Virus record (IMG/VR): IMGVR_UViG_3300015203_000021
Span: 1-34,318 of that record
Length of the DNA: 34,318 nt
Origin: a virus
Lineage: Duplodnaviria > Caudoviricetes
Direction: 5' to 3' (one strand)
Positions 1-34,318 of this stretch are shown here, one piece after another (positions within the stretch are counted from its first letter, which is position 1; the number at the start of each line of letters is the position of its first letter). Under the pieces are notes generated by a model that was given only the letters and a program-made list of their open reading frames with translations, did not search any database and was not told where the DNA came from. A program made the translations under genes and the position numbers.

Positions 1-483
1 GCCGTTGTTAAAGCCCGCGCCACCGCCGCCATTACCACCGACTTGGATGCCACCCGTGGTTGCTTCATCTGGGAAATCTCCGCCTGCGCCACCGGGGGTT
101 GATACTACGGTATAAGAAAGTGCATGCCCATCGGGAGTTTTCGCCGTGTAAGTTCCATCGGGCCCCGTACTCTGAATAATAATACTGGAAGTCGCATCAA
201 CGGTGAAGTTCCCCGAAACTCCAATAATTGCCCATCCGTTGCCCGTAATATATAGCGTGCTGTGATCGGTAATGGTAAAGGACGAATAATCTTTAATTGA
301 TCCAGCGGCTAATACGGCAGATGAAAAACCATTTAGAACAAAAGAACCGTTATGACCATTTGGAAATGGGGGCGGTTGAAAAAAGGAAATCGGGAATTGC
401 CAGGCTTGCGCGTATTGCGCAATAGGTGCCTGAACAACACCGGCTAATAAAAGCGATAACCCTAATTTCTTTAAAAACTTCAT
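1..483 (-). CDS. Gly-rich fibre/adhesin-like protein with predicted Sec signal peptide (partial, runs off window start; not in ORF track)
   Basis: Manual translation from ATG at 483: MKFLKKLGLSLLLAGVVQAPIAQYAQA|WQFPISFFQPPPFPNGHNGSFVLNG...PGGAGGDFPDEATTGGIQVGGNGGGGAGFNNG, open to base 1. TAATG overlap with the stop of the upstream gene. Confidence 0.75.
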   Translation of the reverse strand, partial: MKFLKKLGLSLLLAGVVQAPIAQYAQAWQFPISFFQPPPFPNGHNGSFVLNGFSSAVLAAGSIKDYSSFTITDHSTLYITGNGWAIIGVSGNFTVDATSSIIIQSTGPDGTYTAKTPDGHALSYTVVSTPGGAGGDFPDEATTGGIQVGGNGGGGAGFNNG

Positions 484-1022
484 TATTGGAACGCCTGCGT
501 TGCAGCACACCTAATGTTAGTTGAACCGATTTGCGTGCACGTAATAATATCTACGCCGTTGCTAGTGTGAGTCGGGATTCCGGGACTTGGCCATTTAACG
601 TTTGTTGTCGGAAACGTCCAATTGCCACTGGTAGACGTAATTTCAATGATGATCGTTTGACCGTCAGTCATGTTTGACCAAGTGAACGTGGTGTTCGTCG
701 ATCCAATCGATTTACTGAATACGTTGCCCGTGGACCAGTCGATAGCCGAAGCTGAGATAACTTGAGTGGGTTTAAGCGCAAGGGCTAAAGTGCCCGTTGT
801 GGTAACGGGACTTCCGCTAACCGAGTAACCTACTGGCGGGGTAAGCGATACGCTCGATACCGTACCTGAGCCTCCGCCAGTAGAAAAACACGTAACCCCA
901 TCCAAAAGGCATAGAGAATTTTGAAGAAGCGTGGCATGACCAGGCCCCCAAATAATCGGAGGAGCGGCTAACGCTGAATTAACTAAGAACAGCGCAACAA
1001 GTGCGCCGTAAATCTTTTGCAT
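483..1022 (-). CDS. Short tail-fibre-like protein with predicted Sec signal peptide
   Basis: MQKIYGALVALFLVNSALA|APP; RBS AGGAG 5 nt upstream. GTVSSVSL..GSPVTTTGTL resembles a segment of the 792-aa fibre. C-terminal IDWSTGNVF...VKWP...GVDIIT beta domain of a kind seen in phage fibres. Confidence 0.7.
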   Translation of the reverse strand: MQKIYGALVALFLVNSALAAPPIIWGPGHATLLQNSLCLLDGVTCFSTGGGSGTVSSVSLTPPVGYSVSGSPVTTTGTLALALKPTQVISASAIDWSTGNVFSKSIGSTNTTFTWSNMTDGQTIIIEITSTSGNWTFPTTNVKWPSPGIPTHTSNGVDIITCTQIGSTNIRCAATQAFQ

Positions 1023-1030
1023 GGAGGCTC

Positions 1031-1384
1031 CTATCTAAAGAAAAAGTTGATATCGTTTTCGCCGCTAGTAGCTGAAGCGCTCACCGCGCGAATACTAACT
1101 CGGCTGCCGGCTGAAATGGTCAAGGGAAAATCGCCACCACCGGGTGGGATAATAAGCATTTGGACTTCATTGCCCGAAGTACCCAGACCCAGTTGCAACG
1201 TTTGGCCGCTTGAATCAAATACGGTGATCCTACCTACGGGATTGGTAAGTGAGTGAATAACCTCAACCCAACTAGCCGTTGTGACCGGGGTGCTAGCATA
1301 AACAATTCGATTCGAAATACCCGAATCAAGTGCAAAAGCTAACGAGGCGAAGGCCGTAAATAGGGCAATAATAAAATATCTCAT
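1031..1384 (-). CDS. Small beta-rich protein with predicted Sec signal peptide (possible virion decoration)
   Basis: MRYFIIALFTAFASLAFA|LDS; ATGA overlap with the stop of the upstream SEC-C ORF; beta-strand-like composition. Confidence 0.7.
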   Translation of the reverse strand: MRYFIIALFTAFASLAFALDSGISNRIVYASTPVTTASWVEVIHSLTNPVGRITVFDSSGQTLQLGLGTSGNEVQMLIIPPGGGDFPLTISAGSRVSIRAVSASATSGENDINFFFR

Positions 1385-1545
1385 GAGTTTTTAAGTCCTT
1401 TCAGTCCTTCGTAAACTTCAGTTGTGATGATGCGGGGCATTTTATCTAGACAACACTTTTTGTACTTTTTTCCGCTCTTGCATGGACACGGATTGTTTCT
1501 CGGATAATTCGTCAGCGGATTCCACTGATACCCCGGCTTGGGCAT
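1381..1545 (-). CDS. SEC-C (SecA C-terminal-type) zinc-binding mini-protein, 54 aa
   Basis: MPKPGYQWNPLTNYPRNNPCPCKSGKKYKKCCLDK... matches RNxPCPCxSGKKYKxCC. ATG at 1545 is preferred over the ORF-track start at 1869. Overlaps the 3' end of the Fis-like ORF. Confidence 0.75.
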   Translation of the reverse strand: MPKPGYQWNPLTNYPRNNPCPCKSGKKYKKCCLDKMPRIITTEVYEGLKGLKNS

Positions 1546-1921
1546 CCGGTCGCTTGAAGGGGCTGGGAGGGTTGCAATCCAAGAGCCCTTTGGGGGCAAG
1601 GGGGTTAACGTATTCAACTTTTTGTGCACCGGAGATGGTTCCGCTAGCTTTCTTTCCGGTGAAAGGGCTAACGGTATTTGCTCCGTCGACTCCGCAAGGT
1701 TTGAGGAGGTTTTTAACGTCGGCTTGAGTGACGGGAGGCTTTGGTTTTGGCTTGTTGGCTCGGTCACTTGCATATTGCTCCAGTTTACTATCCAAAGTCC
1801 TAATTGCAATCCCAAGACCTTCAGCGGCATGGGTTTTGTTTTGGCGGTAAAACACCATCGCGTTTTCAATAACTTGTTGTTCCATTTTTTCGAGCGTAAC
1901 GCCCGGCTGCCAAGTAACCAT
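1442..1921 (-). CDS. Fis/NtrC-type helix-turn-helix (HTH_8) protein with disordered C-terminus
   Basis: TLEKMEQQVIENAMVFYRQNKTHAAEGLGIAIRTLDSKLEQY matches the Fis-family HTH pattern; no AAA+ or receiver domain. Confidence 0.8.
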   Translation of the reverse strand: MVTWQPGVTLEKMEQQVIENAMVFYRQNKTHAAEGLGIAIRTLDSKLEQYASDRANKPKPKPPVTQADVKNLLKPCGVDGANTVSPFTGKKASGTISGAQKVEYVNPLAPKGLLDCNPPSPFKRPDAQAGVSVESADELSEKQSVSMQERKKVQKVLSR

Positions 1922-1922
1922 A

Positions 1923-2345
1923 TTAATTAACCCTTTCTGTTAGCGCTCTTTCGAGCGGCCATTTCATGTAATCGATTCGCGCTTTCAAAGTGCGAATGCT
2001 CATTCCTAATTCATTAGCCCAATGGGACATGGCGAGTGTCCGGCCATCGTACGTAATCCAACGTGTGGATTTTCGATTCAGTGAATTTTCAGACGGCGTA
2101 ACCCAACGGCAATTGCCGGGTTCGTAATCACCCAAAGAATCTATCCGGTCAATTTGATGAGTCTCAGTGGGCGCCAACCCCATGTCGCAAAAGAAATTTC
2201 TAAAATCTCGCCAACGCTCACAGACCGCTATACCCTTATCGGCATAGTCTTTCTGGCATGGCTGTTTGTATGAACTATGGCAGCGTTTAATCATAGACTG
2301 CCAGCACCGATACGTGCGGGTTTCAGTCATTCCATGATTTCTCAA
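1923..2345 (-). CDS. HNH-like free-standing (homing-type) endonuclease
   Basis: HGMTETRTYRCWQSMIKRC...GIAVCERW..F.NF..DMG...IDRIDSLGDYEPGNCRWVT..ENS.NR is a common phage HNH-like family. Start placed at the TTG overlapping the portal stop (ORF track gives 2390). Confidence 0.75.
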   Translation of the reverse strand: MRNHGMTETRTYRCWQSMIKRCHSSYKQPCQKDYADKGIAVCERWRDFRNFFCDMGLAPTETHQIDRIDSLGDYEPGNCRWVTPSENSLNRKSTRWITYDGRTLAMSHWANELGMSIRTLKARIDYMKWPLERALTERVN

Positions 2346-4048
2346 AAAACACCGCCGTTTCTGCGATAGTACCAGGCACGAAATTTCCAATTAAGTTTTC
2401 CATACGCCTTTTGTGACGCTTCAGTGGCTTTTGCCCATAAAGCAACATCAAGCTGACGCGGATTGCTCATGGTGTACTCTTTTCCGTCACCATAAAGATC
2501 ATCGCCGCCTTCGGCTTCGTAACTTGCTTTATCAAATTCGAGTGAATTTTTTACCTCGGGGGCAGTTTTTGCAACCTTAGATGGAACGGGTACTTTCGAA
2601 GGCGCGGTCTCTGAATCAGTGCCCGCTTGCTCGTTGTCTTCTTTATCCGCGCCTGGTTGACCGGAATCATTCATGGGCTCAGATTCAATAACGTCAATTG
2701 ATGTATCAAGCTGAACCGGCAACAAATCATCACGGTTGCAGGCTTCTTTATATTCCTTTGAAGTCATCATGCCGGCTTGATAGTTTTGAAGCAAGCGCGC
2801 AAATTTGGCCGTCTTTACGTTCTCTTCTTGTTCGGCCGATAAAATTCGAAGTGGTTTAAACGAAATTGATAAATCTTCGGGCACTTCACCAAAGAGTTGT
2901 TTGCAGCGAAGCTGAACCATCTTAAGAATGTGAAACTTGAGTTTAGCCCTAACCTGAGACTCAATCATCGAGTTATAAACTTCGATATCGTCTTCGCCTG
3001 AATTAAATCCCGTAGCTGAAATACCAAAGAGTTTGGATAACGGCATACGCATGTCACTTGCCACTTGCATGCGGATTTGCGCCATCGTTTCAGCTAATCC
3101 GGTAAAAGAAAGCTGTTTTTGCATGTAATCGTCTTCGGAATCCATGGTGAGAGCGTTGAGATAGTTTTTCTGACGATTAGCCGTCATTACACGCTCTTGG
3201 AGTTTAGCCCCGGCACCGGGAGTGAGCATGCTCGAGGTGAGATTTTTGATTTTGAAAATGTCGAGCTTAAATTCGTCAAGCACTTCAAAGCTTAAGTTAT
3301 TGGCCTTTAAGTATTGGTTAATCGAATTAACCAACGGCTCAAGTACCGATAAACCCCAACCACGCAAGCGCGGGCGCACAAAGCTCGGCGCAGTTAACCC
3401 CTTGAGCAAAAGGACTCGTGATTTGTGAAGTTTTTTACCGTAATAATTAAAAAACTCGAATTCGTTACCTGCAGTATCAAGCGTGAAGCCTTCGGTATTT
3501 TGTTTATCGTGAAAAAGCTCCCACATGTCGACAGCTTTAAATTCAAGCGGGTCGCCCTCATTAACGTCTTCAACTTTAAACGGCTGCTCTGAATCATTGC
3601 CATCTAAAATGATAATGCCCGCACCACCGAAAAGTCTGTTCCATTTTCCCGATTGGCCCGCGATATTTAGATCATCTTCGCGCTCCATAGTGGTTTGCAG
3701 AAGCTCAATATCATCTTCTTCAAGTAATTTAGTTTTTATATCGATACCGCCGCGTAAGGCGTCATCAACTGGCACATCGACAATCGTTTGAATGAGGCCA
3801 TGCTCGGGATAAACCTGAGAAACGAGCTGTTGCATATTCGAAATAAAGTACCAGCGGTTATTTTTAAAAAGCGTATCGACTTGGTTTAGCTCAGTCCCGA
3901 TGGAGCCGGGGTTAAATCCAAGCAAGCTTTCAGTGAGTCCATTCCTAAGCATATTAGCCGCTTCAGCTTGAATCTCTTTGGGGATAATAGAAACATGAGG
4001 TTTAACAACGTTCTTTATCGGAGTTTTGCTTTTTTTCATTTTTCCCAT
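2342..4048 (-). CDS. Portal protein, DUF1073 family
   Basis: Follows terL; motifs IVDVPVDDALR, RLFGGA, HKSRVL, GWGLSVL, MPLSKLFGISATGFNSGEDD..YN..IES. Confidence 0.88.
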   Translation of the reverse strand: MGKMKKSKTPIKNVVKPHVSIIPKEIQAEAANMLRNGLTESLLGFNPGSIGTELNQVDTLFKNNRWYFISNMQQLVSQVYPEHGLIQTIVDVPVDDALRGGIDIKTKLLEEDDIELLQTTMEREDDLNIAGQSGKWNRLFGGAGIIILDGNDSEQPFKVEDVNEGDPLEFKAVDMWELFHDKQNTEGFTLDTAGNEFEFFNYYGKKLHKSRVLLLKGLTAPSFVRPRLRGWGLSVLEPLVNSINQYLKANNLSFEVLDEFKLDIFKIKNLTSSMLTPGAGAKLQERVMTANRQKNYLNALTMDSEDDYMQKQLSFTGLAETMAQIRMQVASDMRMPLSKLFGISATGFNSGEDDIEVYNSMIESQVRAKLKFHILKMVQLRCKQLFGEVPEDLSISFKPLRILSAEQEENVKTAKFARLLQNYQAGMMTSKEYKEACNRDDLLPVQLDTSIDVIESEPMNDSGQPGADKEDNEQAGTDSETAPSKVPVPSKVAKTAPEVKNSLEFDKASYEAEGGDDLYGDGKEYTMSNPRQLDVALWAKATEASQKAYGKLNWKFRAWYYRRNGGVF

Positions 4049-4056
4049 GTGTCCCT

Positions 4057-5532
4057 TTACATTACGTCAATAATTGAAAGTTGTCGTGAGTACACCATTT
4101 TGAGGCCGTCTATTAGTGTATCAACAAAATCGTCATGCTTCACTTTTGGGAAGCCCAAGCATTGGTTGATGAGTTCTTCTTTATTGCCAATTAACCGATT
4201 AACGTAAACTTTTCGGTTGCCTAGGTTTGGTACCACGTTGTTGGCGCGTTGAGATTTATCAAAACGTCGATCTTTGAAAAACTCCATAAGATCTGACTCA
4301 GAGGGGATCGCCAAATTTTTGGTAGCAAGCTTTTGATTAAGGTAAATACCGTGTCCCTTGGGCTCAATATAAGTGCCACGAAATCCGTAACCCGTATAGC
4401 CCGTTATGAAACGCGTGACGGGTTCTTCTACATCGACAGCTTTAATTTGTTTCATCCACACATCTCGCACGAATAGCGAATCGCCGATCACACCGAAGAT
4501 AGTGAATACCGTGAAATCGTTTTCTTGTTTTTCTTTATAAGAAGTGTCACCAATACAAAACGACCAATCGAAGTCTTGCGGCATATCGCAAACCTCAAAC
4601 ATATAGTCTTTAAAGATCGTTCCGCCATCGGGTACGGGGTTTTGCTGGTAAAGTGAGCCCCATGCACGCGCGCCAATCGTAGCCTTGATTTGGTCTAAAT
4701 GTGCGACATCGTATTTCTCAGGCCATAACGGTTCACCAATTCTTCGCGGGTCTGATTCTGTATCGTTATCCACACGCAGCGCCGGATAATTGATAATCTC
4801 CCACTGCACGGCATGCGGATCTTTCTTTTGCAGCTCAAGTAGCCGTCCGCTCAAATCATCTTCGTGCCAACGCGTTTGCGTAATGAGCACTTGGCCTTTG
4901 CGCCCGGTTTCTAAGTTGGTTTCAAGTCGAGAAAACAAGTCGTTATTGTAAAAGTTCCAGAGTCGTTCGCGAAAAGTCTCTGAATCTGCCACTTCCCGTC
5001 CTTTGATTGGGTCGTCAATGATAATGAAATTAGCCCCTTTACCGGTAAATGAGCCACCAACGCCCTGGCCACGATATTTGCCTCTGCGGCCGACAATATG
5101 GTGCTCCGTCGAATTTCGTGTTCCTTTTGCGTAACTTGTTCCGGGAGGAAAGATTCGGGTATCAGGAAAAATGGCACGGTACTCCTTTGAATCAATGATG
5201 TTTTGCACATCGACTGTCATGTCACCGGCAAGTGAATCGAGGTAGGACACGGCCATAATTTCCGCATCTGGATAAATTCCGTGTAAAAATGCAGGAAAAC
5301 GACGCGAAACAAGCTCACTTTTGCCATGTCTAGGTGGCATAAACACCATTAAGTAACGAATCTCGCCGCGCGCGAACGCATTTAGCTTTTTAGCTAACTC
5401 TCGGTGATGCCAATTGATCGCGTAATCAGGTTTTGTAAAAACAGTGAATGCTAAAACATCCTCGCGCGCTCGATCGAGCAAATGTAGATACAAATCGTGC
5501 TCCATTTGCACGTAATCGATTTCACCCACCAA
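4057..5532 (-). CDS. terL: Terminase large subunit
   Basis: Walker A MPPRHGKSE, Walker B IIIDDPIK, QTRWHEDDL, LYQQNP, nuclease GDTS and FP..KHDDFVD motifs. Confidence 0.95.
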   Translation of the reverse strand: MVGEIDYVQMEHDLYLHLLDRAREDVLAFTVFTKPDYAINWHHRELAKKLNAFARGEIRYLMVFMPPRHGKSELVSRRFPAFLHGIYPDAEIMAVSYLDSLAGDMTVDVQNIIDSKEYRAIFPDTRIFPPGTSYAKGTRNSTEHHIVGRRGKYRGQGVGGSFTGKGANFIIIDDPIKGREVADSETFRERLWNFYNNDLFSRLETNLETGRKGQVLITQTRWHEDDLSGRLLELQKKDPHAVQWEIINYPALRVDNDTESDPRRIGEPLWPEKYDVAHLDQIKATIGARAWGSLYQQNPVPDGGTIFKDYMFEVCDMPQDFDWSFCIGDTSYKEKQENDFTVFTIFGVIGDSLFVRDVWMKQIKAVDVEEPVTRFITGYTGYGFRGTYIEPKGHGIYLNQKLATKNLAIPSESDLMEFFKDRRFDKSQRANNVVPNLGNRKVYVNRLIGNKEELINQCLGFPKVKHDDFVDTLIDGLKMVYSRQLSIIDVM

Positions 5533-5950
5533 GTTTGCTCGCGGCTTTTAAATAAGTTTCAATTCGTTTTTCACGCGATGCACGATCTTCAGGAGATTCG
5601 CCAATAGGTTGATCACCGCTCGTGATGTCAATTCTCGTTGGCATTTTTCCGAGCAACGTCTCCATAACGTCTTTAAGGCGATCCCAATTGCCCGCACGTT
5701 CAGCATCGAGCACTACTTTGAGCAGCAACGATTTAAGCAGTGGAGTTTCGGGATCAGCCTGCACCAACTCCATTTCCATTCGCGTTTTGAAAAGTGCCAT
5801 CTCGATGACTTCTTTCACATACGCATTGGATAATTTCTTAAGCGCTTTTTTAGCGGGATCATGTGAACGACCGCCTTCGGGGTTACGCACTTCACCTTTC
5901 ACCGCAGGAATAAGGTTGGCCTTAGATTTCTCAGATACGACGCGAGCCAC
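5522..5950 (-). CDS. terS: Putative terminase small subunit
   Basis: Directly upstream of and overlapping terL; ANLIP..KGEVRNPEGG N-terminal motif; helical 142 aa. Confidence 0.7.
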   Translation of the reverse strand: MARVVSEKSKANLIPAVKGEVRNPEGGRSHDPAKKALKKLSNAYVKEVIEMALFKTRMEMELVQADPETPLLKSLLLKVVLDAERAGNWDRLKDVMETLLGKMPTRIDITSGDQPIGESPEDRASREKRIETYLKAASKLGG

Positions 5951-6118
5951 CTTATTGGCACCTAATTTTCATATTGATCATAGAAACTTCAGAGTAACAG
6001 GAGTCGGCAGAAAATGCCGGGTTACGCCAAAACATTGGCGCTAATCGAAAGCAATTGTCAAGAGTTAATTTCACCTAAAACCATAATAATCGTATATACT
6101 TAGAGCGATTTTTATCCA

Positions 6119-6147
6119 TTGACACAAATGACACGTCGCAATATACT
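6119..6147 (+). promoter_or_regulatory. Sigma70-type promoter for a predicted leaderless mRNA
   Basis: TTGACA (6119-6124), 17-nt spacer, TATACT (6142-6147), then 6 nt to ATG 6154 with no SD sequence. Confidence 0.75.
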
Positions 6148-6153
6148 AAGAAT

Positions 6154-6351
6154 ATGATTAACACTCGCCAAGAAACTCAACAACTAATCAAAAACGCTCT
6201 CGCATCGATTTACAAGATAAGTCCAAATGACTTAAACCCGATAACCGAGCGACCTTTTTTCATACTCGCAGTTCGTTACTTAGAGCGAATGGTTGAAATT
6301 AAGGTTAATTTTTTCGAGGAGCAGAAAACTCGTCCGGACGAACCAACTTGA
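6154..6351 (+). CDS. Hypothetical protein, 65 aa
   Basis: ORF directly behind a consensus promoter; no recognisable motif. Confidence 0.55.
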   Translation: MINTRQETQQLIKNALASIYKISPNDLNPITERPFFILAVRYLERMVEIKVNFFEEQKTRPDEPT

Positions 6352-6571
6352 ACTTTTTCATCATTTCGGAAAGCGTTGTGCGATTAAGCCCCAAAAGGCT
6401 GGCACTTTTGCTCACGTTCCATTCGGTTTGCCGAAGGGCTTCGAGCACCATGGCGAGTTGGTAAGCTCGCACCTCGGCCCTAATATCTACACCTTGGGTT
6501 GGGATCACGACTTCAAGTATTGCCATAGAGTTCAGGATGCGGGCAAAATCCAATTGTGTCAAATTCCCCAC
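6305..6571 (-). CDS. Stand-alone Fis-family HTH protein
   Basis: MVLEALRQTEWNVSKSASLLGLNRTTLSEMMKKF matches the NtrC/Fis C-terminal HTH pattern. Confidence 0.8.
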   Translation of the reverse strand: MGNLTQLDFARILNSMAILEVVIPTQGVDIRAEVRAYQLAMVLEALRQTEWNVSKSASLLGLNRTTLSEMMKKFKLVRPDEFSAPRKN

Positions 6572-6612
6572 CTTTTTAGGGTGACAGCCTAAAAGCCTCG
6601 TATACTGATTTA

Positions 6613-6795
6613 ATGGCGCTGTGGAAGGCGATAAAGGTTGAGGTCCTAATTCTGGCTGAAGGGGAATTAACCGACGAGGACGTCACCGAGGTCGTTCACG
6701 ACGCCATGATTCACTATTGCTCATTTCGCGAGGTGGTGGTCAAAATCGTTGAGTCCCATCAAAACCTAATTATGAACCCGGACGCTGAAGCTTAA
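6613..6795 (+). CDS. Small acidic hypothetical protein, 60 aa
   Basis: ORF preceded by TATACT-N6-ATG; protein-like composition. Confidence 0.5.
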   Translation: MALWKAIKVEVLILAEGELTDEDVTEVVHDAMIHYCSFREVVVKIVESHQNLIMNPDAEA

Positions 6796-6839
6796 AATTG
6801 GGCTGCACTAGTGTGGACTCTTGCACTGCATTATAAATT

Positions 6840-6867
6840 ATGCAGGAGTAACTAGTTACTCCTGCAT
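6840..6867. repeat. 28-bp perfect palindrome between convergent genes (possible bidirectional terminator)
   Basis: ATGCAGGAGTAACTAGTTACTCCTGCAT, followed by a T run on the + strand. Confidence 0.8.
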
Positions 6868-6877
6868 TTTTAAACCT

Positions 6878-7228
6878 TCACGTAACTTTAGATTCAAGCG
6901 CTTTTCTTTCGAGCCTAGTTTTGCGGTCGTGGCACCGTTTGCATATTGCTTGAAGCTCCGTTGACGGAACAAAAGTTCTATCAAAATAGCCCCCGTCCAA
7001 ATCACCGCAGGGTATGATGTGATCGGCATAAAGTTTGGCCACTGTTTCCATGCATTTTTCGCACACCCCAAAACCGTCGGGACCGGTGGCGCGTGCTATG
7101 CAAATTTTACGTGCTTTTGACCACGACCAAACTTGTCTAATAGCTGACCTTAATTGCTGCTTTTGTTTGGCTGAAATCCCACCATCGGCGGTAGCCGCTT
7201 TTTCGCTTTTTTTTGAGGCTTTTTTCAT
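6878..7228 (-). CDS. HNH endonuclease with Zn-binding CxxC pairs
   Basis: CEKC...YADHIIP...LQAICKRCHDRKT. Start placed at MKKASKK (7228) because the upstream extension reads through the repeat region. Confidence 0.8.
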   Translation of the reverse strand: MKKASKKSEKAATADGGISAKQKQQLRSAIRQVWSWSKARKICIARATGPDGFGVCEKCMETVAKLYADHIIPCGDLDGGYFDRTFVPSTELQAICKRCHDRKTRLERKALESKVT

Positions 7229-7241
7229 AATATTTTTTAGA

Positions 7242-7458
7242 GGGGGTGTCACACCCGTCACACCCCGTTCCACCCCTTTTCCTATATATACTGTTTTTCC
7301 CCCTTTTAGCTATCCTCTATCGGTTTCAAAAACCAAATTATATAGTTCTAGTAAAAGGGGTGTGACAGGGTGTGACGGGTACTTAAATTTTTAGAATTAT
7401 TAACAAAAAAGGTGTCACACCGCTTTCAGGTGTCACACCCCTACCGGTGTGACACCCC
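7242..7458. repeat. Candidate replication origin: seven GTCACACC repeats around AT-rich spacers
   Basis: Forward copies at 7248, 7257, 7414 and 7432; reverse (GGTGTGAC) at 7359, 7369 and 7446. Lies at the 3' end of the primase-helicase gene. Confidence 0.7.
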
Positions 7459-9691
7459 TCATCCACCACCTTGCGCGCTTACCTTTTCGACGGCAAAGGT
7501 GTACTTCATACCCCAATTTTCGCAAAATCGTTCCCGCACGTCCGGTGTCGGTTCCACTAGTGGTCAAAGTTCCGAGCGGCCCAAAACCGGCCCCCATCAC
7601 CTCACTTAAAGTAAAGCATTCAATGTCGAATTTTCGGTCCTTTTCAGGTAGCATTTTTTGTTCGTCGAAATACTCCTGAGCCTGGTCAAAAAGTAGGTCA
7701 ATTTTCTCGCGCTTAGTTTGGGCTTCGAAGGCTTGTTCCACGACCTTTGAATCGGTGAAATAAAGCGGCTCGCCAAGGTCATATAAAAACTTAGCTTCAG
7801 CGAAAAGTTGATCCCTGACTTTAGCTAATTCTTTAGGCCTGCATTGACCGATTTTTACCGGAAGGAAACGACGGTTTCCGGTCGGGTCATTTAGGTACTC
7901 TCTTTGGTTGGTTGAACCAATAAACAAACCTTGACGTGGCATATCGCCCATCTTCTTTCCATAAGGTAAACGAATGCGGTCAATGGTGCGAGTGATGAAG
8001 CTTTTAAGCGATTCAAAGTCAGCTCTTCGCATGGACGAAAGTTCGCCCAGTTCCACAATCCACTTACCTTGAATGGTCATGACGGCGTCTTTGTCGTGGA
8101 TGTTGAATTCCTGATCGGTGAACCATTCTCGGCCGGCCAACGCCTCAAGAAGCGTTGATTTCATAAGGCCTTGCTTACCCTCTAGGATCATCACGTAATC
8201 GAATTTGATGCCCGGGTGGTACACACGCGCCACCAAGCCACAAAGAACAAGCCTTGATACCGCCTTGAGGTATTCAGAGGGCTCCTCGGCATTAGCGTAA
8301 TCTTTAAGCCAATTCTCAATTCTTGACTCACCATCCCAAGTAAGGGACTCTAAATAATCCTTAACCGGGTGAAATGAGTTCTCGTGAGCTAAAGAAAGCA
8401 CCGCCTCGTTAATTCGGTCAGTTGAAGGCTCAAATCTAAAATGTTCAGCCACCCAAAGCTTGATACGAATCAGGTCGATATCGGCTAACTCGCGCCCTTT
8501 ACGGCCGCCCCAAGGCGTATCAGCGCGGTAAAGATCCCGCACCAAAAATTCGTTTTGGATGATGGGCCCTGCCATCCCCTCAACAGAATTAGCCAAAATC
8601 AAACGCACGTTTTTAACTGTGTTCTTAGGTTTGCCGGCGTCATTGTATTCAAGATCGTTTTGCCAGTTACGCACAAGCTCTTTAACCTCAAGCGGGGGAG
8701 GCAGTGGAACAGCTTCAAATTGCGTCACGGGTGAATGCTCCATTTTGGCTTTGGCTAGTGAATAGCGGGAAATCCACAAAGCCGCGCGGTCACGGCTTGA
8801 GGTCTTAGCGTGGTCAAACCCCACATCACCTAAGAAATATGACCGATCAGTCAGAACCGTTAGAATCTCGTCATCGCTAAAGCCTTTCTTAACCATGGCG
8901 ATGGCGGCTAGGTAGGCGCCAAGGGATCTATCCTCACAGTCAATGCCCGTTTCGATTAATTCTTGCGCTTTTTTGTCCAAACGTCCTAAATCCACGTTCT
9001 CAACCACATTAAATTTGAATTCGCTGGGCTTATCCGGAACTTTTGTGGTGACGGATAGGCCCCCGATGTCAAAAAGTAAGGGGGGTGATTTTTCCGATTT
9101 TTCAGCCCAAATGTAGGGCTTTCCAGAATCGGGGTGAATCGATGGTGGGAGCACAACTTGTTGCCCTTCGCCCATAAGACAAATTTCCCATGCGGGTCTC
9201 GCGCGCATTCCTTTTTTCAGGGCTTCCGGCTCAACCCATTCGATATCCCGTTTGGAGGGCTTAGCCGATGGCATGTGGACGCCCACGACGTCAGTACTCA
9301 CCTTAAGTTTGGCCGCCCGGGCCGGCTCAGTGGTGAGCACATAGACGTGCATCGACCCATTACCCCGACCCGACTTGACCACGGGGGATATATCCCACCA
9401 AGGGCAAATCTCTTTGAGTGCCGCGAGCATTTGGTCTAGGTGTTTTGGATCCGTGCTCTTGACATCACAATCAATGACTGCAAGAAAACCTTGGTCATTA
9501 ACTCTTGACACCCGGCCCAGACGAACGCCCACGTTCAACCCTGGTTTGTAGCTTTCAGCCAGTTGCTTCCAGGTTGAGCGTGGGCCCGATGTCCAACCCC
9601 CTAAAAGCGGAATCTTAGATTTCTCACGAAGCCAGTGAATTGCCATACCAAGATCGTAAAGGTTTTTAATTTCAATTAGATCTATTTGCAT
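7433..9691 (-). CDS. Primase-helicase: N-terminal Prim-Pol (AEP) domain plus VapE/VirE-type P-loop helicase
   Basis: N-terminal NVGV, VIDCDVK, SGRGNGSMHVY, QVVLPPSIHPDSGKPY. C-terminal FHPVKDYL..L.WDG..R, LEGKQGLMKST, WIVELGEL, GSTNQREYLNDPTGNRRF. Confidence 0.9.
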   Translation of the reverse strand: MQIDLIEIKNLYDLGMAIHWLREKSKIPLLGGWTSGPRSTWKQLAESYKPGLNVGVRLGRVSRVNDQGFLAVIDCDVKSTDPKHLDQMLAALKEICPWWDISPVVKSGRGNGSMHVYVLTTEPARAAKLKVSTDVVGVHMPSAKPSKRDIEWVEPEALKKGMRARPAWEICLMGEGQQVVLPPSIHPDSGKPYIWAEKSEKSPPLLFDIGGLSVTTKVPDKPSEFKFNVVENVDLGRLDKKAQELIETGIDCEDRSLGAYLAAIAMVKKGFSDDEILTVLTDRSYFLGDVGFDHAKTSSRDRAALWISRYSLAKAKMEHSPVTQFEAVPLPPPLEVKELVRNWQNDLEYNDAGKPKNTVKNVRLILANSVEGMAGPIIQNEFLVRDLYRADTPWGGRKGRELADIDLIRIKLWVAEHFRFEPSTDRINEAVLSLAHENSFHPVKDYLESLTWDGESRIENWLKDYANAEEPSEYLKAVSRLVLCGLVARVYHPGIKFDYVMILEGKQGLMKSTLLEALAGREWFTDQEFNIHDKDAVMTIQGKWIVELGELSSMRRADFESLKSFITRTIDRIRLPYGKKMGDMPRQGLFIGSTNQREYLNDPTGNRRFLPVKIGQCRPKELAKVRDQLFAEAKFLYDLGEPLYFTDSKVVEQAFEAQTKREKIDLLFDQAQEYFDEQKMLPEKDRKFDIECFTLSEVMGAGFGPLGTLTTSGTDTGRAGTILRKLGYEVHLCRRKGKRARWWMRGVTPVGV

Positions 9692-9909
9692 TTGCCGGCC
9701 CTGCTACTTTTGGCACTGAGTGCTGCGCACTCACGCACAAGGTCATCAATACTAATACCCGAGAGTTGCGCGATTTTAAGTAAGATTGCGGTACGGGGAA
9801 TATTCCCGCGTTCTAACCAAAAGTAGATGGTGCGTTTGTCTACCTTTAAAATCCTAGCCGTTTCAACAACGCCCCCATTGTCATCGACCCATTCTTGTAA
9901 TTGACTCAT
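9682..9909 (-). CDS. Cro/XRE-like HTH regulator
   Basis: GGVVETARILKVDKRTIYFWLERGNIP; GGAGG RBS; first gene of the leftward unit at the divergence point. Confidence 0.75.
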   Translation of the reverse strand: MSQLQEWVDDNGGVVETARILKVDKRTIYFWLERGNIPRTAILLKIAQLSGISIDDLVRECAALSAKSSRAGKCK

Positions 9910-10029
9910 CTAACCTCCCGAAAATCAAAGCCACGAAAAAAATATTCAATGTGCGCTTTACAACATAATCTTTTTTAGATACTTCTCAAGTTCAAGCAGA
10001 AGAAAAATCACGAAGGGCTGAAAAAGAAA

Positions 10030-11334
10030 ATGAGTGCGGCAGAGAAATTATTTCCCGAAGGTTTAGTGCCGTATGATTTCCAAATTAATCGCGCGCTTCC
10101 TTGGGCTTTGGCTCGCAAGCGAACCTATCTTGCTCTTGATCCGGGCCTTGGTAAAACCATTTGCGCAGCGCTCATTATTAATAAATTAAATTTACCCACC
10201 ATCTACATTTGCCCACCGTTCATGCTTGGTAACGTAGAGCTAGAACTTAAAAAATGGCTCATACACGCCCAAGTAATTGAGCGCGTGGGCGAATGTAAAG
10301 TGGGCCCCGATGTATTGCTCGTCCCTGATTCTATTTTAACCCGGGCTGAAGTTTTAAGCGAAATTGCAAATTTCTCGAAAGGAAAAAATGTTATCCTCAT
10401 CGTGGACGAAGCGCATAGGTTTAAATCTCCAACCGCTAAGCGCACTAAATCGCTTTTGCAAAAGATTCTTCCGCTTTCGACACGGACTATCTTCCTTTCC
10501 GGTTCCCCGCTCCCCAACGGACGCCCTATGGAACTCTTTCCGATACTTGCAACCTGCGCACCCGAAACTATTGGTGGACGAAATTTCTGGGACTTCGGAA
10601 AGTATTTTTGTAATGGATTTGAAGGTACCTTTGGTTGGGATTTCTCGGGAAGATCTAACTTCATCGAATTCTGCCAAAGTATTAAACGTGATTTCTTGCT
10701 CAGAATTCGAAAAGCGGAAGTGCTTAGCGACCTCCCGCCTAAAATCGAATCTATAGTTTTTATTGACCACAGACTGCCAAAAGAGCTAGCTGAACTTGAA
10801 CGCAAAGTTTTAGCTAAATACATACCAAGCGAATTAAGCGAGGTTATTGGTGACGAACATCTCACCACTTACAGAAAGGATTTAGGTTTTGAAAAAGTTT
10901 TACCTACGGCAAAATTCGTCCGGGACATTCTCACTGACTCCGACGAATCCGTCCTACTATTTGCCATCCACAAGGACGCCATTGCAAGGCTCACTACCGA
11001 GCTTAAAGACTCCGACCCGCTTATCATTACGGGCTCCGTCGATAAGGACGAGCGATTTAGGCGTGCGCAGACGTTCCAAAAGGACAATAATCGTCGGCTC
11101 ATGATTTTGAACATCCAAGCCGGCGGCGTTGGGTTTAATTTAACCAAGGCCACACGCGTAGTGTTCATGGAATTTGATTGGGTGCCGGAAGCTAATGTGC
11201 AAGCGGCCGATCGCGCGCACCGTATTGGTCAACGCGATTCAGTTTACGTAAATTACTTGGTGTTTAAAGAGAGTCTTGATTCACTTATGCTCACCACGAT
11301 TCTTCAAAAACAGAAAGCGATAAATAAAATATGA
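10030..11334 (+). CDS. SNF2-family (SF2) helicase
   Basis: LDPGLGKT, IVDEAH, LSGSP, AGGVGFNLT, QAADRAHRIGQ. Confidence 0.93.
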   Translation: MSAAEKLFPEGLVPYDFQINRALPWALARKRTYLALDPGLGKTICAALIINKLNLPTIYICPPFMLGNVELELKKWLIHAQVIERVGECKVGPDVLLVPDSILTRAEVLSEIANFSKGKNVILIVDEAHRFKSPTAKRTKSLLQKILPLSTRTIFLSGSPLPNGRPMELFPILATCAPETIGGRNFWDFGKYFCNGFEGTFGWDFSGRSNFIEFCQSIKRDFLLRIRKAEVLSDLPPKIESIVFIDHRLPKELAELERKVLAKYIPSELSEVIGDEHLTTYRKDLGFEKVLPTAKFVRDILTDSDESVLLFAIHKDAIARLTTELKDSDPLIITGSVDKDERFRRAQTFQKDNNRRLMILNIQAGGVGFNLTKATRVVFMEFDWVPEANVQAADRAHRIGQRDSVYVNYLVFKESLDSLMLTTILQKQKAINKI

Positions 11335-11564
11335 AAATGAAAAGCATTTTTGTGAACGATGATGGATTTGAATACGAAAATATAGCGGCTTTCGTAGAGT
11401 CACAAATCGAAAATACTTGGGGTGATAATGGGGAATTGGAAAATATGAAAGGCACCATTAAGGGTCTCTTAGAATTTGTTGGGAAGCTCTCTCAAACGCT
11501 GGTCGAGACGGGCGCCCTCAGTGACAGCCAGCTTTTTGAAGTTGTTAAGGGATACCGTCCATGA
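11331..11564 (+). CDS. Hypothetical protein
   Basis: ATGA-coupled to the helicase and to the next ORF. Confidence 0.65.
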   Translation: MKMKSIFVNDDGFEYENIAAFVESQIENTWGDNGELENMKGTIKGLLEFVGKLSQTLVETGALSDSQLFEVVKGYRP

Positions 11565-11818
11565 ATACAAGTTTGCAAATCTTTCTTGGCGCTTTTGCAG
11601 GTCTCGGAATCATGGCCAGTGTTGTTTGGACGATCACTTTTTGCGATTGGTTGCGTGGAGAAATAGCTAGGCGCAAGAAACGACACGAAGCTGTCGAGTA
11701 CAGACTTGCTGAAGTTAGCAATAGAGTTTCAATTATTACTGAAACGCTCGATAAATTGTGGGCGCTGGTGATCGTGTTGGATACTAAACATTCAAAGAAA
11801 ACGAGCAAGAAAATATGA
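11561..11818 (+). CDS. Hypothetical single-TM coiled-coil protein
   Basis: Hydrophobic N-terminus, basic stretch, heptads; ATGA-coupled. Confidence 0.6.
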   Translation: MNTSLQIFLGAFAGLGIMASVVWTITFCDWLRGEIARRKKRHEAVEYRLAEVSNRVSIITETLDKLWALVIVLDTKHSKKTSKKI

Positions 11819-12153
11819 ATACCGTTTTTTATGATTTGGGTGTTGTCGCATTTTGTTTTTTAGTAGTCTTTTTACTGTTGAAAACCATCCAGTCTATTTT
11901 AGATTGTGTGGATGGCCACATAAGCCGTCGCCGGATTTTACTTCGGCACACGCGTGAAATTGATATCCTCACTAGTTCAGTTACTAGGTTAGACACATCG
12001 GTCAATATTTTACAGACTATGAGAATACACAGTCACGAGTTCACTCCAATTTTTGCATATAAAAGCACTCATGGAGAAATTGTTTTTAGTATCAACCACA
12101 GTAATGCGGTTTCTAAAGATGGCATTGCTTACAACTATTACGCACAACTTTAA
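11815..12153 (+). CDS. Hypothetical single-TM protein
   Basis: LGVVAFCFLVVFLLL segment; ATGA-coupled; same architecture as the preceding gene. Confidence 0.55.
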   Translation: MNTVFYDLGVVAFCFLVVFLLLKTIQSILDCVDGHISRRRILLRHTREIDILTSSVTRLDTSVNILQTMRIHSHEFTPIFAYKSTHGEIVFSINHSNAVSKDGIAYNYYAQL

Positions 12154-12166
12154 GGAGAAAAATAAA

Positions 12167-12589
12167 ATGCAATTCACAATCAGTTTCACGGCCGATAGTA
12201 TCGAATCGCTTGCGGCACAACTAACGTCGGCCCTCGGTGGTATAACCCCCACTCAACCGGCTACGGCTGAATCCACTGAGCTTCCGATTAAAACTGAAGC
12301 ACCGGCTAAACCAAAACGCGCGAAGAAAGAACCCGAAGAAAAATTCGATCTTGATGACACATCTGAACCAAAAGAAGAGCCCAAATCCCAGACCAAAGCC
12401 ATTAAGCTCGACATGGAAGATGACATCATCCCGGCTTTCCAAGCATACAAGAAACGCAAAACCGAAGAGGTGGGATCAGAGAAAGCGCTTAAGCTCACCC
12501 GAAATATTTTGGCCAAATTTGGGGCTGAAAAATCTGTGCGCGATTTAAAGCCTGACCATTACGCCGATGCTTTGGCCATGGTAAGGTAA
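12167..12589 (+). CDS. Conserved-type phage protein of the DUF2800/DUF2815/PolA module
   Basis: TAAGGAG RBS before MQFTISF; low-complexity linker; C-terminal ILAKFGA.K.V.DL.P.HY..AL helical domain typical of this position. Confidence 0.7.
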   Translation: MQFTISFTADSIESLAAQLTSALGGITPTQPATAESTELPIKTEAPAKPKRAKKEPEEKFDLDDTSEPKEEPKSQTKAIKLDMEDDIIPAFQAYKKRKTEEVGSEKALKLTRNILAKFGAEKSVRDLKPDHYADALAMVR

Positions 12590-12596
12590 TTTCCTC

Positions 12597-13034
12597 TTGA
12601 AACTCTGTAGTACTTGTAAATGCGAACTCACCACGGAGAACGTAAATAAGGGTGATACTAAGTGTCGTTCGTGCAGAAGTGCTTATAGGAAAAAATATTA
12701 TGAGCAGGACAAGACTTCAGAGACTCAAAGATATAGTGAATGGAGAAAAGAAAATGCGGACCGAATCAACGAATACAAACGGGTCTGGCGCAAAACCAGA
12801 TCCCCGGAACAGCTCGAAGAAATACGGCGTAAACAACGGGAAGCCAACTTCAAACTACGCTGGGGTGAAAACTGGAAAGAAGCAAAAGAGGTTTACGAAC
12901 TCACCAAAGTTGTCCGAGACGACCCGGCTATCCTCGCAGCAAGTCCCGCCCGTCGACGCGCCAAACAAAAACGCGATTCAGGCTACAACCGTACCGACTG
13001 GGCCCGTCGTAAAGCCCGAGCATCTGAGCATTAA
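12597..13034 (+). CDS. CxxC-CxxC zinc-finger, basic helical protein
   Basis: KLCSTCK...KCRSCRSAYRKKYY; resembles the N-terminal part of HNH/endoVII proteins but has no nuclease domain. Confidence 0.55.
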   Translation: MKLCSTCKCELTTENVNKGDTKCRSCRSAYRKKYYEQDKTSETQRYSEWRKENADRINEYKRVWRKTRSPEQLEEIRRKQREANFKLRWGENWKEAKEVYELTKVVRDDPAILAASPARRRAKQKRDSGYNRTDWARRKARASEH

Positions 13035-13224
13035 GACGCTACGAAATGAATTGTGGGAAACAATCCAACTTATGAAAACCGGTAAAATTGATCCGAAAGT
13101 CGCCGATTCAATTACCCGTGGGTGCAACGGCATCATGCGTTCATATAAACTGCAACTTGACGTTGTGAACCACTTCGGTAAATTCGAAGAGGGTCAACAA
13201 TTTTTGGATGTTGAGAAAAAATGA
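12754..13224 (+). CDS. Hypothetical phage protein, disordered N-terminus with helical C-terminal domain
   Basis: GGAG RBS 8 nt before ATG 12754; C-terminal LRNELWETIQLMKTGKIDPKVADSI...KLQLD; ATGA-coupled to the DUF2800 gene. Start uncertain. Confidence 0.6.
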   Translation: MRTESTNTNGSGAKPDPRNSSKKYGVNNGKPTSNYAGVKTGKKQKRFTNSPKLSETTRLSSQQVPPVDAPNKNAIQATTVPTGPVVKPEHLSIKTLRNELWETIQLMKTGKIDPKVADSITRGCNGIMRSYKLQLDVVNHFGKFEEGQQFLDVEKK

Positions 13225-14423
13225 CCACAGCTCATGCCAAATATTCCGCTAGTGGAAGTTCTAGGTGGCTTGCATGCCCAGGGTCAATCAAGCTCTCTAT
13301 GAAGGCGCCACCTCCGCGCTCAAGCCCCTATGCAGAAGAGGGGACGCGCGCGCATGAATGCCTTGATAAAATACTAAAAACAGGCTCGCCGATTCGGACG
13401 CTAAAAGAGCTTGAGGCTAAATATGGTAGCGAGATGCTCGACCACGCGGCCACGGCTGCGGATTTGATTTTAACCGCCGCAATTGGTGCGGACTTCATGC
13501 ATTGTGAAACCAAAGTGGATTTGAGCTTTGTTCACCCGGGCGCTTTCGGTACCGTTGATGCCGCTGTCGTGCGTGAGTTTGACGAGCTAACGGTTATTGA
13601 TTTTAAATACGGCGCTGGTCACGCGGTAAGCCCCGAGAACAATTCGCAGCTCATTTACTACGCATTAGGGTTGGCTCATCTTCACCATTACAATTTCGCC
13701 AAGGTTCGGCTCGTCATTATTCAACCGCGGGTTGAAGGCGGCAAATGGTCCGAATGGACGATGAGCATTAGCGATTTAAAAACGTGGGCCGAGAAATTTA
13801 AACGCGGTATCCGAGACTGTGAAGCGCCCGATCCATATTTATTAGCGGGCGAACATTGTAAGTTTTGCCCGGCTAAAGTGATTTGTCCGGAAATTTCGAA
13901 CAAAGCTTTAGCTCAAGCTAAGTTGGAATTTAGGGCCGAACCCCCGGGGGCTTTAGAAGTCAAAGTGCCCGATGTAGGTGATTTAATTTTAGAGAGTGTT
14001 CCCGCTATTCTGGACGCAATACCGCGAGTTGAAACTTGGATTGAAGCCGTGAAGGAATACGCGTTTAATCAATTAAGTGCGGGTAAACCTATACGAGGAT
14101 ACAAACTGGTTGAAAAGCGCGGGACGCGAAAATGGTTAAAACCGGGGGAAGTTTTAAACGCTGAAGCAATTGAGCGTTTTGGTCCGAAATGCCTAACTGA
14201 ACCCGAGCTAAAATCTCCTGCGCAATTTGAAAAATTAGGCGAAGCTGCGGCCGAATTCGTAAAAGAGAATTCGACCTCCGTTTCCTCTGGCCTCACTATG
14301 GTGAAAGATACCGATAAACGTCCGTCGACCTCTCAAGTTCAGATAGATTTTGCCGAGCCGGTTCAGTCTGAATCAGCTTGGAAATCAAAAAACATCACGA
14401 AAAAAGGAAAGAAAAAGACATGA
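13221..14423 (+). CDS. DUF2800 family PD-(D/E)XK (Cas4-like) exonuclease
   Basis: HAKYSASGSSRWLACPGS, AEEGTRAH, FGTVDA, VIDFKYG, QL.YYA, IIQPR, HCKFCPAK..CP. Confidence 0.9.
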   Translation: MTTAHAKYSASGSSRWLACPGSIKLSMKAPPPRSSPYAEEGTRAHECLDKILKTGSPIRTLKELEAKYGSEMLDHAATAADLILTAAIGADFMHCETKVDLSFVHPGAFGTVDAAVVREFDELTVIDFKYGAGHAVSPENNSQLIYYALGLAHLHHYNFAKVRLVIIQPRVEGGKWSEWTMSISDLKTWAEKFKRGIRDCEAPDPYLLAGEHCKFCPAKVICPEISNKALAQAKLEFRAEPPGALEVKVPDVGDLILESVPAILDAIPRVETWIEAVKEYAFNQLSAGKPIRGYKLVEKRGTRKWLKPGEVLNAEAIERFGPKCLTEPELKSPAQFEKLGEAAAEFVKENSTSVSSGLTMVKDTDKRPSTSQVQIDFAEPVQSESAWKSKNITKKGKKKT

Positions 14424-14986
14424 GCACCGATCCAAAATATTGTGTAACCCCCCGTTTCAGAGTTAGTTATCCCCAAGTGTGGGAAGCCAACACCCGCTTT
14501 GAAGGGCAAAAGAAAAAATTCTCCATCACTATGCTATTTGATAAAAAAGAGGATTTGAGCGCGCTTAAGAAAGCGTTCACCAATGCCGCAATTGACGAGT
14601 GGGGCGCTGATAAATCTAAATGGCCAAAAAAGTTTCGTAGCCCGTTTAAAGACGGCGATGAGAGCCAAGACAAAATTGGTTACGCTGGCACTATCGTAGT
14701 GGCCGCTTCAGCTAATGAGGATAGCCCGCCACAAATCGTAGATCAGGCCACGCGCCCGATTCTTAACCGAGGCGATTTCTACGCCGGTTGCTACGCGCGT
14801 GCATCGATTAGGGCTTTTGCTTACGACAAGATGGGCAATTCGGGCGTTTCTTTTGGTCTTATCAATATTCAAAAGCTTGACGATGGTCCTAAGTTTTCCG
14901 GTCGCAAAGACGCGGCCGATGAATTTACGGCGATTGATACGGATGATCTTGACCAAAATGCTTTAGATGACGATTTGCTTTTGTAA
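14420..14986 (+). CDS. DUF2815 family ssDNA-binding protein
   Basis: RVSYP, PFKDGD, FYAGCYARA, GNSGVSFGL.NIQK..DG..F.G, acidic C-terminal tail; ATGA-coupled start at 14420. Confidence 0.9.
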   Translation: MSTDPKYCVTPRFRVSYPQVWEANTRFEGQKKKFSITMLFDKKEDLSALKKAFTNAAIDEWGADKSKWPKKFRSPFKDGDESQDKIGYAGTIVVAASANEDSPPQIVDQATRPILNRGDFYAGCYARASIRAFAYDKMGNSGVSFGLINIQKLDDGPKFSGRKDAADEFTAIDTDDLDQNALDDDLLL

Positions 14987-14993
14987 TTAAAAT

Positions 14994-15050
14994 TTGTGCG
15001 GCGGTCCGGTTGCGATTAACGGTTAAAGACAGATGAAAGCCGCCGCACAA
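14994..15050 (+). other. Intergenic stem-loop
   Basis: TTGTGCGGCGG (14994-15004) pairs with CCGCCGCACAA (15040-15050); the 35-nt interior contains TTAAC-G-GTTAA. Confidence 0.6.
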
Positions 15051-15073
15051 TTTGTCTTAGAGGGGAGAGGGGT

Positions 15074-15313
15074 ATGAATTGCAATTTAGGGCACATAGAG
15101 TCTATTGCGGCTTTAGATTTACGTTACGATATTAACGCCGAAATCCACATTCAATCTTTAAGTGCCATGATTAATGAAATTCTCATTGCGCGCAAACTTA
15201 TCGCACATCTGCGCCGAGAAGGTTTTTCAAAACTTAGTCATGAGAGTGAATTCGAATCGGCTAGCGAAAGAACTGATTTAAATCTACTCTCTTGGAAATC
15301 AGGTCACAAATGA
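15074..15313 (+). CDS. Hypothetical protein
   Basis: G-rich RBS; ATGA-coupled to the next ORF. Confidence 0.6.
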   Translation: MNCNLGHIESIAALDLRYDINAEIHIQSLSAMINEILIARKLIAHLRREGFSKLSHESEFESASERTDLNLLSWKSGHK

Positions 15314-15567
15314 CCACAACTATTTTCGAACCACCTACAATGGAAGAGGTTCAAGAAGCGGCCGACAGACTTAAATCACACAACTGTATTCTGTGTAATT
15401 TAAAAAGTGACGGGGTTGCCTGTTATCAACCAAAGGAACCACAACCGGTTACTGGCCTTCAGAAAATATTTTATGTCTGGTGTATGGCGTGTCTAGTAAA
15501 GCACGGCGCGCAAGCCGCCGAAGTTTTTGAAACCAAAGTACAAGAACATTTCCGGGGGTTAAATTGA
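15310..15567 (+). CDS. Hypothetical CxxC..CxxC protein
   Basis: CILC and CMAC; coupled start at 15310. Confidence 0.6.
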   Translation: MTTTIFEPPTMEEVQEAADRLKSHNCILCNLKSDGVACYQPKEPQPVTGLQKIFYVWCMACLVKHGAQAAEVFETKVQEHFRGLN

Positions 15568-15728
15568 AAAATAATAACGCACAAATTGAAACCATACGAA
15601 TGCAGCTTGATCGAGTTAAGGCACTCATTGATCTTTCCAGAAAAGAAATGTTTAAAGAGCGTCCGCGTGCAAGTTACGTTTTAATTCGAATTGAGAAAGC
15701 GCTTAAGATTGCAGAAGCCGTAAAATGA
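15564..15728 (+). CDS. Hypothetical 54-aa helical protein (not in ORF track)
   Basis: TTG start overlapping the previous TGA; MKNNNAQIETIRMQLDRVKALIDLSRKEMFKERPRASYVLIRIEKALKIAEAVK; stop overlaps the next ATG. Confidence 0.55.
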   Translation: MKNNNAQIETIRMQLDRVKALIDLSRKEMFKERPRASYVLIRIEKALKIAEAVK

Positions 15729-15934
15729 AACCTATAGTGTGTTTAGCTCCCGATGGAACCCTCGAAGTTTGGTCTATGGTGCATTCAACTTGTGCCACTT
15801 GCACGATGGACAAATTTGTTTTCTTTAAGGTCGAATACTATGCGCCGTACGATGAAAACTATCGCTATTGGGCTATTGTTTCTGCGGTTAATCGTCCCGT
15901 GTTTTGGGGCCGCGAGATTTTAGGAGAGTTATGA
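15725..15934 (+). CDS. Hypothetical protein
   Basis: Coupled at both ends in a chain of overlapping ORFs. Confidence 0.55.
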   Translation: MKPIVCLAPDGTLEVWSMVHSTCATCTMDKFVFFKVEYYAPYDENYRYWAIVSAVNRPVFWGREILGEL

Positions 15935-16284
15935 CCAACCTCGAAAAGGCCCGAGAGATTCTTTATAAAGCAGCCCGATTTCATTTCGATTGCGATGGAG
16001 ATTTCCCATTAAATGAGCATCTAGAAGCTCTAGACAAAGCTTGCGGGCTTTCAGAAGCTCTGGATGCATTAACTTCTAGTAAATCCGCGCAGCAACTTCT
16101 AGTAGAATCTGTGCATTGGCCAGCAGATGAGGAGTTAGCCAAAGCGGGTTGGTACCACATGCACGCAATGTCTGGAGATCCAGATGCAACATGGGAAGAA
16201 ATACCGGAATGGCAACGCGACGAATTCCGTTTATTTGTCGAGGGGCTTAAACAACGCTGTGGACGCGTGGGAGAAGAGGGATGA
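15931..16284 (+). CDS. Hypothetical protein
   Basis: AGGAG RBS before ATG 15931; coupled. Confidence 0.6.
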   Translation: MTNLEKAREILYKAARFHFDCDGDFPLNEHLEALDKACGLSEALDALTSSKSAQQLLVESVHWPADEELAKAGWYHMHAMSGDPDATWEEIPEWQRDEFRLFVEGLKQRCGRVGEEG

Positions 16285-16439
16285 TTAGGACTACGAAACC
16301 CAAAAGAACCTCAGTTGAATTCCCGCCTATTGTCGTGGCTGCTCTTATCAAGGCGGCTCAGCACCGAGGCATTTCGGTGCAGTCGTTATTAAAGCTTTGG
16401 ACCTACGATAGTCTTCAAAAAAGCGGGTACGTATTATGA
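16281..16439 (+). CDS. CopG/BrnA-like ribbon-helix-helix protein, 52 aa (not in ORF track)
   Basis: MIRTTKPKRTSVEFPPIVVAALIKAAQHRGISVQSLLKLWTYDSLQKSGYVL fits the RHH strand-helix-G-S-helix pattern; coupled start. Confidence 0.65.
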   Translation: MIRTTKPKRTSVEFPPIVVAALIKAAQHRGISVQSLLKLWTYDSLQKSGYVL

Positions 16440-16485
16440 CCACCCAATCCGCCCTCCAAAATAACAGTAGAGTGAACAGGGGAAG

Positions 16486-16749
16486 ATGATGAGTGTCTTT
16501 CAATGCGAAGAATGCGGATGCGCTGAGAATACGGCTCTAGGTTGGTATCATTGCCGAACCATGAATTTAGTTGATGAAAAATATTACGGTAAGAAATTGT
16601 GTTCTGTCTGTGGCCCTACTCATTATAAAGATGGAACTAAAATACCAAAAATGGGCAAATGGCACGGAAGATTTGAACGCACATTCTATCCTAAAGGTTC
16701 GATGGAAACTAACGGTGTTGGCAATCTCGTACCAAAGGAGTCCAAATGA
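16486..16749 (+). CDS. Cys-rich hypothetical phage protein
   Basis: MSVFQCEECGCAENTAL...LCSVC...GKWHGRF. Confidence 0.65.
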   Translation: MMSVFQCEECGCAENTALGWYHCRTMNLVDEKYYGKKLCSVCGPTHYKDGTKIPKMGKWHGRFERTFYPKGSMETNGVGNLVPKESK

Positions 16750-17072
16750 ATTCTGAGGAGCTAGATAAATTAGAGGCATTGTGCAGGGCTGCGACGCCTG
16801 GACTTTGGACCTGCATCCGCAACACTTGGTACGATGGAATGCGTTTGGGGCAACACGAACTCATTGGTCCTAAATTCAACTATTCGCCCGACATCAACGA
16901 AGAAGAGCCAAAAGATGCTGCTTATATTTGCGCCGCCAATCCCCAAACTATTTTGAGGTTAGTGGCTCAACTGAGAAAGGCGTCGATGCTTGTACGTGTG
17001 CTGGAACAGTTTGACCATAATCCTTTGGCGAGGGATGCATTGAAAGCCTGGCGCGAGGGAGGCGGGGAATGA
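16746..17072 (+). CDS. Ead/Ea22-like protein
   Basis: LEALCRAATPGLW...DAAYICAANPQTILRLV; AAGGAG RBS. Confidence 0.7.
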   Translation: MNSEELDKLEALCRAATPGLWTCIRNTWYDGMRLGQHELIGPKFNYSPDINEEEPKDAAYICAANPQTILRLVAQLRKASMLVRVLEQFDHNPLARDALKAWREGGGE

Positions 17073-17133
17073 CCCACGGCGAACTCTTAATAATTTTTGT
17101 CATCTGTCTTTGGTTCTATTTAAGGACGCGCGA

Positions 17134-19122
17134 ATGAGCGGACAGCGTTATCTGATCGTGGATTTTGAAACGCGTTCCGAATGCGATTTAAAACGCGCGG
17201 GAGCGTGGGAGTATTCTGTGCACCCATCCACGCAAATCATTTGCGCGGCTTGGCGTGTTGGCACCAAAGAAGAATTATTAACCGCGCCAATTCATACCTG
17301 GTCACCTGCCACAAAAGATAGTAACCGCGTAAGTCTTCGCGCATGGTTAATGGATGAAAGTTTAAGGCTTGTCGCGCATAACGCGCTTTTTGAACAAGTA
17401 ATTACTCAGAATGTTTTATTTCGAGGTTACCCCTGGACACCGTGGCTCAACCCAAATCGTTGGATGTGTACCGCGGCTCAAGCCGCGAGCCTAGCTCTGC
17501 CCCGCGATTTAGAGGGCGCGTGCGCGGCTCTTGGTCTTCCCGTGCAAAAAGATATGGAAGGGCGCCGCTTAATTCTCAAGTACTGCAAACCGCGCAAACC
17601 TACCAAATCAAATCCGGATAAATGGCATTCGAAAGTTTCGGATTTAAAAAGAATTATAGAGTACTGCAAAACCGATATCGAAGCCGAAACGCATTTGTTT
17701 CTTAAGACCTATGAACTGAATGAAACTGAGCGCAAAGTTTGGTTACTAGATCAGCAAATTAATTTGCGCGGCGCGCGCGTTGACCGTGAGCTAGTGGAGA
17801 AAACCCTAGTGCTCATCGAACAAGAAACTAAAGTTCTCAACGCTGAGACGGTCAAGATCACCGGCGGTCAATTGTTTTCGACCACGCAAAATGTAGCTAT
17901 GCTTAAGATTTTAGATGGCCTTGTGCCCGATTTAAAAGCTAAAACGGTGGCAGATACTTTAGCAAATGGTGAAGGCGGTGCACTTGATAGGAGACTTCTT
18001 GAAATCAGACAAAGCATTTCGAAAACCTCGACGGCAAAATACGAAGCGTTTGAAGAAAGATCTAGGGCCGACGGCCGCGTCCGGGATACCCTGCTCTATC
18101 ATGGTGCATCGACTGGCCGGTGGTCAGGCCGTGGAATTCAACCTCAAAACTTCCCGAGAGGAACCATTCGTAATAGTGCACAGTCCAGCGAAGTTGTTAA
18201 AACTGAAGACCTGGAAACCATAAGGCTCCTTTACGGAAATCCCATGGAAGTTTTCTCCTCTAACCTAAGAGGGTGCATTATCCCGTCTGAAGGCAAAGAG
18301 CTTTTCTGCGGTGATTATAGTTCAATTGAAGCGCGCGTTTTATTTTGGTTAGCGGGTCATAAAGACGGATTGGCCGCTTATGTGGAAGGACGCGACCTTT
18401 ACAAAGAAATGGCCGTGAAAATTTATGGTAAGAAATTAGCCGACATTACCAAACCAGAACGTGAAGTTGGAAAGCGCGCAGTTTTGGGCTGCGGTTATAA
18501 CATGGGCCCAAAGAAATTTGGAGAGACGTGCGAAACGTTTGGAAACCCAGTGAGTGAAGAGTTGGCCCAAAGGGCGGTAAAAGCTTACCGCGAGATGCAT
18601 GAGGCCGTACCGCTTCTATGGAACGAAGTGGAAACCGTCGCCATTGGTGCAGTAAGGACCGCGCCAAATAAAACAGTTTACAAAAACACTTTCTCTAATG
18701 TCCGCTGGTTTGCTCGTAATGATTTTCTTTGGTGCGAGCTGCCTTCAAAACGCAAGCTCGCATACTACAAACCTGAAATTAGATCCAAGGCTACGCCTTG
18801 GGGCGAGAAACGGCCATGCCTTTACCACTGGAACCAAAACTCACTTACGCGCCAATGGGAATGCACCGGCACTTACGGCGGCCGTTTAGTCGAGAATATT
18901 GTTCAAGCTGTGGCTCGTGATTTTATGGCCGAAGCATTGCTTAGACTTGAGGCCGCCGGTTACGAAGTGTTGCTCTCAGTGCACGATGAGTTGTTGTGCG
19001 AGAGAAAAATCGGGGAAGGTTCAGTCGAAGAGTTCACCAAACTTATGGAAGAAAAAGCGCCGTGGGGCGTTTCTTGCCCGATCAAGGTTGACGCCTGGTC
19101 TGGGCTTCGTTATCGAAAGTAA
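17134..19122 (+). CDS. DNA polymerase, family A, with 3'-5' exonuclease domain
   Basis: Exo motifs DFETRS, AHNALFE, YCKTD; polymerase STGRWSG..QPQN, motif A DYSSIEARV, motif B REVGKRAVLGCGY, motif C VHDE. Start at ATG 17134 after TAAGGA. Confidence 0.95.
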   Translation: MSGQRYLIVDFETRSECDLKRAGAWEYSVHPSTQIICAAWRVGTKEELLTAPIHTWSPATKDSNRVSLRAWLMDESLRLVAHNALFEQVITQNVLFRGYPWTPWLNPNRWMCTAAQAASLALPRDLEGACAALGLPVQKDMEGRRLILKYCKPRKPTKSNPDKWHSKVSDLKRIIEYCKTDIEAETHLFLKTYELNETERKVWLLDQQINLRGARVDRELVEKTLVLIEQETKVLNAETVKITGGQLFSTTQNVAMLKILDGLVPDLKAKTVADTLANGEGGALDRRLLEIRQSISKTSTAKYEAFEERSRADGRVRDTLLYHGASTGRWSGRGIQPQNFPRGTIRNSAQSSEVVKTEDLETIRLLYGNPMEVFSSNLRGCIIPSEGKELFCGDYSSIEARVLFWLAGHKDGLAAYVEGRDLYKEMAVKIYGKKLADITKPEREVGKRAVLGCGYNMGPKKFGETCETFGNPVSEELAQRAVKAYREMHEAVPLLWNEVETVAIGAVRTAPNKTVYKNTFSNVRWFARNDFLWCELPSKRKLAYYKPEIRSKATPWGEKRPCLYHWNQNSLTRQWECTGTYGGRLVENIVQAVARDFMAEALLRLEAAGYEVLLSVHDELLCERKIGEGSVEEFTKLMEEKAPWGVSCPIKVDAWSGLRYRK

Positions 19123-19142
19123 AATAAAAAGGAGTGAAGAAA

Positions 19143-19409
19143 ATGAAAACAAAATATAAATTAGGTACGCTTGTTTCGTTCAATACGGATGAAGATACTA
19201 CCCACTATAATACGATTACCGGCGTTATGGTTTCAGCCGATGGGATCGACTACAAAGTTGATGACGGCACGTTCATTAATGAATCGCATATCACCAACGC
19301 TTACCGTCCGATGGCTATACGCAAAGCTAAACGTAACACCAAAAATGCGACAACCACGCCGGCAAAACGCACCCGAAAAACCAAAGCCGAATCAACATTG
19401 GGCTTGTAA
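19143..19409 (+). CDS. Hypothetical protein with small beta domain and basic Thr/Lys/Arg tail
   Basis: AAGGAG RBS; MKTKYKLGTLV...; C-terminal KAKRNTKNATTTPAKRTRKTK. Confidence 0.65.
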   Translation: MKTKYKLGTLVSFNTDEDTTHYNTITGVMVSADGIDYKVDDGTFINESHITNAYRPMAIRKAKRNTKNATTTPAKRTRKTKAESTLGL

Positions 19410-19415
19410 TCTCAA

Positions 19416-19439
19416 GGGGAGCACAAGCTCCCCGATTTT
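19416..19439 (+). terminator. Probable intrinsic terminator
   Basis: GGGGAGC-ACAA-GCTCCCC then GATTTT, 6 nt after a stop codon; U-tract is weak. Confidence 0.55.
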
Positions 19440-19441
19440 GA

Positions 19442-19522
19442 GAGCCGTTCTGATTTGTTCTAGGATTATCCAATTAAATGCCCCTCCCCCAATTGGATAA
19501 GGGGACGCTACCAGAACGGCTC
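19442..19522 (+). other. Nested inverted-repeat element (candidate structured RNA)
   Basis: Outer GAGCCGTTCTG/CAGAACGGCTC (11 bp) and inner TTATCCAATT/AATTGGATAA (10 bp). Confidence 0.6.
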
Positions 19523-19546
19523 ATAAAATATAAAGGAGACAATTGT

Positions 19547-19993
19547 ATGAATATTGCCGTAGTTTTTGGTTTAGGCGCTCCTGCAAGTGGAAATGGGCTT
19601 GCCGCATTCGCCGTTTGGTGTCAAGGCCTAGGCCACACTGTCGATATGTACGCAGCTCTAGATATCGTTCCTACAACGAAAAAATACGATTTACTTGTGG
19701 GGCATAGCTACGGCGCGGCTGACTGCATTGATTACGCAGCTAATGTCCCGCATAAAGTACAGCTACTTTTAATTGAACCCGTGCTTCATAACTGGTTCTT
19801 AAATCCATTTTATTGGTTAGGTATGTGGAAATTTAAACTTTCACTCAATGTCACTTCGTGTAAAACATTTTATACACACAGTTTTCCAATCTCGGCCCGG
19901 GTTACGGGTGCGTTTGAAACACCGATGTATGACTATGGGCACACGTCTATTTTGAAACCGGCGTTGGCCCAAATCCAGGCGGCGGGTTTATGA
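19547..19993 (+). CDS. Minimal alpha/beta-hydrolase
   Basis: AAAGGAG RBS before ATG 19547; VFGLG oxyanion-like motif, nucleophile elbow GHSYG, LLLIEP, C-terminal GHTSI. Confidence 0.7.
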   Translation: MNIAVVFGLGAPASGNGLAAFAVWCQGLGHTVDMYAALDIVPTTKKYDLLVGHSYGAADCIDYAANVPHKVQLLLIEPVLHNWFLNPFYWLGMWKFKLSLNVTSCKTFYTHSFPISARVTGAFETPMYDYGHTSILKPALAQIQAAGL

Positions 19994-20060
19994 CCTTTAA
20001 AGAATTCGCCGGATTTCTTCTCATGGCTCTAGCCATTTATTTAATGACAAGGAGTTTTTA

Positions 20061-20633
20061 ATGAAACGAATCTTAATACTTAGCGGTCGTCAAGGTAGCG
20101 GTAAGACATCCAACACGAAAGGGGTTGCTGATCTTGCGCGAGCTGAAGGTTTTACCCCCGTCTTTTTTAAATTTGCCGATGTGATTTATGAGATGCACAA
20201 CGCCTGTTTACCAGTTTTAAAGAAGTTCGGCATTAGGCCCGACGACATGGTGAAAGATGGTGAGCTTTTACAAGTTTTAGGCACAGAATATGGGCGCAAT
20301 CGCATTAGTCGCGATGTGTGGGCTAAAGCATGCAGACGAAATATAGACCATTTTTTAATGGCGTATTCTAACCCCGGATTGGCCGTAATCGATGATTGTC
20401 GTTTTGAAAACGAATTCGATTTATTCCCGGATGCTTTTAAAGTTAGACTCGACTGCGCTGAAGATGTGAGAAAAGCCCGGTGTTCTTATTGGCGCGAAGA
20501 TACCGCCCACCCATCGGAAACGGGTCTTGACGATTACGAACGCCGCGGGAAATTTGATTTAAAATGGAATACTGAATACGCAACGCGCGATGTGGTGTCG
20601 GCGGGTATTTGGGAAGGCTGGAAAAATTCATGA
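20061..20633 (+). CDS. Deoxynucleoside monophosphate kinase
   Basis: SGRQGSGKT P-loop, FADVIY, LLQVLGTEYGR, IDDCRFENE, HPSE. Confidence 0.85.
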   Translation: MKRILILSGRQGSGKTSNTKGVADLARAEGFTPVFFKFADVIYEMHNACLPVLKKFGIRPDDMVKDGELLQVLGTEYGRNRISRDVWAKACRRNIDHFLMAYSNPGLAVIDDCRFENEFDLFPDAFKVRLDCAEDVRKARCSYWREDTAHPSETGLDDYERRGKFDLKWNTEYATRDVVSAGIWEGWKNS

Positions 20634-20779
20634 AAAAGAATTTATCCGTAGATGACATCGCGAGTATTGTCGCTTTGAGCTTGTTTTTTGCTATAGCCCT
20701 ACCGCTCATTGCTAGCGGTATTTGGGTCAGTTGGCGGCTTGCTTACGCTGTCATCCACAATCCGATTACGCTCAAATAA
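20630..20779 (+). CDS. Small membrane protein, 49 aa (not in ORF track)
   Basis: MKKNLSVDDIASIVALSLFFAIALPLIASGIWVSWRLAYAVIHNPITLK; ATGA-coupled. Confidence 0.5.
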   Translation: MKKNLSVDDIASIVALSLFFAIALPLIASGIWVSWRLAYAVIHNPITLK

Positions 20780-20838
20780 ATACCGCTAGTTGTGCGATTG
20801 TTTACCATTTCCAATGATCGTTGTCGTATAATTAAATG

Positions 20839-21252
20839 ATGAAGATTTTAACTGCACTCTTAGTCTTAACATTATCTGCATGTGGAAAAGCGCCTGCTGG
20901 ATCTTTGCCGATCCTAAGTGCCATGACTTTATTACAGCCCGCACTTGAGAGCTGCCATACGTTAGAGAATTGGAACGGCCAAGAATCCTTGGGCTTTATG
21001 AATAAGAGCACTATGGTGCTTTTTGTTCAAGATCGCGTAAGTCAAATGGATTTAGCCAAATCGGAAGTTACTCCGATTGCTGATCAAGATATTTTAGTTG
21101 GAACTTTTTGCACTATTAAAATAAAAAACGAGATGGTGTCGGAAGTTATCTACCCCGAAGCACCATCCCAGGTTTGCGGGCCGGGCATATTTCAAGTTCC
21201 GTGTCCCCAAACACCAACTGAACCTATGCCGTGGCCGCCGACTCATCCTTAA
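20839..21252 (+). CDS. Lipoprotein with Pro-rich C-terminus
   Basis: MKILTALLVLTLSA|C lipobox; TATAAT (20827-20832) 6 nt before ATG 20839. Confidence 0.75.
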   Translation: MKILTALLVLTLSACGKAPAGSLPILSAMTLLQPALESCHTLENWNGQESLGFMNKSTMVLFVQDRVSQMDLAKSEVTPIADQDILVGTFCTIKIKNEMVSEVIYPEAPSQVCGPGIFQVPCPQTPTEPMPWPPTHP

Positions 21253-21533
21253 GATTTAAGTTCGTCGATCAAAGGCTGAGCTTCGCCAACAATCTTAGCT
21301 TTTTCAGCGGCGACAGCAACAGCAACGGCCGCATCTTGGTCGATTTGAGCTTGTGCTTTTGCAGCAGCTACCGCAGCGTCGATATCGGCTTGGGTGAACT
21401 GACCACCCACGGTGGGTACTGGCGTGTTAGCAACTTGGAAAGCTACGCCATCATCAAAGCATTGGCCTAACGCCGATACTTGGCCAGCGGCCAGGGTTGC
21501 AACTTGAGCTTGAACTGATTCGTCTTTGGTCAT
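21249..21533 (-). CDS. Ala-rich coiled-coil protein
   Basis: AAGGAG RBS; FTQADIDAAVAAAKA. Confidence 0.7.
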   Translation of the reverse strand: MTKDESVQAQVATLAAGQVSALGQCFDDGVAFQVANTPVPTVGGQFTQADIDAAVAAAKAQAQIDQDAAVAVAVAAEKAKIVGEAQPLIDELKS

Positions 21534-21543
21534 GATTTTCTCC

Positions 21544-22785
21544 TTAATTTAAACTGTTAATAATTGCCAAAAGTTGATTACTTATTTTTAATTTCAAAGC
21601 TGAAACTGCATCCGAGACGGATTTATCTAATTGCGCCTGAGTGTAGGTTACGGGAGTCGGTGTGACCGGAGGAATTACCGGAGGAGTTACGGGTTGGGTT
21701 GGAACGAAAGTCCCGTCATAAGTTACAATTGCCGTGGCGGTTGCTCCCGTGGCATCGGTTACTTTTACCGTGCAGACTCCCGCACCGCCCGAAGCGGCAA
21801 AGTTTCCGGCCCTCGAATCAATCCAACCAAGACCTGACGCAATTGAAAATACGTAGGGCGCTTGTCCGCCGGTTGCTGAAAATTGCACGCTACCGCCGGG
21901 AGAGGTGTGAGCAGTGGTCGGAGTCAGGACAATGGTTGAAACGGGAGTAGGTGTTGGTACGGGTATTGTTGCCACCACTGGAATAGTACCATAAGAAAAT
22001 CCGGAAATATTGGCATAGACATTATCGACAACCGTAATTGGAGGCACTGGGTTGTAACCTTGCCCCCACGGGTTGCGAATATTCATCGAGCCATCGGCGT
22101 TAAAGCCCGTGACTGTGTAGACGTGATTGCTCACAAGATTACGTCCAGCACCCGGAGGAGTGGACATGGTGACGGCTAATCCTTTGTCAAAGAGTGCTTT
22201 TGCTTGGGCAAGGCCCGCAGCTCCCTCACCGTATACATATCCCGCGGGGACACATCCAAGATCGGAAGCGACCGCCACACTGGAACCATAATCGAGACTA
22301 TGGAATGTATCAGTAACGGTGCGAAATGCAGCATAGGCTTTTTCCATGATCGTTGCCCAAAGTTCAGGCGAAGCCTGGTTAACTTGGTTTTCGATAGGGC
22401 TGATCATTAAATCGCAGTGAACGCGCGTAATAATCCCTTGGCGCTGGTACTGCACTAAAACCTGTTTAGGATTGGAGGGGTCGTAATAGACATTGGATTT
22501 AATAAGTGCCTGACCAGGGACACGCATCGCGAGAGCACCTAAGAAGGAAAGAAAATAACAATCGGCAATCTGGTCTTGGTTAATGCTTTCGATAGATACG
22601 GTAGAAAACAGCGGAATACCGTCCCCGGTAACTAAAGCACCAAGATCAAGCGGGTCGCCCGCTACAACATCAATGATTGTCGCGCCAGAAATATGCACCT
22701 CTTCAATGGCTAGGCCTTTGAGTGCATTTTTGGCGGCAAAGTGGTCAGACCACAGCTTGATTAGTTTCTGTTTTTCTGGGCGCAT
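21544..22785 (-). CDS. Calpain-like (peptidase C2) cysteine protease with Ig-like domain
   Basis: QDQIADCYFLS (Cys), ELWATIMEKAYA, NHVYTV (His), IRNPWG (Asn); Pro/Thr linkers flank a beta-sandwich domain. Confidence 0.85.
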   Translation of the reverse strand: MRPEKQKLIKLWSDHFAAKNALKGLAIEEVHISGATIIDVVAGDPLDLGALVTGDGIPLFSTVSIESINQDQIADCYFLSFLGALAMRVPGQALIKSNVYYDPSNPKQVLVQYQRQGIITRVHCDLMISPIENQVNQASPELWATIMEKAYAAFRTVTDTFHSLDYGSSVAVASDLGCVPAGYVYGEGAAGLAQAKALFDKGLAVTMSTPPGAGRNLVSNHVYTVTGFNADGSMNIRNPWGQGYNPVPPITVVDNVYANISGFSYGTIPVVATIPVPTPTPVSTIVLTPTTAHTSPGGSVQFSATGGQAPYVFSIASGLGWIDSRAGNFAASGGAGVCTVKVTDATGATATAIVTYDGTFVPTQPVTPPVIPPVTPTPVTYTQAQLDKSVSDAVSALKLKISNQLLAIINSLN

Positions 22786-22814
22786 TTATTTAAGGTAACA
22801 GTGTTTTTAGAAAA

Positions 22815-23729
22815 CTAAAGGGGCGGAAGGCCAAAAAGTTCCCAAAGCGTGAACTTATCAAAACACTGAATTCGGTTGCCAAATATTATGGCAAAACCGT
22901 TCATGGGTTCAGCGTACGTGTTGCGCTCGTTTCGAATATAATCTTGTAGTTCTACATCCGCCAAAGTTCCGACATCGCAAGCCTGGAATTTTCCACATTG
23001 CGAAATGGTCATGGCGCTGTGGTGCTGGTGGCCAGTTAGGATACTTTTTTGCCAACGGGTAGCAAGATCAGACGGAAGTTTGCCACGAATCTTAGAGTAC
23101 TGACGGGGGTGAATAACTTCAACTGAATCGTTTACAAAGCAAAAAGAGCGGCTCGTGACTTTGATTTTGGGGTCACTGTAGATCATCTGCATCATGCGTT
23201 TATACGAAACTTCGCCACCAAATTTGTGGACCAAACGCATATCGTGATTTCCGGCGTCAATATAAATTGCGTCGAAGTGTTCGCAGAGCATTTTGAGCAC
23301 CGCTTCAAAAGCATCTAGATCGTCTTCAAGATTGGACCGACGGTTAAAGTACTGACCCGCGTGGCGGGATATTTGGTTAGCGTCTACGTTGTCACCATTA
23401 AGCAAAATGTGCTTGACTCCAAAATGCTTGAACGTCTCGATTGCTTTCATGAGCCAAAGACCCGAATGAAGTGGCGCATGAAGATCGGAAATAACGCCCA
23501 CTAGCGGAGCGGTGATCTGTAAAATACCGTCCAGGTCACACGGACGCCAAGCGGTTGTGGCTTGCACCTGACCAAAGAGACTGTCACGTTCTTTTTTACG
23601 TAGAGTCTGCGGTGCGTATCCGGTTATTTCCTTTTCGCACTTAGCTGAACAATAAGGGAGTTTTCGGTCCACTGAGATGGGACCATTGCAAACGGCGCAT
23701 TCGACTGACTTTCGGTACAGTGTTGCCAT
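22815..23729 (-). CDS. Calcineurin-like metallophosphoesterase with N-terminal Zn finger
   Basis: CAVC..YCSAKC; SDLH, GDNVD, GNHD, IHP, GHQH. Confidence 0.85.
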   Translation of the reverse strand: MATLYRKSVECAVCNGPISVDRKLPYCSAKCEKEITGYAPQTLRKKERDSLFGQVQATTAWRPCDLDGILQITAPLVGVISDLHAPLHSGLWLMKAIETFKHFGVKHILLNGDNVDANQISRHAGQYFNRRSNLEDDLDAFEAVLKMLCEHFDAIYIDAGNHDMRLVHKFGGEVSYKRMMQMIYSDPKIKVTSRSFCFVNDSVEVIHPRQYSKIRGKLPSDLATRWQKSILTGHQHHSAMTISQCGKFQACDVGTLADVELQDYIRNERNTYAEPMNGFAIIFGNRIQCFDKFTLWELFGLPPL

Positions 23730-23737
23730 GCATCTTT

Positions 23738-23766
23738 ATTGTGGCCTGAATTTTTGAGATGCGCAA
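23738..23766 (-). promoter_or_regulatory. Putative sigma70-type promoter
   Basis: TTGCGC-N17-CACAAT, 8 nt before ATG 23729; no SD. Confidence 0.45.
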
Positions 23767-23771
23767 TGACG

Positions 23772-24200
23772 CTATTTTGTTGGGTTGACCGAATCAACTT
23801 TCACTTTAAATTTGGTGACAGCATCACTGCAGTTCATTTGCTTGCATGCATTGATGATGTAGGTCGCAAGTGGCGCGTACGATTCAACCGAGGGCACATA
23901 TACTGATTCAGCTTTAATCGCGCTCCAAGGCTTACCGTTGAGCCAAGATGCTTGCGCTTCGCCGACATACACTTGGTGTCCTGAAACGATATAGGTACAG
24001 TGTCCGCATTCGGGTTCGTTAATTGCGGCCACACACGCAGGACTCGGTTTTAAAACCAAATGTCCCGAGCCTAAATCTTGTGCCAAATGTTGTGCAAGTG
24101 CTTCACAAACGGGCACATCGGGGGGTTGGGGAGCGCAGCTAAGTAGTAACGCAAACAAACTCATTAAAAGCGGCAATTTCTTTTTGCTCGGCCTCGGCAT
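23772..24200 (-). CDS. Cys-rich lipoprotein, candidate o-spanin-like
   Basis: MPRPSKKKLPLLMSLFALLLS|CAPQPP lipobox; overlaps the 3' end of the upstream membrane-protein gene; downstream of the endolysin. Confidence 0.6.
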   Translation of the reverse strand: MPRPSKKKLPLLMSLFALLLSCAPQPPDVPVCEALAQHLAQDLGSGHLVLKPSPACVAAINEPECGHCTYIVSGHQVYVGEAQASWLNGKPWSAIKAESVYVPSVESYAPLATYIINACKQMNCSDAVTKFKVKVDSVNPTK

Positions 24201-24501
24201 AAACTTCGTTAGTTGCGTCGACAGGAAGATTTTCTTTATAAAATTTTGCATTGAGATAGTCTCCTGCTTGACCTGATTTTCGTAAAGAGGTGTTTAAGAA
24301 AAAAGCTTGCATGACGGACCAAGTGGAAATCTTATTTAAGACCCAAGTCAAAAAGGGGCCGAGAAACACTTTGGTGAACCAAGCGGCTACGGGCCCAAAG
24401 CCCGGCACAGCTAAGATCAGCCCCATTATATATGTTTGGGCGGCGGTTACGAAAGTCTGTCGTAGGTTCTCGACCAAATCCGTTATGTCGATGCTACTCA
24501 T
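24139..24501 (-). CDS. Membrane-associated protein, candidate i-spanin-like/lysis accessory
   Basis: Hydrophobic/amphipathic central region; coupled to the EEP stop; overlapped by a lipoprotein gene. Confidence 0.45.
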   Translation of the reverse strand: MSSIDITDLVENLRQTFVTAAQTYIMGLILAVPGFGPVAAWFTKVFLGPFLTWVLNKISTWSVMQAFFLNTSLRKSGQAGDYLNAKFYKENLPVDATNEVYAEAEQKEIAAFNEFVCVTT

Positions 24502-25115
24502 AATTTCTCGCATTCGAAACTCATCCACGGATGGTCAGATAGTCCGCGGCCTGTTTTGAAATCGGAGCATTTTAAGTCGCGAATGAAAACCATATCGAAA
24601 GTTTTCTTGCTATCGTAAGGAACCGAATTAAAGAATTCAAAGCCAAATTCATGGCACACCCGTTTTACTTCCGAGATATGCTCGGGTGTCCAGCTATTGA
24701 AATCTCCGGCGAATACGGCCGGACCCTGGGAGTTCATGGCTGAAAGCACCGCGCCCACGTGGTCAATTAAGTACTCAACGTCTTTTCTAGGCCACCCGTT
24801 ATAACCGTGCATCGATGCAAATTGAACACCATCAACGGTGCCAATAGCTGTGGCCTTTTTGACACCGATTAGGATCTCTTCGTGCGGGCTTAAAACGACC
24901 ATGGTGCGCTCAATCGGGAGAACCGAGTGAATGGTCGTACCGGTGGGCGAACCGCGCTTATCGAAGCTCTGAGCTAGAAACATGCTGTAAGGAGCGGCTA
25001 GCGTAGGATTTTCACTAAGCCAAAATTCTTGGAATAAAGCGACATCCGGTTTTTGAGCTGCCAAAATGCTGGCAGCTAAAGCCATTTTGTGGAGGTTCCA
25101 AGAAAGTATCAGCAT
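24498..25115 (-). CDS. Endonuclease/exonuclease/phosphatase (EEP) family protein, YafD-like
   Basis: ILSWNL, PDVALFQE, AGDFNSW, FDMVF.R, SDHP. Confidence 0.88.
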   Translation of the reverse strand: MLILSWNLHKMALAASILAAQKPDVALFQEFWLSENPTLAAPYSMFLAQSFDKRGSPTGTTIHSVLPIERTMVVLSPHEEILIGVKKATAIGTVDGVQFASMHGYNGWPRKDVEYLIDHVGAVLSAMNSQGPAVFAGDFNSWTPEHISEVKRVCHEFGFEFFNSVPYDSKKTFDMVFIRDLKCSDFKTGRGLSDHPWMSFECEKL

Positions 25116-25124
25116 AAATGCTTC

Positions 25125-25187
25125 GCGCGAGACGGGTGGCGTGTGGGGTAGGAGTGCGCTAGCCCCCGTACCAACCGCGTCTCGCGC
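25125..25187 (-). other. Long GC-rich intergenic hairpin
   Basis: GCGCGAGACG (25125-25134) pairs with CGTCTCGCGC (25178-25187), with further internal pairing (GGT/ACC, GGGG/CCCC, TAG/CTA). Confidence 0.65.
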
Positions 25188-25195
25188 AAATTGAT

Positions 25196-25663
25196 TTACT
25201 TAATTTCTTGCGCGGCGGGGCCACCGAGCGAAGTTTCGATAAGATTGATTACAGTTACATAAATTGCACCAAGACCCGGGATGGTTTTAACCATGTCGAG
25301 AATCTCGTGCATAAATACGGCACCGCCGCCGGCTGCAACGTAGGCAAAAAGTTTGCCCAAAGTTACTGGACCGCCGCCGGCAACACTGAGTAACCCTGCA
25401 ATGAGGCCCATAACCGGCGCAACCCAAATTTGGTAAGTTCCAAGTTTGGACCACACGTATTGGTTGATAATAGAGACTTTCATGGAAGCGATGATGAGAA
25501 CAATCACGGCACTGATTTTCAGCATCGTGGACATACCGCCCATGGCTTTAACTGCGGTGATAACTTGAGACAAAAAGTCTTGTGGCGCAACGGGCGCAAC
25601 AACAGCTTGAGCGAAAACGGAAAACGCAAACATTCCTAAAATTAAGACAAATAGTTTTTTCAT
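25196..25663 (-). CDS. Multi-TM membrane protein with cleavable signal peptide, holin/antiholin candidate
   Basis: MKKLFVLILGMFAFSVFA|QA followed by about three hydrophobic segments; directly after the endolysin. Confidence 0.6.
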   Translation of the reverse strand: MKKLFVLILGMFAFSVFAQAVVAPVAPQDFLSQVITAVKAMGGMSTMLKISAVIVLIIASMKVSIINQYVWSKLGTYQIWVAPVMGLIAGLLSVAGGGPVTLGKLFAYVAAGGGAVFMHEILDMVKTIPGLGAIYVTVINLIETSLGGPAAQEIK

Positions 25664-25701
25664 TATTTTTCCCCTTTGATCTTAAAATTGTAGGGGCGAA
25701 G

Positions 25702-26127
25702 TCAAATAACGTCAACGCCGGTTCGCATCATGGCCGCCAAATCGTTGGCGCGTTCGCCAACTTGTTTCGCCCATTTTGAATTTTCCATTTCGTACGCGGC
25801 CGCCTCCCACTCCCCATCTTCGAGTGCAGTAATAAGGCGTGTGAAAGTCAGGAGCTTAGGGAGCCCAAGATTAAAAGCCATGTCAACAAGAGCCCGGGCG
25901 CGCACGTCGTCGTCTTTAATTCTGTTCCAAAAATTCTGAGTAGCGAGGTCGTTTACAATATTCGCGATGTCATTGGAAAGAAGTAGCATTGCTTCGGCTT
26001 GAGAAATACCGTTATCTGCCAAATTTCTGCCAACACCAATGGTGAGAATACCCGCGGTGTCGGTATACGGTTTGAGCTTTAATCCTTCATGATTCATGAT
26101 TTGTGATTGAAGCCGGACCAGATTCAT
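25702..26127 (-). CDS. Endolysin, GH24/T4-lysozyme-like
   Basis: HEGLKLKPYTDTAGILTIGVGRNL (E-x8-D-x5-T), MAFNLG, SKWAKQVGERA. Confidence 0.92.
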   Translation of the reverse strand: MNLVRLQSQIMNHEGLKLKPYTDTAGILTIGVGRNLADNGISQAEAMLLLSNDIANIVNDLATQNFWNRIKDDDVRARALVDMAFNLGLPKLLTFTRLITALEDGEWEAAAYEMENSKWAKQVGERANDLAAMMRTGVDVI

Positions 26128-26357
26128 TTTTTACGACTCTCTTCGATTCGGATTAACCGTTGAATAATGTCGTCTAATTTTTCAGTTACCTTTTCGCTTT
26201 TGGTTTCAAGAGAGGCCACTTTTTCAGTATTTGAAACCCCGTTGGCGTAAACCATCGTTAGCCAGCCGATACCGCCGATTAGAGCGATAACCATTGAAAC
26301 AGGAACTAAAGTGTTTTCAGTGAATTTCTGCAGCATAGGAACACCCTCCTTTTTCAT
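26124..26357 (-). CDS. Single-TM coiled-coil protein, holin-like
   Basis: One TM segment then heptads; coupled to the endolysin start. True start may be the internal MLQKF after GGAGG. Confidence 0.6.
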   Translation of the reverse strand: MKKEGVPMLQKFTENTLVPVSMVIALIGGIGWLTMVYANGVSNTEKVASLETKSEKVTEKLDDIIQRLIRIEESRKK

Positions 26358-26358
26358 T

Positions 26359-26940
26359 TTACAGCTCTACTACGCAAAGGTCGCCATTAATATTTGCTAA
26401 TGGAGTAGATACGTTAGAAGTTGCATCCAGTTCTAACTGTAATTTATAAGTATGACTTCCAGCGGATGGAGCATTGAACCAAACTCCGCTAGACGGAAAA
26501 AATTCATTCGCAGATGCAGTTGAAGAATTTGAAAAAGCTTCTACGTTCATAGATATATTACCAGGTCCGACTTGTGACCCGTCCATCAATAAAATATAAT
26601 CAGCTCCCACAGTATATCTAGAATTTGCTGTCGTTCCAGCCCAACTTACTCCAAAACTATTCGCTATAGAATTAGTAACTGAAGTACAAACCGATATCAT
26701 CACAGGTCGTCCAGTGGTTGTCAAAGTGACGGAACTACCAGTAACGTCTACATATGAGGTGGACGAAGTAGTAAAAGCAAAAAATCCAGCTCGTGAAACT
26801 GTCTTCGTTGCAAGCTTCGCCTGCGTTACAGCACCGGCTGCAAGTTTTGAAGTCGTAACCGATAAATCCGGAATTACGTAACTAGCATACGAAACTCCAG
26901 TGATAAGAATAAAAAATAAAATCCAATTAAGTTTTTTCAT
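26359..26940 (-). CDS. Fibre/receptor-binding-like protein with predicted Sec signal peptide
   Basis: AAGGAG RBS; MKKLNWILFFILITGVSYA|SY; VTTSKLA.GAVTQAKLA fibre repeats; C-terminal TSSTSYVDVTG...SAGSHTYKLQ domain. Confidence 0.75.
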   Translation of the reverse strand: MKKLNWILFFILITGVSYASYVIPDLSVTTSKLAAGAVTQAKLATKTVSRAGFFAFTTSSTSYVDVTGSSVTLTTTGRPVMISVCTSVTNSIANSFGVSWAGTTANSRYTVGADYILLMDGSQVGPGNISMNVEAFSNSSTASANEFFPSSGVWFNAPSAGSHTYKLQLELDATSNVSTPLANINGDLCVVEL

Positions 26941-26949
26941 AGCGTCTCC

Positions 26950-27621
26950 TTACAAGATATCCCAAGTCGTGCCGTTATTAAATACCGTCGTTGAGTTTCC
27001 AAAAGCTTCCATGTCGGCATTCGTATTAGCGCCATCAATCAGTTCCGCGCCATTGCCCTTTATGGTCAGGGTGTGAGTGCCAACGTTTTTAATAATGAAC
27101 TTTTTACCCTTCGAGGTAGCAATAGTCGGGAGTGTAATCGTGAAACCGGCGCTCGTCGTATCTCCGCGAATAATTTCATCAGAAATTAACGCGGTGTAAG
27201 TGGTAGAAACGTTGGTGGGACTTGCGCCACCTTGAACGCGCCAATTCGTACCATCGGTCAAAGCGTTATTTAAATTTGAATTTGTAATTGAGACGTAGAT
27301 TATACCTGAACCATTATTAACCATACTGCCCACAAAATAATTCGTAGTAGCGTCCCACTCAGCTATACCGGTTTGCATAAGATAGGCCACTTGGTAGGCC
27401 ATGACGTAGCAAAAAGCGTTCATGTCTTCAATCGCTGGGCTATTGCCTCCGATAACGGCACCAAGCCAACCTTGTAACCAATTGGAAAGGGACTGAATAA
27501 CGGTCGGGTCCGTTGAATAAACCGGGGTGCCCGCAGCTAAACTACCGAATTCACCGATATCGGTTGCGCCGGCGGTACTTCCGAATATTTTTGCGATCTT
27601 ACGAACAATTTTTGTAGCCAT
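26950..27621 (-). CDS. Baseplate-anchored short tail fibre/adaptor (no signal peptide)
   Basis: Follows the DUF2612-like gene; EDMNA..Y...YQVAYLMQTGIAEWD.TT.Y anchor motif; C-terminal FTITLP...IDG domain. Confidence 0.75.
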   Translation of the reverse strand: MATKIVRKIAKIFGSTAGATDIGEFGSLAAGTPVYSTDPTVIQSLSNWLQGWLGAVIGGNSPAIEDMNAFCYVMAYQVAYLMQTGIAEWDATTNYFVGSMVNNGSGIIYVSITNSNLNNALTDGTNWRVQGGASPTNVSTTYTALISDEIIRGDTTSAGFTITLPTIATSKGKKFIIKNVGTHTLTIKGNGAELIDGANTNADMEAFGNSTTVFNNGTTWDIL

Positions 27622-27630
27622 AAAAACTCC

Positions 27631-28254
27631 TTAAGCTGAAATCGCATTTGAGTACCGCACCCACGGGCTACTCATATTATAAGATACATATGTATTAAAT
27701 GGTGACACGTTAGCGGCGGGTGCCAAATAAGTCCTAAATCCGAAGAACGTATTGACCACGGGGGCGTAAATTGGGAGCGCGAGTTGCACGCCCATGGGTT
27801 TTGGAAACAGACCTTCAGATATAAAAAGTCTGACTAGATTTTGACTCCCCACGCTTGAATTAATCAAGTAACTCATGCGCATGTTTTTGTAATCAAAAAC
27901 GTAAATTTCATTTGGAAAAAATTCGTGAAGTAGATTTTGAATATCCGCTAGCGCACTGCCAAAATTATTTCTAAAAATGGCGAGCTTAATAAGAGATGTG
28001 AAATCTGAATCGCTTAACGTGATCGCTGTGCCGCCGACATAACCAGTTCGCGTAACTCCCACGTATTTTCCGATAGTGTCTAATTGCACCCCCGTTGCCG
28101 TATCGATGCTGAAAGCATTTTGAACTGCGAGGGGTAATTGACTCATGATTACCGGAGTTACTAACGCTTGAATATGGGCATAAGCGTTGGGCTTACCGCG
28201 ATACTGAAGAATCAAAAGATTCGCGTAGTAATTTATCAAATCGCTATTGGTCAT
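27631..28254 (-). CDS. DUF2612-family baseplate wedge protein
   Basis: Y.NLLILQY.GKP.A, F.IDTA.GVQLD.IGKYVGV.R, LFPKPMGV. Confidence 0.82.
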   Translation of the reverse strand: MTNSDLINYYANLLILQYRGKPNAYAHIQALVTPVIMSQLPLAVQNAFSIDTATGVQLDTIGKYVGVTRTGYVGGTAITLSDSDFTSLIKLAIFRNNFGSALADIQNLLHEFFPNEIYVFDYKNMRMSYLINSSVGSQNLVRLFISEGLFPKPMGVQLALPIYAPVVNTFFGFRTYLAPAANVSPFNTYVSYNMSSPWVRYSNAISA

Positions 28255-29654
28255 GCGGTTGTCACCAACGCCGTGGCTGAATTAGCCAGTGTATCAACGA
28301 CTTTTATCGTATCGGTAAATCCTGCAGTTCCCGCGGTGTAAACGCCAGTAGAGGAGTTAATTGAGCCGCCGCTATTATTTACGAAAATCGAATACGTGTA
28401 CGGTCCAAAACCTCCGAGAGCGGAGAAGGTTTCCATAAGCCCGGCCCCAACGGTTGAGGTGGTCGGATTTAGAATTATGGGCGTGATGATGATATCGGGT
28501 GAAGTAATGATGAATTGATTGTTTTTAGCGGTGGGCGTGAGCGTGTTGGTGTAAGTACCACCGGATGAAGAACTAAACCCAGCGTTCGTAACCAAAGTGT
28601 TGGGGTCAATGGCCTGAACTAGCGTTGCCAGTTGGTTCACGTTTACTTCTTGGTTTACCCCGGGCTTGAAAGAATTGACGAGTCCAGTGCGAATAGCCGC
28701 GATATTTGGCGCGTTAATTCCGTCAAGTGACGTAGCCGTAAACTTAATGAATAGCGGTTGAGTGGTCACTACGTCCCAATTTACGACAAAGGAACTCCCG
28801 TCAACTTGGGTTACTGTGAAAGAAGTTGCGCCGTACATACCACACCCGGCGTTACGTTTGGTGTAGATGGCATTGGCGATATCGGCTGCCGCGGCGGTTC
28901 CGGCTACAATCACCCAAATTGAATGCCCGGGTACGCCATCACCATTGGTGGCGTTGGTATTATTTTCGTAAACAAAGGCCGAGGTGATACCATTGATATT
29001 TTCGAGAGCTGCAAGAAGACTTGCAAGATAACCTTGTGACGAAAGGGAAACTGATTGTTGGCGTCGAATCTTAAGCTGCGCGTCGGTTTCCTCGTTGATG
29101 CCAAGCGTAGTGTAAGTCGTAGGGTTATTAATCGAGGTCACGCCCAAAATAATGGTCACGGGCACCGTAATGGTATTGGGGATAGTAAGATTCGCACCCG
29201 GAGTTGCGGCCTTGAACGCATAAACATATGTTCCGGGAGTTGCTATGGTTTGACTTGCGATGAGCTGCCAATGGTTTCCGGCGTTATCCGCCACCGTGAA
29301 AATTTCTTGACCCTCTTGATCGAGACCATAAAGATTTAATGCTTGAGCAATCACCAAAGTGACGTTGGTGATAGTGTAAGTACCGGCTTGGCGCTGAATC
29401 CCGTTAATCGCCACACGTTGGTCAAGCACTGCACCAATAGCGTTATCAGGGTCAAACGAGTTATAGATTTGCGTGAGTAAATCTTCGAGGTCGAGCACGG
29501 ATTGAATAAAGAGGTTGATCGCTTGCCCGTCCGGTGAGTCCGAATCCAAATTGATGTCGGAACCGTAGATAGCTTGGAACGCGGCCGTATATTGCGCAAT
29601 CAACTCTGCCCGTGTTGCCGTTTGTAGCCCTGTAGCATCAATTAAATTTGGCAT
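28251..29654 (-). CDS. Baseplate J-like protein with C-terminal Ig-like extension
   Basis: IYG.DI.L..DSPDGQ, YNSFDP..A.G..LD, G.NEETDAQL..RR, VYEN.T, VPGHSIWVIV.G. Confidence 0.88.
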   Translation of the reverse strand: MPNLIDATGLQTATRAELIAQYTAAFQAIYGSDINLDSDSPDGQAINLFIQSVLDLEDLLTQIYNSFDPDNAIGAVLDQRVAINGIQRQAGTYTITNVTLVIAQALNLYGLDQEGQEIFTVADNAGNHWQLIASQTIATPGTYVYAFKAATPGANLTIPNTITVPVTIILGVTSINNPTTYTTLGINEETDAQLKIRRQQSVSLSSQGYLASLLAALENINGITSAFVYENNTNATNGDGVPGHSIWVIVAGTAAAADIANAIYTKRNAGCGMYGATSFTVTQVDGSSFVVNWDVVTTQPLFIKFTATSLDGINAPNIAAIRTGLVNSFKPGVNQEVNVNQLATLVQAIDPNTLVTNAGFSSSSGGTYTNTLTPTAKNNQFIITSPDIIITPIILNPTTSTVGAGLMETFSALGGFGPYTYSIFVNNSGGSINSSTGVYTAGTAGFTDTIKVVDTLANSATALVTTA

Positions 29655-29662
29655 CGTATCTC

Positions 29663-29782
29663 CTAAAGTTTTTTACAAGCAAACATTCCGCCGTCACCTT
29701 GGACGGGCTGACAATCGCGAACTAAAATCGGTTTGCTCATGCACCCGGAAAGAAATAAAATACCGATAATTAATTTTTTCAT
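29663..29782 (-). CDS. 39-aa lipoprotein (not in ORF track)
   Basis: AGGAG-N6-ATG; MKKLIIGILFLSG|CMSKPILVRDCQPVQGDGGMFACKKL. Confidence 0.75.
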   Translation of the reverse strand: MKKLIIGILFLSGCMSKPILVRDCQPVQGDGGMFACKKL

Positions 29783-29791
29783 TTTCATCTC

Positions 29792-32170
29792 CTATTGGTA
29801 ATATTCTTCAACGATGATTTGTCCGCCAGCGCCAGCGCCACCGGCATTGCCCCCAGTTCCAGTACTGCCACCGGTGTTCCCGGCTACGGCTGCGGAATAA
29901 GAAAAAGTTTGTCCGGCCGTTGGTGTGATAATTGCTTCGATATAACCGCCAGAACTTCCCCCTGGCCCAGAATAAGAATTTAAAGCGGCACCGTTACCGC
30001 CGCCGCCGCCACCAGAGCCAGTGTCGGCAAGCCCTGCGCCTCCAGTTTGGTTATAACCTGAGCTACCGCCGCCCCCGAATACGCTCGACCCGCCTGCGCC
30101 ACCAGCTGTATCAACCGTTGTAATGTTTTGGTAATTGGCGCCGCCGCCCTGGCTCCCGGCTTGATTTACTAAAATAATAGGGCCAGCTGAAACAGTGTTT
30201 GCATTTCCCGAAGCCCCACTTGTTCCGCCACCCGCGCCCCCATTGCCGGCACTTGCCGTTAGGTTTGGACCGAAAGTTGTTGATGAGCCTGCGCCGCCAT
30301 TTTGTCCGGTACTTGCCGCAGTTCCAGAGCCCGCGCCACCACCACCGCCGCCAACCATTCGCACCCGAATATAAAGTACGTTTGCAGGCGTGGTATAAGT
30401 CCCCGAGCCAGTTAGATTAAATCCCCCGCTATGAGCGCTTCCAGTAACGCGACTAACTGTGGGCGCTGTAAAAGTTTTAAAAGTAGGAGAGCCGGTCCCG
30501 CCCGAGATCACCATTTGTCCAGCCGTCCCAGCTGAAGAATACGCATGCGCCGTACCCGTGCCATAACCAATGCCGCCAGCTGTTGCCGTAGCTGTCGAGT
30601 TAGTTCCACCATTTGCAATCGGTAGAGTGCCCGATACGTCAGCCGTTAAACTTGCGGCACCGAACGTCGGTGCACCCGAGGCGTTGCCATGAAGAACTGT
30701 GGTAGTAGTTCCCAGCGAACCAAGAACCGCGGGGGCCACACCGACACCACCGCCCACGACCAAAGCGTTGGCAGTTAATACGGCCGAACTTGAAAGAGCC
30801 GAAGTTGAACTAAAATAAGGTACGCCGCCCGATGTCCCGGTAGTAGTCAGTCCCAAAGTACCTGTCGCGGTTACGGGTGAGCCGGTTGCGGAAAAAATGC
30901 TCGTGGCGGGAACAGACAATCCAACTGAAGTGACCGTGCCGCCTCCGCCGGGCGTTGTCCAGCTACCGTCGGCGCGCAGGAAATTAATTGTGCCGCCACC
31001 GGATGCCGGAGTAAGTCCTTGAAGGGACGAGGTAAAAGCATTCAAATCGGCTGTGAGTTGAGTGGGGGTAATGTCCGCGGCATTTGCAGTCGAACCGGTG
31101 TTGTTTCCTTTATAGGTGTGCGCCCCCATGGTGGCTAATTGCGCATTAGTGACTTTATTTGCACCAATGGAGGCGGCAAAAGTTCCCGTACCTGAACCGG
31201 TCACATCTCCCGTTAAAGCGATAGTTTGGTCTCCGGTGTTGGTGCCAGAAAGATTAGAGCCACTTACGGCACCTGACGCGGCCACCGATGACGGCGTAAT
31301 GGCACCAAGAGTAAGAGTTATTGCGGGTGTTGAAGTTGCCGTGGCTACTGATCCCGAAACCCCATTAGCGGTAGAAACCGAAACCGACGTGACAGTGCCC
31401 GCGTTGAGCGGAGGGGCCGCCCACGTGCCGTCAGCTCTGAGAAAATTGCTCGTTCCGCCACCGGACGAGGGGGCTAGACCTTGAAGACTCGAAGTGAAGG
31501 GATTTAAAAGAGCGGTAGCTTGAGTCGGAGTCTGCGAAACAATAGATTTACCACTGTCGAGATACGCAAAAGTGCTGGCTGTAGCTGCGGGAACGGTAAC
31601 GGCGCCGCTTAAGTTTGCGCTAATAGTTCCGGCCGAGAAATTTCCCGAGCCATCGCGCGCGACAATCGCTGACGCAGTATTAGCACTTGCTGCCGTAGTA
31701 GCTGAATTGGCAACCTTACCGGTGGTTGAAATGGTTAAAAGATTGGAATCGGCGATTGAGCCTGCGAGCATCGCATTGGTGACTTTGCCGGCACCAATAG
31801 CTGTTGCACTTTGAGTACCACCAACGTCCCCGACGAGAGTGCCGGTGAAGCTTCCCGCTGAGCCAGATGTGTTTCCGGTTACGTTGCCGGTAAGGTTCCC
31901 GGAAAAAGTTCCGGTAACGGTGCCAGTAAAAGTGGGCGAAGACAGAGGCGCATATAGACTAAATTTTGTCACAAAAGCCGGAGTACCCGGAATATCGCTT
32001 ATGCGAAAGCGTTGGGTGAGCGGAGTACTCGTGGTGTTCACATACGGAAAAGAATCCGCCGTATTAATCGTCGCGGGAGCCGAATTAAGTATTAGGTCAG
32101 AAATTTTTACATCGGCCAGAGCAAAACTCGTAGTTAAAAGGCCGAGTAAAAGAAACAGTCGTTTTGTCAT
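29792..32170 (-). CDS. Long Gly/Thr/Ser-rich tail fibre with predicted Sec signal peptide
   Basis: AAGGAG-N6-ATG 32170; MTKRLFLLLGLLTTSFALA|DVKISDL; motifs LTGNVTGN, IVARDGSGNF, FLRADG.W (x2), GTVTSV (x2), LPIANGGT; Gly-rich C-terminal domain ending GQIIVEEY. Confidence 0.88.
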   Translation of the reverse strand: MTKRLFLLLGLLTTSFALADVKISDLILNSAPATINTADSFPYVNTTSTPLTQRFRISDIPGTPAFVTKFSLYAPLSSPTFTGTVTGTFSGNLTGNVTGNTSGSAGSFTGTLVGDVGGTQSATAIGAGKVTNAMLAGSIADSNLLTISTTGKVANSATTAASANTASAIVARDGSGNFSAGTISANLSGAVTVPAATASTFAYLDSGKSIVSQTPTQATALLNPFTSSLQGLAPSSGGGTSNFLRADGTWAAPPLNAGTVTSVSVSTANGVSGSVATATSTPAITLTLGAITPSSVAASGAVSGSNLSGTNTGDQTIALTGDVTGSGTGTFAASIGANKVTNAQLATMGAHTYKGNNTGSTANAADITPTQLTADLNAFTSSLQGLTPASGGGTINFLRADGSWTTPGGGGTVTSVGLSVPATSIFSATGSPVTATGTLGLTTTGTSGGVPYFSSTSALSSSAVLTANALVVGGGVGVAPAVLGSLGTTTTVLHGNASGAPTFGAASLTADVSGTLPIANGGTNSTATATAGGIGYGTGTAHAYSSAGTAGQMVISGGTGSPTFKTFTAPTVSRVTGSAHSGGFNLTGSGTYTTPANVLYIRVRMVGGGGGGAGSGTAASTGQNGGAGSSTTFGPNLTASAGNGGAGGGTSGASGNANTVSAGPIILVNQAGSQGGGANYQNITTVDTAGGAGGSSVFGGGGSSGYNQTGGAGLADTGSGGGGGGNGAALNSYSGPGGSSGGYIEAIITPTAGQTFSYSAAVAGNTGGSTGTGGNAGGAGAGGQIIVEEYYQ

Positions 32171-32179
32171 CACATCTCC

Positions 32180-32608
32180 TTAAGGTTCAATAGTGATCGG
32201 GTCGCCGGCTTCGGTTACTAGTACCAGACCGCTTTCGGTCACAAGTCGGCTCGTATTCCCACCACTAGATACGATTTGATTAGTGATCACACCCGAAACG
32301 GTATCCACACTATACGTAATCGTAATTAATCTAGCTTGACTTAAAACCAACGAAAGCTCAAGGAGGCTCTTGACGTTGGGCGTGTTAATAATTACCGCGC
32401 TGACTGCGATATTTATCGCTAACTGATTTTTGGCACCCAATAAATTAAACCAATCAATCCCGGCCGATAAATCAAAAAAGCAATCGCCCAGAAAAGAATT
32501 AAGCCTGGTTTGAATGTTTTGGGAAATGGCATTCTTACCCGATTTATAATCGTTTTGACCTTTGCCAAAAAGCCAGTCACCGGTTCCGTCTAATGCACGT
32601 ACAATCAT
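32180..32608 (-). CDS. Baseplate wedge/sheath-initiator-like protein with C-terminal LVTExG repeats
   Basis: MIVRALD..GDW.FG, QNIQTRL..FLGDCFFD...GIDW; tail RLVTESGLVLVTEAGDPITIE. Confidence 0.75.
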   Translation of the reverse strand: MIVRALDGTGDWLFGKGQNDYKSGKNAISQNIQTRLNSFLGDCFFDLSAGIDWFNLLGAKNQLAINIAVSAVIINTPNVKSLLELSLVLSQARLITITYSVDTVSGVITNQIVSSGGNTSRLVTESGLVLVTEAGDPITIEP

Positions 32609-33291
32609 TCGAGTAATCCTCCGACGGTAGTTTTATAGGCCAGCAAAGCCGCCGAATTCACCAAGGGGAACGGCGTCGGTGAACCGGGACCCGGAGGTAC
32701 GGCAACGGTTGCGGCCGCGATTATATCGATGAGTCCGTTTATAATCGTCTTAAGGGTCGTTACTTCATTAGCAATTTTTACAAGTTCGGTTCCCACGCCC
32801 ACCATCGCATTGCCATTTCTAAGGACCGCTCTTGCGGCGTCAAAATTTGCTAGTGCATTGGGGGCTGATCTAAGGCCAACAAGAGCCACAGCGTCAGAAA
32901 AGGAATGCGTGCGGCGCGTAGCTACACCTTGAGGTGGGCCGCCTTGAAACCAGTTGTCTAAGTCGCGATCGTTAAAAAGCAAAAGGCATTCATCGCCTTT
33001 TTTAATTGGAAACGTGAGGCTAGCGGCACCCCCACCCAAAGAGATAACGGGTACGTCAGTAAGTGGTGGGTAATCGGTTAAGACTGCTTGCGGGACTTCG
33101 TTAACCGGGCTTGTCTTGAAAACCGTCTTTTTATACGCAAGAGTGATCGATGCAGTTTGGGTAGTAGGGTTAAAACTTTGCACGATTCCTATGGCGTGAC
33201 AATTAGTCGACGCCATCACGTCTCGCTTAAGAAGCGAAAGTAAATCACGTAACGAGGGGTCACTCGTGGTGTTATTATTTGGCAGTGCCAT
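32605..33291 (-). CDS. Baseplate central spike (Gp138-N/GpV-like)
   Basis: YPPL.DVPV...GGG...LTFPIKKGDECLLLF.DRD.DNW, R.HSFSDA. Confidence 0.85.
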   Translation of the reverse strand: MALPNNNTTSDPSLRDLLSLLKRDVMASTNCHAIGIVQSFNPTTQTASITLAYKKTVFKTSPVNEVPQAVLTDYPPLTDVPVISLGGGAASLTFPIKKGDECLLLFNDRDLDNWFQGGPPQGVATRRTHSFSDAVALVGLRSAPNALANFDAARAVLRNGNAMVGVGTELVKIANEVTTLKTIINGLIDIIAAATVAVPPGPGSPTPFPLVNSAALLAYKTTVGGLLE

Positions 33292-34146
33292 CTATCTAAC
33301 CTCCACTGGATTAATTGGCGCGATCATTCCTACCGTAGTTACGGCATCACCACAAACGGCTTCGGAGATCATGCCTTTGTGCTTGATTGAATTTATTTTA
33401 TAAAAACCATTGAAATTTTTAGCAGTACCGGAATTCAACACGACACCTTGCCCAACTAATAGGCGCGGCTCAAAAAGCATATCAAAATAAAGGAAAGTTT
33501 CTTCGCGTACCGGTGTCCCCAAAAGCCCGGAAGCGCTATCGATAGTTTGGAGAGACCCGCTTATGTATTCGTGGTCGTTTAAAATATGCGCTACTTCGTT
33601 ATCTATGAAAAATCCTTGGCCTGAAAGCTCGTCCAGTAATTCGGTAGTGCTTCCGCTATACGAGTTCCCCCGAGTAAGTTTCCCGGCGTAATCACCAATA
33701 GCACCCGTAGCAACACCTGAATCGGCCAAATTACCAGCGAGAGTTTTCAATACCGTTTTTTGGTCAGTATTTTTCGGAAATGCTTGATTCACTAAATCGT
33801 TGGTATAAGCCGCCCCTCCCCCGAAGGACTCAATTTGTGTTATGAAATTATTGCCTTCACGAACAGACCAAGCTTGCGTAATGTTACCGGCGAAAATTAT
33901 AGATAAATTAGAATTATACCCGGCTTTTAAAACGATTTTTCGTATATCCCATTTATCCCAGCTATCTTTGCGAATTAAATCTCGGTTACGTTCTGATAGG
34001 TTATAAATCCTAACCGAACATACATTCGCCGATGTAAGATTATTTCGAGTGACGTCGAATTCGATCGTAAAAGGCAATTCAATTGTGATCGTATCTTTGT
34101 TGGCCGTTTGAACTGAGAGAGAATACTTACGGTTAAATTTGTCCAC
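33292..34146 (-). CDS. Baseplate hub-like protein
   Basis: F.RKY.L, IYNLS, LKAGY, IFAGNI, SGLLGTP, G.YKI..IKH.G; directly upstream of the spike gene. Confidence 0.75.
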   Translation of the reverse strand: MDKFNRKYSLSVQTANKDTITIELPFTIEFDVTRNNLTSANVCSVRIYNLSERNRDLIRKDSWDKWDIRKIVLKAGYNSNLSIIFAGNITQAWSVREGNNFITQIESFGGGAAYTNDLVNQAFPKNTDQKTVLKTLAGNLADSGVATGAIGDYAGKLTRGNSYSGSTTELLDELSGQGFFIDNEVAHILNDHEYISGSLQTIDSASGLLGTPVREETFLYFDMLFEPRLLVGQGVVLNSGTAKNFNGFYKINSIKHKGMISEAVCGDAVTTVGMIAPINPVEVR

Positions 34147-34318
34147 TGAAAAACTCCGTGAGCAAAGTTACTTCATCTTGAGTCAGAATATATAGAATAG
34201 ACGCCCCGGAAGAGAAATCTTGTTGCTGTGATGGCTCGCGATCATCTGTCGAAAAACAGGCGAGACCAAAGGGGATTTGGTTTTTAAACTGGTACAATAT
34301 ATTAGGACTATTAGTGAT
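34133..34318 (-). CDS. Small baseplate-region protein (partial, 3' end only)
   Basis: Manual translation ...ITNSPNILYQFKNQIPFGLAC...DFSSGASILYILTQDEVTLLTEFFSGQI*; overlaps the hub start. Confidence 0.6.
   Translation of the reverse strand: MTNSPNILYQFKNQIPFGLACFSTDDREPSQQQDFSSGASILYILTQDEVTLLTEFFSGQI

Follow-up and report, generated by a model that had tools for sequence, protein, structure and literature searches.

Tailed-phage particles are held to reach completion in the cytoplasm. Some of their receptor-binding proteins are late-attaching or branched, among them the T4 long tail fibres, the P22 tailspike and the gp10-like adaptors of G7C and CBA120. These proteins, and likewise the DUF7941 fibres of Goslar, either fold separately and attach last or have a short segment held by the N-terminal domain of a partner. 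Fibre-like proteins with a signal peptide have been described on the host side, in Bdellovibrio. There, the mosaic adhesive trimer (MAT) fibres are encoded by host genes; their signal peptide is followed by a conserved ~130-aa β-rich domain, and a C-terminal S74 peptidase is found in 13 of 21 (PMC10769870). Bdellovibrio is also infected by phi1422 (JQ177062), a phiPLPE-like dwarf myovirus (PMC3391216).

The window, by which we mean the whole 34,318-nt stretch of DNA analysed here, belongs by its sequence to an uncultured relative of phi1422; the host of this relative is likely a Bdellovibrio-like bacterium. Dwarf myoviruses of the phi1422-like and phiPLPE-like kind have a genome of ~45 kb and a short contractile tail. 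The window is a partial contig without head, sheath and tube genes, and many relatives sit on contigs of 40-49 kb. Its baseplate genes run in the order hub, spike, wedge (phrog_120), fibre, J (phrog_6), DUF2612, 223-aa leaderless fibre and 193-aa fibre, and Pfam and PHROG scans together with the ORF map place both leader-bearing fibre genes within this operon (Table 1). The preliminary description had placed the 792-aa fibre between wedge and J. This order holds, but a 41-aa lipoprotein gene between fibre and J had been overlooked, as had leader-bearing genes at 1-483, 483-1022, 1031-1384 and 25196-25663. Small lipoprotein-like genes similar to the 41-aa one occur in L079 and L132, and in three loci overall. 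Contigs from the one sequencing run that holds the window's DNA, and is perhaps its source, show zero letter differences. An assembly artefact was rejected as the origin of the leader-fibre layout, which is conserved in relatives. No RNA was found among the sequencing runs listed as carrying the window's DNA, and a scan of the window for promoters and terminators stayed at chance level (10 versus 13.0 and 14 versus 13.3).

Table 1. Features of the baseplate-fibre region, with positions in the window.
Feature	Position	Strand	Basis
Baseplate wedge subunit, 142 aa, leaderless, C-terminal extension with LxTExG repeat tag	32180..32608	-	phrog_120, E 6e-24
LxTExG-repeat tag (RLVTESGLVLVTEAGDPITIE), where the KIS module is predicted to dock	32183..32245	-	Alignment; co-occurrence with KIS
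19-aa Sec/SPI-type leader of long fibre	32114..32170	-	Heuristic; start-codon check; relatives
KIS module, ~45 aa; predicted to form the mature N-terminus and to act as the plug	31979..32113	-	Alignment
792-aa fibre: leader and KIS module, then a shaft of Gly/Ser/Thr-rich repeats and a tip rich in glycine (~residues 571-792)	29792..32170	-	
41-aa lipoprotein with an LSGC lipobox and two additional Cys	29663..29788	-	ORF and signal heuristic
Baseplate J-like protein, leaderless	28251..29654	-	phrog_6, E 3e-38; 41.8% identity to phi1422 gp65
DUF2612 baseplate protein, leaderless	27631..28254	-	PF11041
223-aa leaderless baseplate-anchored short fibre	26950..27621	-	Tail-fibre PHROGs, E 1e-11
193-aa fibre: 19-aa leader and short shaft, then a tip predicted to be TNF-like and lectin-type; cysteines at Cys85 and Cys189	26359..26940	-	
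Putatively holin-like one-helix gene and leaderless lysozyme	25702..26357	-	Lysozyme PF00959; one hydrophobic segment

The leader starts proposed for the two fibres were confirmed: the 792-aa protein begins MTKRLFLLLGLLTTSFALA-DVKISDL and the 193-aa protein MKKLNWILFFILITGVSYA-SYVIPD, and AAGGAG, noted before for the long fibre, lies 5 nt ahead of the ATG in both genes. The next in-frame ATG, GTG or TTG comes at codon 44 in the 792-aa ORF, where no Shine-Dalgarno sequence precedes it, so the claim that no alternative start lies near the mature N-terminus also stands; in the 193-aa ORF it comes at codon 73. An internal start that skips the leader was therefore rejected, and an in-frame GTG directly ahead of the first ATG would add just one residue. 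Leaders were called with an in-house Sec/SPI heuristic (n-region charge, h-region hydropathy, -3/-1 residues). By this measure both fibres have a positive n-region (charge +2), a hydrophobic h-region (best 8-residue hydropathy 3.15 in the 792-aa and 3.25 in the 193-aa fibre) and small -3/-1 residues (A/A in ALA and S/A in SYA, respectively), while internal windows never passed (0/727 in the 792-aa and 0/128 in the 193-aa protein). For the long fibre the heuristic's first fit cuts at residue 17, and homologue alignment sets the mature start at D20. As sequence predictions, these features fit Sec export of both fibres. The core baseplate proteins lack a signal, as had been stated: among 597 homologue N-termini one passed as SPI, falsely as judged by eye, and three were called 'TM?'. 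The anchored short fibre likewise has no leader.

Behind its leader, the 792-aa fibre opens with a ~45-aa viral module, here called KIS, which is predicted to form the mature N-terminus and whose profile finds 2707 cluster representatives at E<=0.001. The family phrog_35419 ('tail fiber protein') is matched by seven of 26 KIS members, though not by the copy in the window. Among the 150 best relatives, KIS begins at residue 16-27, behind a leader, in 142 and at residue 3, leaderless, in four. Ala immediately precedes the module in 107 of the 142 leader-bearing proteins, and across these 142 clusters at 50% identity the leader is conserved in length and cleavage motif, not in sequence. The 142 leader-bearing KIS proteins also tend to contain even numbers of cysteines (even/odd/zero 100/19/23; the 88 anchored fibres without a leader show 30/40/18, p 6e-9 by Fisher test), a bias expected for an oxidising compartment. 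This bias and the family-wide retention of leader length and cleavage motif make export well supported. The 792-aa fibre itself has zero cysteines; disulfide folding was thus rejected as the reason for its export. Full-length Pfam and PHROG scans of this fibre gave no family, and sequence searches of the PDB, both with this fibre and with profiles built for KIS and for the tag, gave no significant match. In tblastn searches of cultured phages, the window's KIS stretch found matches at E 2-9 only, and another KIS stretch and the long-fibre tip found nothing significant. In the ESM Atlas, the nearest feature clusters were viral without exception and carried no names, and structure rows stayed below TM 0.5.

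The wedge protein directly upstream carries a C-terminal extension found in only a subset of relatives, which ends in the LxTExG tag. In 90 related loci, tag and KIS occur together in 22, tag alone in none, KIS alone in three and neither in 65 (p 4e-18, with tag pattern and KIS profile derived from the same loci); each of the three KIS-only loci has a variant tag by eye. A further 16 of 106 loci were left out for short coverage, among them L012, where a tag is visible but no KIS gene is. Including the three variants, the tag sits at the C-terminal end of leaderless baseplate proteins in 25 loci, the wedge in 13 and the DUF2612 protein in 12; the DUF2612 protein of the window, unlike these 12 relatives, has none. 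KIS has a leader in 17 of the 25 loci and is leaderless in eight. The tag ends the gene right before the KIS gene in 16 loci, and the two genes are non-adjacent in nine. On the J tree both traits change 10 times; corrected for phylogeny, four independent pairs remain on well-supported branches, all concordant (p 0.125, not significant), or three if the tag is called by regex only. Outside the clade, the tag accompanies KIS in 6/10 loci versus 3/53 controls at 5 bits, 4/10 versus 3/53 at 9 bits and 1/10 versus 0/55 at the strict 12 bits (p 0.15). Adjacency of tag and KIS genes recurs in unrelated phages, and no natural tag-KIS fusion occurs among the 150 best KIS proteins.

The tips of both fibres also occur on leaderless fibres anchored in the baseplate: that of the long fibre ends eight of them, and that of the 193-aa fibre ends one. 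The long-fibre tip (model pLDDT 92) reaches PF21722 at E 0.019, below the cut-off, and has no Foldseek match in the PDB at E<=0.001, the best being the Bxb1 tail tip and the Pam3 fibre (E 0.016-0.12). For the 193-aa fibre (pLDDT 82), the structure model and Foldseek predict a TNF-like lectin fold, with matches to the lectin PLTL (E 3e-6) and a domain of the A-1(L) short tail fibre (E 2e-4). Leaders occur in 18 of 32 relatives of this family, and cysteine parity shows no contrast between those with (10/5/3) and without (7/3/4) a leader. In a gene-order test, a leader gene of the S[YF][VI][IV]P type follows 7/31 anchored fibres with a socket-like end domain and 0/64 without. The C-terminal ~89-aa domain of the 223-aa anchored fibre is therefore a candidate second socket.

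Taken together, leader conservation, cysteine parity, tag-KIS co-occurrence and shared tips point to virion receptor-binding fibres that are exported and dock on the particle at lysis, a reading to which we give a probability of roughly 65%. Both fibres would cross via Sec into the periplasm and lose their leaders; trimer formation, direct binding and the timing of attachment are, like export itself, what we infer beyond the observed leaders, gene order, family-wide conservation, co-occurrence and tip sharing. The putatively holin-like gene and the lysozyme are predicted to open the inner membrane and let the compartments mix, at which point the fibres would attach to the completed particle. 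Freed of the leader, KIS at the N-terminus of the long fibre would bind to the wedge protein's LxTExG tag; for the 193-aa fibre, the proposed partner is the C-terminal domain of the short fibre anchored in the baseplate. The preliminary description had offered docking at lysis as one of two options, and the co-occurring tag, the leaderless KIS proteins in the fibre slot and the shared tips strengthen it.

The other option was display on the host surface in the manner of MAT adhesins. MATs and the window's fibres do share a signal peptide, a fibre-like body and swappable tips, and a TNF-like tip occurs in both; the 193-aa tip resembles that of MAT Bd2734 (Foldseek, E 2e-4). The likely host exports phage-fibre-like trimers with signal peptides of its own (PMC10769870), one relative is an integrated prophage, and the small lipoprotein gene comes next after the long fibre. 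All this would suit fibres that are exported but stay off the virion and that, displayed by the infected or lysogenic cell or released from it, serve as adhesins, receptor blockers or decoys. Unlike the MATs, the window's fibres lie inside a baseplate operon, and both the ~130-aa N-domain and S74 (PF13884) are absent from them, so membership of the MAT class was rejected. The N-domain common to two MAT-like S74 proteins of G142 (30%, E 2e-5), which serve as stand-ins for MATs and are not B. bacteriovorus proteins, finds no counterpart in the window, nor does the KIS profile hit it. No membrane anchor is seen in the two fibres beyond the leader, and KIS occurs in 4/401 genomes of the likely host phylum, with all three strong cases inside phage modules. 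Nor does an off-virion role account for the co-occurrence of KIS with a tag carried by cytoplasmic baseplate proteins, or for the leaderless KIS fibres that occupy the same slot. We therefore consider it unlikely, and display on the host less likely than docking on the particle at lysis, given the missing MAT N-domain.

Exported fibres could also join the virion without the tag as their direct partner: an ancestral gene junction might have left tag and KIS as its two halves, or the two might meet through a further protein, the small lipoprotein for instance. The frequent adjacency of the two genes, also in unrelated phages, and the small number of well-supported independent pairs would fit such a scheme, but the nine non-adjacent loci, the lack of any tag without KIS among the 90 adequately covered loci and the restriction of lipoprotein-like genes to three loci make it improbable. 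Finally, the leaders might be vestigial or leaky, the working fibre being put together in the cytoplasm, either from protein that escapes export or from protein begun at a downstream start. That leaderless relatives show the module to function without export, that the long fibre has no cysteine and that the signal calls rest on a heuristic would speak for this; the lack of an in-frame start close to the mature N-terminus, the retention of leader length and cleavage motif and the even-cysteine bias of leader-bearing members render it very improbable.

Docking of exported fibres at lysis would be an unusual route for tailed-phage assembly, and it is the route that would be new: the proteins themselves can be recognised as fibres, and leaderless versions occupy the same slot. 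A full-text literature search, with most subscription journals outside its reach, found no paper on exported tail fibres that join at lysis. If our reading is true, it would add a second compartment to morphogenesis and open oxidative folding to the receptor-binding parts of phages. We give even odds to the wider proposition that a sizeable group of tailed phages build their recognition fibres in the periplasm and finish the virion at lysis, via a portable plug-and-socket code in which the LxTExG tag may sit on any baseplate or neck protein and KIS on any fibre, allowing switches between cytoplasmic and exported modes. Such a code could also bring foreign, disulfide-bonded binders onto phage particles. 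A 20-residue tag and a 45-residue partner make an easily assayed pair.

The receptor-binding proteins of T4, P22, G7C, CBA120 and Goslar are not known to be made outside the cytoplasm, in contrast to what the leaders predict for the window's fibres. In the Goslar paper, neither 'signal peptide' nor 'periplasm' occurs (bioRxiv 10.64898/2026.04.21.720040). Leader-like N-termini do occur in Cellulophaga phage phi18:3, whose gp085-gp087 (KC821620) are annotated as structural from MS/MS, although co-purification could account for their detection. This phage differs in family and host, and KIS and tag were not detected in it. Much closer is phi1422, the best cultured match of the window's J (41.8% over 99%); it is absent from the eight terminase matches listed. 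The two share conserved terminase-portal and baseplate-fibre modules, the baseplate gene order, a Fis/sigma-54-type regulator after the portal, the tag and a KIS fibre; gp73 is homologous to the anchored short fibre, and gp75, which carries a leader, is related to the 193-aa fibre. They differ in that phi1422 has its tag on DUF2612 (gp66) rather than the wedge and that its KIS fibre, gp67 (annotated tail fibre), is leaderless, with the leader-bearing long protein encoded by the next gene, gp68, which in a search matched itself only. Among 32 phi1422 ORFs checked, gp68 and gp75 alone have leaders. The main text of the paper on this phage mentions neither signal peptides nor mass spectrometry, 'signal' appearing once, in a reference (PMC3391216). 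With a tag, a KIS fibre and two leader-bearing genes, the cultured phi1422 on B. bacteriovorus makes the idea testable.

We propose that the leader-bearing fibres of the window are exported virion fibres that dock via an LxTExG repeat (the tag) at the C-terminus of the wedge protein, and give this reading a probability of about 0.65. Both fibre leaders are present as first described, each with AAGGAG 5 nt before the start, and no alternative start occurs in frame before codon 44 of the long fibre or codon 73 of the short fibre. Our own rule-based heuristic for leader calls passed both, and 0 of 855 internal windows. The preliminary description also stated that core baseplate proteins are leaderless, which agrees with the result for 597 homologue N-termini: one passed, falsely by eye, and another three were flagged as potential membrane segments. 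Such leaders recur among relatives of both fibres, in 26 of 119 for the long one and in 18 of 32 for the short one. Judged from sequence, the two leaders are very probably functional.

Residues 20 to about 65 of the long fibre (DVKISDL...DSFPYVN...TQRF) represent a family that we named KIS, whose profile retrieved 2707 cluster representatives. In the top 150 of these, 142 have the module starting between residues 16 and 27, 107 of them with Ala directly in front of it, and four have it from residue 3. Leader cleavage would therefore yield the N-terminus that leaderless members obtain by translation. A bias towards even cysteine numbers points indirectly to working leaders: even, odd and zero counts are 100, 19 and 23 in leader-bearing KIS members (n = 142), as against 30, 40 and 18 in leaderless anchored fibres (n = 88; p = 6e-9), and 33, 41 and 18 in leaderless relatives of the long fibre (n = 92). 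The bias does not account for the window's long fibre, itself cysteine-free, and no such contrast between leader-bearing and leaderless members was found in the 193-aa family.

The window spans the entire record and holds a partial myophage genome. The top cultured match of its J protein is Bdellovibrio phage phi1422 (JQ177062; 41.8% at 99% coverage), a 45.7-kb contig from a genome labelled as an uncultured Bdellovibrionales bacterium carries a 70% match, and a relative is integrated in a 177-kb contig from a genome of the same phylum, between what we take to be ordinary bacterial genes. These matches make a Bdellovibrio-like host probable. The phi1422 gene gp46, annotated as a sigma-54-dependent regulator, is located after the portal, as are the Fis-type genes of the window.

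Features of the window by position
Feature	Position	Strand	Remarks
Terminase and portal	left end		followed by replication block and lysis genes
Three leader-bearing genes	1-483, 483-1022, 1031-1384	-	between portal block and missing head genes
Two Fis-type HTH genes	1442-1921, 6305-6571	-	
413-aa protein	21544-22785	-	calpain-family peptidase domain (PF00648); stretch resembling C-terminal domain of baseplate J (44%)
Conserved trio after lysozyme	25196-25663, 24139-24528, 23772-24251	-	putative leader-plus-membrane protein, 129-aa protein, putative Cys-rich lipoprotein-like gene
Baseplate operon	right end	-	hub, spike, wedge, 792-aa fibre, 41-aa lipoprotein, J, DUF2612, 223-aa leaderless fibre, 193-aa protein, holin-like gene, lysozyme
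Short fibre (193 aa)	26359-26940	-	leader
Anchored short fibre (223 aa)	26950-27621	-	leaderless
Lipoprotein gene (41 aa)	29663-29788	-	two extra cysteines; directly after long fibre; similar in related loci L079 and L132
Long fibre (792 aa)	29792-32170	-	leader

The wedge carries the tag in a C-terminal extension that is absent from most relatives. Collecting loci via J and via the wedge gave 106 distinct ones with complete wedge and DUF2612 genes, of which 90 were counted; the other 16, among them the tag-bearing L012, show no KIS gene and extend less than 2.5 kb downstream. By patterns trained on the same loci, tag and KIS were both present in 22 of the 90, both absent in 65, tag alone in none and KIS alone in three (p = 4e-18), each of the three having a variant tag by eye; imposing the same coverage limit on all loci gave 17, 65, 0 and 3 (n = 85). 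The tag sits on the wedge in 13 of the 25 KIS loci and on DUF2612 in 12, and its gene is not adjacent to the KIS gene in nine. Of the KIS proteins, 17 were scored as leader-bearing, two of these by eye, and eight as leaderless. On the J tree, tag and KIS both change 10 times; only four independent pairs have good branch support. All four agree (p = 0.125), but with so few pairs kinship may also cause the association. KIS loci from unrelated phages were compared with control loci matched only by a shaft repeat: the tag was found in 1/10 versus 0/55 at 12 bits, 4/10 versus 3/53 at 9 bits and 6/10 versus 3/53 at 5 bits, and in four outside loci it closes the frame immediately upstream of the KIS gene. 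The link looks general, yet weaker outside the clade. More distant relatives (L041, L043, L046, L047 and L049) encode long fibres that bear leaders but have neither KIS nor tag; there must therefore be further docking codes.

Two related loci encode mini KIS proteins, about 100 aa long, that have a leader but lack a shaft (L003:9684-9986 and L061:9679-9987), and whose C-terminal end resembles by eye that of a 538-aa exported fibre downstream in L061; they are possibly adaptors. In both loci, a virion protein encoded upstream also ends in a tag-like stretch. Another family member, P0154, is leaderless, with 9 tandem KIS-like repeats in 764 aa.

Residues 571-792 of the long fibre also terminate eight leaderless fibres with a baseplate-anchor N-terminus and one leaderless KIS fibre, and the tip of the 193-aa protein terminates one anchored fibre; both tips likely belong to virion fibres. 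The long-fibre tip is predicted with confidence (pLDDT 92) and weakly matches the glycine-rich family PF21722; a PDB structure search returned no significant match to it. For the 193-aa protein, the predicted fold is a TNF-like jelly roll, similar to lectins, to the A-1(L) short tail fibre's binding domain and to the tip of a mosaic adhesive trimer (MAT) fibre of Bdellovibrio. Genes that share the leader and S[YF][VI][IV]P start of the 193-aa fibre come after 7 of the 31 anchored fibres ending in an ~89-aa domain, as the window's anchored fibre does, and after 0 of 64 without it; this domain is likely a second socket, for the 193-aa fibre. In locus L065 (8417-10224), three leader-bearing genes lie between wedge and J. 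One of these exported proteins has a socket-like domain, a hint that branched chains are assembled outside the cytoplasm.

In the proposed pathway, late genes would be translated and the baseplate with its anchored fibre would assemble in the cytoplasm, leaving the tags free. The two fibres would pass the inner membrane by Sec, be cleaved and trimerise in the periplasm. In canonical lysis, a leaderless lysozyme needs a holin making large holes; the lysozyme here has no leader, so the product of the gene we label holin-like would have to open such holes in the inner membrane. Particles and fibres would then mix within the outer membrane and dock there. Such late docking is feasible, since attachment is the final step for T4 long fibres and P22 tailspikes and also works in vitro. 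Oxidative folding as a gain from export fits the family, not the window's long fibre; we can only guess that export keeps a sticky fibre away from the cytoplasm, or that surplus fibre blocks receptors on debris.

The three leader-bearing genes at the left end possibly encode exported head decorations; their 179-aa protein contains 4 Cys and a shaft repeat also present in the long fibre (51% over 43 aa), and their 117-aa protein has leader-bearing relatives in L065 and L099. The trio after the lysozyme possibly serves outer-membrane lysis. Several relatives have a gene of ~250 aa between J and DUF2612 (L007:11692, L008:2020, L009:11686, L077:3076), which we take to read like a glycosyltransferase.

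Full-text literature searches, screened by titles and abstract openings, turned up no account of exported fibres in tailed phages. In phi1422, the tag is on gp66 and the KIS fibre gp67 is leaderless, in contrast to that of the window. Only gp68 (614 aa, 8 cysteines) and gp75 (2 cysteines) passed the leader heuristic among 32 ORFs checked; gp75 is related to the 193-aa fibre (37% over 63 residues, pairwise E = 4e-6), and gp73 is the homologue of the anchored short fibre. The main text of the phi1422 genome paper reports neither mass spectrometry nor signal peptides (PMC3391216). In Cellulophaga phage phi18:3 (KC821620), gp085-087 begin with leader-like sequences and carry an MS/MS-based annotation as structural proteins, and no such start was seen in 8 other MS-annotated proteins checked. 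gp085-087 may be a precedent for leader-bearing structural proteins, although co-purification could explain them.

That the exported fibres instead act off the virion, on the model of MAT adhesins, we consider unlikely. KIS occurs in 4 of 401 sampled genomes of the likely host phylum, a sample that may or may not include B. bacteriovorus; three cases lie in phage baseplate modules and one is a weak match on a 4.7-kb contig. All MATs have a signal peptide followed by an ~130-aa domain, and 13 of the 21 have S74 at the C-terminus (PMC10769870). An N-domain common to two MAT-like proteins from the lysogen's genome is missing from the window, and we reject MAT membership; the KIS profile did not match the two proteins, and the long fibre had no significant likeness to the one compared. 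What stands of the earlier idea of a MAT-like adhesin is some likeness in architecture: the window's fibres, like MATs, would be exported fibres with a swappable tip.
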